Origin: Bacteroidota bacterium | Lineage (GTDB): Bacteria > Bacteroidota > Bacteroidia > CAILMK01 > JACPUW01 | DNA: 35,377 nucleotides | Direction of reading: 5' to 3' | Assembly (NCBI GenBank): GCA_020437725.1 | Contig: JAGQWA010000002.1 | Location: forward strand, 1 to 35,377 | Shown here: positions 1-35,377 of the stretch, one piece after another | How the letters are laid out: each line of letters starts with the position of its first letter | How positions within the stretch are numbered: the first letter of the stretch is position 1 | Translations under genes and position numbers: made by a program | The notes under the pieces: generated by a model | Told to the model about the DNA's origin: nothing | Databases searched by the model: none | Seen by the model: only the letters and a program-made list of their open reading frames with translations

Positions 1-625
1 TAAATGTATCGTCAAACAATATGTCTTCACCTTCTTTCCAACTATATTTCTGGCCTCCATTTATAATAAAGCATTCGCCATTTTTTGGCACTACCAACCC
101 AAGATGATAACGGTATATACCCTTGTAAAAACCACGATGCGGTGGAATCTGCTTACCCGGCCCTAAGATTGAAAACATAGCCGTTTTAATAGCCGGAATT
201 TGCTTTATAAGCTCAACTGTTTTTGGTGCTTTAAGGCAATTGTCTTCCATCCAATTATCATAAGCTTTAAACACAAAAGTGCGCCAAGGCACATTATCTG
301 TAGCCGAAATAAAGCGCTGTATTTTATCAATTTCATGAAACTGTGGAATCTTTTCTTGTATTTCAAGAACTTGAAGCAACTCCATTCTTATGGTCTTCCA
401 ATTTTCTATAAATAATTGATGTTCAGGAAAATATTTGTCTGTTTCAACTATTGGTGGGTTGCGCCTAAACAGCTTTAGAACCAGGCTAAACGGGATGGCT
501 AATAGCGACGGCTCCACAAAATATAGAACAAGAATAAGCAGTATAAGACTGCCAAAAGCAATTTCTAAAACACTCCACAGCATAGAGAAAAAGAAATTAA
601 TAAGATTCTGGTGCGAATCTATCAT
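1..625 (-). CDS. aspartyl/asparaginyl beta-hydroxylase family protein (LpxO-like); 3' end cut by the window edge
   Basis: Minus-strand ORF that runs off the left edge, so it is absent from the supplied track. My translation reads (MIDSHQNLINFFFS)MLWSVLEIAFGSLILLILVLYF...KTAMFSILGPGKQIPPHRGFYKGIYRYHLGLVVPKNGECFIINGGQKYSWKEGEDILFDDTF. The ILxPGxxIxPHxG / RYHLxL block is typical of the Asp/Asn beta-hydroxylase 2OG-Fe(II) family. The start is the ATG at 625 or the in-frame ATG at 583. Confidence 0.75.
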   Translation of the reverse strand, partial: MIDSHQNLINFFFSMLWSVLEIAFGSLILLILVLYFVEPSLLAIPFSLVLKLFRRNPPIVETDKYFPEHQLFIENWKTIRMELLQVLEIQEKIPQFHEIDKIQRFISATDNVPWRTFVFKAYDNWMEDNCLKAPKTVELIKQIPAIKTAMFSILGPGKQIPPHRGFYKGIYRYHLGLVVPKNGECFIINGGQKYSWKEGEDILFDDTF

Positions 626-655
626 TAATTATATACGCTTGGCATTATTTATTTA

Positions 656-1166
656 CTAATAAACAACCAATTTGCTCAAAAAATGGCCGCCTTGCGTAAT
701 TACCTCTGTCATATAAACCCCTTTAGCCCAAGTTGAAACATCAATTGCAATTTGTGAATAGGCATCACCTTCTCCAGTAAATAGCATTACACCTCTTAAA
801 TCTTGAATTCTTACCATCTACAAGCTTGAGAATTCCATTTTCAGAAGGTCTTTTGCAGGGTTGGGGTAAATCTTATAAGGTTTCAAAGAACTTTCTGATA
901 CACTCTGCGTAATCTGATTAATCTTTAAAAATAATCTTGGAAATAAATTGAAAAACGAGTCTTTTTCAATTTTAAAATACGGTGGTCTTTAATAATTGGC
1001 AGGCACGCCATTAATTTCTGACAGGCCAGAATAGCGATTATGCTTGGTAATGAACGACGCATTATTGAACGAATTATTCTCAGCCAATTCAATTGTTTCC
1101 ATCCCTAAAATGATAACCTGATTAAATGGGTTTTTAATTTTTAAACTTTTGCCAACATGAACCTTT
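656..1166 (-). pseudogene. decayed remnant of a T9SS (Por) C-terminal-sorting-domain protein
   Basis: There is no ORF of 60 aa or more on either strand here. One minus-strand frame reads VHVGKSLKIKNPFNQVIILGMETIELAENNSFNNASFITKHNRYSGLSEINGVPANY*RPPYFKIEKDSFFNLFPRLFLKINQITQSVSESSLKPYKIYPNPAKDLLKMEFSSL*MVRIQDLRGVMLFTGEGDAYSQIAIDVSTWAKGVYMTEVITQGGHFLSKLVVY*. The stretch from KIYPNPAKD to KLVVY looks like a T9SS CTD. It is interrupted by an in-frame TAA (989-991) and TAG (818-820). No signal peptide or N-terminal functional domain remains. Confidence 0.55.
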
Positions 1167-1207
1167 TATTTCTGAACATGACTTGTTTAGAAAATGGGTT
1201 GATGATT

Positions 1208-1651
1208 TTATTCGCTAGCAGAATGGCTAATATTTGAATAATTTACTAATAAAAAATCCATTGCGGCGGGATCAATATAATGAAGCTCTACTTGGCCCTT
1301 AATTCCATCACCGTTTATGAATTGAATGCTAATACGAGTATGCGCAATATCTATTGCTAAGATTTTGCTTTTTGGAATGCAAAACGCCGGACCCATTTCA
1401 TTTTGAAAGTATCTATACAAAACAAAAATGCCTACTGGTAAACTAACAATTGAAAGAAAAGAAATAGAATTTATTAGGTTAATAACAAATGCGCCACCTA
1501 CCAAGATGGCAATAACCCAAAAAAACAGACTTATTCTTATTCTTCTTACAGTTTGGCCTTTCTGTTTGCCTTTTGCCTTTTCTTCAAGCATTTTGGTTTC
1601 GCTCCAATTGCCAGTGTTGGTAAGGTAAATAAAATCATCGTCAACATTCAA
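1208..1651 (-). CDS. hypothetical membrane protein
   Basis: ORF track. The start at 1651 is TTG, with an in-frame ATG alternative at 1591. Two hydrophobic helices (ISLFFWVIAILVGGAFVINLI, FLSIVSLPVGIFVLY) are followed by a soluble tail of about 70 aa. I recognise no family. Confidence 0.5.
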   Translation of the reverse strand: MNVDDDFIYLTNTGNWSETKMLEEKAKGKQKGQTVRRIRISLFFWVIAILVGGAFVINLINSISFLSIVSLPVGIFVLYRYFQNEMGPAFCIPKSKILAIDIAHTRISIQFINGDGIKGQVELHYIDPAAMDFLLVNYSNISHSASE

Positions 1652-1811
1652 ATAACCATGCTCGTATTTAAATCAATTGCGCATTATAAAATCTGATTAA
1701 ACAAACCTACAGACACGTATTTAAAAAGGTGACAAGAATCACCATAAAGAATGAGCGGCGTCATCCAATCTAATTGTGTTGATCTAGAGTTTTGAATCTC
1801 AATTAGAAAGC

Positions 1812-3044
1812 ATGAAAAATCTAATAATATTAGGAGCAGGTACGGCAGGAACCATGATGAGCAATCATCTACACAAACGTTTACCGGCAGATTGGAAAAT
1901 AACCATAGTTGATCAACGTACTGAGCATTATTACCAACCCGGTTTTCTATTTGTGCCTTTTGGCATTTATGAGCCCGAAGAAATTGTGAAGCCCATTTCT
2001 AAATTTATTCCAAAAGAAGTTGATTGGCTACAAATTGAAGTAGATAGAATTGATAAAGATACTGACACGGTTTATCTTAAAAACGGCGATTCTTTACCCT
2101 ATGATGTTTTGGTAATTGCCACAGGAAACGACATTGCGCCAGAAGAAATTGAAGGCATGAGCGGCGAAGGTTGGCATAAAGACATTTTCGACTTTTATAC
2201 TCTAGAAGGAGCCACTAAGCTTCATCAAAAACTCAAAGATTTTGAAGGTGGAAAGGTGGTAGTTCACATCTGCGAAATGCCCATAAAATGCCCTGTTGCA
2301 CCATTAGAATTTGCTTTTTTGGCCGATGCCTATTTCGAAAACCGTGGAATTAGAGATAAAGTTGATTTAAGCTTTGTTACACCTATGAGTGGGGCATTTA
2401 CCAAACCAAAGGCCACCGAAAAACTCGATTATCTTCTTAAAGAAAAGAACATAAACGTTGTGCCTGACTTTAACATTGAACGAGTTGACAACAACGAAAA
2501 AAAGATTTATGATTATGCTGGGCAAGAAGTAGCTTATGATTTGCTTATTACTACACCCACTAACATGGGTTCAAAGGCCATTGAGCGTTCAGGTTTTGGC
2601 GATGAATTGAACTATGTACCAACCAACAAGGCCACGTTACAAACCAAGGTAAAAGACAACATTTTTGCTATTGGAGATGCCACCAATGTTCCTGCTTCAA
2701 AAGCGGGCTCGGTAGCGCATTTTGAAGGCGAAGTTTTATTAGAAAACGTATTAAACTATATAGAAGGCAAGCCTTTAAAAGAAGGGTTTGATGGCCACGC
2801 GAATTGCTTTGTAGAAACAGGCCATGGCAAGGCATTACTAATAGATTTTAATTATACCCATGAGCCTGTTACAGGCACATTCCCTTTTCCGGGTGTTGGC
2901 CCACTCAGACTTTTAAAAGAAAGTAGAATGAACCACATGGGCAAAATGGCTTTTAAGTGGATTTACTGGAACATGCTCATTACCGGAAAGCATATTCCTT
3001 TTATCCCAAACAAAATGCAATTAGCCGGTAAAAACTTTGATTAA
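1812..3044 (+). CDS. sulfide:quinone oxidoreductase-like NAD(P)/FAD-dependent oxidoreductase
   Basis: N-terminal Rossmann motif IILGAGTAGT and a second dinucleotide motif FAIGDAT. The Cys-containing blocks IKCPVAPLEF and HANCFVETG resemble SQR-family redox cysteines. The neighbouring genes are sulfur-relay genes. Confidence 0.8.
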   Translation: MKNLIILGAGTAGTMMSNHLHKRLPADWKITIVDQRTEHYYQPGFLFVPFGIYEPEEIVKPISKFIPKEVDWLQIEVDRIDKDTDTVYLKNGDSLPYDVLVIATGNDIAPEEIEGMSGEGWHKDIFDFYTLEGATKLHQKLKDFEGGKVVVHICEMPIKCPVAPLEFAFLADAYFENRGIRDKVDLSFVTPMSGAFTKPKATEKLDYLLKEKNINVVPDFNIERVDNNEKKIYDYAGQEVAYDLLITTPTNMGSKAIERSGFGDELNYVPTNKATLQTKVKDNIFAIGDATNVPASKAGSVAHFEGEVLLENVLNYIEGKPLKEGFDGHANCFVETGHGKALLIDFNYTHEPVTGTFPFPGVGPLRLLKESRMNHMGKMAFKWIYWNMLITGKHIPFIPNKMQLAGKNFD

Positions 3045-3091
3045 ACTAAATCTAACACACTAAAAAACTAACACGCTAATTCACTAGAAAC

Positions 3092-3400
3092 ATGGAAAAA
3101 ATAATAGCAAACCAAAGCATTAATGTAAACGACGAAGGTTACTTAACAAACCACTCGCAATGGAATAGGGAAATTGGCCATGCCATAGCCCAAGAAGAAG
3201 GTATTGAAATGACCGACCACCACTGGAAAGTGGTTGATTATCTGCAAGAACAGCATAAAAACGACGTGCCACTTACCATAAGAAGAGTGGGCAAAAGCGG
3301 TGTTGTAGATATTAAAGGGTTCTACGAATTGTTTCCAAAGGGACCGCTAAAAACCAGTAGCAAAATTGCCGGTATACCCAAACCTGCCAGTTGCATTTAA
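3092..3400 (+). CDS. TusE/DsrC/DsvC family sulfur relay protein (single-Cys, TusE-type)
   Basis: 102 aa. The motifs GYL..HSQWN, HWKVVDYLQE and the flexible C-terminal arm GIPKPASCI with a penultimate Cys are the family hallmarks. This is the only Cys in the protein; the second DsrC Cys is absent. Confidence 0.9.
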   Translation: MEKIIANQSINVNDEGYLTNHSQWNREIGHAIAQEEGIEMTDHHWKVVDYLQEQHKNDVPLTIRRVGKSGVVDIKGFYELFPKGPLKTSSKIAGIPKPASCI

Positions 3401-3425
3401 TTACTCAAAAAAATAATAAATTACT

Positions 3426-3917
3426 ATGTCTAAAGATCCACAACCATATGGCGATGTAAGCAAAATGATGATCATTTTGTCAAAAGCCACCATAGATAAT
3501 GTTTATGCGTGTTTCATTTTGGCCAATGGTGCCAGAATGGAAGGCATTGAAGCTGAAATATTCTTCACCTTTTTTGGGCTCGAAGCCGTTAACAAAAAGA
3601 AGTTGAACCATTTAAAAGTAGCCACGGTAGGCAATCCTGCCATGCACATACCCACTATGTTGGGCGGTTTGCCAGGCATGGAATCTATAGCCACCAATAT
3701 GATGAAAAAAGAAATGGAGAAGCTTGATATTCCACCAGTTGATGAGTTTTTGGAAATACTTTCGGCTTCGGGCGTAAAACTTTGGGGTTGCAAATTGGCC
3801 ATGGAAATGTTTCACCTTGAGCGCGAAGATTTGCTTGACGAACTTGACGGTATTTTAACCGTTGGCGATTTTTATAAAAGAGCTGATAGGGAGGGTACGC
3901 ATATGTTGTTTATATAA
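3426..3917 (+). CDS. DsrE/DsrF/DrsH-like family protein
   Basis: 163 aa. MMIILSKATIDNVYACFILANGA ... GVKLWGCKLAMEMF matches the DsrE-like fold pattern as I recall it. It lies 25 nt downstream of the TusE-like gene. Confidence 0.8.
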   Translation: MSKDPQPYGDVSKMMIILSKATIDNVYACFILANGARMEGIEAEIFFTFFGLEAVNKKKLNHLKVATVGNPAMHIPTMLGGLPGMESIATNMMKKEMEKLDIPPVDEFLEILSASGVKLWGCKLAMEMFHLEREDLLDELDGILTVGDFYKRADREGTHMLFI

Positions 3918-3964
3918 GGCATGAGACAAGAAAATAATGGTTAGAATAGACTTTCTTTGCCTAC

Positions 3965-4783
3965 ATGTCTCAACTGCCGCCATTAAGTAAAATGGTTAAA
4001 CCTGCACTTGCTACATTTACCCGTAGCAAACAGGTGCCTAAACAAGGCGTGCACGCCAAGCAGTACTTTAATAATGTTTATATAGAACATGAAAAGTTGG
4101 AGGCTTTTAAAGCGTATTTTGGTTTTGAGCAAGAAATTCCGCTAGCCTATTTGTATTTACTGGCACAGCGAGCACAGGCGGCATTTATGTTAACCAAAAG
4201 TTATGGCTTGCCCATTCCAGGTACAATTCATCTTAATAACCAGCTAAAACAAACGGCGGTGGGCAAAGTGCACGAACCTTTTGACCTTAGGTTAACTTGC
4301 TCAATTGCTTATAAAGACGTTGGTTCATTACACCCTAAGTTTTTGGTTGAAATTTACCAGAACGGACAATCTGTAGCCGAATGCGAAAGCCATTATTTGG
4401 TTAAAAGAAAGTCGAAAAACAAAGGCACGAAGCGCGAAAAGCCTATTCCAAAAATTTCACTTGCCGAATTTGAAGAAACTTGGCATTTACCCAAAGATAT
4501 AGGGAAACAATATGCCGAAGTTTCTAATGATCACAACCCTATTCACACTTCGAAAACAGCTGCCAAACTTCTAGGTTTTAGAGCACCAATTGCGCAGGGT
4601 TGGTGTGTGGTGAGCAAGGCTATAAACGCCATTGAGCGTTCAACCCAAAAAAATATAACAAGCATAAACGTTGGTTTTAATGAACCTGCTTATTTACCAA
4701 GCACCATAGAGTTTTTGTTAGATAAAAAGGAAATTGAATTAGTAACTGATGGCAAGTTGGTTTTGGCAGGTGAGTTTACTTAA
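3965..4783 (+). CDS. MaoC-like (R)-hydratase / hotdog-fold dehydratase family protein
   Basis: The C-terminal half carries the hydratase-2 motif YAEVSNDHNPIHTSKTAAKLLGFRAPIAQG. The N-terminal half looks like a degenerate second hotdog. Confidence 0.75.
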   Translation: MSQLPPLSKMVKPALATFTRSKQVPKQGVHAKQYFNNVYIEHEKLEAFKAYFGFEQEIPLAYLYLLAQRAQAAFMLTKSYGLPIPGTIHLNNQLKQTAVGKVHEPFDLRLTCSIAYKDVGSLHPKFLVEIYQNGQSVAECESHYLVKRKSKNKGTKREKPIPKISLAEFEETWHLPKDIGKQYAEVSNDHNPIHTSKTAAKLLGFRAPIAQGWCVVSKAINAIERSTQKNITSINVGFNEPAYLPSTIEFLLDKKEIELVTDGKLVLAGEFT

Positions 4784-4841
4784 TAATGGTTGAAATAGTG
4801 CTTACACATTAGTCATACTTTCGCAATAGAACAAAACAGCA

Positions 4842-5294
4842 ATGGCAATGGATTTAACTTGTAGCGTAGATATAAATGCTTCAGCAGAAAAAATTTGGAG
4901 CATTATAACCAATATTGACAATTGTGCAAACACCATTTCGGGTATTAATTCGGTTGAAGTATTAGAACGACCAGCAAGCGGAGTAGTTGGTTTAAAGTGG
5001 AAAGAAACCCGCACCATGTTTGGCAAACAAGCATCAGAAACCATGTGGATTACAGAAGCGGTAGAGAATGAATTCTATAAAACCCGCGCCGAGAGTCATG
5101 GCATGATTTACGAAACCAAAATGGCCATTGCCAGCAATGGAGATAGCTGCGAATTAAGCATGTCTTTTGGTGGAACACCACAAACGGGCATGGCCAAGTT
5201 TATGATGTTTCTTACTGCCAAAATGATGAAAAAAGCAACGGTTAAAGCCTTAACCAAAGACCTTAATGATATTAAAACTGCGGCCGAAAGCTGA
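4842..5294 (+). CDS. SRPBCC (START/polyketide-cyclase-like) family protein
   Basis: About 150 aa. The N-terminus INASAEKIWSIITNIDNCANTISG is typical of SRPBCC ligand-binding proteins. Confidence 0.7.
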   Translation: MAMDLTCSVDINASAEKIWSIITNIDNCANTISGINSVEVLERPASGVVGLKWKETRTMFGKQASETMWITEAVENEFYKTRAESHGMIYETKMAIASNGDSCELSMSFGGTPQTGMAKFMMFLTAKMMKKATVKALTKDLNDIKTAAES

Positions 5295-5312
5295 ATTTAC
5301 TCCAACTTTGGC

Positions 5313-5347
5313 TCGCTTAATCATTAATTTTTTGCCACTTTAAGCGA
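5313..5347. terminator. hairpin between convergent genes (8-bp stem)
   Basis: tcgcttaa (5313-5320) pairs with ttaagcga (5340-5347) around a 19-nt loop containing T6. It lies between the SRPBCC stop (5294) and the TonB-receptor stop (5458). Confidence 0.3.
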
Positions 5348-5365
5348 CTTATAACAACTCTATAT

Positions 5366-5402
5366 CTCGCTCAAACTACACTTTTTTAACACTTTGAGCG
5401 AG
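5366..5402. terminator. hairpin between convergent genes (10-bp perfect stem)
   Basis: ctcgctcaaa (5366-5375) pairs with tttgagcgag (5393-5402) around a 17-nt loop. There is no flanking U-tract, so this is only a candidate bidirectional terminator. Confidence 0.35.
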
Positions 5403-5457
5403 CAATAGGTTCTATCTCATATCACAGCAAGTTATATTCAACACAAATATTCATTTA

Positions 5458-8043
5458 CTAAAACAAGCACCTAAACGTAAACATAGGAAAAAAGGTCATG
5501 TGGTAGAAAGGTGTGTACTGGCCTGTTCTAACATCATATTCTTGTGCAAACAAGTTTTTATGATTGGTTAGGTTTTGTAAATCCATAGCAAATTCTGTAT
5601 ATGCCTTCTTGTAATTTATTCTATAATAAATCTTCAAGTCGCTTCTAAAGTAGTTAGGGTGGCGTTGAGTAAATGCCAACTGTTGGTAATAAACCACTTC
5701 GTTAGCCATTTTTGACGCCGTTTCGTTAACGGGTGTGTATGGCTTTCCGCCGGCATAGGTAAGTTTAAAATCGGCGCCTACTGCTATCATTTTACCAAAC
5801 CATTTTTCATAGCCCACCAAGGCATTTGCGGTAAATTTCATATCAAATGCCGTGCTTCTCCATTTATCGTCATGCGCTTGGTATTCAGACCTAAAAGCAG
5901 AGCCATTTAGCATATAATAAAATCCTTTATCTAAGAATCGCTCTAAGGTTAGCTCAATTCCATAGTTTCGGCCAAGCCCTTCATTCACCAAACTATCAAG
6001 TTGTGGTATGTAAAAATCGGCGCCAACATTGCTCATTGAAAAAGTGCTGTTATGATCGGCTTCAATGGGTATTTTATAAAGGTGTTGGTAATAAGATTCA
6101 GCCTTCAACCTAAGATTTGAAGTAATATTATAGTCGTATGAAAATGTTAGATGATGCGCAGCGGAAAAATCTAGGTTTTTATTAGTAAGTACATCTTCGT
6201 TTCCTTGAGTGGTGGAAACAAAATAGATGTTGCGCGGTTGCATAGAATGGTGGTTACCATAAGATAGCGAAACGGCATGATTATGTGCTGCATTGTATCT
6301 TAAAGCAAAACGTGGCTCAAGTGCACTAGAGCCATTAAACAGCAGATACTGCCCGTGCAGACCAGCTCTAACCCTTAATTTCTGGGTAAGCAAATACTCA
6401 TCTTCTACATACAATCTGGCTAAACTCAACACATCATTTTTTTGGTGAATAGTATCTGTTCCACCCAAATAATTAATTGAGTAGCTGTTATAGTCTGTAT
6501 TATAACTATCCCATCTTAGGCCAGTTCTCAACTGGTTTTTACCTTTTCTTCTTTCTAATTTAGCGAAGAACGAATATTTGGTTTCGCCAGAGTTATCCGT
6601 ATAAACACGATTGCTGGCATCGCTGGTAATATTAAAAGTGTCTATTTGTGTTTTTACCTGATTATCTATAATAGAAATACCAGATTTAAGCACGGTGTAT
6701 TTAGCCAAACGATGTTGAACATTTGCCCCAGCCAAAAACAAATCTGAACCGGTTCTCAAATATTCACCAACTGAAGGCATATCGTCGGCATCTAAACTAT
6801 GGTCATCTAACTCAATAAAACTGGTTCCCCAAATACTCAATACCGAAAGGCTGGTTTTTGGGCTCAGATTAAAATTAAACTTTCCTGTAATATCCTGAAA
6901 CTTAGGCAATACGCCAAAATCAACCCCAAAAGCATCAACCACGTCTAAAAATGAGTAGCGATAAGTTAATGAGTAGGTGCCAATATTTTTCTTTTTTGAA
7001 AACGGCCCTTCTGCACCTAATTCAAAACCATTCCAACCGGTTTGAAAACGGTACTGCCTGCGCTCAGGATTAATATTCTTGGTATGTAGATCAAAAACTC
7101 CAGAAAGCGCGTTTCCATATTCTGAAGGAAAAGAACCCATTAGAAAATCAGAATTACCTAACATGTTCATGTTTAGCAAGGTAGTGGTGTTTCCGGTTAA
7201 GCCAATTCCGCCAAAATGATTCGGGTTTGGAATTTCAATATCATCTAACCGCCACTGAATTCCAATTGGAGAATTACCGCGAATGATGATATCATTTCTG
7301 TCATCTCTAGCCGGAAAAACGCCAGCAAAACTTCTGGCCATACGTGCTGGGTCGCCCAAAGTGCCTGCATATTTATTGGCTTCATCAACGGTAAACCCGC
7401 GTCCGCTGCCATAAGCCGAATTATTTTGGGTTTGTGCTTTGTCTTTTTCGGCCACAATGTGCACTCCTTGCAAAGCAGAAGCTTCTGGCTCTAACTCAAC
7501 CAGTAAATAAGGTTCTTGACCTGTATTAATTAGCACTGGTATAATAGAAGGCTTATATCCTAAATATGAAAACTGAATATTTAACCTGCCCAACGGTGCG
7601 GTAATGGCAAACTTTCCATTTATATCAGTTGAAGCTCCTAATTCAGGATGGTTTTCTAAATAAATGGTAGCAAAGGGAAGGCCTTCGCCTGTTTCAACAT
7701 CAACTACTTCGCCACGAATAGTTTGGTATATTTTTTCTGAAATAGGCTGTTGCGCTACCAATTTTGTAACCACATAGTAATTATCTATTAATTTAAAGCT
7801 GAGTTGGGTTTGTTGGCTCATGGCCGTAATAAGGTCGGCTAATTGGTAAGTACCTGCTTTTAATTCAATTTTCTGCGATGCGTCGAAATCTGATGATGTG
7901 TACACAAATCCTATTTCGGTTTGATTTTCAATGGTTACAAAAAGCTCTTTTAGTGTAACCGAATTGGTGTTGATTTTAATTTCTTGCGCAATGCCCAGGT
8001 TCACTATTAACAAGGCAATTGCAGTTTGTAAAATGCGTAACAT
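5458..8043 (-). CDS. TonB-dependent receptor/transducer with N-terminal STN signalling domain and carboxypeptidase-regulatory-like domain
   Basis: Signal peptide, then an STN-like block (VTLKELFVTIENQTEIGFVYTS...YQLADLITAMSQQTQLSF), then a CarboxypepD_reg-like block (IRGEVVDVETGEGLPFATIYL...TDINGKFAI), then a plug and a long beta-barrel ending in an aromatic residue. It sits downstream of fecR and the ECF sigma gene. Confidence 0.85.
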   Translation of the reverse strand: MLRILQTAIALLIVNLGIAQEIKINTNSVTLKELFVTIENQTEIGFVYTSSDFDASQKIELKAGTYQLADLITAMSQQTQLSFKLIDNYYVVTKLVAQQPISEKIYQTIRGEVVDVETGEGLPFATIYLENHPELGASTDINGKFAITAPLGRLNIQFSYLGYKPSIIPVLINTGQEPYLLVELEPEASALQGVHIVAEKDKAQTQNNSAYGSGRGFTVDEANKYAGTLGDPARMARSFAGVFPARDDRNDIIIRGNSPIGIQWRLDDIEIPNPNHFGGIGLTGNTTTLLNMNMLGNSDFLMGSFPSEYGNALSGVFDLHTKNINPERRQYRFQTGWNGFELGAEGPFSKKKNIGTYSLTYRYSFLDVVDAFGVDFGVLPKFQDITGKFNFNLSPKTSLSVLSIWGTSFIELDDHSLDADDMPSVGEYLRTGSDLFLAGANVQHRLAKYTVLKSGISIIDNQVKTQIDTFNITSDASNRVYTDNSGETKYSFFAKLERRKGKNQLRTGLRWDSYNTDYNSYSINYLGGTDTIHQKNDVLSLARLYVEDEYLLTQKLRVRAGLHGQYLLFNGSSALEPRFALRYNAAHNHAVSLSYGNHHSMQPRNIYFVSTTQGNEDVLTNKNLDFSAAHHLTFSYDYNITSNLRLKAESYYQHLYKIPIEADHNSTFSMSNVGADFYIPQLDSLVNEGLGRNYGIELTLERFLDKGFYYMLNGSAFRSEYQAHDDKWRSTAFDMKFTANALVGYEKWFGKMIAVGADFKLTYAGGKPYTPVNETASKMANEVVYYQQLAFTQRHPNYFRSDLKIYYRINYKKAYTEFAMDLQNLTNHKNLFAQEYDVRTGQYTPFYHMTFFPMFTFRCLF

Positions 8044-8095
8044 TTTATGATTAATTGTTTAATTAATTGACTATTGAAATAATAATTAGGTAAGA

Positions 8096-9022
8096 CTAAA
8101 GCGATTCTTCTATTTGATAATTATTGTCGCTCGTTTTCTTGAATTGAAGACCCTTAAGGGCACATATAGTTTTAAGAATGGTTTCTACATTGGGTTGTTT
8201 AAAATTTGCTGTAACCGTGTTTTGTTTCAACTGCTCGTTTTTAAAAGAAACTGAAACACCATATTGCCTTTTTATGATACCCGCCAATTCTGCAAAGCTG
8301 GTTTCGTTTAGAAACAAGTTGCCTTGTTGCCAAGCTAAAACTTCAGTGGCATTAATGTGGTTTTTACTGGCTAAAACACGTTTTAAATAATAGGTAGCTT
8401 GTTGGTTTGGTTCTAGTCTATACACTTTATCCAAACCATTTACTTCAACCAAGCCTTCAAGAAGAGTTACGGTTACTTTTTTTTTTTTTTTTTGAGCCTT
8501 TATGTTAAAAACGGTACCCAATACTTTGGTTTCAACACCGTTGGCATCAACTATAAAAGCGCGGTTTTTGTCTTTTGCAACATCAAAAACGGCTTCGCCT
8601 TTCAAGGATATCTTTCGTTCCGCTTCGTTAAATGTTTCAGGATATTCTATTGTTGACTGCGCATTGAGTGTAATGGAAGATCCATCAGCTAATTCAACTA
8701 TTTTGGTTTCGCCTACACCAGTAGATACCGCTATCGTTTTGCTGCTGAATATATTGGTAAAATAAAGCCCGAGTGCAATAGAACTAACTATTGCAATGCT
8801 TGCGGCCACTCTTAGCCAAGTTCTATTTGCCGGCTTTTTTATCTTTATCCGGTCTCTGAGTTCATTCTTTATAACCGCCTTTTCTTCTTCATTAAAAAAA
8901 GCTTCGGTGCTACTTTTTCGAAGCATTTCGTCAGCATATTCTTCTAACAACTGCAACTCATGTTCAGTAGCCGTGTTGTTCATGTATTTTTCGAGAAGAC
9001 TTTTATAGGATTGCTTGGTCAT
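8096..9022 (-). CDS. FecR family anti-sigma factor
   Basis: 308 aa. It has an N-terminal cytoplasmic domain, a single TM helix (WLRVAASIAIVSSIALGLYF), a periplasmic FecR block (LADGSSITLNAQSTIEY ... GEAVFDV) and a C-terminal domain. It lies between the ECF sigma gene and the TonB transducer gene. Confidence 0.9.
   Translation of the reverse strand: MTKQSYKSLLEKYMNNTATEHELQLLEEYADEMLRKSSTEAFFNEEEKAVIKNELRDRIKIKKPANRTWLRVAASIAIVSSIALGLYFTNIFSSKTIAVSTGVGETKIVELADGSSITLNAQSTIEYPETFNEAERKISLKGEAVFDVAKDKNRAFIVDANGVETKVLGTVFNIKAQKKKKKVTVTLLEGLVEVNGLDKVYRLEPNQQATYYLKRVLASKNHINATEVLAWQQGNLFLNETSFAELAGIIKRQYGVSVSFKNEQLKQNTVTANFKQPNVETILKTICALKGLQFKKTSDNNYQIEESL
8477..8493 (-). repeat. homopolymeric tract, T17 on the + strand (A17 on the fecR coding strand)
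   Basis: Counted directly: t at 8477-8493. It encodes Q-K-K-K-K-K (CAA + 5 x AAA) inside fecR. Confidence 0.95.
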
Positions 9023-9100
9023 AATGTGCGGTTATACAGGTATGTACCTAAAAGGCGCAAGCACACGTAAATCTTTTTGAAAAAAGTTTGAAAAAGTTTT

Positions 9101-9685
9101 CTAGTTCAAGAAATAAGTAAGAAGACCAATAGTTCCAAAATGTTGTGGTAACTGGTTTCTGAGCTGTTTTAAGGCATTTGAAATATGGGTTTCAACCGTT
9201 CGTTTGCTAAGATCCAATTGCTCGGCAATTTCGGCATTGGTTAAGTGCTCGTATCTACTCAATTCAAAAACTTGGCGGCACTTGGTGGGTAGAGATTGTA
9301 CTACGGCATCAATTTGTTTTTGTAGTTCTTCAGCATCTAAATGCTGGTCTGTTTCCACTTCAAAACCATGAATTTCTTCTACTTCTTGGTGCAATTGGCT
9401 TTTTTCGTCTCTAATCAGATTTAAAGAGCCAAACTTGGCAGCTCTGTGCAAATAGGCAGCAACATTTTCAATGTCTTTGCTTTTTCTATTTTTCCAAAAT
9501 GCCAAAAAAACATCTTGAACAACATCTTTGGCCAACTCTCTATTGGTGGTAAGTTTTACGGCAATGCTGTAAAGCGGCTCCCAATATTTCTCAAACAGCT
9601 CATAATAAGCTTTGTCGCTACCGCCTTGCATTAGCTGATACAGACGCTCATCAGAAACCGATATGTGGTTAAGCTTGGCAGCCAT
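9101..9685 (-). CDS. RNA polymerase ECF-type sigma-70 family factor
   Basis: 194 aa. Region 2 reads ELAKDVVQDVFLAFW and the region 4 HTH reads LTNAEIAEQLDLSKRTVETHISNALKQLR. The gene is upstream of fecR. Confidence 0.9.
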   Translation of the reverse strand: MAAKLNHISVSDERLYQLMQGGSDKAYYELFEKYWEPLYSIAVKLTTNRELAKDVVQDVFLAFWKNRKSKDIENVAAYLHRAAKFGSLNLIRDEKSQLHQEVEEIHGFEVETDQHLDAEELQKQIDAVVQSLPTKCRQVFELSRYEHLTNAEIAEQLDLSKRTVETHISNALKQLRNQLPQHFGTIGLLTYFLN

Positions 9686-9812
9686 TTTATTCTAAAAACT
9701 TGAGCCAAGTTAAGTAATTCGAGCAGGAATGAATTAGAGAAAAAGTGCTTAGTTTTCCAATTTTACGAACCCATTTTGGGCTGAATTGTTACCCGTTTAA
9801 CCAGACAATATT

Positions 9813-10361
9813 ATGAACATAACCATAGTGCTAGGAACAGCTAGAGAAGGCAGACTTAGCGAGCGTGCAGCTTTTATGCTCGAAAGGCAATTGGCAGCCA
9901 AAAATCAAAATGCGACTATAATAGATGTTGCTCAACTTGATCTTGAGATTTTTAAAGGTTTGCATGGAAAATACGAGTACAACAACCCTAAGTTAGATGA
10001 AGCTAAGACCCAATTAGAAACGGCGGATGCCATGATATTTGTTACCCCTGAATACAATGGCAGCATAGCTTCTAGCCTAAAGAACTTTATAGATTTATTT
10101 GCCAAAAAACCTTTTGATGGCAAACCCATAGGTGTTTGTACCGTTTCGAGCGGAGCCATGGGTGGTATAAGAGCAGCCTACCAGTTGCAGCAAATCATCC
10201 TTTCCATTTTTGCCTACCCACAACCAAGAATGCTCACCATTGGCAATATTCAAAACCACTTAGATTCCGAAGGCGCAATTCTAACTGATGATTTTGCCAA
10301 GAAAACTGAGCAGTTTTTAAGTGCGTTTTTGGGCTGGGCTGGGAAATTTATTATCCCTTAG
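9813..10361 (+). CDS. NAD(P)H-dependent FMN reductase family oxidoreductase
   Basis: MNITIVLGTAREGRLSE ... FVTPEYNGSIASSLKNFIDL is the classic NADPH-dependent FMN reductase signature. Confidence 0.85.
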   Translation: MNITIVLGTAREGRLSERAAFMLERQLAAKNQNATIIDVAQLDLEIFKGLHGKYEYNNPKLDEAKTQLETADAMIFVTPEYNGSIASSLKNFIDLFAKKPFDGKPIGVCTVSSGAMGGIRAAYQLQQIILSIFAYPQPRMLTIGNIQNHLDSEGAILTDDFAKKTEQFLSAFLGWAGKFIIP

Positions 10362-10389
10362 AACTTTAGAAATTAGACGAGCGGTCACT

Positions 10390-10890
10390 TTACTCCACTT
10401 GCCAATTAGCACGTTCCCCATTTAACCTAAACTTTCTGGCATGCATCAACATGGGTAATGCTGCTAAATCAATTATACCACCAGTTACGGCAATTAATGC
10501 TCCTATCACGGCTCCAAGTTGAGCCCAAGTATCATCGCTGCCAACACTAGAAAGAAAGCCAGCCGTTCCAAACAAAAAAATGCCTGTGCCGCCTGTTGCC
10601 AATGCAATACCTAATGGTCTTAAGAAGGTTTGTCTGGTAATCCATTCTACATTTTTGTACTGAACCGTATCTGCCCCTACAACTATAAAGTTGTTTGAAA
10701 TACCGATTAATTCACCTTTTATCTTTTGGCCCGAAAGCAATTTTACTTTAACCAATTTGCCCACTCTAATTGTCTGCTCAGCACCGTTCGATTGCTTTTT
10801 TAAAACCAAAGTATCGCTTGCTTCAACCGTAAAAGCATTGGTTAAAACAGCCATTATTAAGACTACTATTGATACGTTTATACTGCGCAT
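10390..10890 (-). CDS. hypothetical secreted/membrane protein
   Basis: Signal peptide (VVLIMAVLTNAFTVEA), a small beta-rich domain, then Gly-rich TM helices. It lies 8 nt downstream of the M43 protease gene, so the two are probably co-transcribed. Confidence 0.5.
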   Translation of the reverse strand: MRSINVSIVVLIMAVLTNAFTVEASDTLVLKKQSNGAEQTIRVGKLVKVKLLSGQKIKGELIGISNNFIVVGADTVQYKNVEWITRQTFLRPLGIALATGGTGIFLFGTAGFLSSVGSDDTWAQLGAVIGALIAVTGGIIDLAALPMLMHARKFRLNGERANWQVE

Positions 10891-10898
10891 AAGCCTTT

Positions 10899-12296
10899 CT
10901 ATTGAACAATTACCTTGCTTGTTTGAACTCCTAATTGGCTGTGTGATTCTATTACAAAAACACCTGTTGGAAGACTTATCTGGGCTTTGCTCTCACCTAC
11001 GTGCATTTGCTGTAAAACTTTCCCGCTCAAATCTTTTACAATTAGATGAAGGGGCTCTTTGTTATAAGACTCTAGGTTAACCGAACCTGTACTTGGATTT
11101 GGGTAAATGCTAATTAATGATGCCTTTTCTAATTCATTTGTACTAGCCGGCCATTGTCTATCCTGTTTCCATACCAAACGCATAACATCGGTTTGTTGTT
11201 TGGTAAAAGCTAGGGCGCAATCACCGCGAGCATAGTCCATGTAATTTTCTACCATGTCGGGCATATCGCCATCTTCGCCCCTGCCGCAAGTGTTCTTACC
11301 AATTTGGCAACCAAAATTGCTTGAAGAAGTACACAGCGGGGTATCATCAATAAAGTCGTCAACCGTGCAATCAGTTCCATCTCCCCAAATATGTCTTAAG
11401 CCCAGGTAATGCCCTACTTCGTGTACCACTATTTTACCCTGACTTGCTGACGAATTAAAGACACCATAAGGTGCTGGATATTTATTAGGATTGTTTGAAC
11501 CTACAGCCGGATAATGAATTAAAGCACCAGTTGCCGTTATGTCAGCTGGGAGAAATTCAACATCCCAAAACCTGTGGTTACTTGGCGGAGTAGCTAAACC
11601 CACAAAAACCAATTCTTCTAAATCATTAAACTCGGGTTCATATATGCGCAGATCGCCAATCCAGATGTTGATGTATCTCGTGGGATCCCATTCATCACTT
11701 CCACCATCAGCTGTACTGGTTATTCTAAATAAGTTTTGATAAAAGCTATCAGCTAGCCATTGTCTAATTTCTGCTTGCTCACTTTGTTTGTAGGGCAAGG
11801 TTCCACCAAAGTGCTTAACACTGGTATTTTGCCTTACAATACCAGTTGTTGTTTTGCCATTTGGGTCTTCGGTGGCCAAAACAAATTGAATATTGGCATT
11901 TCCTGCAATGGGCTTAAACTCATCACGCAAATTACCAGTATCTGCATGCGTATGGTTAAAGGCGTTGTTTAGTATTTCTAGTTGATTTTGAATAACAGAA
12001 TCTGGAATGTTCTCAGTTGAATCGTTATAAACCACATGAAAAACTACGGGTATAGTAAGCTGTTCTTGTCGCTTATAAGAAATCTGCTTTGACTGTTTGC
12101 TCATTTGCTCCAGGGCCTCATTTGATTTATCTAAAAAGCCAGGAGTTTTAGCATCTATATGCTCTATAATATGGTAGCTGCCACAACCTGCGGAATGAAC
12201 ATGTTCTTCAGAATTTTTGATTAATTGACCTATGGTCTGCCCCCTTGAAAAAGTAGCGATTATTAGAAAGGAAAGTAAGGTAGAAATGCTCTTCAT
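10899..12296 (-). CDS. M43 (pappalysin/cytophagalysin-like) zinc metalloprotease with T9SS C-terminal sorting domain
   Basis: Signal peptide and the metzincin motif HEVGHYLGLRHIWGD. The C-terminal SIYPNPSTGSVNLES...GVFVIESHSQLGVQTSKVIVQ is a T9SS CTD. Confidence 0.85.
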   Translation of the reverse strand: MKSISTLLSFLIIATFSRGQTIGQLIKNSEEHVHSAGCGSYHIIEHIDAKTPGFLDKSNEALEQMSKQSKQISYKRQEQLTIPVVFHVVYNDSTENIPDSVIQNQLEILNNAFNHTHADTGNLRDEFKPIAGNANIQFVLATEDPNGKTTTGIVRQNTSVKHFGGTLPYKQSEQAEIRQWLADSFYQNLFRITSTADGGSDEWDPTRYINIWIGDLRIYEPEFNDLEELVFVGLATPPSNHRFWDVEFLPADITATGALIHYPAVGSNNPNKYPAPYGVFNSSASQGKIVVHEVGHYLGLRHIWGDGTDCTVDDFIDDTPLCTSSSNFGCQIGKNTCGRGEDGDMPDMVENYMDYARGDCALAFTKQQTDVMRLVWKQDRQWPASTNELEKASLISIYPNPSTGSVNLESYNKEPLHLIVKDLSGKVLQQMHVGESKAQISLPTGVFVIESHSQLGVQTSKVIVQ

Positions 12297-12334
12297 TTGG
12301 GTTGGGTTGTTTGTTAGTTAAGTTTATACGTTCT

Positions 12335-13711
12335 TTAAGCGTTTTTGTTACTCGAATAAGTTAAAAGCCATTCGCCATATTGTTCCAATCTACCAGAAAG
12401 GTAATACGGCAAATTCAACAACTTATAATTTGTACCAGAAGGTGTTTTTACTTCTTCCAGCGAAAGTTTGTTTTGCAAAACACGAATTGCCACTTCAGAT
12501 TCTGAAATGTCTATGAATTGGTGCAAGGAGCGCAATCTGCCATGAGTACCCGATTTTATTTCTACAGGAATAACTTTCCCTTTTACCGAAATTAGGAGAT
12601 CAACTTCTGAATTGCTGTTGCTTTTTTCTCTAACCCAAAACATTGGTTTAAATAATGGGCTATGATGTTGGGCCCAATGTTCTTGAATTACTTGATGCTG
12701 AACAATTTTTCCACTTTGAAATCCCATTAAATCTTTTAACCCAATTAGTTGTTCTTGCCAACCGGATAGGTAGTTTAGCAAACCAGTGTCTAACAATTGA
12801 ATTCTAGGCTTTCTTTTAAAGCTGGGTTGCAGTGGCAGTTGATTAGACGTAGTTGGGTATAATAAATTCATAACACCAGCCTTTCCTAGTAAGGTAAAAG
12901 CTTCAGAGATTTCTCTTGACCGGTAATTTGAACTACCAAAACCAGCAAAGTTTATTCGGTCTTTTTCAAATATGGCCGTTTGAAAAACATGCCTTATCAC
13001 CTTCTTTTCAGTACTATTATTTGAATACTTTTCTGAATCTTCTATGTATGCCAGCCATAGGTTTTCATAGATACTTTTTACGCTAACCAAGCTTTCTTTT
13101 TGCAAATAGGTCTTAACGGCTTCTGGCATTCCGCCAACTAAAACGTATTCATGAAATGCATTTAGCAGAAGTTGATGTGCAAAATTGGGAATTGGAATTT
13201 GGTCTAATAATTCAGACAATTTTTTGTCTCCTTTAGCCCATAAAAATTCTTCGAAATCAAAAGGTTTAAGAACCCATTGCTCTACCCTGCCAACAGGAAA
13301 ACTTTCTATATCTTTCAAAACAATTTCTAAAAGAGAACCAGCAGCAATTACATGAAAATTAGGATGTTCTTCGTAGAAATATCTTAAATGAGCAATGGCT
13401 TGGGGCACTTGTTGTATCTCGTCTATAAATAACAGAACATTTTGTTCAGATCCTGAGATACTCGATCGGTAAAGTAACAACTCTACTATTTCATTTGTGC
13501 TGTTTAGGTCTAAAAAAATTGATGCATCCGAAGGTTTCTCGAGGTTGAGCATAATTTTATGCTCATATTCTTTGGCAAAATCTTTAACCAATGTTGACTT
13601 ACCCACTTGCCTTGTACCACGAAGAATTAGAGGCTTTCGTGCTGACGCCTTCTTCCAGTCAAGTAGTTTGTAAAAGAGTTTCCTTTTAAACATTTGGGCA
13701 TATTGGGACAC
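12335..13711 (-). CDS. AAA-family ATPase with C-terminal DUF4143 / PD-(D/E)xK-like domain
   Basis: Walker A GTRQVGKST and Walker B LLFIDEIQ. The C-terminal EVDLLISVKGKVIPVEIKSG resembles a restriction-endonuclease-like D...ExK motif. The track start at 13711 is GTG; the ATG at 13693 (MFKRKLFYKLLDW) is probably the true start. Confidence 0.8.
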   Translation of the reverse strand: MSQYAQMFKRKLFYKLLDWKKASARKPLILRGTRQVGKSTLVKDFAKEYEHKIMLNLEKPSDASIFLDLNSTNEIVELLLYRSSISGSEQNVLLFIDEIQQVPQAIAHLRYFYEEHPNFHVIAAGSLLEIVLKDIESFPVGRVEQWVLKPFDFEEFLWAKGDKKLSELLDQIPIPNFAHQLLLNAFHEYVLVGGMPEAVKTYLQKESLVSVKSIYENLWLAYIEDSEKYSNNSTEKKVIRHVFQTAIFEKDRINFAGFGSSNYRSREISEAFTLLGKAGVMNLLYPTTSNQLPLQPSFKRKPRIQLLDTGLLNYLSGWQEQLIGLKDLMGFQSGKIVQHQVIQEHWAQHHSPLFKPMFWVREKSNSNSEVDLLISVKGKVIPVEIKSGTHGRLRSLHQFIDISESEVAIRVLQNKLSLEEVKTPSGTNYKLLNLPYYLSGRLEQYGEWLLTYSSNKNA

Positions 13712-13726
13712 GCAAAGAAACAGGTT

Positions 13727-13811
13727 TTGTTACAGATACAGGGTAAATAGAGCTGAATCTTGTTACAGATACAGGGTATTTTTAGCCATTTTTTGTTACA
13801 AATACTGGGTA
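13727..13811. repeat. three 19-bp direct repeats at exact 33-bp spacing upstream of the ATPase gene
   Basis: ttgttacagatacagggta occurs at 13727-13745 and identically at 13760-13778. ttgttacaaatactgggta (2 mismatches) occurs at 13793-13811. Each unit contains the internal tandem TACAG-a-TACAG. Confidence 0.85.
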
Positions 13812-13964
13812 AACAGAATGCCAATTTTACCTTTCAAAGGTTTAAACAGCTACATTTTTGACCAAAAATCAGCTGGAAAATCAAGATTTCAATGAAAAAT
13901 TTTAAGATTAAAATTTGCCATGCACCCCACCAATAATTTTACACATATGAGTTGCCCTAACTAC

Positions 13965-13972
13965 TAATTTTG
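13965..13972 (+). promoter_or_regulatory. candidate Bacteroidota -7 promoter element (TAnnTTTG)
   Basis: TAATTTTG lies 45 nt upstream of the ATG at 14017. I found no convincing -33 TTG at the expected spacing. Confidence 0.25.
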
Positions 13973-14016
13973 AAAGCAAATGGGCTTAAAAAATTGCTCT
14001 TAGTTTTCATTATTAA

Positions 14017-15090
14017 ATGAACAATAAAAACAATCTCTTAGACGGTGTAAAAGAAGCCGTTATTCAACATACAGGCGAGGTAAAAATGCTCAGCGAAATG
14101 GCGCGAAATACGAGCCTAAGCTTAGTTGACAGAGTTGAAAGTTTTGAAGACATTATTAGTTTAGAAGTTGGTGATACGAATCTAACTCGTGCCAGAGCCC
14201 TTGAGCGCGAATACAACATAAGGCAGATTTATATTAAGTACGAAGGCAATAACCCTTCGGGCACGCAAAAAGACCGAATTGCTTTTGCACAGGTTTTAGA
14301 TGCGCTACGGCGTGGCTATACTACTATGGCATTAGCCACTTGCGGCAACTATGGCGTGGCTTGTGCCAATGCGGCCTACTTGGCTGGCATTACCTGCAAG
14401 GTTTATATGCCGGCGTCATACCATTCTAACCGGATTAAGGAAATTGAAAGTTTTGGTGCCGAATTAATTCGTTTAGATGGCAGTTACGAAGACGTGGTGG
14501 CTAAATCGAGCCAGATTGCGCAAGAAAATGAATGGTACGATGCCAATCCTGGTGGTGCAAATACGCCCATGCAAATTGCAGCATACGCCGAAATAGCCAA
14601 CGAAATTTACGACCAACTGCGCGATGCTCCTAAATTCTTGGCTTGCCCAGTTTCTAATGGTACCGTTTTGGCTGGCATTTATCGCGGCTTTGTGTCGTTG
14701 TATAAACGCGGAAAAACTTCAAGAATTCCAGTTTTTGTGGCGGGCTCTTCGGCCAATAAAAACCCCATTATTTCTTCGTTTAAAAAAGGCCTAGAAAGCT
14801 GCGAAGACATTGACCCTAAAAAAATTAAGGAAACAGTCATAAATGAAGCACTCATTAACTGGCATAGTTTTGATGGCGAAGAAGCGCTATATGCCTTGCG
14901 CCAAACCAATGGTTATGCATCGCACGTAACCGATAAGCAACTTAAAGAAATGAGCAGCTATTTGCACAAAAAAGAAGGCATGCGCATTTTACCGTGCTCA
15001 TGCGCTGGGCTTATTGCTTTACTTGATGTACGCAAAGAAAAAAATCTAATAAACGACCGCTTTGTAGCCGTAATTACGGCTAAATACTAA
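14017..15090 (+). CDS. PLP-dependent enzyme, threonine-synthase/tryptophan-synthase-beta fold (fold type II)
   Basis: YIKYEGNNPSGTQKDRIA resembles the ThrC-type PLP-lysine motif (F-E-G-x-N-P-T-G-S-F-K-D-R). About 357 aa. First gene of the operon. Confidence 0.8.
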   Translation: MNNKNNLLDGVKEAVIQHTGEVKMLSEMARNTSLSLVDRVESFEDIISLEVGDTNLTRARALEREYNIRQIYIKYEGNNPSGTQKDRIAFAQVLDALRRGYTTMALATCGNYGVACANAAYLAGITCKVYMPASYHSNRIKEIESFGAELIRLDGSYEDVVAKSSQIAQENEWYDANPGGANTPMQIAAYAEIANEIYDQLRDAPKFLACPVSNGTVLAGIYRGFVSLYKRGKTSRIPVFVAGSSANKNPIISSFKKGLESCEDIDPKKIKETVINEALINWHSFDGEEALYALRQTNGYASHVTDKQLKEMSSYLHKKEGMRILPCSCAGLIALLDVRKEKNLINDRFVAVITAKY

Positions 15091-15101
15091 TAAAAAAAAT
15101 C

Positions 15102-16163
15102 ATGACAAAACCATCTATTGACGGCAATGCCATTGTGTATGCCAATAATGCCTTTAACACCCCAAATGGCAAAACCGCACATGGCCTGGTGCGCTTTACC
15201 GAACGCTTTAATGTAGTGGCAGTTATAGATGAAAACTACGCTGGCCAAGATGCTGGCAATGTGCTTGATAGCAAACTAAATGGCATTCCTATTTTTAGTA
15301 GTTTAACCGAAGCTGTAAAACATGTTGAAGCCAACAATTTTGTAATTGGTTTGGCGCCCGATGGCGGAAGACTACCCAATGAAGCCCGAGCAACCATAGC
15401 ACAAGCGCTTGAGCTTAAAATGAACATAACTAGTGGCCTTCACGACTTTTTATACAAAGACGAGCATTTAATGCAATTGGCTTCGCAAAATGGCTGCACC
15501 ATTAGAGATGTTAGAAAAACACCAGATAGAGATCAACTTCACTTTTTTGAAGGAAAAATTGAAGAAGTTGATTGCCTAAACATTGCTGTTTTAGGAACCG
15601 ATTCGGCTATTGGAAAGCGTACCACCGCTTGGATTATTGTGCACGGATTTAGAAATGCCGGGCTAAAAGCCGAAATGATTGGCACAGGCCAAACCGCCTG
15701 GATGCAAGGTGCCAAATACAGCATGATTATGGACAGCTGCATAAACGATTTTGTTTCGGGCGAAATAGAACATGCCGTTCACGAAGCTTGGAAAAATGAA
15801 AAACCCGATTTAATTGTAATAGAAGGACAAGGCAGTTTAATGAACCCTGCCTACCCCGGTGGTTTTGAAATTTTAGCTGCAGGAAGACCTGATTTTGTTA
15901 TTCTTCAACACGCGCCAAAACGAGTTGAATACGATGGTTTTCCAGGTTACAAACTGCATTCAATTAAAGAACAGATTAATGCCATTGAAGTAATTTCTGG
16001 CAAAAAAGTAATAGCCATTACCTTAAACCACGAAGAAATGAAACCTGAAGAAATTGAACCTACCTGCCAGCAAATTACTCAAGAAACAGGCTTGCCTGCT
16101 TTCGATGTGCTGGCTCATGGTTCTGAAGCTTTGGTTCAACTTCTTAAATCGCATATAAAGTGA
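15102..16163 (+). CDS. DUF1611 domain-containing protein
   Basis: The blocks NGKTAHGLVRF, VVAVIDENYAGQDAG, GIPIF, IGLAPDGGRLP, VLGTDSAIGKRTT, VIEGQGSLMNPAYPG and ITLNHEEM follow the conserved DUF1611 pattern as I recall it. The gene is 11 nt from the upstream gene. Confidence 0.8.
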   Translation: MTKPSIDGNAIVYANNAFNTPNGKTAHGLVRFTERFNVVAVIDENYAGQDAGNVLDSKLNGIPIFSSLTEAVKHVEANNFVIGLAPDGGRLPNEARATIAQALELKMNITSGLHDFLYKDEHLMQLASQNGCTIRDVRKTPDRDQLHFFEGKIEEVDCLNIAVLGTDSAIGKRTTAWIIVHGFRNAGLKAEMIGTGQTAWMQGAKYSMIMDSCINDFVSGEIEHAVHEAWKNEKPDLIVIEGQGSLMNPAYPGGFEILAAGRPDFVILQHAPKRVEYDGFPGYKLHSIKEQINAIEVISGKKVIAITLNHEEMKPEEIEPTCQQITQETGLPAFDVLAHGSEALVQLLKSHIK

Positions 16164-17665
16164 CTCGGTTAGCAGACTTTTTGGTTATTGATACCTTAAA
16201 AATTAGCAACCTGGTAATAAAACCCAAACGGGTATCAGCTGATTATACAGTTACCAAACCAGATGGTTCTATTGCCACCAATACGCTCTTTTATACCTAC
16301 TCAGAAAAGCTGTTTACCAAAAGCCAAGACGATAAAAACTTGGCGAGCATGATGGTGGCGCAAGTAGCCTTTAACTATGGACTATTCTGCAAAACCATTG
16401 AGTTTGACGGATATTTTGATGCCACTGACCAGGCCTTTATTCAAAGCATGATAGAGAATACGAGCAGAGAAATTATAACCAATAAGCTTCTGGTTGAAAA
16501 CCCTTTTCTGCTGCCGCCTTTTGATGGTTTGCAAATTGAACCCCAAAAGAAATATACCCAAGCCCAAATAGTATTTACCCAAAAAGCCATTTCCACCAAA
16601 AAAGCATTTTTTGAAAATACTGAACCCAATTTCAATAAATACGCCATTTTAAGCAGCGGCGGAAAAGACAGTTTGCTCAGCTACGGACTAATAAAAGAGT
16701 TTGCTGAACCACATCCCATTTTTGTTAATGAAGCGGGCCGGCATTGGTTCACTGCTATTAATTCATACCGACATTTTAAGGAGCACGAACCCAATACAGG
16801 CAAAGCCTGGTGCAATAGCGACCGTATTTTTAACTGGATGCTAAAACAGCTTCCGTTCATTAAACCCAATTACGCTTCTATTAGAGCAGATATTTACCCA
16901 GTACGACTTTGGACAGTTTCGGTGTTTTTATTTGGTGTTTTACCCATTGCCTTAAAAAAAGGACTTGGAAATATTATAGTTGGCGATGAGTATGATACTA
17001 CAGAAAGAAAGACCACCAGCGGCATTACGCATTATAGTGCGCTATACGATCAGAGTAAGTATTTCGACAATGCCTTAACACGCTACTATCATAAAAAAGG
17101 ATGGAACTTGGTTCAATTCTCCATGCTCAGAAGCATGTCAGAGTTATTAATAATGAAAGTACTGCTTAAGCGCTACCCACATTTGCAAATGCACCAAACC
17201 AGTTGCCACGCCGCCCACGAGCACGAAAAACGCATGTACCCCTGTGGCAATTGCGAAAAATGTAGGCGAATTGTGGGCATGATAACTGCATTGGGCGAAG
17301 ACCCAAGAAACTGCGGCTATACTTCAACCCAAATAGACAAGGCATTAGAAAAACTGGCAAATGCCAGCGTAAAACAAATAGGATCAGACGCGGCACAGCT
17401 TTATTATTTATTAGTTAAAAACCAGAAAATACCCCTTAACCAATTCACCCAAAAATTGGCTAAAGAACACCCAAGAGTAATGCAATTGCGATTTGAAAAT
17501 GAGCGCAGTAATTTACAAGATATGCCGGCTCATGTACGCAAACCATTGTTCTCTATTCTAAGCCAATACAGCAATGGCGCCGTTTCTTTATCTAATAAAG
17601 AGTGGGCACCAGTAGAAATTACCGATACTTTTCTTAACCAAACAGCATATAAATTCAATGATTAA
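16160..17665 (+). CDS. PP-loop (adenine nucleotide alpha-hydrolase superfamily) ATPase, QueC-like Zn-Cys cluster, unknown N-terminal domain
   Basis: SGGKDS at residues 166-171 (nt 16655-16672). C-x12-C-x2-C-x2-C at C349/C362/C365/C368 (SCHAAHEHEKRMYPCGNCEKCRR). The GTG start overlaps the upstream stop (GTGA). I recognise no motif in the first 160 aa or so. Confidence 0.65.
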   Translation: MTRLADFLVIDTLKISNLVIKPKRVSADYTVTKPDGSIATNTLFYTYSEKLFTKSQDDKNLASMMVAQVAFNYGLFCKTIEFDGYFDATDQAFIQSMIENTSREIITNKLLVENPFLLPPFDGLQIEPQKKYTQAQIVFTQKAISTKKAFFENTEPNFNKYAILSSGGKDSLLSYGLIKEFAEPHPIFVNEAGRHWFTAINSYRHFKEHEPNTGKAWCNSDRIFNWMLKQLPFIKPNYASIRADIYPVRLWTVSVFLFGVLPIALKKGLGNIIVGDEYDTTERKTTSGITHYSALYDQSKYFDNALTRYYHKKGWNLVQFSMLRSMSELLIMKVLLKRYPHLQMHQTSCHAAHEHEKRMYPCGNCEKCRRIVGMITALGEDPRNCGYTSTQIDKALEKLANASVKQIGSDAAQLYYLLVKNQKIPLNQFTQKLAKEHPRVMQLRFENERSNLQDMPAHVRKPLFSILSQYSNGAVSLSNKEWAPVEITDTFLNQTAYKFND

Positions 17666-18455
17666 CAACATTAAGAAAGACTATTTGTGGGAAACCCAAA
17701 CATGGAAAGAAATAGAAGAGCGACTCAAAATAGTTGATACCGCCATTTTACCATGTGGTGCCATTGAACAACATGGCCCGCATTTGCCAGTTGATGTTGA
17801 TTACTATGATGCCGCCTATATGGCCAAATGTGTTGCCGAAAAATGTGCTGATCCAAAACCATTTGTTCTACCACCAATTCCATTTGGGGTTTCTTACCAT
17901 CATAGCGCATTTAAAGGCACCATTAGCGTTACAAACAATGCACTATCGGCCTTTATTTATGATATAGGAATGAGCCTGGCACATAATGGAATAAGGAAAA
18001 TAGTAATACTAAACGGCCACGGCGATAATAAACCCACACTTACTTATGCCGCACAAATGATTAACCGCGATGCCAAAATTTTTGTTTGCGTTGACACCGG
18101 CGAAACCAGTGATGTTGACCTTTATAATCTCATTAATACGCCTAACGATATTCATGCCGGCGAAATTGAAACCAGTACCACTTTAGCACTGCGCCCCGAT
18201 TTGGTGAACATGGATTTAGCCGTTGACGAAACCCTAGATTTAGATAATGAATATCTAGATTTTACATCTGACCGTGGAGTTAGTTGGTATGTGCATACGC
18301 AACGTATTTCAAACTCAGGCGTAATGGGCAATGCTAAAATTGCCACCGCCGAAAAAGGAAAGCTAATGTGGGATATTTCAATAAAAAAAATGGTAGAATT
18401 TGTTGAGAGCATTAAGAACACTCCACTAGAAAAACTCTACCAAAACCGCTATTAA
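17658..18455 (+). CDS. creatininase family metal-dependent amidohydrolase
   Basis: LPCGAIEQHGPHLPVDVD, ILNGHGDN and IHAGEIETS are the family metal-ligand blocks. The start overlaps the upstream stop by 8 nt (ATGATTAA). Confidence 0.9.
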   Translation: MINNIKKDYLWETQTWKEIEERLKIVDTAILPCGAIEQHGPHLPVDVDYYDAAYMAKCVAEKCADPKPFVLPPIPFGVSYHHSAFKGTISVTNNALSAFIYDIGMSLAHNGIRKIVILNGHGDNKPTLTYAAQMINRDAKIFVCVDTGETSDVDLYNLINTPNDIHAGEIETSTTLALRPDLVNMDLAVDETLDLDNEYLDFTSDRGVSWYVHTQRISNSGVMGNAKIATAEKGKLMWDISIKKMVEFVESIKNTPLEKLYQNRY

Positions 18456-18457
18456 TT

Positions 18458-19522
18458 GTGATACTTTCTAAAGTTGAATACTTTGAGCTAGAACTTGAAA
18501 TGGCTAGCGGCTACACCATTGCTTATGAAACCATAAGCCACGCCAAAAATGTAGTGCTAAAACTAACAACCAACACTGGTTTGGTAGGTTGGGGATGTGC
18601 CGCACCCGACCAAGAAATTACCCACGAAACCAGCCAAACTGTAATAAATAATCTTGAACAGCATATAATACCAATGCTACAAGGGCAAGACCCTTTTCAA
18701 TTGGCATTGTTCAATAAAAAATTAAGAGATACTGGCATAAAAATGCCCTCAGCAATGGCAATGACCAATATTGCCCTGCACGATCTTTTGGCTAGAAAAG
18801 CCCAACTACCACTCTATAAACTAATGGGTGGCTTTAGAAATAAAATTGCTACTAGCATAACAATAGGAATAATGCCTTTGAACGATACCTTGGCATTAGG
18901 AAAAGAATATTGGCAACAAGGCTTTAAAATAATAAAACTAAAGGGTGGAATTGAAGTAAATGAAGACATTGAAAAGATTTTTAAACTTAAAGAAGAACTA
19001 GGTTTTGAATTAATTCTGCGGTTTGATGCCAACCAAGGATACACAGTAGAAGACTCAATAAAATTTATTGAAGCGACTAAACAAGCTGAAATTGAGTTAT
19101 TTGAGCAACCAACTGCCTTTGATAATCTGCAAGCACTAAAGCAGGTAACTAACAGAGTATCAGTTCCTGTAATGGCCGACGAAAGTATTCGCTCACTTAG
19201 CGATGTTTATCATCTTTCTAAACACGATGCCAGCGACATGATAAACATTAAAATAATGAAAGTAGGTGGGCTAACTGAAGCGGCTCACATTAATTCAGTG
19301 GCCAAAGCAGCTGGCATGGAAGTTATGGTGGGATGCCTTGATGAATGTGCACTCGGTATCTCAGCCGGATTGCATTTTGCACTGAGTAGGCCAAACGTAG
19401 AATTTGCTGATTTAGACGGTCATTTAGACTTTACAAACGACCCTTTTAAAAATCTTTTTCAACTAAAAGATGGCTGGCTTTACCCATCTGAGCATGATGG
19501 TTTGGGAAAAGTGGACTTTTAA
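18458..19522 (+). CDS. enolase-superfamily dipeptide epimerase-type enzyme (L-Ala-D/L-Glu epimerase family)
   Basis: IIKLKGG, LRFDANQGYT, ELFEQP, VMADES, INIKIMKVGG and MVGCLDE match the catalytic Lys / metal ligand / second Lys layout of the MLE subgroup. The GTG start is 2 nt after the upstream stop. Confidence 0.85.
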   Translation: MILSKVEYFELELEMASGYTIAYETISHAKNVVLKLTTNTGLVGWGCAAPDQEITHETSQTVINNLEQHIIPMLQGQDPFQLALFNKKLRDTGIKMPSAMAMTNIALHDLLARKAQLPLYKLMGGFRNKIATSITIGIMPLNDTLALGKEYWQQGFKIIKLKGGIEVNEDIEKIFKLKEELGFELILRFDANQGYTVEDSIKFIEATKQAEIELFEQPTAFDNLQALKQVTNRVSVPVMADESIRSLSDVYHLSKHDASDMINIKIMKVGGLTEAAHINSVAKAAGMEVMVGCLDECALGISAGLHFALSRPNVEFADLDGHLDFTNDPFKNLFQLKDGWLYPSEHDGLGKVDF

Positions 19523-19536
19523 ATATCAAAGCAAAA

Positions 19537-19905
19537 ATGAAAGCAATCATTATCATTATTTTACTTTTAATTAGTAATACTTTTATGACATTAGCTTGGT
19601 ACGGACACTTGAAGTTTGCTGACATGAAATGGTTTAGCAAACTTGGTTTAGTATCAATTATTCTTATAAGTTGGGGCATTGCCTTATTTGAATACATCTT
19701 TCAAGTTCCTGCCAATAAATATGGCTTTAATCAAAATGGTGGGCCTTTTTCTCTAATTCAACTAAAAGTAATTCAAGAAATAATTACCCTTGTGGTTTTT
19801 GCAGTGTTCACATTATTGGTGTTTAAATCAGAAACATTTAGAATAAATCATTTAATCTCATTTACATTAATTGTAGGTGCTGTTTACTTTATGTTCAAAA
19901 AATAA
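19537..19905 (+). CDS. DMT-superfamily small membrane protein (DUF486)
   Basis: 122 aa with 4 TM helices. NTFMTLAWYGHLKF ... ISWGIALFEYIFQVPAN ... QLKVIQEIITL matches the DUF486 pattern as I recall it. Confidence 0.8.
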   Translation: MKAIIIIILLLISNTFMTLAWYGHLKFADMKWFSKLGLVSIILISWGIALFEYIFQVPANKYGFNQNGGPFSLIQLKVIQEIITLVVFAVFTLLVFKSETFRINHLISFTLIVGAVYFMFKK

Positions 19906-20903
19906 TTAATTCTAAACTCAGAAGGATTACAACCTTTCCAACGTTTAAAACTGCGATTAAAAGCGGCCGCATCTGTATAACCCAATTGAAAAGCAATTTC
20001 AGTAATGCTTAATTCCTGTTGTTGTAGAAGTCGAATGGCAAAATCTTGTTTCACTTCATCAACCAGCTGCTTAAACACCGTGCCTTCGTTTTTTAATCTT
20101 CGCTGAAACGTTCTTAAGCTCAGGTTTAAATGTGCGGCAACATCATTTATTCCTGGAAAATGGTTTTGCCCTAACCTTATAATCGTTTGCCTAACTTGAT
20201 TAGAGAATTGGGCCTTTTTTCTTGATTTTGAAACTTCTTCAGCATGCTGCACCAAAAGTCTAAGTAATTGATAGTTGGCCGTTATTATTGGCGCTTCAAC
20301 ATGTTCTTTACTTAAATAAATGGCCAGTTCATTTTGGTTGAAAACCACTGGGCATTTAAAAACCCTGTAGTATTCGGTAGCTGAAGCAGGCTCAGGCCAT
20401 GTAACATGAATTTTTTCAGGGCAATGCTTATTAAATGTAAGGCTTAAATATTCCCTTATAGTAAAAGCGATAAGGCCTTCAGTGGTTTGCCTAAAGGCCG
20501 ATTCTGATTCAGTTGGCCAATTGGCAATGGGTTCTATGAGCAATTTGTACCCATTAGGAATAGCAACCAACCGCATGGGCAAATGACTACAACCCAAATT
20601 GGCATATTGGCAACAAAACTGCAGGGCTTGTTCAACCGTGGTACTACTTTGGGTTATTTGTCCTATTAATCCTGAAGCTGAAATATTCATGCTTTCAGCA
20701 CCGTGAAGCCCCAAAAATTCGTCATCAGTTTGGGTTTGGGCCAATTCCATAACCGCATTGTAAGCAGGGCTTTCAATGGTGGTATTCTCTAGGAGAAGTT
20801 CTTCTTTGGTTAAACCCGTTGCCACAATCAAATCTTGCTTATTGGCACCTTGCTCAACGGCAAATTCTATAATGTTGTAAACAAACCTTCCATTAAAAGC
20901 CAT
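19884..20903 (-). CDS. AraC family transcriptional regulator (N-terminal ligand-binding domain + C-terminal HTH)
   Basis: The C-terminal dual HTH reads INDVAAHLNLSLRTFQRRLKNEG ... ITEIAFQLGYTDAAAFNRSFKRWKG. The track ORF starts at the TTG at 20942; the ATG at 20903 (MAFNGRFVYNIIEF) is more likely. The 3' end overlaps the DMT gene by 22 nt in convergent orientation. Confidence 0.9.
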   Translation of the reverse strand: MAFNGRFVYNIIEFAVEQGANKQDLIVATGLTKEELLLENTTIESPAYNAVMELAQTQTDDEFLGLHGAESMNISASGLIGQITQSSTTVEQALQFCCQYANLGCSHLPMRLVAIPNGYKLLIEPIANWPTESESAFRQTTEGLIAFTIREYLSLTFNKHCPEKIHVTWPEPASATEYYRVFKCPVVFNQNELAIYLSKEHVEAPIITANYQLLRLLVQHAEEVSKSRKKAQFSNQVRQTIIRLGQNHFPGINDVAAHLNLSLRTFQRRLKNEGTVFKQLVDEVKQDFAIRLLQQQELSITEIAFQLGYTDAAAFNRSFKRWKGCNPSEFRINYFLNIK

Positions 20904-21018
20904 GCATCGAATGTAGGTAAATCCAGTGGCACCAAATGACAAGTATTTGTCATTCTACGCCAAATGAGTTGGCTGTTCTCGCTTCCACATTTGTATCATC
21001 AAATTAAAACACAAACAA

Positions 21019-21450
21019 ATGCAACATTTAACAACTGAAACCATCATAAACGCGCCAATTGAAAAGGTTTGGAGCATTTTTATTGACTTTGATTCTTATG
21101 CTGAATGGAACCCATTTATTAAATCGATTGAAGGTGAAATGAACGTAGGCAATACGTTAAAAGTGGTGCTTGCTTTAGGAGACAAAAACAGCATATTTAA
21201 GCCTAAACTTTTGAGAAACGAGCCAAACAAGGAGTTTAGATGGAAAGGCAGTCTTGGCCCGGGCGGACTTTTTGACGGTGAGCATTATTTCCTTTTTGAG
21301 CAATTACCTGATGGAACAACCAAATTCATTCACGGTGAAAAATTTTCTGGTTTATTAGTTTGGCCTATAATGAAAATGGTTGGCAAAGACACTCATATTG
21401 GTTTTAATGGCATGAACAAGGCCATAAAGGAAAGGTGCGAAAACAAGTAA
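21019..21450 (+). CDS. SRPBCC domain-containing protein
   Basis: TETIINAPIEKVWSIFIDFDSYAEWNPFI is a typical SRPBCC N-terminus. 143 aa. Confidence 0.8.
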   Translation: MQHLTTETIINAPIEKVWSIFIDFDSYAEWNPFIKSIEGEMNVGNTLKVVLALGDKNSIFKPKLLRNEPNKEFRWKGSLGPGGLFDGEHYFLFEQLPDGTTKFIHGEKFSGLLVWPIMKMVGKDTHIGFNGMNKAIKERCENK

Positions 21451-21455
21451 TGCAA

Positions 21456-23213
21456 CTACGCTTTCTTTTTATAAACAACAAATAGGTAATCTACCTTGTT
21501 GCTTGACTCGTTGGTTATTTTGAATTCAATTGACTTAGTGGTTGTCGCTGAAAAATTCATAAGGTCTAGCCGCACCGCCTTACTATTGATTTTTACATAA
21601 TTACCGGGTTCTACTTTTAACTTGTAGTAGTCTTGAATTAGGCCAATATCTTTTTTATAGTCCGGCTCTATTATAACTAATACCGAATAGTCTTCGCCTT
21701 GCCAAGTTTGCAAATACTGGCTAGTTATGTTTTGCCCGCTTACAAATGATGATCGCTCCAATACCCTTTCATAACCCTTTTTCTTGAATTCAATATCAAA
21801 CTGGTTGGCTAATGTTTTAAAATATACGCCGTTGCTAACCTGAGCATTTGGTTGTTCAACTAGCTCTGATGCCGCATTACTAGTTGCATTCTGCTTCTCA
21901 TTTAGCGGAAGCTGACAGCGAATAATATCATCAGTTTCAGAGAAAGTAGGCCAGTCTTTAAAAATCATGGGCAGAACTTGCCTTCCATCGCGTGTAATTA
22001 AACCCCATCGCCAACCTTCTTCATAACTGGTACTCACGGCCAATAAGTAAGATTCTTGATAAGAGTTTCCATAATGAAATTTTTCACCTAGAATTGGTTG
22101 GGCGTTTTTATCTATGAAAAGCACATCAGCATCACCGCCACCAACTGATACGGGTGCCACACCATTTTCATAAAAGCCCACTGACTCATATTGCAAAGGC
22201 ACCACTTCAATCAGATTTTCGTTTAGAAAACCCCAAACTTCATCAGACTCTTCATTAAGCGCGCTTACGCCACACATACCGTCTCTAAAGCCATCAACAT
22301 CGGCGAATTTCAAATCGGTTTCCTGGCTTAAATCGGCGTTCAAAATCTTCCACCTTTTTTGGCCATTTAATTCTTTCATTAAGGCTATGAATTCGTTTGA
22401 ATGCACTTTAACTTCATCATATTCAAAAGGAAAAATCTGTTTGCCATTTGGGCTGATCATTCCCCATTTATCATCCTTTTTTAACCAAACGCCTTTTGAA
22501 TGTGCTCTAAAGTTTTGATGCTGACATTCGGCAATCTTTTTAAAATTCTGATCTACTAATCCATAGAGATTGTTCTCCTTTATGAAAATAAGACCATTGT
22601 TCATCAAATAAGGCGCAGATGATTGAGATGTTTGCATTGAATCGAGCAACTGACCATTGGAATTCATCTTTATTAAATAGCCATTTAACAAAGCCAAAAC
22701 ACACCCATTTACATGGTAGCCAACATCATTAAACCTTGGTTTAACCACCCATTCTCCTTTTGCATTTATACTACCTACTCTGTTTCCAATTTTAGCCTCT
22801 GCCAAACCATCTCTAAAAAGAAATATGTCATCAAATTTTGGTAAGGTAATTGGCTTTAAATCATCATTAAGCAACCCCTTTAGTGTTGTTTCTTCTCCAA
22901 ATAGAGCAATGGTTTGTTTATAGGTGAATGTGCCATTTTTGTTGTCATATAAATATTCGTAGTTCTCAGAAATTATTTGCCCTTTGTTATTAATTACGGC
23001 ATAGTTTGAACACTTTTTCGATTCAAAATTGTAGTTAAAAACAATAGCTTTCCCCTTTACAAAATCATAACCATGATTCCTGGGCGACTTAAACAGAAAC
23101 TCTCCTTTTGTATTATAATAAACAGTTTGAACTGGTTCGTTGCCAAAAGCTTGGGCTAACGAATAAAATAACAAGAATAACAGAGCTGCTATTCGCTTAT
23201 GAATTAGGTACAT
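21456..23213 (-). CDS. secreted WG-repeat (KWG-like) protein with uncharacterised C-terminal domain
   Basis: Signal peptide. It has repeated W-G-(hydrophobic)-(hydrophobic)-x4-G-x5-P-x-(F/Y)-(D/E) modules, for example WGMISPNGKQIFPFEYDEV, WGFLNENLIEVVPLQYESV and WGLITRDGRQVLPMIFKD. I do not recognise the last 150 aa or so. Confidence 0.75.
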   Translation of the reverse strand: MYLIHKRIAALLFLLFYSLAQAFGNEPVQTVYYNTKGEFLFKSPRNHGYDFVKGKAIVFNYNFESKKCSNYAVINNKGQIISENYEYLYDNKNGTFTYKQTIALFGEETTLKGLLNDDLKPITLPKFDDIFLFRDGLAEAKIGNRVGSINAKGEWVVKPRFNDVGYHVNGCVLALLNGYLIKMNSNGQLLDSMQTSQSSAPYLMNNGLIFIKENNLYGLVDQNFKKIAECQHQNFRAHSKGVWLKKDDKWGMISPNGKQIFPFEYDEVKVHSNEFIALMKELNGQKRWKILNADLSQETDLKFADVDGFRDGMCGVSALNEESDEVWGFLNENLIEVVPLQYESVGFYENGVAPVSVGGGDADVLFIDKNAQPILGEKFHYGNSYQESYLLAVSTSYEEGWRWGLITRDGRQVLPMIFKDWPTFSETDDIIRCQLPLNEKQNATSNAASELVEQPNAQVSNGVYFKTLANQFDIEFKKKGYERVLERSSFVSGQNITSQYLQTWQGEDYSVLVIIEPDYKKDIGLIQDYYKLKVEPGNYVKINSKAVRLDLMNFSATTTKSIEFKITNESSNKVDYLFVVYKKKA

Positions 23214-24189
23214 AATGGCCTTTTTTGTCTTGAACTCCTAATACAATCTTAGATTTTGGCGCCCAGTGAATTTCAATTTCATCACCTGATGCCAATTCAT
23301 CGTATAATGATTTGCTAACTATAACAGAACCATAAGTGGTGTTAAAAGTGTAATGGGTTCTGGCTCTTCGAGTGGTTGAATGTTTATCGGTAATTAAGGC
23401 CTTAACTGTTAGTTTGGTGCTTCTATTTATGTCTCTAGAAACCACATAAGTTTTCTTGAGAATTACGTAGAGTATAATTAGAAATACTATTGGAATTGGA
23501 AATAAAAATAATAACACCGCGTATAGACCAGAAAGCGATAAGCCAAGCATAATGTATGCGAAGAAACCTAGGGCCAAAAGCCTAAATCGCATCCATTGCC
23601 ATAGGTTTTTGCGCAAAACACGTTGGTCTCCAGGCTGCATAATAACTGAAAGTGGTTCGAGATTTTTGTATTTATCAAGGTCTTTTGTAGGTTTTTGAAT
23701 AGAGGGCATTCTCAACTCGCCCGTTGTTCTTATGGCTTTATCTGCCGATGAAAGGTTTATTACCTTAAAAGCAATGTCAGATTTAGGTGCGTAATGAATC
23801 TCAACCAAATCACCGGCTTTGGCTTCTACATACGTAGCAAAATCAACCACATAGCCTTTGCCGCCTATTATCAACGAACGCTTAAACTGCGATGTTTTTC
23901 TTGGAATTCGCGTATGCTTTTCATCTACAAAACCTTTTATAATCTGCTTTTGATCAGACGATAAATCGGCTGAAACGGTATAGATTAAAAAGCCAATTAC
24001 TCCATAAAAGAAAAGGAAAAACACCCCTAAAATTGAAATGGCAACCGTATCGAGCGGAACCATGTTAAAAAAGGCATAGGTGATGGCTGCCAATGGCACT
24101 ATAAATATGAAGTACCCTTTTCGCCGTGTTGAAAGTGTAGCTCTATCGTCTACCGAGAGCCTTTCGGTTCTAATATCTACCTGTTGCAT
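23197..24189 (-). CDS. hypothetical 4-TM membrane protein with internal tandem duplication
   Basis: There are two copies of the module [2 TM helices + soluble domain]. The first soluble domain ends DLVEIHYAPKSDIAFKV and the second ends DEIEIHWAPKSKIVLGV. The gene overlaps the downstream gene by 17 nt. Confidence 0.6.
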   Translation of the reverse strand: MQQVDIRTERLSVDDRATLSTRRKGYFIFIVPLAAITYAFFNMVPLDTVAISILGVFFLFFYGVIGFLIYTVSADLSSDQKQIIKGFVDEKHTRIPRKTSQFKRSLIIGGKGYVVDFATYVEAKAGDLVEIHYAPKSDIAFKVINLSSADKAIRTTGELRMPSIQKPTKDLDKYKNLEPLSVIMQPGDQRVLRKNLWQWMRFRLLALGFFAYIMLGLSLSGLYAVLLFLFPIPIVFLIILYVILKKTYVVSRDINRSTKLTVKALITDKHSTTRRARTHYTFNTTYGSVIVSKSLYDELASGDEIEIHWAPKSKIVLGVQDKKGHYVPNS

Positions 24190-24235
24190 AACCCCTTAAA
24201 CCTGTAGGCGCAAGGTAAAGAAATATGCAAAATCA

Positions 24236-24925
24236 TCATTTATTCTCCACTGGCACGCCCAATAAATAAATAATTTTACCACCCCTCCCATTTGGCAACT
24301 TGCCCGACTCCCAAGTATAGCCTTCTTGTTTAATAGGAGCCACTAATTCGTCTAAATCTTTAGGCGCATATAATTTAAATAATGCAAGAAATCCATCTAT
24401 AAAAGTTACTAGCGGTAGAATTGGAATGATATAAGTAAAAAGTAACCTTTCTAACCTGAATGGTTTTACAAAGGGAGCGGTAAATAAAACGGTTAGTGGA
24501 ACAAAGATGGTCATTCCAACTACTTGCCATAAGCTATCGTTATTACCTTCTACAAACGCCAATGGTTGCCGCTTTTTCGCAATGTGCGTCAGCAAATTTC
24601 TGGCTGATTTAACATCAAGTTGATGCAAGGTGTTTACCATCACGTATAAGCCTTCATTATTAGCATTAAAATTGTCTATTGATGTTCTCCTTATAACTGT
24701 ACTTTTAGAGATATAGGGTTCGAGCGTTTCGAAACCGGCACCAACATTAGATTCAATTGCAACAATTTTATTTGTTGTAGAAAGACCACGTTCAATAACA
24801 GGCATAAATGGCTTTGCCGCTTTTACTTTGCCAACAAACCATGTCATAAATTCATGAATGGAGCTTCTTAAAAAACCAGGAAACCATTTCTGATTCATGA
24901 TTTGCGGCACTTGTTTTCTTTTCAT
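24236..24925 (-). CDS. hypothetical protein with two C-terminal TM helices
   Basis: ORF track. WFPGFLRSSIHEFMTWF at the N-terminus; TM helices VVGMTIFVPLTVLFTAPFV and LLFTYIIPILPLVTFIDGFLALF. I cannot assign a family with confidence. First gene of a 3-gene unit divergent from tetR. Confidence 0.5.
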   Translation of the reverse strand: MKRKQVPQIMNQKWFPGFLRSSIHEFMTWFVGKVKAAKPFMPVIERGLSTTNKIVAIESNVGAGFETLEPYISKSTVIRRTSIDNFNANNEGLYVMVNTLHQLDVKSARNLLTHIAKKRQPLAFVEGNNDSLWQVVGMTIFVPLTVLFTAPFVKPFRLERLLFTYIIPILPLVTFIDGFLALFKLYAPKDLDELVAPIKQEGYTWESGKLPNGRGGKIIYLLGVPVENK

Positions 24926-24945
24926 TCTGTACTTAATTCTTAATT

Positions 24946-24979
24946 TTAGGCCAAATGTACTAATTAATTAGGCCATTTG
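24946..24979. promoter_or_regulatory. candidate TetR operator in the divergent intergenic region
   Basis: ttaggccaaatg (24946-24957) and ttaggccatttg (24968-24979) are direct repeats. The embedded ccaaatg / catttgg form 7-bp inverted arms. The element lies between the divergent starts at 24925 and 24987. Confidence 0.25.
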
Positions 24980-24986
24980 GACTAAA

Positions 24987-25568
24987 ATGAAAAATACCAA
25001 GGATAAAATTCTTGACACAGCACATCATTTATTCAATGAATTTGGAGTTGCGCCAGTATCTATTAGACAGATTAGCAAAGCGGCTGGCATCAGCCATGGT
25101 AACTTAATGTACCATTTTAATACCAAGCAAGAAATAATAACTGCACTACATGAAAGATTGCTTCTTGAAGCAATAGCACTAAATTCTAACTTTAGACCTG
25201 AAAATTTTTCACTCGCCGAGTTAAATAAGGCAACAGAGGCAGGTTTTACGATTTCTTATAAGTATCGCTTCTTTTTTGTTGAGCTGCTTTATGTTGCCCA
25301 ACAAGATGAAGCGTTGCACAAAAGACTAATTGAAGTAGAACAGTTAAGAGCTAAAATGTATAAGAATGTTTTTGTGCTGGCACAAGAAAAAGGACTTATG
25401 CGCCAAGAAATGTTTAGCGGAGAATTTGACTCATTAATAACCCAAATTAGAATTCTTAGCGATTCATGGATTAGTTCAAGTCTTCTTTATGACAATTTGA
25501 AGGACGAACAACGTATAAAGAAATACGCACAGCTGTTAATGGATTTATTAAAGCCATATTTGAATTAA
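24987..25568 (+). CDS. TetR/AcrR family transcriptional regulator
   Basis: The N-terminal HTH reads KILDTAHHLFNEFGVAPVSIRQISKAAGISHGNLMYHF. Confidence 0.9.
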   Translation: MKNTKDKILDTAHHLFNEFGVAPVSIRQISKAAGISHGNLMYHFNTKQEIITALHERLLLEAIALNSNFRPENFSLAELNKATEAGFTISYKYRFFFVELLYVAQQDEALHKRLIEVEQLRAKMYKNVFVLAQEKGLMRQEMFSGEFDSLITQIRILSDSWISSSLLYDNLKDEQRIKKYAQLLMDLLKPYLN

Positions 25569-26161
25569 GGCAATTTTAGGATTGAACTTATTCCAACATG
25601 ATGATCTAAAAACTCAAATTCACCTGTTTCTTCATCAGCAGAAATTTTAATCCAGCCAAACTTGGTTTCATTCTTAGTTCTGAAAAGCACATAGAAGGGG
25701 TTAGTTGTTTCTGCTTCGATAATCCATTTTTCAAGATAAGCTCCGTAGCAACCATGATTAGATATTACCGTAACCCCATAATTTGACCATTTGGCTACAT
25801 CTACCAGCTTCTTAAAATCGATTGTTTCACCTGATTTGGCAAAGGGTAAATTACCGTCAACTCTTTCATAAACTACTTCTAATTCACCGCAAGGCACAAC
25901 CTTACCCATAATTGATTGACCAGAAGAAGGTTCGTCTAGTGTCATGAGATGACGATAGTCTCTTGTAGCGAATAAGTTATTAAACGAGTCAATCTGGTAT
26001 TTCACCGTATCATGCATAAACGGAGCATTTACTCCAGTTTTTACATATTCTGGGGGACAATTTTTTTTTCTTTGTTCGCTATCTTCAATAGCGTCACCAT
26101 CATCCTTTTTACATGCAGCAAACAGAAATACAACGCTGAGAATAAAGTAGTGAAGTTTCAT
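25565..26161 (-). CDS. hypothetical lipoprotein
   Basis: The likely true start is the ATG at 26161 (MKLHYFILSVVFLFAACKKDD, lipobox LFAAC). The track ORF extends to 26245 without signal-peptide logic. Confidence 0.6.
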   Translation of the reverse strand: MKLHYFILSVVFLFAACKKDDGDAIEDSEQRKKNCPPEYVKTGVNAPFMHDTVKYQIDSFNNLFATRDYRHLMTLDEPSSGQSIMGKVVPCGELEVVYERVDGNLPFAKSGETIDFKKLVDVAKWSNYGVTVISNHGCYGAYLEKWIIEAETTNPFYVLFRTKNETKFGWIKISADEETGEFEFLDHHVGISSILKLP

Positions 26162-26368
26162 AGCTTTAATGATTTTTCTAGTAAACGATTGTTCAAAGCT
26201 TGATGTTGCATCTCCATTTGTTTGTAGTGAAAAGGCAATCACCAATATGGCTGAAAAATAGAATTTCCCATAATCTCCTTAACTAATTAACTATTTATCT
26301 GCTCCCAATTCTACCTTCTTCATTCAAAATTCTAAATTTCTAAAACCACCTTACGCAACGTCACCCAA

Positions 26369-26376
26369 TAGCTTTG
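26369..26376 (+). promoter_or_regulatory. candidate -7 promoter element (TAnnTTTG)
   Basis: TAGCTTTG ends 22 nt upstream of the merR-like ATG (26399). Confidence 0.25.
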
Positions 26377-26398
26377 CATCATCAATACAAAAAAGAGC

Positions 26399-27151
26399 AT
26401 GGAAAAACAGTTGTATTCGGTGCAAGAGCTAGCCCAATTTGCTAATGTGAGTGTGCGCACACTTCATCATTACCATCAGGTGGGTTTGCTTGTGCCAGAA
26501 CACCGAACTGAAAGTGGCGCAAGGCGCTACACCAGAGAATCGCTTTACCAATTGCAGCAGATTTTGTTGTATAAACAAGCAGGTCTTTCGCTAAAGCAAA
26601 TTGATCAATTGCTGGCAAAAGGAGCTCCAGAAAGATTGCGCTTGTTGCGGCAACAACGCCTTTGGGTGCAGCAAGAACAAAAGCGGCTAAAAACCCTGCT
26701 CAATACTATTGACCAAACCATTGTAGAATTAGAAAACACAAAAACCATGATGACTGAAAAAGATTTATATGCTGGTTTCAGCAACGACCAAATGCAAAAA
26801 ATGCGCGATGAAGTAAAAGAACGCTGGGGCGAAGATGAACTTACCAAAAGTGAAGACCATTTGAAACAAAAGACCCCAGCTGACTTTAAAGCCCTAAAGC
26901 AAGAAGGTGAAGACTTGGTGGCAAAAATTGGCAAGGGAATGAACCTACCAGTTGACCATATTGAAGTGCAAACCAACATTGCCGCCTACTTTGAACACAT
27001 GAAAGGCTTTAGACCTGATTTAACCAAAGAAGGTTTCGCCGCATTGGCAGATCTCTATGTAGAAGATGAGCGCTTTAAAGCCTATTACGAAAAGGTAGCA
27101 GATGGCTTAGCTGAGTACATTAGCAAGGCTATAAAGTACTTCTGCAAGTAA
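26399..27151 (+). CDS. MerR family transcriptional regulator with TipAS-like C-terminal domain
   Basis: YSVQELAQFANVSVRTLHHYHQVGLLVPEHRTESGARRY is the MerR HTH. The C-terminal ~140 aa (FEHMKGF..., YVEDERFKAYYEK) resembles the TipAS antibiotic-recognition domain. Confidence 0.85.
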   Translation: MEKQLYSVQELAQFANVSVRTLHHYHQVGLLVPEHRTESGARRYTRESLYQLQQILLYKQAGLSLKQIDQLLAKGAPERLRLLRQQRLWVQQEQKRLKTLLNTIDQTIVELENTKTMMTEKDLYAGFSNDQMQKMRDEVKERWGEDELTKSEDHLKQKTPADFKALKQEGEDLVAKIGKGMNLPVDHIEVQTNIAAYFEHMKGFRPDLTKEGFAALADLYVEDERFKAYYEKVADGLAEYISKAIKYFCK

Positions 27152-27178
27152 GAGTTGAAGGTGAAACGTGAAAAGTGA

Positions 27179-27211
27179 AAGGTTTAAGGTTTGAAGGCTT
27201 CTTTAAACCTT
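27179..27211. terminator. hairpin between convergent genes (9-bp stem)
   Basis: aaggtttaa (27179-27187) pairs with ttaaacctt (27203-27211) around a 15-nt loop. The right arm overlaps the antiporter stop codon. Confidence 0.3.
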
Positions 27212-28384
27212 AAACTTTACCCATTTAGCAATTAACCCTACCCAAAACGGACTAATAAAAATGGTAAGTGCTATTACTATAACGCTCATTTGGTAGGTAA
27301 AATCGCTAATTATTCCTTCAGCAAAACCAACTGATGCCAGAATAAAACTAAACTCACCAATTTGAGCTAAAAGGGCACCACCAAACATGCTATGGCGCCA
27401 TGAGTTTCCCAAAAGCCTTAGCGATAGTGCATTTACCATTTGATTAACAGTAAAAACTATTAAGACCAAGCCTATTATACTAGGCAGGTTTTTTGCCATA
27501 AAGTCTAGGTTTATTAGCATTCCTACAGAAACAAAAAAGATTGACACTAGAATTACCCTAAAGGAATTTAGGCTATCATGTAACCATTTATTACTGTCAG
27601 ATGCGTTCATAAATACCCCGGCCACCAAAGCGCCTAAACTTGCCGAAAGCTCGAAGAAAGATGCCAACAAGGCACAACCAAAACACACAATTACGGCGGC
27701 AAAAACCTGTAGTTCATGGTCTTTAATAATGATGTTGTGAAAGGGAAGTGTAATCTGCTTCTTTCTAAACAAATAAATCATTGAAGTTACAATGGCCGCA
27801 CCCCCAATTATTTGCATAATTAGTTCGTAGGTATCAACCCCTTTTCCATTTAGTAGAGTAATACAAATTAGCATGGGAACAATAACCACATCTTGGGTAA
27901 GAAGAATGCTAATTACACTTGAGTCTAGCTTGTTTTTTGGCCGCCTAGAGTTTTCTATTAGTTTTATAACAACTGCCGAACTGCTAATTGCGATAATAAA
28001 CCCCAATAAAATAATTCTATTAGTGCTCCAATTAAAATAGTTTCCTAGCAATGCAACCACCCCAAGGCTAAAAAGTATTTGCATACCTGTTCCAAAAAAG
28101 GCAATTCGCCATCTCGATACAAACTCGGGTAGCGAAATTTCCATACCAATAAAAAACATGAGTATAACAATGCCTACATCACCTATATTTTGTGCCACTT
28201 CAACATTGTTAACCACCTTAAAACCATATGGCCCCAAAATAATACCGCATAAAATATAGGCAATTATATAGGGCTGCCTTAGCCGTCTTAAAAAAAGGCC
28301 AATTACAAAAATGAATACAGAAACAACTAGAAAAATATTTACTTCTCGGCCTAGACTGCTCAGTAAAATTGAGAGATTAAGCAT
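27203..28384 (-). CDS. cation:proton antiporter (CPA2 / Na+/H+ exchanger family)
   Basis: 393 aa with about 11-12 TM helices. The N-terminal LRQPYIIAYILCGIILGPYG and ...FFIGMEISL are typical of the Na_H_Exchanger family. Confidence 0.85.
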   Translation of the reverse strand: MLNLSILLSSLGREVNIFLVVSVFIFVIGLFLRRLRQPYIIAYILCGIILGPYGFKVVNNVEVAQNIGDVGIVILMFFIGMEISLPEFVSRWRIAFFGTGMQILFSLGVVALLGNYFNWSTNRIILLGFIIAISSSAVVIKLIENSRRPKNKLDSSVISILLTQDVVIVPMLICITLLNGKGVDTYELIMQIIGGAAIVTSMIYLFRKKQITLPFHNIIIKDHELQVFAAVIVCFGCALLASFFELSASLGALVAGVFMNASDSNKWLHDSLNSFRVILVSIFFVSVGMLINLDFMAKNLPSIIGLVLIVFTVNQMVNALSLRLLGNSWRHSMFGGALLAQIGEFSFILASVGFAEGIISDFTYQMSVIVIALTIFISPFWVGLIAKWVKFKV

Positions 28385-28934
28385 TTGGCGTTTCTACTGG
28401 TTTGCGTTTTTCTCTTTTCTTTTTAGGCTTACCTAGGGTAATGGTTTTTTGAATTACCACCGTATTGGGAATGGTATAAACATCGCCTAAATCGTCGCGA
28501 ACATGTAAGAAGAATAATGAAATGTCTTCTATTATACCTGCCATGGGTTCGTCTTTATCCAAAATGGTAATATAATCTCCAATTTTTAAGGGATGATTAA
28601 AATAAAGTATAATACCAGCGGTTATGTTAGACAATAACGACCATTGCGCAAAAAAGCCAACACCTAAAACCGCCAACACCGAGGTTACAAATGCCAAAAC
28701 CTGCTCTCTATCTAGACCCCAAACACCAGTTAAAATGGCTACTAAAACTATTATATAAAGCAAATTAAGGGCCTTAAGAATAATTTTTTTACGCTGAAGG
28801 TTAAAGTCGGCATTTCTTAACCTACGAGAAATAATTCTAGATACTACCAGCTTTATTAAATAAACGGCTACAATTCCAATTGCTGAGTAAAGCCATTTCA
28901 ATTCAGTTTGATCTAACGCTATCATTGTTATCAT
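28377..28934 (-). CDS. small mechanosensitive ion channel (MscS-like) family protein
   Basis: 3 TM helices plus the beta-domain block ITAGIILYFNHPLKIGDYITI...GIIEDISLFFLHVRDDLGDVYTIPNTVV. It lacks the usual C-terminal alpha/beta domain and ends in a Lys/Arg-rich tail. It overlaps the antiporter gene by 8 nt. Confidence 0.75.
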   Translation of the reverse strand: MITMIALDQTELKWLYSAIGIVAVYLIKLVVSRIISRRLRNADFNLQRKKIILKALNLLYIIVLVAILTGVWGLDREQVLAFVTSVLAVLGVGFFAQWSLLSNITAGIILYFNHPLKIGDYITILDKDEPMAGIIEDISLFFLHVRDDLGDVYTIPNTVVIQKTITLGKPKKKREKRKPVETPNA

Positions 28935-28938
28935 AAAA

Positions 28939-29373
28939 TTATTCTTCGTTACCTACCCAAAAATCATAAACAACGGGCTTTGCTGCCAAATGTTCTTTAA
29001 TATTGGCTCTTACTTGCAAATGGGTTTCATTATTAGAATAGGCTTTTAGTTGTTCTTCAGATTCAAATACGACATGCAAACCAATGTCGAAACCTAATGG
29101 CATTCTTTCATCGCCAGTTTCGGCCCGCTTGCCCACGTGCAAATGATACACTTCTGGCAAATTCTCTAGCCGCTTTAACTCAGTAAAAACCATTGCCCTA
29201 TTTTCATCTGAAATAGAATCATTTAAATCTAGAAAAACCTCGTGTAAAAGCATTCTTTTTGGTGGTTTGTGGGCATCAGGCTTAGAATGCTGTGGCGCAT
29301 CATTTTCTATTTTGGGCTGGCTGTTGCAGCTCACTATCGCAATGGTAATAAGTAGAATGAAAAGACTTTTCAT
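28939..29373 (-). CDS. Dabb (stress-responsive alpha/beta-barrel) family lipoprotein
   Basis: Lipobox IAIVSC. LHEVFLDL...LENLPEVYHLHVGK...HVVFESEEQLKAYSNNETHLQV fits the Dabb domain. Confidence 0.7.
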   Translation of the reverse strand: MKSLFILLITIAIVSCNSQPKIENDAPQHSKPDAHKPPKRMLLHEVFLDLNDSISDENRAMVFTELKRLENLPEVYHLHVGKRAETGDERMPLGFDIGLHVVFESEEQLKAYSNNETHLQVRANIKEHLAAKPVVYDFWVGNEE

Positions 29374-29470
29374 GGTTGCTTTTTCAATTGTTTTGAATTA
29401 ACCGTTTCAAACTTATAACAACATTACCAATGCACTTAGCTTAAGTTTCTACCATTGTAAATTACGATAT

Positions 29471-30679
29471 TTGCCATGTCGTTACTTGCTCATTTTGAAA
29501 AGTTTTAAGCAATTTATTCCTATAAGTACACTTATAGTTTTACCTGCCATTTTTGTAGCTTGGGTAGGTGCATTGGTAATTGAATCAAACACCATAAGAA
29601 AAGAGCTGGCAGCAAAAGTTTATACCATAACAGTTCTTAGAGATATTGAAGAATCTGTTATTGGTAATACAGAATTGAGCGATGAATTGCTTTCTGATTT
29701 AGAAGAAGTTAAAACCAATGTGAACAATGATTTGCTTCTGCTTTTAAAGAATCAGACCAAAGAAAACAATTGGCAAACACTTGATTTATTGCGTAAAAAC
29801 ATAAAAGAGCTTCGAATAAACTTAAACAATAAATCTATTAGGTTAGATACCATGTGGAACCAAGTAACTGCATTGGGTATTTTGGCTTGTTTGGTTGCTA
29901 TTTTTTCGGCCATTTTAGGCTGGAAATTTTTAAAACGAAGCGAACAGGCCAAAAAGCAAAATATAGAACTTCAATCAACCACTTTAAAGCTTCAAGAAGC
30001 CAACATTTCTAAAAACAGATTATTTGCCATAATAGGGCACGATTTGCGCTCGCCGGTTGGAACTTTACAAACCATGCTAGAAATGCTTGAGAAAGACCTA
30101 ATAACCAACGAAGAGTTTCTAGCCAGTATTTCTAGCCTTAAGAAAGGAGTAGATGGGGTACACTTTACACTAAACAATCTTTTGCTTTGGGCAAAAAGCC
30201 AGCTTGAAGGAATTAACCCTGTTTTTGAAACCGTAAACCTTGAAAAAGTGGTTTCAAACGTAGTTGGTTTGTTAGAGAGCGATGCTCGTAAAAAGAATCT
30301 TGCATTAGATATTCATGTTAATGCCAACCACAGCATAAAAGCTGATTCCAACCATGTAGAACTTATTATTAGAAATCTGCTGTCAAATGCCATTAAATAT
30401 TCGTTGGCAGGCGGAACCATTAATGTTGATAGCTCTTTGCATGCCAATAAAATTAGAATTTCGATAACAGACCAAGGTATTGGCTTAACCCAAGAAGAGA
30501 TTAATGAAATATTGGGCAAAGGCGGAAAAACTGAACTTGGCACCATGGGCGAAAATGGCACAGGTTTAGGACTAATGCTTTGCAAAGAGTTTGTTGCCAA
30601 AAACAACGGAACGCTTAATGCCACCGGAGGCATTGGCAAAGGCACTACCTTCTATTTTGAGCTTCCTATTGCCAGGTAA
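29471..30679 (+). CDS. sensor histidine kinase (no adjacent response regulator)
   Basis: HisKA H-box FAIIGHDLRSPV. The HATPase_c boxes are N (NLLSNAIKYS), G1 (DQGIGL) and G2 (GTGLGL). There are two TM helices. No in-frame ATG lies near the 5' end; TTG candidates are at 29471, 29486 and 29495. Confidence 0.85.
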   Translation: MPCRYLLILKSFKQFIPISTLIVLPAIFVAWVGALVIESNTIRKELAAKVYTITVLRDIEESVIGNTELSDELLSDLEEVKTNVNNDLLLLLKNQTKENNWQTLDLLRKNIKELRINLNNKSIRLDTMWNQVTALGILACLVAIFSAILGWKFLKRSEQAKKQNIELQSTTLKLQEANISKNRLFAIIGHDLRSPVGTLQTMLEMLEKDLITNEEFLASISSLKKGVDGVHFTLNNLLLWAKSQLEGINPVFETVNLEKVVSNVVGLLESDARKKNLALDIHVNANHSIKADSNHVELIIRNLLSNAIKYSLAGGTINVDSSLHANKIRISITDQGIGLTQEEINEILGKGGKTELGTMGENGTGLGLMLCKEFVAKNNGTLNATGGIGKGTTFYFELPIAR

Positions 30680-30787
30680 AATTGGCTTAACGCAATATTG
30701 AAAACCACCCTTGCGTTACTTAGCTCTACCGCCTAAACAGAAACTTATAAAGCACTACTACTTTTTCTTAATTTAAAGTTTATTGTT

Positions 30788-31438
30788 ATGAAGAAGTTAT
30801 TGATATTGCTTACAGCAATGGCAGCTCTGCTATTTAGCTGTAATAAAGACGATTCAAATAATCCCTCTACAAGCGATTTAGCCAAACAATTTTTCCCAAT
30901 GAAAACTGGTAGTTATTGGATATATGAGCTCTATAAAAAGCCAGATGGTGAGTCAGAAACCAAAACCGAATTTGTTGATAGCATTGTGGTAAGCGGCGAT
31001 ACCAACATAAATGGCCATAACTACAAAATTTTAAGAACCTACTCTGACTTGTATGGCAACTACAGAAATTATTATAGAGACTCAAGCGGCGTTATCCTTT
31101 CTGAAAAGAATAAGATCATACTAAACGCTAAAAGTATAAACGACACCATGGAGCGCACCAAGTATAAAAACGGCAATGTGGTTCTCTATAAAACCGCTGA
31201 TTATTTAAAAGAACATGCTCAATTAAAATCAATTAATGGAGGTTTCGATAGCTTGATGATAGTGGAACACTACACATTTTCGGGTGCACTTACTCAAGAC
31301 GATAAGCATCACTTTCCGGTAAAAACCGAGAGTCAATATCTAAAACATGTTGGGCTTCTTCAGCACCAACTTTTCTGGTTGAACTCGCCTACTGAAAAAA
31401 CAATCAGAAAATTGGTGAGATATGAAATAAGCGATTAG
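30788..31438 (+). CDS. hypothetical lipoprotein
   Basis: The signal peptide and lipobox read LTAMAALLFSCNKDD. I recognise no family. Confidence 0.6.
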   Translation: MKKLLILLTAMAALLFSCNKDDSNNPSTSDLAKQFFPMKTGSYWIYELYKKPDGESETKTEFVDSIVVSGDTNINGHNYKILRTYSDLYGNYRNYYRDSSGVILSEKNKIILNAKSINDTMERTKYKNGNVVLYKTADYLKEHAQLKSINGGFDSLMIVEHYTFSGALTQDDKHHFPVKTESQYLKHVGLLQHQLFWLNSPTEKTIRKLVRYEISD

Positions 31439-31478
31439 AAGCCTTTGGAGTTCAATTGGTTTTCATATATTGCCAATT

Positions 31479-31916
31479 ATGCGTTTATCTTTTATTACAT
31501 TGCTGTTATTAGCCGCCACAGGCTTTTTATCTTGCCAAGATGAAATTGAAATGCCTAGGCCAGAAATGGAAAGACTGATTGGTACATGGCGACTTTATCA
31601 AGTTCACAGTTCTTGGTCGGGCATCTATAACACAGATTCAACAGGTCAACAGGTAGTTTTGAAGTTCAGAAAAAACGGAATTTTTACCCAAAAAAAATCT
31701 AGAGGGTCTTCATACTCCTTTATCTACTCGTTTGAAATTCCAGAATCTTACCAAAACGAATCTGATTATTTCTTCATAAACTATGAACCAATAAAGGAAG
31801 ATCAAAGTGCACATAATATAGGAAGCCATGAAGCAAGGTTTTATGGTAATGACACTCTTTATTTATCCGAGCATTACATAATGGATGGTAGTAGCTATCT
31901 CTTTTATCGAGACTAA
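31479..31916 (+). CDS. hypothetical lipoprotein
   Basis: The ATG at 31479 gives MRLSFITLLLLAATGFLSCQDE, which contains a lipobox. The track ORF starts 9 nt earlier at a TTG. Confidence 0.55.
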   Translation: MRLSFITLLLLAATGFLSCQDEIEMPRPEMERLIGTWRLYQVHSSWSGIYNTDSTGQQVVLKFRKNGIFTQKKSRGSSYSFIYSFEIPESYQNESDYFFINYEPIKEDQSAHNIGSHEARFYGNDTLYLSEHYIMDGSSYLFYRD

Positions 31917-32094
31917 ACTGCTATCCTATACAAAAGGCATTATTATCTAAACATCAATACAATTTAAAGTTCCCAAGGCTCAACTCCTATTAATAAAATC
32001 ACTGGCTTACAGCCACTTACCCCATTATCATTTCATTAAACCCAATTGGCACAATAATAGAAATTATGATGCTGTAACCCTAAACACCAGTATC

Positions 32095-32574
32095 ATGAAA
32101 ACACGTAAACCCATTCTCATTTTATTAGGCTTAGCGCTAATGAGCACTGTCAGTTTTGCACAACGTGGCGGTCAATACCAACATCATCAACATCGCCACG
32201 GCAACAGCCAGCGTTTTGAAATTACACTAGATAGATTGGCCAACGAAACCAGCGACTATTGGAGAAAAGACATCATAGAATCGTACACCGCCAACAACAC
32301 TTTTAATACCCAACAGTTTAAGCGCATGTTGAGGTATGTAAACTCTGATTATTACCGCTACCAGCTTGCCAGATTCGCCATGAAACACGTTAGCAACCCA
32401 ACCCAATTCGATTTAGTGGTTCCAATGCTAAACAGTAGATATTACCAGCGAGAGCTAACCCATTATATCTATAATCACCCTCGCTATAACTGTCATTACA
32501 GAGCTCCAAAACCAAATCATCATCACAGACATCAGCCAACACATACCCCAAATCAAAGGCGGGGTTGTAGATAG
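32095..32574 (+). CDS. secreted His-rich protein, DUF4476-like core
   Basis: Signal peptide. The core has repeated helical F..Q...ML..V.SDYYRYQLARFA / FDLVVPMLNSRYY blocks resembling DUF4476. It is flanked by QYQHHQHRHG and KPNHHHRHQPTH tracts. Confidence 0.5.
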   Translation: MKTRKPILILLGLALMSTVSFAQRGGQYQHHQHRHGNSQRFEITLDRLANETSDYWRKDIIESYTANNTFNTQQFKRMLRYVNSDYYRYQLARFAMKHVSNPTQFDLVVPMLNSRYYQRELTHYIYNHPRYNCHYRAPKPNHHHRHQPTHTPNQRRGCR

Positions 32575-32637
32575 CATATCTCAAAAAGTAGTGGTGCGAC
32601 TTTGAGTCGTGCCACTACTTTCACTACCTTCCCCAAC

Positions 32638-32943
32638 ATGTTCTGTGTAATTTATTCATTCGAAATCAATCCCGAAAAACGCGAATCCTTCATTGAAGCT
32701 TGGCGCGAAATGACCCTTTTAATTCGCGAATACGAAGGTGGACTCGGCTCAAGACTGCATCAAGAATCAGACACCAAATACATTGCCTATGCCCAATGGC
32801 CAAATAGAGCCACTTGGGAAAACGCCAGCGATAAACTTCCAGCATCAGCCAATGCAATAAGAACCCGAATGCGAGAGGCGTGTACTGATATTTCTACATT
32901 GCATGAGTTGAAAATGGTGGAAGACTTGTTAGTGCGTAAGTGA
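32638..32943 (+). CDS. antibiotic biosynthesis monooxygenase (ABM) family protein
   Basis: From the ATG at 32638: MFCVIYSFEINPEKRESFIEAWREMTLLIREYEGGLGSRLHQ...YIAYAQWPNRATWE is a typical ~100-aa ABM/ferredoxin-like fold pattern. The track ORF starts at an upstream TTG. Confidence 0.7.
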   Translation: MFCVIYSFEINPEKRESFIEAWREMTLLIREYEGGLGSRLHQESDTKYIAYAQWPNRATWENASDKLPASANAIRTRMREACTDISTLHELKMVEDLLVRK

Positions 32944-33084
32944 ATTAGTGCATGAGTGTTTTAGATTTACTAGATAATTAGATAAAAAGTTAAGGAGATA
33001 AGGGCTTTGGCTTCCTGTCTGTCCGTCCAGCAGGCGGACGCTCGGCCGCCTTGCAGTAATGATAAATGTTTAATGAATTGGCAC

Positions 33085-33304
33085 ATTGAGCGAAGCGATC
33101 AATTGCCAAATTGGCTAATTCAAATCATTATCACATTAAACAATTATTGAATTCCAATCATTATCACATTACCACATTAAGCAATTATTGAATTAAATTC
33201 AATTCTCAAATTAAAAATAATCGTCTAATTGAGCTAAGCGACCAATTGCCAAATTGGCTAATTCAACTCATTATCACATTACCACATTAATTAATTATTC
33301 AATT
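33085..33304. repeat. complex intergenic direct-repeat array
   Basis: A 54-nt unit occurs at 33085-33138 and at 33228-33281 with 51/54 identical positions. The sub-unit tcattatcacatta occurs at 33125, 33158 and 33268. caattattgaatt occurs at 33141 and 33182, with a variant at 33292. The palindrome gccaa-a-ttggc occurs at 33105-33115 and 33248-33258. Confidence 0.85.
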
Positions 33305-35144
33305 AAGAATTCTTTTTCCCGAAACCATAAAAAAGCTGCCCCCAAAAGCTTTTCGGAAACTCATCAATATCATCGAAACCGAGTTCTATTTCGCCATTTT
33401 GGGTGTCTTTAATATAATTGGTTCCGAAAAGATAATCCCAAATACTAAGGCTAATGCCAAAGTTAACACCAGGCATTTGTCCTTTGGGTAGGGCCTTAAC
33501 ATGGTGCCATAAATGCATTACTGGATTATTGAAAATGTACTTAAACGGACCATAAGTCCAGTTAAGATTGGCGTGGTTTAAGTGGCCAATGGCAATGGCA
33601 ATGTAATGCACTATAAAAGCATCTTTTGGCTCGCCACCAACCAAAAGCATTACTACAAGGGTTTTGAGTGGTTTGTAGAAAATATTTTCCATCCAATGGT
33701 AGCGCAAATGCGCCGCAAAACCCATTTCTTGCACCGAATGATGCACCTTGTGGAATCTCCATAAGAACTCGAACCTGTGCAGCATAACGTGGGTAAACCA
33801 CTGCACAAAATCGTTGAGAATAAAGAAAATGAGCAGCCCTAACCATGGCGCCATTTCTTTAATGTTGATGATTGCTATATCATCGGTTTCATATCCAAGC
33901 CAAGAACCTGTCAGTGCCGATAATTCAAATAACCCTTCTATCGCAAACCTGAATATATAGAAGTTGAAAAACATGTAGAAAGCATCTAACCAAAAATCCT
34001 TTCGAATCTTCTGTTGATTCTTGCGCCAAGGAAACAGCATTTCAAGAGCCCATACAACTAGGGAGAGAATTACCAACCACCAGAAATAATTCACATACCA
34101 ATTGTTGTATTGAAATGTAATTTCTTTCCAGATGTAAACTCCATAATTTGAATAAGCTTTAAGTATTGAATCTAAAAAACTTTGAAAAACGCTTGAGTTT
34201 GCAGTAATCATTTTTTTATCCTGTTTAGTAGTTGAAATTTCTTCTTTTGGTGTTAGAACGAATGAACCTGTTTCAAAAGGCAAGTTGGTTGCACTCCATT
34301 CAATCCACGAGCCATCATAATTTCTTACTTGTGTGTAACCCAATAGCTGAGTAAGTACAAACGTGGTATGGGCTGATCGAACTCCTGAATGACAATAAAT
34401 AACGGCAGGCTCATCTTTCTTTAGGCCCAAACTGGCCATTTTTCGCTGCAAATAATCCAGCTCGCGCAGCTTTTTGTTTCCATCATAATAAACACTATTG
34501 GCCCAATCGTAGAGCACACTGCCTTTAATTCTACCCGGTTTTGCAGCACCGTCTTTCTGTTTTTCTCCTAAATACTCTTCAGTGGTTCTGGTATCAATTA
34601 ATGGCACTTTGCCATGTTTTACTAATTCTTCTACCCCACTTCTATCAATTTGAAGACTTTGATCTTCTTCATTTTCAAAAACAAATTGCGTGGGTTTTCT
34701 TTCCGTTTTGGTTGTTTCAACTTCAAAGCCAGCGTTCTGCCATTCTACCAGTCCACCATCAAGCAATTGCACATTTTTAAAGCCGTAGCCATACATAATC
34801 CACCAAAAGCGAGCAGCATCGCAATTGCCTTTGGCATCATAAGCAATAATGGGTTGGGTATGCGTAATGCCTAACGAACTCAACAACTCAGCCATTTGCG
34901 CTTTGCTGGCTTTCATTCCGCCAACCGAGTTTGCTGCATCTTGAATGTCAGGACGCCAAATTTGAACTGCACTTGTAATATGACCTTCAGCAAACTCTTC
35001 AGGTTTTCTCACATCAAGCAACTGCACATTTTCGGTTTGCATTTTTACCTGTAGTTCTTCTACAGAAACCAGTGGTTCAACCTGTGCTTTTGCTTGCAGC
35101 GAACCAATTATCAACCCTAAAACCCAAATAAACCTTGTGCGCAT
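33303..35144 (-). CDS. fusion protein: signal peptide + tandem rhodanese (sulfurtransferase) domains + membrane fatty-acid hydroxylase/sterol desaturase-family domain
   Basis: The N-terminus is MRTRFIWVLGLIIGSLQAKAQ. Rhodanese 1 contains LLDVRKPEEFAEGHI. Rhodanese 2 has the active-site loop IYCHSGVRSAHT (Cys codon at 34392-34394, residue 251). TM helices follow, then the His boxes HVMLH, HKVHHS, HLRYHW, HLNHAN and HLWHH of the FA_hydroxylase family. Confidence 0.85.
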   Translation of the reverse strand: MRTRFIWVLGLIIGSLQAKAQVEPLVSVEELQVKMQTENVQLLDVRKPEEFAEGHITSAVQIWRPDIQDAANSVGGMKASKAQMAELLSSLGITHTQPIIAYDAKGNCDAARFWWIMYGYGFKNVQLLDGGLVEWQNAGFEVETTKTERKPTQFVFENEEDQSLQIDRSGVEELVKHGKVPLIDTRTTEEYLGEKQKDGAAKPGRIKGSVLYDWANSVYYDGNKKLRELDYLQRKMASLGLKKDEPAVIYCHSGVRSAHTTFVLTQLLGYTQVRNYDGSWIEWSATNLPFETGSFVLTPKEEISTTKQDKKMITANSSVFQSFLDSILKAYSNYGVYIWKEITFQYNNWYVNYFWWLVILSLVVWALEMLFPWRKNQQKIRKDFWLDAFYMFFNFYIFRFAIEGLFELSALTGSWLGYETDDIAIINIKEMAPWLGLLIFFILNDFVQWFTHVMLHRFEFLWRFHKVHHSVQEMGFAAHLRYHWMENIFYKPLKTLVVMLLVGGEPKDAFIVHYIAIAIGHLNHANLNWTYGPFKYIFNNPVMHLWHHVKALPKGQMPGVNFGISLSIWDYLFGTNYIKDTQNGEIELGFDDIDEFPKSFWGQLFYGFGKKNS

Positions 35145-35317
35145 TCGTCCAAATTTCAGTTCAAATAATGGAATTTAAAGCAAGCTTATGTGTAACTATT
35201 GTTACGATGGTGTTTCAACCGCAACGGATATATTGCAGCGGTGTAGTGGATTTTGGGAATTATTTATGGGGTTAGCCCCATCCCATTGGAGCCGTCTAAA
35301 AAGTGACAAAAGCCGTC

Positions 35318-35338
35318 ATTCTGAACTTGTTTCAGAAT
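35318..35338. repeat. perfect 8-bp hairpin (attctgaa-cttgt-ttcagaat), REP-like intergenic element
   Basis: The arms are 35318-35325 and 35331-35338. The motif resembles a hairpin (GTCATYCTGAA...TTCAGRAT) that I recall being dispersed in intergenic regions of Bacteroidota genomes. The window ends (35369-35377, agatcctga) in what could be the start of a second copy. Confidence 0.45.
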
Positions 35339-35377
35339 CTTGGAGTTCGGTTGACAGCCAGATGAATAAGATCCTGA

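Follow-up and report, generated by a model that had tools for sequence, protein, structure and literature searches.

A conserved five-gene cassette around a QueC-like enzyme, with a candidate role in the synthesis of a dipeptide-like amino-acid conjugate

What might a bacterium make, or break down, with a ThrC-like PLP enzyme, a DUF1611 protein, a PP-loop ATPase, a metallo-amidohydrolase and a dipeptide epimerase encoded side by side? This question is raised by a locus within a 35,377-nucleotide stretch of a Bacteroidota bacterium genome (contig JAGQWA010000002.1, hereafter the window), in which the original prediction had seen a six-gene operon outside any characterised pathway, equipped with its own transporter and accompanied by a regulator. 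The six co-directional genes (Table 1) and their junctions of +11, -4, -8, +2 and +14 nt agree exactly with the ORF list. All six family assignments were upheld by profile searches, or in the case of g3 by fold search, and no protein moved to an unrelated family. A consensus scan of the g1-g6 block revealed no surplus of promoter-like sites (16 observed, 21.1 expected) or terminator-like sites (10 observed, 7.9 expected).

Table 1. Genes and motifs of the cassette region, in window coordinates
Feature	Position	Strand	Length	Description
g1	14017..15090	+	357 aa	ThrC-like fold-type II PLP enzyme
g2	15102..16163	+	353 aa	DUF1611 protein
g3	16160..17665	+	501 aa	QueC-like PP-loop ATP pyrophosphatase; GTG start
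g3 PP-loop motif S166-G-G-K-D-S171	16655..16672	+		Assigned from near-invariant positions and alignment
g3 Cys cluster C349-x12-C362-x2-C365-x2-C368	17204..17263	+		Presumed metal site
g4	17658..18455	+	265 aa	Creatininase-family metallo-amidohydrolase
g5	18458..19522	+	354 aa	Dipeptide epimerase, enolase superfamily; GTG start
g6	19537..19905	+	122 aa	DMT_6/DUF486 small membrane protein
AraC-family regulator	19884..20942	-	352 aa	Convergent with g6

Conservation of the five-gene cassette

The arrangement of g1 to g5 is conserved far beyond chance. These genes are collinear in 44 of the 46 related loci with sufficient flank, where the median junctions (+5, -4, -11 and +1 nt) are overlapping or near-abutting, and the cassette recurs in the same gene order in about 100 marine bacterial genomes or loci across phyla, its carriers being mostly marine and sediment genomes. 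The five genes form one conserved, translationally coupled unit, and to this extent the proposed operon stands as a conserved neighbourhood. Its sixth gene does not belong to it: no g6 homologue adjoins the cassette in the 112 other loci examined, nor in the closest relative of the window locus (L113, 74% identity). The DMT protein g6 (137.9 bits to DMT_6, PF04342) is a window-specific addition that may export or import the compound in this genome only, and the idea of a transporter belonging to the system has to be given up. The AraC-type protein (Arabinose_bd and HTH_18 domains; 175 bits to QhpR, below the cutoff of 250) is convergent as predicted, overlapping g6 by 22 nt, but its gene is likewise absent from the 112 loci and from L113.

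The flanking genes of the cassette are unrelated between loci, and no transporter, regulator or riboswitch is conserved beside it across the loci compared, a pattern that typifies biosynthetic loci, not those for nutrient uptake. Just upstream of the cassette in the window lies a PADLOC candidate defence gene, which is not conserved in other loci. No description of the g1-g5 cassette was found in the searchable literature and no pathway equivalog cutoff was reached by its proteins, in line with the expected lack of a match to a characterised pathway.

Distant lineages, including archaea, carry a reduced cassette in which the DUF1611 and QueC-like proteins are kept, the PLP enzyme is usually present and an orthologous epimerase often. 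The distant clusters retain PALP-DUF1611-g3, joined by the orthologous epimerase in two lineages (L110/L111 and L112). The archaeal locus L105 holds DUF1611 and g3 only, so that the steps of the PLP enzyme and the epimerase may be dispensable. A GNAT gene lies nearby in three creatininase-less lineages (L022-L024, L109 and L110/L111). Gene fusions join g3 to the creatininase in P0121, P0171, P0176 and L015 and in about 8 of 61 loci, g2 to g3 in P0125, and g3 to a methyltransferase elsewhere, so that g2, g3 and g4 have been physically linked in evolution. The enzymes are conserved together as originally proposed, but the core lies deeper than supposed: it is the DUF1611 and QueC-like pair that persists, even fused, whereas the creatininase is replaceable.

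The QueC-like enzyme g3

The g3 protein has no Pfam, NCBIfam or PDB sequence match, missing even the Pfam QueC model (PF06508), and every one of its 2654 homologues, which fall into 358 clusters at 50% identity, is labelled hypothetical. A Foldseek search with its AF2 model (pLDDT 90.7) gave QatC (3e-5), Cap9 and QueC 3bl5 (target-normalised TM-score 0.71) as best matches, followed more weakly by MnmA, TtuA, LarE and the nitrile synthetase ArtA. The model therefore predicts a QueC-type PP-loop fold for the core, as the earlier reading of a QueC-like protein with four cysteines had it. We regard g3 as an undescribed family that forms a new branch among ATP-using enzymes of QueC type, and it is missing from the clusters surveyed in the 2026 review of the QueC family. 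Twice the size of QueC, it comprises an N-terminal domain (approximately aa 1-150), the PP-loop core, and the Cys4 cluster with a C-terminal helical region; the extra N-terminal domain has a beta-beta-beta-alpha-beta-alpha topology and, searched alone, found no PDB structural match with E < 1e-3, and the C-terminal extension also sets g3 apart from QueC.

The PP-loop takes the family form SGGK[DE]S, with S166, G167, G168 and S171 nearly invariant down to 19-30% identity, and aligns with those of MJ0690, TtuA, MnmA and Cap9. The four cysteines are invariant in 21 of 21 diverse family members, at a first spacing of x12 instead of the x8 of canonical QueC, whose C(x)8CxxCxxC motif binds Zn (PMC13329287). 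Altogether, g3 shares with QueC, Cap9 and QatC the core fold, the SGGxDS motif and the CxxCxxC-type cluster, and probably also their chemistry of ATP-dependent carboxylate activation, by adenylation, followed by amine attack (PMC13279940). It differs from them in its neighbours, which are amino-acid enzymes and not deazapurine, tRNA or defence genes.

By analogy with the sulfur-transfer enzymes TtuA and LarE, the Cys cluster could hold an Fe-S centre rather than Zn. If it did so as in TtuA or non-sacrificial LarE, or if g3 carried out the second step of QueC, g3 would be a sulfur-transfer or nitrile-forming enzyme and the cassette, with C-S or C-C chemistry performed by its PLP enzyme, would make a thio- or cyano-amino acid. 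The weaker fold matches, the PP-loop alignment with TtuA and MnmA, and the invariance of the four cysteines point in this direction, as does LarE, in which a [4Fe-4S] cluster is bound by three Cys (PMC13329287). We nevertheless consider such a product improbable, given that the CxxCxxC spacing is that of the QueC Zn motif, that the top structural matches are QueC, Cap9 and QatC, and that the surroundings of the cassette in the loci compared hold no conserved gene for a sulfur carrier, a cysteine desulfurase or a rhodanese.

The enzymes surrounding g3

The g4 protein matches the creatininase family over its full length (PF02633, 230.6 bits; creatininase in the PDB at about 4.5e-20) and possesses the metal and catalytic motifs that the original prediction had named. 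In contrast to the named members, it remains below every equivalog cutoff, namely those of MftE (129 bits, cutoff 172; its best NCBIfam match), creatininase (115 bits, cutoff 235), IolN and ArfB, and often occurs as a fusion with the QueC-like enzyme. The resemblance to the RiPP peptidase MftE, together with the QatC and Cap9 matches of g3 and the defence-like gene upstream, would suit a RiPP-like or defence context in which g3 attaches a group to the N-terminus of a protein, as Cap9 and QatC do, and g4 acts as a peptidase. Such protein or peptide modification is highly improbable: none of g1 to g6 matches any PADLOC model, the defence-like gene is a local feature, no small ORF or partner protein is conserved with the cassette (the 53-aa ORF in L109 lacks such conservation), and a PLP enzyme and a dipeptide epimerase are small-molecule enzymes.

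In g2, a Rossmann-like DUF1611_N domain (PF17396) precedes a P-loop DUF1611_C domain (PF07755). It matches the structures 2g0t (2.4e-40), 2obn and 7xrj, with GTDSAIGKRTT and IEGQGSL as shared motifs. With 155 bits where the DgcN model (NF041892) demands 480, g2 is paralogous rather than orthologous to that N-acetyltransferase. DgcN, the one characterised DUF1611 relative, N-acylates D-amino acids and acts in catabolism.

The g1 protein resembles threonine synthase in its fold-type II PLP fold (PALP, 187 bits), in its nearest solved structures, which are ThrC entries (1.5e-23), and in passing the NCBIfam PRK06381 'threonine synthase' cutoff (395 bits, cutoff 266). It falls below the TIGR00260 thrC cutoff (102 bits, cutoff 167), however, and its lysine motif is GTQKDR, kept as TGTQKDR in orthologues from distant clusters, where ThrC has SFKDR. 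Where three solved ThrCs have the P-x-R-x-E-G-Q-K loop in common, g1 reads TPMQIAAYAE. On this evidence, g1 is unlikely to be a true threonine synthase.

The g5 protein (MR_MLE_N and MR_MLE_C) finds its best PDB match in the dipeptide epimerase 3jva (2.3e-63). Its invariant residues K160-x-K162, D190, E216, D241, K265 and A317-D-L-D320, which hold also in clusters whose g3 is only 28-39% identical, are the counterparts of those in the dipeptide epimerases from B. subtilis (YkfB, 1jpm/1tkk), E. faecalis (3jva), M. capsulatus (3rit) and T. maritima (2zad): a KxK motif, three metal ligands (D/E/D), a second catalytic Lys and DxD. The alignment thus indicates the full catalytic set together with DxD, which aligns with 3jva, 3rit, 1jpm and 2zad, is missing from the N-succinyl-amino-acid racemase 2p88, and which we take to be the mark of free-amine dipeptide epimerases; this makes a dipeptide with a free amine a likelier substrate than an N-acyl amino acid. 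Two features separate g5 from L-Ala-D/L-Glu epimerase (AEE). It lies under all AEE equivalog cutoffs (230 bits, cutoff 500), and an invariant Glu24 occupies the position of Arg24, which presumably binds the Glu side chain of the AEE substrate. Moreover, unlike the known dipeptide epimerases, g5 is always embedded in the cassette.

These residues also bear on whether the cassette merely unites functionally unrelated housekeeping genes, for example with g1 serving as threonine synthase of the cell and g5 as an L-Ala-D/L-Glu epimerase of peptidoglycan recycling. The PRK06381 match and the annotation of g5 as 'dipeptide epimerase' would allow this, yet we give it almost no credence in view of the strict order and overlapping junctions in about 100 loci across phyla, the gene fusions, the failure of g1 at TIGR00260 and its missing ThrC loop, and the Glu of g5 at the Arg24 position.

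A candidate pathway and its relation to known systems

The original suggestion of a pathway for making or salvaging a D-configured amino acid, an N-acyl amino acid or a dipeptide stays reasonable. We tentatively propose, at a low-to-moderate level of confidence, that g1-g5 is a self-contained biosynthetic cassette whose product is a small, amide-bonded, dipeptide-like amino-acid conjugate that includes a residue of D-configuration. We infer both the direction, synthesis versus breakdown, and the following order of steps. The ThrC-like enzyme would use beta/gamma-replacement or elimination to make or supply a non-canonical amino acid, probably not from O-phosphohomoserine because the ThrC loop with its conserved Arg is missing. 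Adenylation of a carboxylate and its transfer to an amine, which is NH3 for QueC and a protein N-terminus for Cap9, would fall to the QueC-like enzyme; acting as a complex, this enzyme and the DUF1611 protein may turn the amino acid into a dipeptide-like amide by N-acylation or ligation. The hydrolase might then strip a protecting or leader acyl group to free the alpha-amine, whereupon g5 would invert the alpha-carbon of the C-terminal residue, whose side chain, if read by the invariant Glu24, is probably cationic or amide-bearing and not Glu. The GNAT or fused methyltransferase found elsewhere in place of the hydrolase could provide alternative tailoring of the same scaffold.

In favour of biosynthesis we count the synteny (44/46), the fusions, the unrelated flanks and the distant PALP-DUF1611-g3 clusters, as well as the g3 fold with QueC-family chemistry, the DxD motif, catalytic residues and Glu24 of g5, and the lack of the ThrC loop in g1. 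Against it we count that the ligase-hydrolase fusion fits a ligate-epimerise-hydrolyse inversion cycle equally well, that the sole characterised DUF1611 member works in catabolism, that L105 manages with DUF1611 and g3, and that the four cysteines possibly bind Fe-S.

Such a cycle would amount to an extended DgcN/DgcA-type route of irreversible stereo-inversion or catabolism. A D-amino acid, or a dipeptide with a D-residue, from marine organic matter or peptidoglycan would be conjugated by the DUF1611 protein, the QueC-like ligase or both, epimerised by g5, and released in its L-form by the creatininase-type hydrolase for deamination or conversion by the ThrC-like enzyme. By their NCBIfam names, a DUF1611 protein and an enolase-superfamily enzyme are the signature of the DgcN/DgcA pathway; carriage by marine and sediment genomes and the ligase-hydrolase fusion, which suits a conjugate-then-release cycle, agree with this route as well. 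We hold it to be rather unlikely, since g2 and g5 score far under the DgcN and DgcA equivalog cutoffs, g5 has the free-amine motif instead of N-acyl-type features, no transporter or regulator is conserved across loci, the hydrolase-less variants with GNAT or methyltransferase suit tailoring better than release, and two nucleotide-dependent steps would be costly for catabolism.

The biosynthetic proposal can be set beside known systems. With the DgcN/DgcA D-glutamate pathway the cassette shares two families in one operon and probably the logic of conjugating an amine and then epimerising. It differs in the scores of both proteins (155/480 for g2, 134/400 for g5), in the DxD motif of g5, and in a pair split by the QueC-like enzyme and the hydrolase and preceded by the ThrC-like enzyme. 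The synthesis of the osmolyte NAGGN, by the PP-loop amidotransferase AsnO and the acetyltransferase/ligase Ngg, and the MurD2/MurL system, in which MurL epimerises after ligation, employ enzymes that are not homologous to those of the cassette beyond the PP-loop superfamily. They serve as functional analogies only, in which N-acylation and ATP-dependent amide formation lead to a small modified dipeptide or a D-residue.

Gene block of the window and its conservation

The window is a 35,377-bp contig of a Bacteroidota MAG. Its six co-directional genes, referred to as g1 to g6 in what follows, are recovered in the ORF list exactly as the original prediction had laid them out, with junctions of +11, -4, -8, +2 and +14 nt. 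NCBI names their products, in the same order, PLP-dependent enzyme, DUF1611 protein, hypothetical protein KDC92_00245, creatininase family protein, dipeptide epimerase and DMT family protein. Profile searches (Pfam/NCBIfam) agree with the families that had been read from the sequence, namely PALP, the fold-type II PLP family (g1), DUF1611 (g2), creatininase (g4), enolase (g5) and DMT_6 (g6). The G+C content of the block (0.35-0.43) is equal to or slightly above that of the remaining window, and promoter-like or terminator-like sites are not in excess within it according to a consensus scan, which was not tuned to Bacteroidota promoters.

Coordinates of features in the window and in related loci (L-numbers)
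Feature	Sequence	Position	Strand	Remarks
AAA_14 + DUF4143 ATPase gene	window	12335-13711	-	divergent, upstream; 458 aa
TTGTTACAGATACAGGGTA triplet	window	13725-13817		direct copies
g1, PLP enzyme	window	14017-15090	+	ORF list
g2, DUF1611	window	15102-16163	+	ORF list
g3, 501-aa QueC-like PP-loop protein	window	16160-17665	+	ORF list; GTG start
g3 N-terminal domain	window	16160-16609		residues 1-150
g4, creatininase family	window	17658-18455	+	ORF list
g5, dipeptide epimerase	window	18458-19522	+	ORF list; GTG start
g6, DMT_6/DUF486	window	19537-19905	+	ORF list
AraC-type ORF	window	19884-20942	-	convergent, 22-nt overlap with g6
g3-g4 insertion	L011	9449-10263		about 800 bp
g3-g4 insertion	L003	9479-9636		about 150 bp
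g3-creatininase fusion context	L018	2905-5373		also L019
ORF with '...TFEATHHGP...' motif	L020	62-649		upstream of PALP-DUF1611-g3

A genome scan seeded with g3 gave 16 loci, from Flavobacteriaceae, Bacteroidales and one Desulfobacterales MAG, and a metagenome scan contributed its 80 top-ranked loci, none of them less than 47% identical; more distant contexts come from 12 single look-ups. When the window proteins are compared with the related loci by tblastn, the order g1-g2-g3-g4-g5 appears almost everywhere. Among the 46 loci that extend far enough on either side, 44 have the set full and collinear, which bears out the neighbourhood conservation on which the original prediction depended; one or two members are missing in some single loci (L026/L029, L056, L058, L085). 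Median junctions are +5, -4, -11 and +1 nt in the related loci, and g1 to g5 form one conserved, translationally coupled five-gene unit. In a few Flavobacteriaceae an insertion lies between g3 and g4, which overlap in other loci.

The description given by the original prediction is right except for its inclusion of a transporter (the DMT protein) and an AraC regulator as members of the system. Neither gene is found at any other locus, nor in the closest relative, L113 (74% identity), where CorA follows the epimerase gene; we therefore take g1 to g5, hereafter the cassette, as the conserved system, and the DMT and AraC genes as local additions. Flanks vary by locus (quinone oxidoreductase, ECF sigma factor, CorA, aldose epimerase and DapA-like genes are seen), and they have no conserved transporter, regulator or known RNA element in common. 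Rfam detects no riboswitch or leader RNA upstream of the cassette, either in the window (E up to 1) or in eight related loci (gathering threshold). The genome loci contain no conserved small ORF for a precursor peptide or carrier protein, and a 53-aa ORF before the PLP gene of L109 was rejected in this role because neither L020 nor L022 conserves it. A mobile or plasmid origin was also rejected, g3 having no tblastn match among 72,556 plasmids. The cassette is a real but uncharacterised feature with robust conservation. Since it is present in cultured strains (Croceitalea dokdonensis, Lutibacter citreus, Draconibacterium mangrovi, Flagellimonas meishanensis and Ascidiimonas aurantiaca), it is directly testable.

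Two further features lie upstream of g1 in the window. The sequence TTGTTACAGATACAGGGTA occurs in three direct copies (0, 0 and 2 mismatches) at an exact 33-bp spacing, with about 0.02 matches expected by chance, in the intergenic region between g1 and the divergent AAA_14 gene. As none of the 112 other loci compared contains it, it was rejected as an operator of the cassette and is regarded as a window-specific putative operator or repeat. For the AAA_14/DUF4143 ATPase itself PADLOC gives a match (9e-168) to PDC-S01, a candidate family of single-gene defence systems; the ATPase gene is not conserved beside the cassette in other loci.

Family membership and active sites of g1, g2, g4 and g5

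The PLP enzyme g1 has the PALP fold, and its nearest solved structures are threonine synthases, with an E-value of only 1.5e-23. It exceeds the cutoff of the NCBIfam model PRK06381 'threonine synthase' (395 bits against 266) and misses that of TIGR00260 thrC (102 against 167), while all other ThrC models stay far under their cutoffs. The P-x-R-x-E-G-Q-K loop of ThrC has a role in phosphate binding; in pairwise alignments, g1 has TPMQIAAYAE opposite the NP(H/Y)R(L/I)EGQK loop of the solved ThrCs 1uim, 6cgq and 2zsj, and its lysine motif reads TQKDR against SFKDR. Judged by these residues, g1 is probably not a canonical threonine synthase, and that label is probably undeserved in current annotation. 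PRK06381 is the sole threshold passed, and its name finds no support in the active-site comparison; none of the equivalog cutoffs linked to a characterised function is reached. As had been proposed, the cassette belongs to no characterised pathway. The name of the PRK06381 model may itself spread misannotation, given that g1 lies over its cutoff though it lacks the ThrC loop and falls under TIGR00260.

The second protein, g2, carries both DUF1611 domains (PF17396 and PF07755); its P-loop GTDSAIGKRTT aligns with the GTDxxxGK of 2g0t, 2obn and 7xrj, with which it also has IEGQGSL in common. Against the DgcN model NF041892 it scores 155.3 bits, under the equivalog cutoff of 480. A metagenomic survey (PMC12363236) presents dgcN as the key gene of a racemisation pathway that is irreversible and costs much energy, and reports it as frequent in Bacteroidia and Marinisomatia. 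These groups carry the cassette too, and since g2 stays so far below the DgcN cutoff, metagenomic surveys of D-amino-acid metabolism may be counting the cassette DUF1611 paralogue as dgcN. The hydrolase g4 matches PF02633 with 230.6 bits (gathering 31.3) over profile positions 2-238 of 238, and is under the NCBIfam cutoffs for MftE (129.3/172 bits), creatininase (114.8/235), IolN (92.6/245) and ArfB (24.6/180).

The fifth protein, g5, is an enolase of the MLE subgroup; among solved structures, the dipeptide epimerases 3jva (2e-63), 3rit and 1jpm are nearest to it. In g5 and its orthologues K160-x-K162, D190, E216, D241, K265 and A317-D-L-D320 are invariant, which gives it, as read from the alignment, an active site of the dipeptide-epimerase type. 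The DxD motif of dipeptide epimerases binds the free alpha-ammonium of the substrate N-terminal residue, and B. subtilis YkfB uses Arg24 of its 20s loop to bind the Glu side chain of its substrate. D318-L-D320 of g5 aligns with the DxD of 3jva, 3rit, 1jpm and 2zad, where ELT stands in the N-succinyl-amino-acid racemase 2p88, and an invariant Glu24 aligns to Arg24 of YkfB. Because the DxD is present and Glu24 replaces Arg24, the substrate would be dipeptide-like with a free amine and a C-terminal residue other than Glu, which is probably cationic or amide-bearing. Scores against the L-Ala-D/L-Glu epimerase models NF041118 (229.5/500 bits) and PRK15129 (86.8/343) and against DgcA NF042940 (133.8 bits, equivalog cutoff 400) all fall under the cutoffs.

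The QueC-like protein g3 and its partners

For the 501-aa protein g3 there is no sequence match in Pfam, NCBIfam or the PDB, including QueC PF06508 at its gathering threshold. Of 21 relatives only 3 give any signal for PF06508, at E = 0.057 at best; this and the weak Pfam matches of g3 relatives to DUF6395 (best E 0.0015) are uninformative. The homologues of g3 number 2654, all unnamed (358 representative clusters at 50% identity); the family, with neither model nor annotation, sits within a very rigidly conserved small operon. The best 120 of the 2654 are 59-74% identical, and those among them with a named organism come from Bacteroidota, Calditrichota and Marinimicrobia. The PP-loop SGGK[DE]S is nearly invariant in members down to 19-30% identity, and C349, C362, C365 and C368 (SCH...PCGxCxKC) are invariant in them, as are N72 and F76 of the N-terminal domain.

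The AlphaFold model of g3 (pLDDT 90.7, pTM 0.90) predicts a QueC-type PP-loop fold: its best PDB matches in Foldseek are QatC (E 3e-5), Cap9 (6e-4) and B. subtilis QueC 3bl5 (target-normalised TM-score 0.71), followed by weaker matches to MnmA, TtuA, LarE and GMP synthetase. Sulfur or nitrile chemistry by g3 is a lesser rival to the amide formation considered below. Modelled alone, the N-terminal domain (pLDDT 91.9) has a predicted beta-beta-beta-alpha-beta-alpha order; no PDB structure matches it with E < 1e-3, and it bears a weak RNase H-like or actin-like (half-domain) resemblance at most. The cysteine spacing, C-x12-C-x2-C-x2-C, resembles but does not equal the canonical QueC zinc motif C(x)8CxxCxxC (PMC13329287). 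Members of the QueC family adenylate a carboxylate, which QueC then passes to NH3 and Cap9 to the amine at a protein N-terminus, and CDG is recognised by a Tyr/Asp pair, Y129/D131 in B. subtilis QueC (PMC13279940). A survey of the QueC superfamily from 2026 contains no description of the g3 family.

Likeness to Cap9 and QatC, together with MftE among the creatininase-type hydrolases, raises modification of a protein or peptide as another lesser rival, against which stand the absence of any PADLOC match for g1 to g6 and of a conserved partner ORF. An anti-phage system of the QatABCD or type IV CBASS kind was rejected: beside the missing PADLOC match, the neighbours are metabolic enzymes and not the partner genes of such systems (QatA/B/D; CdnD/Cap10).

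Gene fusions link g3 to its neighbours. It is fused to the creatininase-type hydrolase in the representative homologue P0121, independently in the 28%-identical P0171 and P0176, and likewise in L015 and in about 8 of 61 loci; to DUF1611 in P0125; and to a class I methyltransferase in P0124. g2, g3 and g4 are hence evolutionarily linked through fusion, and synteny and fusions together exclude the lesser rival that these are unrelated housekeeping genes.

Distant contexts of g3 homologues, with identity to g3
Locus	Identity	Gene context
L020/L021 (probable archaeon, Tsr3 neighbour)	~30%	PALP-DUF1611-g3
L022	33%	PALP-DUF1611 ... g3, GNAT nearby
L105 (archaeon: L21e, Rpb4, Pus10, PolB)	35%	DUF1611-g3 only
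L109	35%	PALP-DUF1611-g3-GNAT
L110/L111	32%	enolase (divergent) ... PALP-DUF1611-g3, GNAT convergent
L112	39%	DUF1611-g3-enolase
L018 (context also in L019)	28%	g3-creatininase fusion, then unannotated 421-aa protein, CofD/UPF0052-family protein

DUF1611 and g3 are the persistent pair. The PLP enzyme usually and the epimerase often joins them, and the fifth function varies between creatininase, GNAT and methyltransferase. The L110 and L112 enolases share 42-43% identity with g5, and none of the catalytic residues is lost in them. Two single loci deserve mention: in L018 the usual partners are not downstream and the upstream side ends at the contig edge, and in the probable archaeal locus L020 the ORF upstream of PALP-DUF1611-g3 contains a '...TFEATHHGP...' motif that, by eye and in this single case, we take to be reminiscent of the archaeal-type D-aminoacyl-tRNA deacylase.

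A possible amide-forming and epimerising route

The cassette is a metabolic operon of known superfamilies plus one unannotated enzyme family. Our tentative reading, offered at clearly less than even confidence, is that it is biosynthetic. The PLP enzyme would supply a non-canonical amino acid; DUF1611, by acyl transfer or P-loop-dependent ligation, and g3, by adenylation and amine capture, would build an amide-linked and transiently protected conjugate, which the creatininase-type hydrolase g4 would deprotect, and the epimerase g5 would then invert the C-terminal alpha-carbon. The main rival, an extended stereo-inversion or catabolic route like that of DgcN/DgcA, we consider somewhat less likely still. 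Biosynthesis is favoured over nutrient catabolism because no transporter or regulator is conserved, because the enzyme in fifth place varies between hydrolase, GNAT and methyltransferase in the manner of a 'tailoring' function, and because two steps are nucleotide-dependent.

We speculate further, in a form of the biosynthetic reading that is itself rather doubtful, that marine Bacteroidota, Calditrichota, Marinimicrobia and Desulfobacterales share here an undescribed and widespread pathway, of which archaea have a reduced core. In this pathway g3 would be a small-molecule amide ligase in complex with DUF1611 and the creatininase-type hydrolase and, together with the PLP enzyme and the dedicated epimerase, would give a dipeptide-like metabolite containing a D-residue, for example an osmolyte, a signal or an antimetabolite. 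If true, this would provide the first functions for the g3 family and for a second DUF1611 branch. Once the cassette is solved, a new QueC-like PP-loop branch would have its function, DUF1611 a second one, and a distinct dipeptide-epimerase clade its specificity. Marine and sediment microbes would then probably turn out to have either a metabolite with a D-amino acid or a stereo-inversion route that is new.

The accessible literature (on DUF1611, COG3367, creatininase with dipeptide epimerase, and QueC-like proteins with threonine synthase) holds no description of the cassette, which at incomplete coverage is absence of evidence only. Among known systems, the cassette appears by analogy most like DgcN/DgcA, whose logic of conjugating and then epimerising it would join with the chemistry of QueC and Cap9.

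Follow-up and report, generated by a model that had tools for sequence, protein, structure and literature searches.

What reaction does the 501-aa protein encoded between a DUF1611 gene and a creatininase-family gene catalyze, and what do its neighbors suggest about its substrate? The gene lies in a stretch of 35,377 nucleotides (the window, meaning here the whole stretch of DNA that was analyzed). The preliminary description saw in it an adenylating enzyme with an amide, a nitrile, or a thiolated compound as the outcome. The reading that we favor, with a probability of about 0.5, is that it adenylates an amino-acid-derived carboxylate, with a MurL-like stereoinversion as the tentative outcome. 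The gene belongs to the following cassette:

14017-15090, + strand: threonine-synthase-like PLP enzyme (PALP; Pfam PALP, and NCBIfam PRK06381 with an above-cutoff score of 395 bits)
15102-16163, + strand: DgcN-like DUF1611 protein (Pfam DUF1611_N and DUF1611), translationally coupled to the gene that follows
16160-17665, + strand: 501-aa ORF under study, a three-domain QueC/MurL-like PP-loop enzyme (from the ORF and its translation, its family, and an AF2 model)
17658-18455, + strand: creatininase-fold metallo-amidohydrolase (Pfam Creatininase, 230 bits, full length), translationally coupled
18458-19522, + strand: dipeptide-epimerase-like MR/MLE enzyme of the enolase superfamily (Pfam MR_MLE_N and MR_MLE_C)

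Both previously described gene overlaps were located on the sequence. The GTG start codon of the ORF (16160-16162) and the TGA that ends the DUF1611 gene (16161-16163) overlap in the string GTGA, and the TAA stop of the ORF (17663-17665) falls 8 nt within the creatininase-family ORF, which begins with ATG at 17658. Homologues whose alignment begins at residue 1, and other genomes that repeat the 4-nt overlap with DUF1611, back the GTG start. Family members of about 500 aa form at least 2,654 clusters at 90% identity, and relatives were found in at least 588 species-level genomes out of 185,579 species, indicating that the ORF is a real gene and not a chance one. Their spread is patchy, taking in marine Bacteroidota, Desulfobacterota, Calditrichota, and some archaea. 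When the protein was searched against Pfam, NCBIfam, and PDB sequences, nothing significant was returned, and no characterized family, such as QueC or asparagine synthase, gave a strong full-length HMM or structural match. The family is compact yet widespread, and it is nameless, with no Pfam or NCBIfam model and no structure; a 2026 survey of the QueC superfamily overlooked it because it lies outside PF06508. A mobile or plasmid origin was rejected, as tblastn searches of 72,556 plasmids gave no match.

The AF2 model of the protein (pLDDT 84.8, pTM 0.86) has three domains, and the features within it are as follows:

16160-16609, + strand: N-terminal domain (residues 1-150) of beta-beta-beta-alpha-beta-alpha topology; pLDDT 86 when modeled in isolation
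16622-17329, + strand: central PP-loop ATP-pyrophosphatase core (residues ~155-390) with a QueC-like fold, by Foldseek and hhalign
16655-16672, + strand: PP-loop motif SGGKDS (residues 166-171), by position on the sequence, conservation, and alignment to PP-loop enzymes
17204-17263, + strand: four-Cys knuckle C349-x12-C362-x2-C365-x2-C368, conserved with fixed spacing, a putative metal site
17330-17662, + strand: C-terminal helical domain (residues ~391-501), by AF2 secondary structure, with conserved P456 and R460

The SGGKDS loop and the Cys cluster occur at the very residues given in the preliminary description, which had proposed checking their conservation. In 21 divergent family members (18 to 47% identity), SGGK[DE]S is retained in all except two (19/21), within a near-invariant SSGGK[DE]SL. 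The loop follows a strand at residues 157-165 of the model and aligns to the PP-loops of MJ0690, TtuA, MnmA, and Cap9. C349, C362, and C365 are invariant in the same set, C368 is present in 20/21, and the first Cys spacer is 12 residues in every member, giving the consensus S-C-H-x10-P-C-G-x-C-x-K-C. The PP-loop and the four Cys persist down to 18 to 30% identity among homologues. The complete set of Cys residues is 77, 218, 349, 362, 365, 368, and 385, of which C218 and C385 are kept among close relatives only (C218 in 2/21 divergent members).

Fold comparisons of the core repeatedly recovered Cap9, ArgG, GMPS, LarE, and MnmA from the PDB and phage QueC from BFVD. The best PDB match by Foldseek was Cap9 (9nto_B), and the best BFVD matches were phage QueC proteins (E of 2e-5 to 4e-3, the top ones at 2e-5 to 9e-5; TM of 0.5 to 0.7 over the full length of QueC), with E ≤ 1e-3 reached by BFVD matches only, not by PDB ones. 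The core is QueC-like by fold, and the assignment to the PP-loop enzymes stands, since the motif is conserved and these enzymes were the sole recurring structural and sequence matches. Alignment by hhalign to a 9-sequence QueC profile was co-linear over the entire QueC (P = 3.3e-4), with the Cys knuckle aligned to the QueC Zn motif. The order of elements is common to both: PP-loop, His motif after beta2, P-x-R, Y-D, and a C-terminal Cx(n)CxxCxxC with CGxCxxC. Single-sequence hhalign placed the protein among PP-loop clades without specificity (TtcA, 33.9; GuaA, 32.7; MnmA, 30.7; QueC, 25.6; ArgG, 21.5; TilS, 20.0), and for this reason its affinity to QueC is judged from structure and from the order of motifs, not from these scores. 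The structurally closest proteins are the amide- and nitrile-forming QueC enzymes, an observation that speaks against stereoinversion.

Closer comparison qualified the earlier statement that the Cys cluster has the same architecture as the QueC Zn site. QueC carries the motifs YxQxHxxE, VPxRN, and YPDC and the zinc motif C(x)8CxxCxxC (PMC13329287), whereas in this family x12 invariably separates the first two Cys; the CGxCxxC signature and its position are alike. The counterparts of the three substrate motifs, NESGxHW, DxYP[IV][RQ]L, and YDQ[ST], have only a His, a Pro, a Tyr, and an Asp in common with them, and the Arg of YP[IV][RQ]L occurs in 11/21 divergent members. The window protein did not match Pfam QueC (PF06508), to which 2/21 members gave matches (best E = 0.057), and unlike QueC it has additional N-terminal (150 aa) and C-terminal (110 aa) domains. 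The cassette is devoid of a 7-deazaguanine context (queD, queE, queF, or tgt, or Cap10/QatB partners). The protein is not a member of QueC proper.

The likeness to QueC raises the possibility, which we consider unlikely, of a QueC/Cap9-type ligase, whose adenylated carboxylate or amide carbonyl would be captured by ammonia or by a co-substrate amine to yield an amide, amidine, or nitrile on a metabolite derived from an amino acid; the creatininase-fold enzyme would act on a further amide bond in that molecule. The top structural matches, QueC and Cap9, are both amide forming, the full-length co-linearity with QueC includes the position of the Zn knuckle, and weak QueC matches arose in PHROGs as well as in Pfam. 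Most PP-loop enzymes of such a fold transfer nitrogen (PMC13329287), and a singleton methyltransferase fusion hints at small-molecule tailoring. However, the QueC substrate motifs are lost, no glutaminase or ammonia-delivering domain was found in the protein or the cassette, and the nearest characterized relative by sequence is MurL, not QueC. A glutaminase at the N terminus was rejected, as there is no conserved Cys or Ntn-type start.

The metal of the knuckle bears on another alternative. The earlier proposal of a Zn site stood as to position, as the knuckle lies where QueC binds Zn and a weak PHROG "QueC-like" match covers residues 347-373. The cluster also aligns with the Fe-S ligand of TtcA; by analogy with QueC, the metal of the knuckle, which caps the core, is most likely a structural Zn. 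The TtcA/TtuA thiolases have an identical SGGKDS loop and a P-C-x-x-C at the equivalent position past the alpha/beta core, and the P-C-x-x-C of the family aligns with the PCNLC ligand of TtcA. TtcA also gave the top single-sequence hhalign score, and TtuA was among the few PDB sequence matches. A [4Fe-4S] sulfur insertase of the TtcA/TtuA/LarE kind would hold its Fe-S cluster on these Cys and from it add sulfide, perhaps freed from cysteine by the PLP enzyme, to an adenylated carbonyl, forming a thiocarboxylate or thioamide. We judge this improbable: the conserved Cys number four and form a clustered, QueC-like C-x(n)-C-x2-C-x2-C knuckle, in contrast to the three dispersed ligands of the thiolases, and the central CxxC of TtcA is replaced by W-[ST]-N-x-D-R, C218 not being conserved. 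QueC and Cap9 outranked LarE and MnmA in structure searches, TtuA fell outside the top 50, and the cassette has neither a tRNA context nor a sulfur carrier, cysteine desulfurase, or rhodanese.

The flanking domains, both described previously as unplaceable, remained so. The N-terminal domain, in which N72, F76, D90, and R103 are conserved, had no significant sequence match over its 150 aa and no Foldseek match in the PDB at E ≤ 1e-3; its weak matches were RNase-H-like (EndoV, UvrC-C, Argonaute PIWI, RT RNase H, and glucokinase; TM of 0.3 to 0.39). For the C-terminal domain, Pfam, PDB, and Foldseek searches yielded no relative, and a Pfam DUF6395 match over residues 323-436 was weak and subthreshold. 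That the N-terminal matches are mostly nucleic acid enzymes (EndoV, UvrC, Argonaute, and RNase H), together with the fact that many Cys-cluster PP-loop enzymes act on tRNA, could point to tRNA or nucleic acid modification, with the N-terminal domain binding RNA and the PP-loop core activating a base. This seems very improbable for a protein present in so few species, encoded strictly within a cassette of small-molecule enzymes and also occurring as a fusion with an amidohydrolase, in which neither THUMP nor PUA nor any other RNA-binding domain was found; the TM values are also low, and none of the matches reached E ≤ 1e-3.

The rank of Cap9 as top PDB fold match likewise brings to mind an anti-phage system in which the protein would conjugate proteins in the manner of Cap9 and QatC, the repurposed relatives of QueC, and an adjacent, unrelated AAA_14 gene matches the candidate defense system PDC-S01. 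We regard such a role as extremely unlikely. The PDC-S01-like gene is not a conserved neighbor, PADLOC found no match for any cassette protein, the partner enzymes are metabolic, and the flanks vary around a conserved cassette.

The evidence for a different chemistry came from MurL (EC 5.1.1.23), an ATP-dependent epimerase that, as compared by sequence, is the nearest characterized relative. Five divergent family members matched the NCBIfam MurL model NF041275 co-linearly (best E = 7.2e-10, 37.9 bits, 225 residues), and all five placed their Cys cluster on profile positions 311-331. In P0243, the protein that bridges the family to MurL (6 relatives when used as a query), the aligned segment begins at the PP-loop region and reaches the Cys cluster; in the four others it extends from YDQS to that cluster. 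The window protein itself had no match to NF041275 at E ≤ 1, and the best member scored 37.9 bits against a cutoff of 700 bits. We conclude that, as seen through this profile, the family is remotely homologous to MurL but not orthologous, and the protein is not a member of MurL proper. The function of MurL is not transferable to it, because the best score in the family is 38 bits against that 700-bit cutoff. The preliminary description was right about a PP-loop enzyme, but its list of amide, nitrile, or thiolated outcomes omitted stereoinversion, although MurL is nearest by sequence.

MurL requires ATP and Mg, forms AMP, and epimerizes a C-terminal residue unidirectionally from L to D, and adenylation of the alpha-carboxylate has been proposed (PMC5808125, PMC8788868); such biochemistry is known for MurL alone. 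This ATP-to-AMP chemistry is as expected of a PP-loop enzyme, the size is similar (447 profile positions), and both proteins occur in amino acid or peptide contexts. MurL pairs with MurD2 in organisms that lack glutamate racemase, whereas the partners here are the PALP, DUF1611, creatininase-fold, and MR/MLE genes, and no Mur ligase (MurD2) was found in 85 loci. The taxa also differ: MurL is known from Xanthomonadales, some Alphaproteobacteria, and rare actinomycetes, in contrast to the Bacteroidota, Desulfobacterota, Calditrichota, and archaea of this family. A UDP-MurNAc peptide is an unlikely substrate.

The partner genes point to D/L-amino-acid chemistry. PALP, DUF1611, and the PP-loop gene form a conserved core that is kept in distant lineages, and the five-gene cassette including the MR/MLE gene, an operon of mostly marine bacteria, was present in 66/85 loci. 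PALP is an obligate partner, retained beside the gene even at ~30% identity, as is the DUF1611 protein, which is immediately upstream in nearly all contexts. Both are equally constant and more conserved than the PP-loop protein, so the suggestion that the latter is the specificity-defining step of the operon was not supported. Fusions of the PP-loop protein to the creatininase domain occur in at least four clusters, distant ones included (P0121, P0123/P0284, P0169, and P0170), and P0121 comprises 12 full-length members from independent samples. A fusion to DUF1611 and one to a methyltransferase were each seen once; as singletons and possible frameshift artifacts, they were not relied upon.

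Below-cutoff scores link the DUF1611 protein to DgcN (155 bits; cutoff, 480 bits) and the MR/MLE protein to DgcA (134 bits; cutoff, 400 bits), the latter protein being closest to the dipeptide epimerases 3JVA, 3RIT, and 1JPM. DgcN is a D-Glu N-acetyltransferase, and DgcA is an N-acetyl-D-Glu racemase. Like this D-glutamate inversion pathway, the cassette combines a DUF1611 protein, an MR/MLE racemase/epimerase-like enzyme, and an amidohydrolase, consistent with a similar logic of N-acylation, racemization, and deacylation; the N-succinyl-amino-acid racemase pathway follows the same logic. Unlike DgcN-DgcA, the cassette has a creatininase-fold hydrolase, and its PLP and PP-loop enzymes are extra and more constant. 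Literature searches found nothing on DUF1611 with creatininase, DUF6395, COG3367, or the partner combination.

The surroundings of the cassette gave no transporter, regulator, or riboswitch as a clue to the substrate. When 54 downstream and 56 upstream neighbors were surveyed with Pfam, they proved heterogeneous, with no sixth conserved gene, regulator, or transporter, and the DMT_6 transporter and AraC regulator of the window are not conserved beside the cassette. An osmolyte or channel role, considered in view of MscS/CorA and Trk-type neighbors, was unsupported by this survey. Rfam searches of the window yielded nothing at gathering scores, with only chance miRNA matches upstream; 70 upstream regions, compared by nhmmer and by k-mers, showed no conserved element, and a promoter and terminator scan found no excess over shuffled sequences.

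Based on these observations, we are confident that the protein is an adenylating enzyme of the PP-loop type whose fold is QueC-like and that is related to MurL, and we infer that it converts ATP to AMP and PPi. In the favored mechanism, the SGGK(D/E)S loop would bind ATP-Mg, and the carboxylate of a small amino-acid-derived substrate would be adenylated with release of PPi. The substrate is probably an amino acid, N-acyl-amino-acid, or dipeptide carboxylate, and the likely site is the alpha-carboxylate, in an N-acyl amino acid or a molecule resembling a dipeptide that the PLP enzyme and the DUF1611 protein of the cassette would supply. The acyl-adenylate would make the alpha-proton labile, plausibly via a 5(4H)-oxazolone, and the stereocenter would invert; the activated species would then be hydrolyzed, with the coupled or fused creatininase-fold cyclic amidohydrolase as the candidate for ring opening or hydrolysis. 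The oxazolone and hydrolase steps are proposed from chemical reasoning. The novel N- and C-terminal domains may shape the substrate pocket or dock partner enzymes.

Stereoinversion is, tentatively, the single most likely outcome. The D/L-amino-acid chemistry of the partners counts in its favor, because the DUF1611 protein is related to DgcN and the MR/MLE protein to dipeptide epimerases and DgcA, but a second, ATP-driven epimerase is less obviously needed when the same cassette encodes a reversible MR/MLE epimerase. A more doubtful extension is that the entire cassette constitutes an unrecognized system that uses ATP to invert, in one direction only, the stereocenter of an amino acid that is free, N-acylated, or bound in a dipeptide. 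The DgcN-like DUF1611 enzyme would N-acylate the product of the ThrC-like PLP enzyme, the MurL-like PP-loop enzyme would adenylate the alpha-carboxylate, probably giving a racemization-prone oxazolone, and the creatininase-fold cyclic amidohydrolase would open the ring stereoselectively.

If this extended reading is true, MurL itself would belong to the PP-loop enzymes of QueC fold and would carry a Cys4 metal site, and MurL and this family would make up a new functional class of PP-loop enzymes, the adenylating epimerases. MurL, an antibiotic-target enzyme, was published as "lacking known domains," and its mechanism was described as unclear; the PP-loop would explain its formation of AMP. The comparison would also offer a structural frame for MurL, with the conserved His, Asp, and Cys4 positions as testable catalytic candidates. 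The strictly conserved PALP-DUF1611-PP-loop core and its recurrent creatininase fusion point to an amino acid pathway, possibly one of D-amino-acid metabolism, in abundant marine heterotrophs. The automatic naming of PALP as a threonine synthase by an above-cutoff NCBIfam model is probably misleading.

The open reading frame at 16160-17665 (+) is a real, conserved enzyme gene and represents a new family within the PP-loop/QueC-fold enzymes. Its coordinates and length (501 aa), its overlaps with both neighboring genes, and its SGGKDS motif (residues 166 to 171) are all as given in the preliminary description. Its cysteines are residues 77, 218, 349, 362, 365, 368, and 385. The start codon GTG (16160-16162) and the TGA stop of the DUF1611 gene overlap in the sequence GTGA, and the TAA stop is 8 nt inside the next ORF, which begins with ATG at 17658. 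The start is sound, given that homologues align from residue 1 and other genomes show the identical 4-nt overlap. Pfam and NCBIfam searches gave no match at E ≤ 0.01, the sole Pfam hint being DUF6395 (E = 0.085), and no significant match to PDB sequences was found with phmmer and the family profile.

A large protein search with this sequence yielded 2,654 clusters, the best 120 of which were all ∼500 aa long at 59 to 74% identity and named “hypothetical” throughout, bar one JGI “predicted PP-loop superfamily ATPase.” When 1.84 billion cluster representatives were searched exhaustively with a profile, only 495 scored at E ≤ 1e-3. Scanning a single genome for each species revealed relatives in at least 588 genomes; the best 80 are from marine Bacteroidota (Flavobacteriaceae, Marinilabiliales, Saprospiraceae, and Cytophagales), Desulfobacterota, SAR324, and Calditrichota. 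No copy was found among 72,556 plasmids.

Across 21 full-length members (identity down to 18%), C349, C362, and C365 are invariant, C368 is present in 20, and the first Cys spacer is always 12 residues (S-C-H-x10-P-C-G-x-C-x-K-C). SSGGK[DE]SL is present in 19/21 members, and conservation of C218 and C385 is restricted to close relatives. Other conserved positions are the following:

N72, F76, D90, R103: N-terminal domain
Residues 190-196: N-E-S-G-x-H-W
Residues 217-222: W-[ST]-N-x-D-R
Residues 244-250: D-x-Y-P-[IV]-[RQ]-L
Residues 275-279: G-x-E-[YF]-D
Residues 288-299: G-[IV]-x-H-Y-x-G-x-Y-D-Q-[ST]
P456, R460: C-terminal domain

Two full-length members, P0143 and P0225, have degenerate PP-loops (VESGTND and LNAAPEA) with an intact Cys cluster and may be non-catalytic paralogues.

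The AlphaFold2 model, built from a 20-sequence alignment (pLDDT 84.8, pTM 0.86), has this architecture:

Residues 1-150: N-terminal domain; three long beta-strands, helix, strand, long helix
Residues ~155-390: core; Rossmann-like alpha/beta, PP-loop at the start, Cys knuckle at the end
Residues ~391-501: C-terminal domain; helical for the most part

No PDB structure matched the full model at E ≤ 1e-3. The top fold match was Cap9 (9nto_B; E = 6e-3, probability 0.99, TM 0.55 on the matched protein), a QueC-family protein of type IV CBASS, followed by argininosuccinate synthetase, GMP synthetase, LarE, and MnmA. The top nine BFVD matches (E = 2e-5 to 1.5e-2; TM 0.5 to 0.7 on the matched protein) were for the most part phage proteins annotated as 7-cyano-7-deazaguanine synthases (QueC), each aligned across its full length. 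The PP-loop core has a QueC-like fold with a fixed four-Cys knuckle, and the N- and C-terminal domains are without relatives. Modeled in isolation (pLDDT 86), the N-terminal domain gave no significant fold match. Its weak matches (EndoV, the UvrC C-terminal half, Argonaute PIWI, RT RNase H, and glucokinase; TM 0.3 to 0.39) have only a beta3-alpha-beta-alpha RNase-H-like topology in common with it, so its earlier characterization as unrecognizable holds, with that weak likeness as a caveat.

We compared the family profile with a QueC profile, built from the E. coli protein and eight phage QueCs, using hhalign. The alignment was co-linear, placing residues 155 to 389 on QueC 1 to 226 (P = 3.3e-4, probability 38%), with these pairings:

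Family SGGKDS with QueC SGGQDS
Family NEAGRHW with QueC YGQRH
Family YPVRL with QueC VPxRN
Family LYDQS with QueC YPDC
Family SCH...PCGNCEKC with QueC TCY...CGxCxxC

The QueC signature comprises SGGxDS, YxQxHxxE, VPxRN, YPDC, and C(x)8CxxCxxC (PMC13329287), of which the PP-loop alone is truly retained. The protein is not a member of QueC (PF06508). The substrate motifs (YxQxHxxE, VPxRN, and YPDC) are replaced by other residues, and the first Cys spacer is x12 instead of x8. In the putative Zn site, CGxCxxC occupies the same position as in QueC. Weak hints of kinship include Pfam matches to QueC in 2/21 members and to DUF6395 in 9/21 (best E = 0.0015), as well as a PHROG “QueC-like” match at residues 347 to 373. 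In a control against single-sequence templates, TtcA (33.9), GuaA (32.7), and MnmA (30.7) scored above QueC (25.6), which was followed by ArgG (21.5) and TilS (20.0), so QueC is not singled out by sequence alone; the basis of the affinity is structure and motif order. These same features favor the main rival to the function proposed below, a QueC/Cap9-type amide, amidine, or nitrile synthetase, against which the replaced substrate motifs can be set. The family P-C-x-x-C lands on the TtcA Fe-S ligand PCNLC, and the knuckle metal may be Zn or Fe-S. A [4Fe-4S] thiolase, to which the TtcA alignment would point, a tRNA enzyme, and a defense conjugase are progressively less likely in that order.

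A link to MurL, an ATP-dependent, AMP-forming epimerase (NCBIfam NF041275), came from divergent homologues. Residues 107 to 331 of P0243 (23% identity to the 501-aa protein) match MurL profile positions 130 to 354 of 447, and in P0132, P0130, P0131, and P0122 the block from YDQS to the Cys cluster matches the model (E = 1e-4 to 4e-2). By interpolation, the Cys cluster falls at profile positions 311 to 331 in all five matches, YDQS at 257 to 259 in P0243, P0130, and P0131, whose match spans it, and the P0243 PP-loop near position 145. The five matches are independent and mutually consistent, and the homology is therefore real but remote. Membership in MurL was rejected for the 501-aa protein, which itself gave no match to the model (cutoff, 700 bits). 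MurL “lacks known conserved domains” according to reviews, in which alpha-carboxylate adenylation, epimerization, and hydrolysis are proposed (PMC5808125, PMC8788868). We found no MurL structure in the PDB, and a 2026 QueC-superfamily survey makes no mention of MurL or any cassette partner family. The family described here offers MurL a plausible structural home. A search seeded with P0243 retrieved six unnamed proteins. Two remote relatives of ∼455 aa, P0288 and P0289 (the latter from a Thorarchaeota MAG), have the loop variant S-F-G-K-D-S together with a C-x(10-12)-C-x2-C-x2-C cluster and may form another sister subfamily, lying between this family and MurL.

The gene lies in a run of genes with intergenic spacings, in order, of 12, -4, -8, 2, and 14 nt:

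Gene 1, 14017-15090 (+): ThrC-like PLP enzyme (PALP); NCBIfam PRK06381, 395 bits against a cutoff of 266
Gene 2: DUF1611, DgcN-like; DgcN model, 155 bits against a cutoff of 480
Gene 3, 16160-17665 (+): the PP-loop enzyme, 501 aa
Gene 4: creatininase-fold hydrolase
Gene 5: MR/MLE enzyme; closest to dipeptide epimerases (3JVA, E = 2e-63)
Gene 6 in window order: DMT_6 transporter, then a convergent minus-strand AraC regulator

Genes 1 to 5, the cassette, are in identical order in 66/85 loci (the exceptions are for the most part truncated contigs), and the cassette is the same in Calditrichota, Lutibacter, and Phaeodactylibacter, with varying flanks. The PALP-DUF1611-PP-loop triad is still present at ∼30% identity, including on an apparently archaeal contig, in contexts without the creatininase and MR/MLE genes. 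In three of these contexts (L086, L087, and L106) a GNAT acetyltransferase adjoins the PP-loop gene, and L106 has an MR/MLE gene nearby. The association with the ThrC-like PLP enzyme and DUF1611 protein is obligate. The PLP enzyme exceeds the PRK06381 “threonine synthase” cutoff, and pipelines therefore name it ThrC, probably an over-annotation for a protein locked into a non-threonine operon.

Fusions of the PP-loop protein to the creatininase are genuine and recurrent. The P0121 cluster holds 12 such proteins, full length at 795 aa and drawn from independent samples, and the architecture recurs in three further clusters, two of which are distant. In locus L114 (417-5373), the gene for the distant fusion P0170 has no visible PALP or DUF1611 gene upstream, where the contig ends ∼400 nt away; downstream come genes for an unknown protein of 421 aa and a member of the CofD family. 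The two-domain unit here stands in a different pathway context. A DUF1611 fusion and a methyltransferase fusion are each singletons and may be artefacts.

Based on established PP-loop chemistry, we infer that the enzyme converts ATP to AMP and PPi, adenylating a substrate carboxylate or carbonyl. The preliminary description is upheld in its central inference, that of a PP-loop adenylating enzyme whose knuckle resembles that of QueC and whose N-terminal domain is novel. The substrate is probably an amino acid, N-acyl amino acid, or dipeptide-like molecule, since the enzyme is accompanied by a DgcN relative, by proteins related to dipeptide epimerases and DgcA, and by an amidohydrolase; in the DgcN-DgcA system, D-Glu is converted to L-Glu through its N-acetyl derivative, with DgcA as the N-acetyl-D-Glu racemase. 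A MurL-like outcome is the one we propose, though it is uncertain. The enzyme would adenylate the alpha-carboxylate of an N-acylated residue and labilize the alpha-proton, chemically most easily via a 5(4H)-oxazolone, the classical racemization route of activated N-acyl amino acids, and the creatininase-fold cyclic amidohydrolase, coupled or fused to it, would then resolve the activated species. Stereoinversion, performed by the nearest characterized homologue (MurL), had been left out of the earlier list of outcomes, and we found no support for calling this gene the specificity-defining step of the operon.

Analyses of 110 flanking ORFs, upstream regions, Rfam, and PADLOC revealed no conserved regulator, transporter, leader, or defense link, the last of which bears against a defense conjugase. 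The DMT_6 (DUF486) gene (19537-19905, +), 14 nt past the MR/MLE gene, and the convergent AraC-family gene (19884-20942, -), which overlaps its 3' end, are confined to this genome; none of the other 85 loci has them. An AAA_14/DUF4143 ATPase gene (12335-13711, -) adjoins the cassette and matches the PADLOC candidate defense system PDC-S01 over its full length (E = 9e-168); it is not a conserved neighbor. Upstream of the PALP gene, the intergenic region at 13725-13817 contains a 27-nt element, TTTTGTTACAGATACAGGGTAAATAGA, in three direct copies (81 to 100% identity; spacing, exactly 33 nt), and a 14-nt inverted repeat comes after them at 13892-13921. These may be operator or iteron-like sites; in other genomes, the regions preceding the cassette do not conserve them. 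Farther upstream (5458-9685, -, and 10899-12296, -) are genes for an ECF sigma factor, a FecR anti-sigma factor, a CarboxypepD_reg-domain (TonB-receptor-like) protein, and an M43 metallopeptidase with a T9SS sorting tail, which appear unrelated to the cassette and confirm the Bacteroidota host.

Follow-up and report, generated by a model that had tools for sequence, protein, structure and literature searches.

The window analysed here, a 35,377-nt stretch of DNA from a Bacteroidota bacterium, carries near one end an open reading frame (ORF) of 613 residues in which a rhodanese half is joined to a membrane half of the FA_hydroxylase family. The locus raises the question of what a sulfurtransferase-type protein and a di-iron membrane enzyme have to do with one another, and whether the two are truly one protein in this organism.

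Domains and predicted topology of the fused protein

The features of the ORF and of the region upstream are collected in Table 1. The Pfam Rhodanese model matched the ORF in two stretches (E 2.6e-38, 131 bits versus a cut-off of 22), and in an alignment of 37 full-length fused homologues residues C251, R256 and S257 of the second domain were invariant. The first domain carries an invariant Asp103 at the position of the active domain's Cys in the same 37 homologues. The two rhodanese modules and the CHSGVRS loop (Cys251) named in a preliminary description of this DNA were thus borne out. By sequence the rhodanese half matched PDB entry 1UAR at E 8e-36, and Foldseek returned the tandem-rhodanese structures 1UAR and 3HWI with TM-scores, normalised by target length, of 0.87-0.92. 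Its fold and the six-residue Cys loop of its C-terminal domain point to a tandem-domain rhodanese with predicted thiosulfate sulfurtransferase activity. The name 3-mercaptopyruvate sulfurtransferase SseA, given to homologues by JGI, was rejected, as the NCBIfam model scored 104 bits against a cut-off of 250 and the loop (CHSGVRS here versus CG[ST]GVT) also contradicts this identity.

Table 1. Features of the fused gene and its upstream region (positions in the window)
Feature	Position	Strand	Basis or remark
Palindromic box GTAACAATAGTTAC, perfect, GTA-N8-TAC type	35192..35205	.	centre 54 nt upstream of ATG
ATTATTTG, 22 nt after box	35162..35169	-	register of relatives' Bacteroidota -7 element TAnnTT(TG)
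Fused ORF, 613 aa	33303..35144	-	signal peptide, tandem rhodanese, linker, 5-TM FA_hydroxylase domain
Signal peptide, aa 1-20 (MRTRFIWVLGLIIGSLQAKA/Q), without lipobox Cys	35085..35144	-	sequence; model helix 2-17
Rhodanese domain 1, aa 27-138, non-catalytic	34731..35066	-	Pfam best stretch, invariants, tandem-rhodanese structures
Rhodanese domain 2, about aa 165-291, catalytic	34272..34652	-	Pfam, model, PDB matches
Active-site loop C251-H-S-G-V-R-S257	34374..34394	-	invariant residues
Flexible linker, aa 298-317, pLDDT below 50	34194..34253	-	model; contains A7 run 34211-34217
Periplasmic amphipathic helix, aa 318-342, start of membrane half	34119..34193	-	model; kept in stand-alone homologues
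TM1, aa 353-370, extra helix placing N-terminus outside	34035..34088	-	model, invariants
TM2-TM5, core of FA_hydroxylase fold, aa 384-524	33573..33995	-	model
Pfam FA_hydroxylase match, aa 438-575	33420..33833	-	Pfam
His box HVMLH, H452 + H456 (aa 452-456)	33777..33791	-	invariant
His box HKVHH, H465 + H468 + H469 (aa 465-469)	33738..33752	-	invariant
HLRYH, H479 + H483 (aa 479-483)	33696..33710	-	invariant
HLNH, H521 + H524 (aa 521-524)	33573..33584	-	invariant
His box HLWHH, H544 + H547 + H548 (aa 544-548)	33501..33515	-	invariant

The membrane half was recognised by Pfam FA_hydroxylase (PF04116) with E 5e-25 and 88.9 bits versus a gathering cut-off of 31. All the His motifs reported earlier were found, and their 12 His residues were invariant in the 37 fused proteins; 11 of the 12 were also invariant in a set consisting of the window's domain and 37 stand-alone or split sequences. 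The sole NCBIfam match of this half was to ornithine lipid hydroxylase OlsE, an assignment which was rejected on its score of 83-86 bits versus a cut-off of 475 and on the aligned region, which comprised only the C-terminal 170 residues.

At the N-terminus of the ORF, MRTR is followed by a hydrophobic core and by AKA/Q, which has the look of a type-I signal peptide, and comparable N-termini were present in all 37 aligned fused homologues, in agreement with the cleavable-looking signal peptide noted previously. The linker and several TM helices of that description also reappeared in the model, as a low-pLDDT segment of about 20 residues and five helices. Directly after TM1 stands an invariant basic loop (PWRKxQxxxRKDFWLD), and positive-inside charge counts on the AF2 helices gave a net +2.9 for loop 1 and +3.5 for the C-terminal part, with negative periplasmic loops. 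The preliminary description had also called for a topology prediction; run on the model, this placed the rhodanese half, predicted to be exported, in the periplasm and the His-box di-iron site on the cytoplasmic face. The flexible linker would tie the exported rhodanese to the membrane half, whose N-terminus is placed in the periplasm. Such a placement of the two sites on opposite faces of the membrane argues against a direct hand-over of sulfur to the iron centre. The membrane-domain model had a pLDDT of 83 and a pTM of 0.81; no solved structure matching this domain was found in the PDB by phmmer, profile search or Foldseek of the domain alone, and Foldseek with the full 613-aa model returned rhodaneses only, with no match for the membrane half.

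Fused and split forms and the four-gene operon

The ORF had been described as an unusual fusion, a label which does not hold, as the rhodanese and FA_hydroxylase architecture was found in about 100 protein clusters at 90% identity and is the fused version of neighbouring operon genes. The two halves are encoded by adjacent genes in most relatives, cultured Aquimarina and Winogradskyella among them. These two genes close an operon of four, and the 613-aa ORF is their read-through fusion. The pairing itself is real, and the preliminary description knew of no characterised case; in the literature searched on rhodanese with sterol desaturase or FA hydroxylase, sulfite oxidase or dehydrogenase, SorA/SorB, sulfonolipid desulfonation and Flavobacteria/Bacteroidetes, neither the pairing nor the operon was found. 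As Rosetta-stone evidence, the fusion indicates a shared place of action for the rhodanese and the membrane enzyme. A lipobox-like Cys motif was present in 6 of 99 fused proteins and absent from the other 93, whereas in almost all of 32 split rhodaneses the hydrophobic core is followed by a Cys (23 by motif search, about 31 by inspection). It appears from these N-termini that the protein tether of the fused forms stands in for the lipid anchor of the split rhodaneses. The protein tree called for 13 or more switches between the fused and the unfused state. The rhodanese half was of no use as a marker of fused versus split ancestry, being equidistant from both groups (median 41% identity to each).

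The junction in this particular copy deserves caution. The last A of the A7 run in the linker starts the in-frame ATG of M312, which is sited where stand-alone homologues begin, and removal of one A would create a TGA stop overlapping that ATG and so divide the ORF into two genes. The copy in the window may therefore really be two genes, with the A7 run miscounted in assembly and the halves separated by an ATGA stop/start overlap in this organism. This would be in keeping with the split genes of two genomes of the same family (G002 and G004) and with the position of the window's protein, which branches apart from the main fused clade. We nevertheless consider an artefact unlikely. The signal peptide has no lipobox Cys, which is typical of the fused forms and argues for an authentic fusion. 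P0004, which forms the next branch, is unambiguously fused and has neither a Met nor a homopolymer where its halves meet. In addition, the assembly of this genome, in 687 contigs, suggests short reads (the platform is not stated), with which errors in an A7 run would be uncommon.

The operon consists, in order, of genes for a SorA-like sulfite dehydrogenase, a membrane monohaem cytochrome c, a lipoprotein rhodanese and the di-iron membrane protein, and is widespread in marine Bacteroidota. All four parts were present at 31 of 90 loci, and SorA, cytochrome c and FA_hydroxylase at 10 of the 90. It occurs with a fused rhodanese-FA_hydroxylase gene at two loci (L017 and L018) and with split genes in G002, G004, Aquimarina intermedia DSM 17527 and Winogradskyella sp. 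HB-48; in the nearest fused relative the SorA-like and cytochrome c genes are adjacent to the fused gene but divergent. The SorA-like protein is a Tat-exported molybdoenzyme of the SUOX fold with a Mo-co dimerisation domain. It matched chicken sulfite oxidase at E 2e-49, with the Mo-ligand Cys and the sulfite-pocket Arg and Tyr aligned, and scored 249 bits against NCBIfam SorA (cut-off 600); the match of the cytochrome c to NCBIfam SorB was weak (20 versus a cut-off of 93).

Among 200 genomes sampled at class level, the membrane protein was present in 37 and SorA orthologues in 7, six of which lay on the same strand 0.5-2.1 kb upstream of the membrane gene. As 31 of the 37 carriers were without SorA, it is SorAB that travels with the membrane gene and not the reverse. 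Other neighbours of the membrane gene were an exported single-domain rhodanese, PDO-rhodanese, thioredoxin, TauE/SafE, SulP and a TPMT-like methyltransferase. In several genomes the PDO-rhodanese gene was no more than 4 kb away from the membrane gene; its co-occurrence was discarded as a signal, since it was found in 162 of the 200 class genomes and does not discriminate. The membrane half has at least 8000 relatives at E <= 1e-20 and is often encoded alone, without the operon partners.

Genomic context and the putative regulatory box

In the genome of the window, the SorA-like and cytochrome c genes were located on another contig, C386, where the pair is followed by a Mrr-like gene; the 286-aa gene after the cytochrome c at locus L103 was not homologous to it. 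The window's own contig ends 233 nt upstream of the fused gene, which is its own transcription unit behind the box listed in Table 1. This box, GTAAC-N4-GTTAC, is of the Crp/Fnr (NtcA-like) type, and the genome also encodes a homologue of a Crp/Fnr-type regulator and a PDO-rhodanese. No copy of the box was visible upstream of the C386 SorA/cytochrome c genes.

At other loci the box lay upstream of the operon's first gene in 32 of 41 cases with SorA and was present at 10 of the 46 loci where the membrane gene occurs alone, the remaining 36 having no box within 260 nt. No second palindromic motif was enriched in the box-less loci. In 33 of 43 boxes TAnnTT followed exactly 22 nt after the box. 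The genome of the window contains five perfect boxes, four of them 53-61 nt before start codons, and three of these four genes are sulfur genes; the box precedes rhodanese and YeeE-type genes. As about 4.5 perfect boxes are expected from base composition, there is no enrichment genome-wide and only the placement is enriched. The box and the -7 element in register make the fused gene a candidate member of a putative sulfur regulon under an NtcA-like Crp/Fnr regulator.

With respect to the sulfur theme of the locus, the preliminary description had drawn on an SQR/TusE/DsrE trio in the window. This trio (SQR/DsrC/DsrE, at 1812-3917) lies 30 kb from the fused gene and has no copy of the box, and is therefore not evidence of linkage. 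A sulfur context for the pairing was supported on other grounds, namely the SorAB-like genes elsewhere in the same genome and the shared putative activator box.

Proposed function, alternatives and related systems

We favour, with a probability of roughly 0.55, an inducible sulfur-oxidation module composed of the exported rhodanese, SorAB and the membrane oxygenase, the last being functionally upstream of SorAB and most plausibly sulfite-yielding. The module would be part of an inducible system acting on thiosulfate, sulfane sulfur and sulfite, which it would oxidise or detoxify. In it the rhodanese would move sulfane sulfur and, on the outer side of the inner membrane, release or consume sulfite, and SorAB would convert sulfite to sulfate. 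The membrane oxygenase would carry out an O2-dependent reaction on a membrane-soluble substrate, for which a sulfonated lipid and membrane-dissolved sulfane sulfur are candidates. The near absence, in the class, of SorA orthologues without an adjoining membrane gene suggests that the membrane enzyme acts before SorAB, possibly as a producer of sulfite. Sulfite formed at its iron site, predicted to be cytoplasmic and away from both the rhodanese and SorAB, would require export. The many carriers without SorA, together with the lone loci without a box, suggest that the core role of the family may not be sulfur-specific, and to our knowledge every characterised FA_hydroxylase member acts on lipids and not on inorganic sulfur.

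A more specific proposal, which we regard as doubtful, is that the membrane half, instead of tailoring lipids, generates sulfite in an O2-dependent step of a heterotrophic sulfur pathway, with SorAB oxidising its product. It might act as an S-oxygenase on membrane-dissolved sulfane sulfur supplied by the tethered rhodanese, or as a headgroup C1-hydroxylase desulfonating Bacteroidota sulfonolipids; cleavage by hydroxylation has precedents in AGMO within the superfamily and in TauD and SsuD on sulfonates. Either form, if true, would add a new chemistry to the FA_hydroxylase superfamily and give marine sulfur cycling a new enzyme class.

Against these sulfur-based readings stands that of an ordinary, OlsE-like lipid hydroxylase, tentative in our estimation, which would act on an acyl chain or headgroup of an envelope aminolipid, sphingolipid or sulfonolipid. 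Its co-regulation with sulfur-stress genes would adapt the envelope, and the fusion, chemically neutral, would merely exchange the lipid anchor of the rhodanese for a protein anchor. The Pfam assignment, the single NCBIfam match, the size of a family whose members usually stand alone and the two active sites predicted on opposite membrane faces are all consistent with this, and a join that has been made and lost repeatedly would seem to be near-neutral in itself. The OlsE score is, however, far below its cut-off, and a lipid hydroxylase leaves unexplained both the near-constant company of SorA and the membrane gene in the class and the exported rhodaneses that recur next to the membrane gene in several arrangements. 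Sulfur-linked lipid modification, or sulfide sensing that controls lipid remodelling, as put forward in the preliminary description, is a possible role. A further alternative would have electrons pass from sulfite through SorA and the membrane cytochrome c to the di-iron centre, the cytochrome taking the role of the cytochrome b5 of eukaryotic members and O2 serving as final acceptor independently of the sulfide-sensitive haem-copper oxidases. FA_hydroxylase enzymes require an external two-electron donor, and the gene order (SorA, a small single-TM haem protein, di-iron enzyme) and the dependence of SorAB on the membrane gene would suit such a sulfite-driven oxygenase or oxidase. The CxxCH haem domain must nevertheless lie in the periplasm, whereas the His boxes are predicted on the cytoplasmic side, and the periplasmic half of the helices has no invariant His or cofactor ligands for electron transfer across the membrane. 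In view of this predicted topology we rank lower, and hold to be very improbable, a supply of electrons from a periplasmic cytochrome c to the di-iron centre.

Marine Flavobacteriia and related bacteria play a major part in breaking down algal organic matter, and they are seldom classed among the sulfur oxidisers. A conserved operon that appears to be regulated by sulfur is now defined in them. Its di-iron membrane component, for which no role in sulfur metabolism is known, is annotated everywhere as sterol desaturase, the name borne by all its named relatives. The cultured carriers (Aquimarina intermedia DSM 17527 and Winogradskyella spp.) make the question directly testable, and an answer would tell what a family of thousands of proteins does.

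Among known systems, the operon resembles SorAB of Starkeya novella and SorT/SorU in having a Tat-exported SUOX-fold molybdoenzyme followed by a small monohaem cytochrome c. It differs in scoring under the NCBIfam SorA and SorB cut-offs and in the membrane anchor of its cytochrome, and we know of no described SorAB system in which a rhodanese and a di-iron membrane protein come next. The fusions of persulfide dioxygenase (PDO) and rhodanese (CstB, BpPRF, Blh) likewise join a rhodanese to an O2-dependent iron enzyme in a sulfide- or persulfide-responsive regulon, but theirs is a soluble mononuclear MBL-fold enzyme and not an integral-membrane His-box di-iron protein, and here the rhodanese is periplasmic, with the two sites predicted on opposite sides of the membrane. 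Scs7p/FA2H (with fused cytochrome b5), OlsE and AGMO share PF04116 and the His pattern HX3H, HX2HH, HX2HH plus extra His, and FA2H also shares the four-helix core with an N-terminal accessory domain. In the protein described here, in contrast, the N-terminus comes to lie on the periplasmic side through an extra N-terminal helix, and the accessory domain is a sulfurtransferase and not an electron carrier. Sud-Psr of Wolinella succinogenes is also a periplasmic rhodanese-type carrier genetically coupled to a membrane-attached periplasmic Mo enzyme; that enzyme belongs to the DMSO-reductase family, is reductive and has PsrC as partner, whereas the present operon combines a SUOX fold and an oxidative direction with a di-iron oxygenase.

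Domain content and distribution of the fused protein

Two rhodanese stretches (E 2.6e-38) and an FA_hydroxylase domain at aa 438-575 (E 5e-25, 88.9 bits versus a gathering score of 31) were recognized by Pfam in the window's protein. NCBIfam gave no above-threshold match, only sub-threshold matches to an SseA-type sulfurtransferase (104 bits versus a cut-off of 250) and to the ornithine-lipid hydroxylase OlsE (83 bits versus a cut-off of 475). Alignment of 37 full-length homologues showed no variation at C251, R256 and S257 of the rhodanese loop, nor at 12 histidines (H452, H456, H465, H468, H469, H479, H483, H521, H524, H544, H547 and H548). Pfam and this alignment bore out in every detail the rhodanese modules, CHSGVRS loop and His boxes of the preliminary description. 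The rhodanese half matched the solved tandem rhodanese 1UAR by sequence search (E 8e-36), and Foldseek comparison with solved tandem rhodaneses gave TM-scores of 0.87-0.92, normalised by target length.

The fusion had also been described as unusual, a claim that did not survive an architecture search of a large protein collection, in which approximately 100 clusters (90% identity) of 590-700 aa carried both domains. JGI labels some of these 'SseA/sterol desaturase', and some originate from Crocinitomix or Flavobacteriales bins. As an architecture the fusion is genuine, yet it is not rare. The stand-alone membrane family is very large, with at least 8000 candidates at E <= 1e-20, and "sterol desaturase family protein" is the name of every relative for which a source name is given.

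Variants were observed among the homologues P0102-P0107 and P0090-P0100, namely proteins of ~460 aa with apparently a single rhodanese domain joined to the membrane domain, and proteins of ~690 aa with roughly 80 additional residues; in P0113 the membrane domain is combined with a CarboxypepD_reg-like domain. Close membrane-protein homologues at loci L082 (record labelled 'Unicellular cyanobacterium SU2') and L086 (record labelled Saccharospirillaceae MAG) lie on contigs not labelled Bacteroidota and likely reflect binning contamination or lateral transfer.

A four-gene operon and the co-occurrence of its parts

In two other genomes of the same family, G002 and G004, four separate genes encode a sulfite-oxidase-family molybdoenzyme, a CxxCH protein of ~140 aa, a tandem-rhodanese lipoprotein, and an FA_hydroxylase protein of 290-295 aa that shares 67-70% identity with the C-terminal half of the window's protein. 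Aquimarina intermedia DSM 17527 and Winogradskyella sp. HB-48 likewise have these four genes unfused. On two long contigs carrying the fused gene, the molybdoenzyme and small haem protein genes lie immediately upstream with overlapping junctions; the fusion joins two adjacent genes of the operon. Chicken sulfite oxidase matches the molybdoenzyme (E 2e-49), with its Mo-ligand Cys and pocket Arg and Tyr aligned, and the NCBIfam SorA score was 249 bits, under the cut-off. The small haem protein gave a weak SorB match (E 6e-4) and matched haem-binding Pfam families.

Among 90 loci surveyed, all four parts were found at 31, molybdoenzyme, cytochrome and membrane protein without the tandem rhodanese at 10, the membrane protein with neither molybdoenzyme nor tandem rhodanese alongside at 46, and incomplete sets at the remaining 3. 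At L031 and L040 (Saprospiraceae / Bacteroidetes MAGs) the order was permuted to rhodanese, membrane protein, SorA-like molybdoenzyme and cytochrome c.

Co-occurrence was analyzed in 200 class-level genomes, each at least 90% complete. The membrane protein (E <= 1e-40) was present in 37 and SorA orthologues (at least 57% identity) in 7, and in 6 of these 7 the SorA gene shared the strand of the membrane gene and preceded it by 0.5-2.1 kb. SorAB, the SorA-like enzyme with its SorB-like cytochrome, thus accompanies the membrane protein, which itself mostly occurs without SorAB. This asymmetry would be expected of a membrane enzyme that works upstream of SorAB or is required by it, and is hard to explain by chance co-regulation.

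An exported single-domain rhodanese was encoded near the membrane gene at 9 of the 46 membrane-gene-alone loci and at 14 of 43 that carry SorA or the cytochrome. A PDO(MBL)-rhodanese fusion, a thioredoxin, a Crp/Fnr regulator and a c-type cytochrome of ~340 aa with CxxCH motifs were often nearby with or without SorA, and a TPMT-like methyltransferase, TauE/SafE and SulP were likewise among the more frequent neighbours regardless of SorA.

A conserved upstream box and the locus of the fused gene

Features at the fused gene and at related sites in the same genome (C, contig of that genome)
Feature	Position	Strand	Remark
Fused-gene ORF	window 33303-35144	-	encodes 613 aa
A7 run	window 34211-34217		ends in in-frame ATG (M312), at start position of stand-alone proteins
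Perfect palindrome GTAACAATAGTTAC	window 35192-35205		centre 54 nt upstream of fused-gene ATG
Other boxes	C8:1607, C33:23476, C22:9175, C667:2180		48-61 nt before genes for YeeE/YedE-like protein, lipoprotein rhodanese, cytoplasmic rhodanese, permease
CTTTTTAGACNGNTCCA, copy 1	window 35271-35287	-	upstream of fused gene, same orientation
CTTTTTAGACNGNTCCA, copy 2	C386 15-31 (L019)	+	upstream of SorA-like gene, same orientation

A box of the form GTAAC-N4-GTTAC (one mismatch allowed, no more than 260 nt before the first gene of the operon) was found at 32 of 41 SorA-containing loci and at 10 of 46 membrane-gene-alone loci. In 33 of 43 boxes from related loci it is followed at exactly 22 nt by TAnnTT, the Bacteroidota -7 element. 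The window has ATTATTTG in this register; in P0004, the nearest fused relative, the box is degenerate and TATCTTTG comes 22 nt after it. The genome to which the window belongs has only 5 perfect boxes versus ~4.5 expected from base composition; 4 of the 5 lie 53-61 nt before start codons, those of YeeE/YedE-like, lipoprotein rhodanese, fused and permease genes, and a box with one mismatch precedes a cytoplasmic rhodanese gene. Judged by sequence, the boxed YeeE/YedE-like, permease and two rhodanese genes outline a small putative sulfur regulon, and the fused gene is probably a member of such a sulfur-responsive regulon. The genome also encodes a PDO-rhodanese and a homologue of the Crp/Fnr regulator that neighbours the membrane gene in relatives.

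The window is a complete contig and stops 233 nt upstream of the fused gene. This genome's SorA-like and cytochrome genes are found on another contig, C386. The arrangement is probably similar to that of P0004 (L103), where the fused gene forms its own unit, divergent from kbl, SorA and cytochrome c. On C386 (L019) an Mrr-like restriction-endonuclease gene at 1954-2811 (+) follows the cytochrome c gene, in the slot of the rhodanese gene in relatives, which suggests that the operon has been broken up or rearranged in this genome. The 17-nt motif CTTTTTAGACNGNTCCA has only two copies in the 3.84-Mb genome and was not found in 100 related loci; it could represent another regulatory site common to both genes, or what is left of a promoter region that was duplicated. 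Also upstream of the fused gene is a hairpin, TTCTGAA-N5-TTCAGAA (35318-35338), close to the contig end and perhaps a small REP-like element; the genome contains 7 matches to TTCTGAA-N3-7-TTCAGAA.

Topology, possible role and origin of the junction

In the AF2 model of the window's protein (pLDDT 83.5), the two rhodanese domains lead via a disordered linker at aa 298-317 to an amphipathic helix (aa 318-342) and then five membrane helices. Over the 37 homologues, net charge was +2.9 in the loop that follows TM1 and contains the invariant PWRKxQxxxRKDFWLD, +3.5 in the C-terminal part, and negative in the linker region and TM2-TM3 loop. These counts and the signal peptide suggest an N-terminus outside and a C-terminus inside, such that the rhodanese half would be exported to the periplasm and the His boxes would be cytoplasmic. 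The first helix is additional to the canonical four-helix core and is present in the stand-alone proteins too, so that their N-terminus is also predicted to be periplasmic, and a read-through fusion to an exported protein would be harmless.

In our preferred reading, an inducible periplasmic system deals with thiosulfate, sulfane sulfur and sulfite, and the fused protein would be its membrane-attached module. The rhodanese would handle sulfane sulfur and sulfite, SorAB would oxidize sulfite to sulfate, and the di-iron enzyme would perform an O2-dependent step on a membrane-soluble substrate, feeding SorAB. Candidate substrates are sulfonated lipids, whose C1 hydroxylation would release sulfite, and sulfane sulfur dissolved in the membrane. 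Against such a sulfur step, every characterised FA_hydroxylase-family member acts, to our knowledge, on lipids, and the iron site is predicted on the opposite side of the membrane from the periplasmic enzymes. A less probable alternative is an ordinary lipid hydroxylase, with the fusion being neutral. An oxygenase driven by sulfite and fed via cytochrome c is disfavoured by the predicted topology and appears very improbable. The component families are all known; our literature search found no paper on the rhodanese-FA_hydroxylase fusion or its combination with a SorA-type operon, and within the scope of that search neither the combination nor a sulfur role for a 'sterol desaturase', as implied here, has been described.

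With respect to the junction (GAT AAA AAA ATG ATT), loss of one A from the A7 run yields AAA AAA TGA, a stop overlapping the ATG as in two coupled genes. Single-base length changes in this run therefore switch the locus between a single fused gene and a translationally coupled pair, a plausible route for recurrent fusion and fission in the family; a miscounted run would make the fusion a homopolymer artefact. We consider such an artefact improbable, as the Cys-less signal peptide of the window's protein argues for a genuine fusion in this organism. A Cys straight behind the hydrophobic core identifies almost all of 32 split rhodaneses (23 by motif search, ~31 by inspection) as lipoproteins, whereas only 6 of 99 fused proteins have a lipobox-like Cys motif; fusion appears to swap a lipid anchor for a protein anchor. 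No A7/ATG remnant was present at the P0004 junction. On the membrane-domain tree the fused state requires at least 13 changes, and the window's protein stands apart from the main fused clade, beside split forms of its own family. Its membrane half is 67-70% identical to split proteins of that family (L002, L003) and its rhodanese half only 36-41% identical to their rhodaneses, a gap which points to unequal rates or a replaced N-terminal half.
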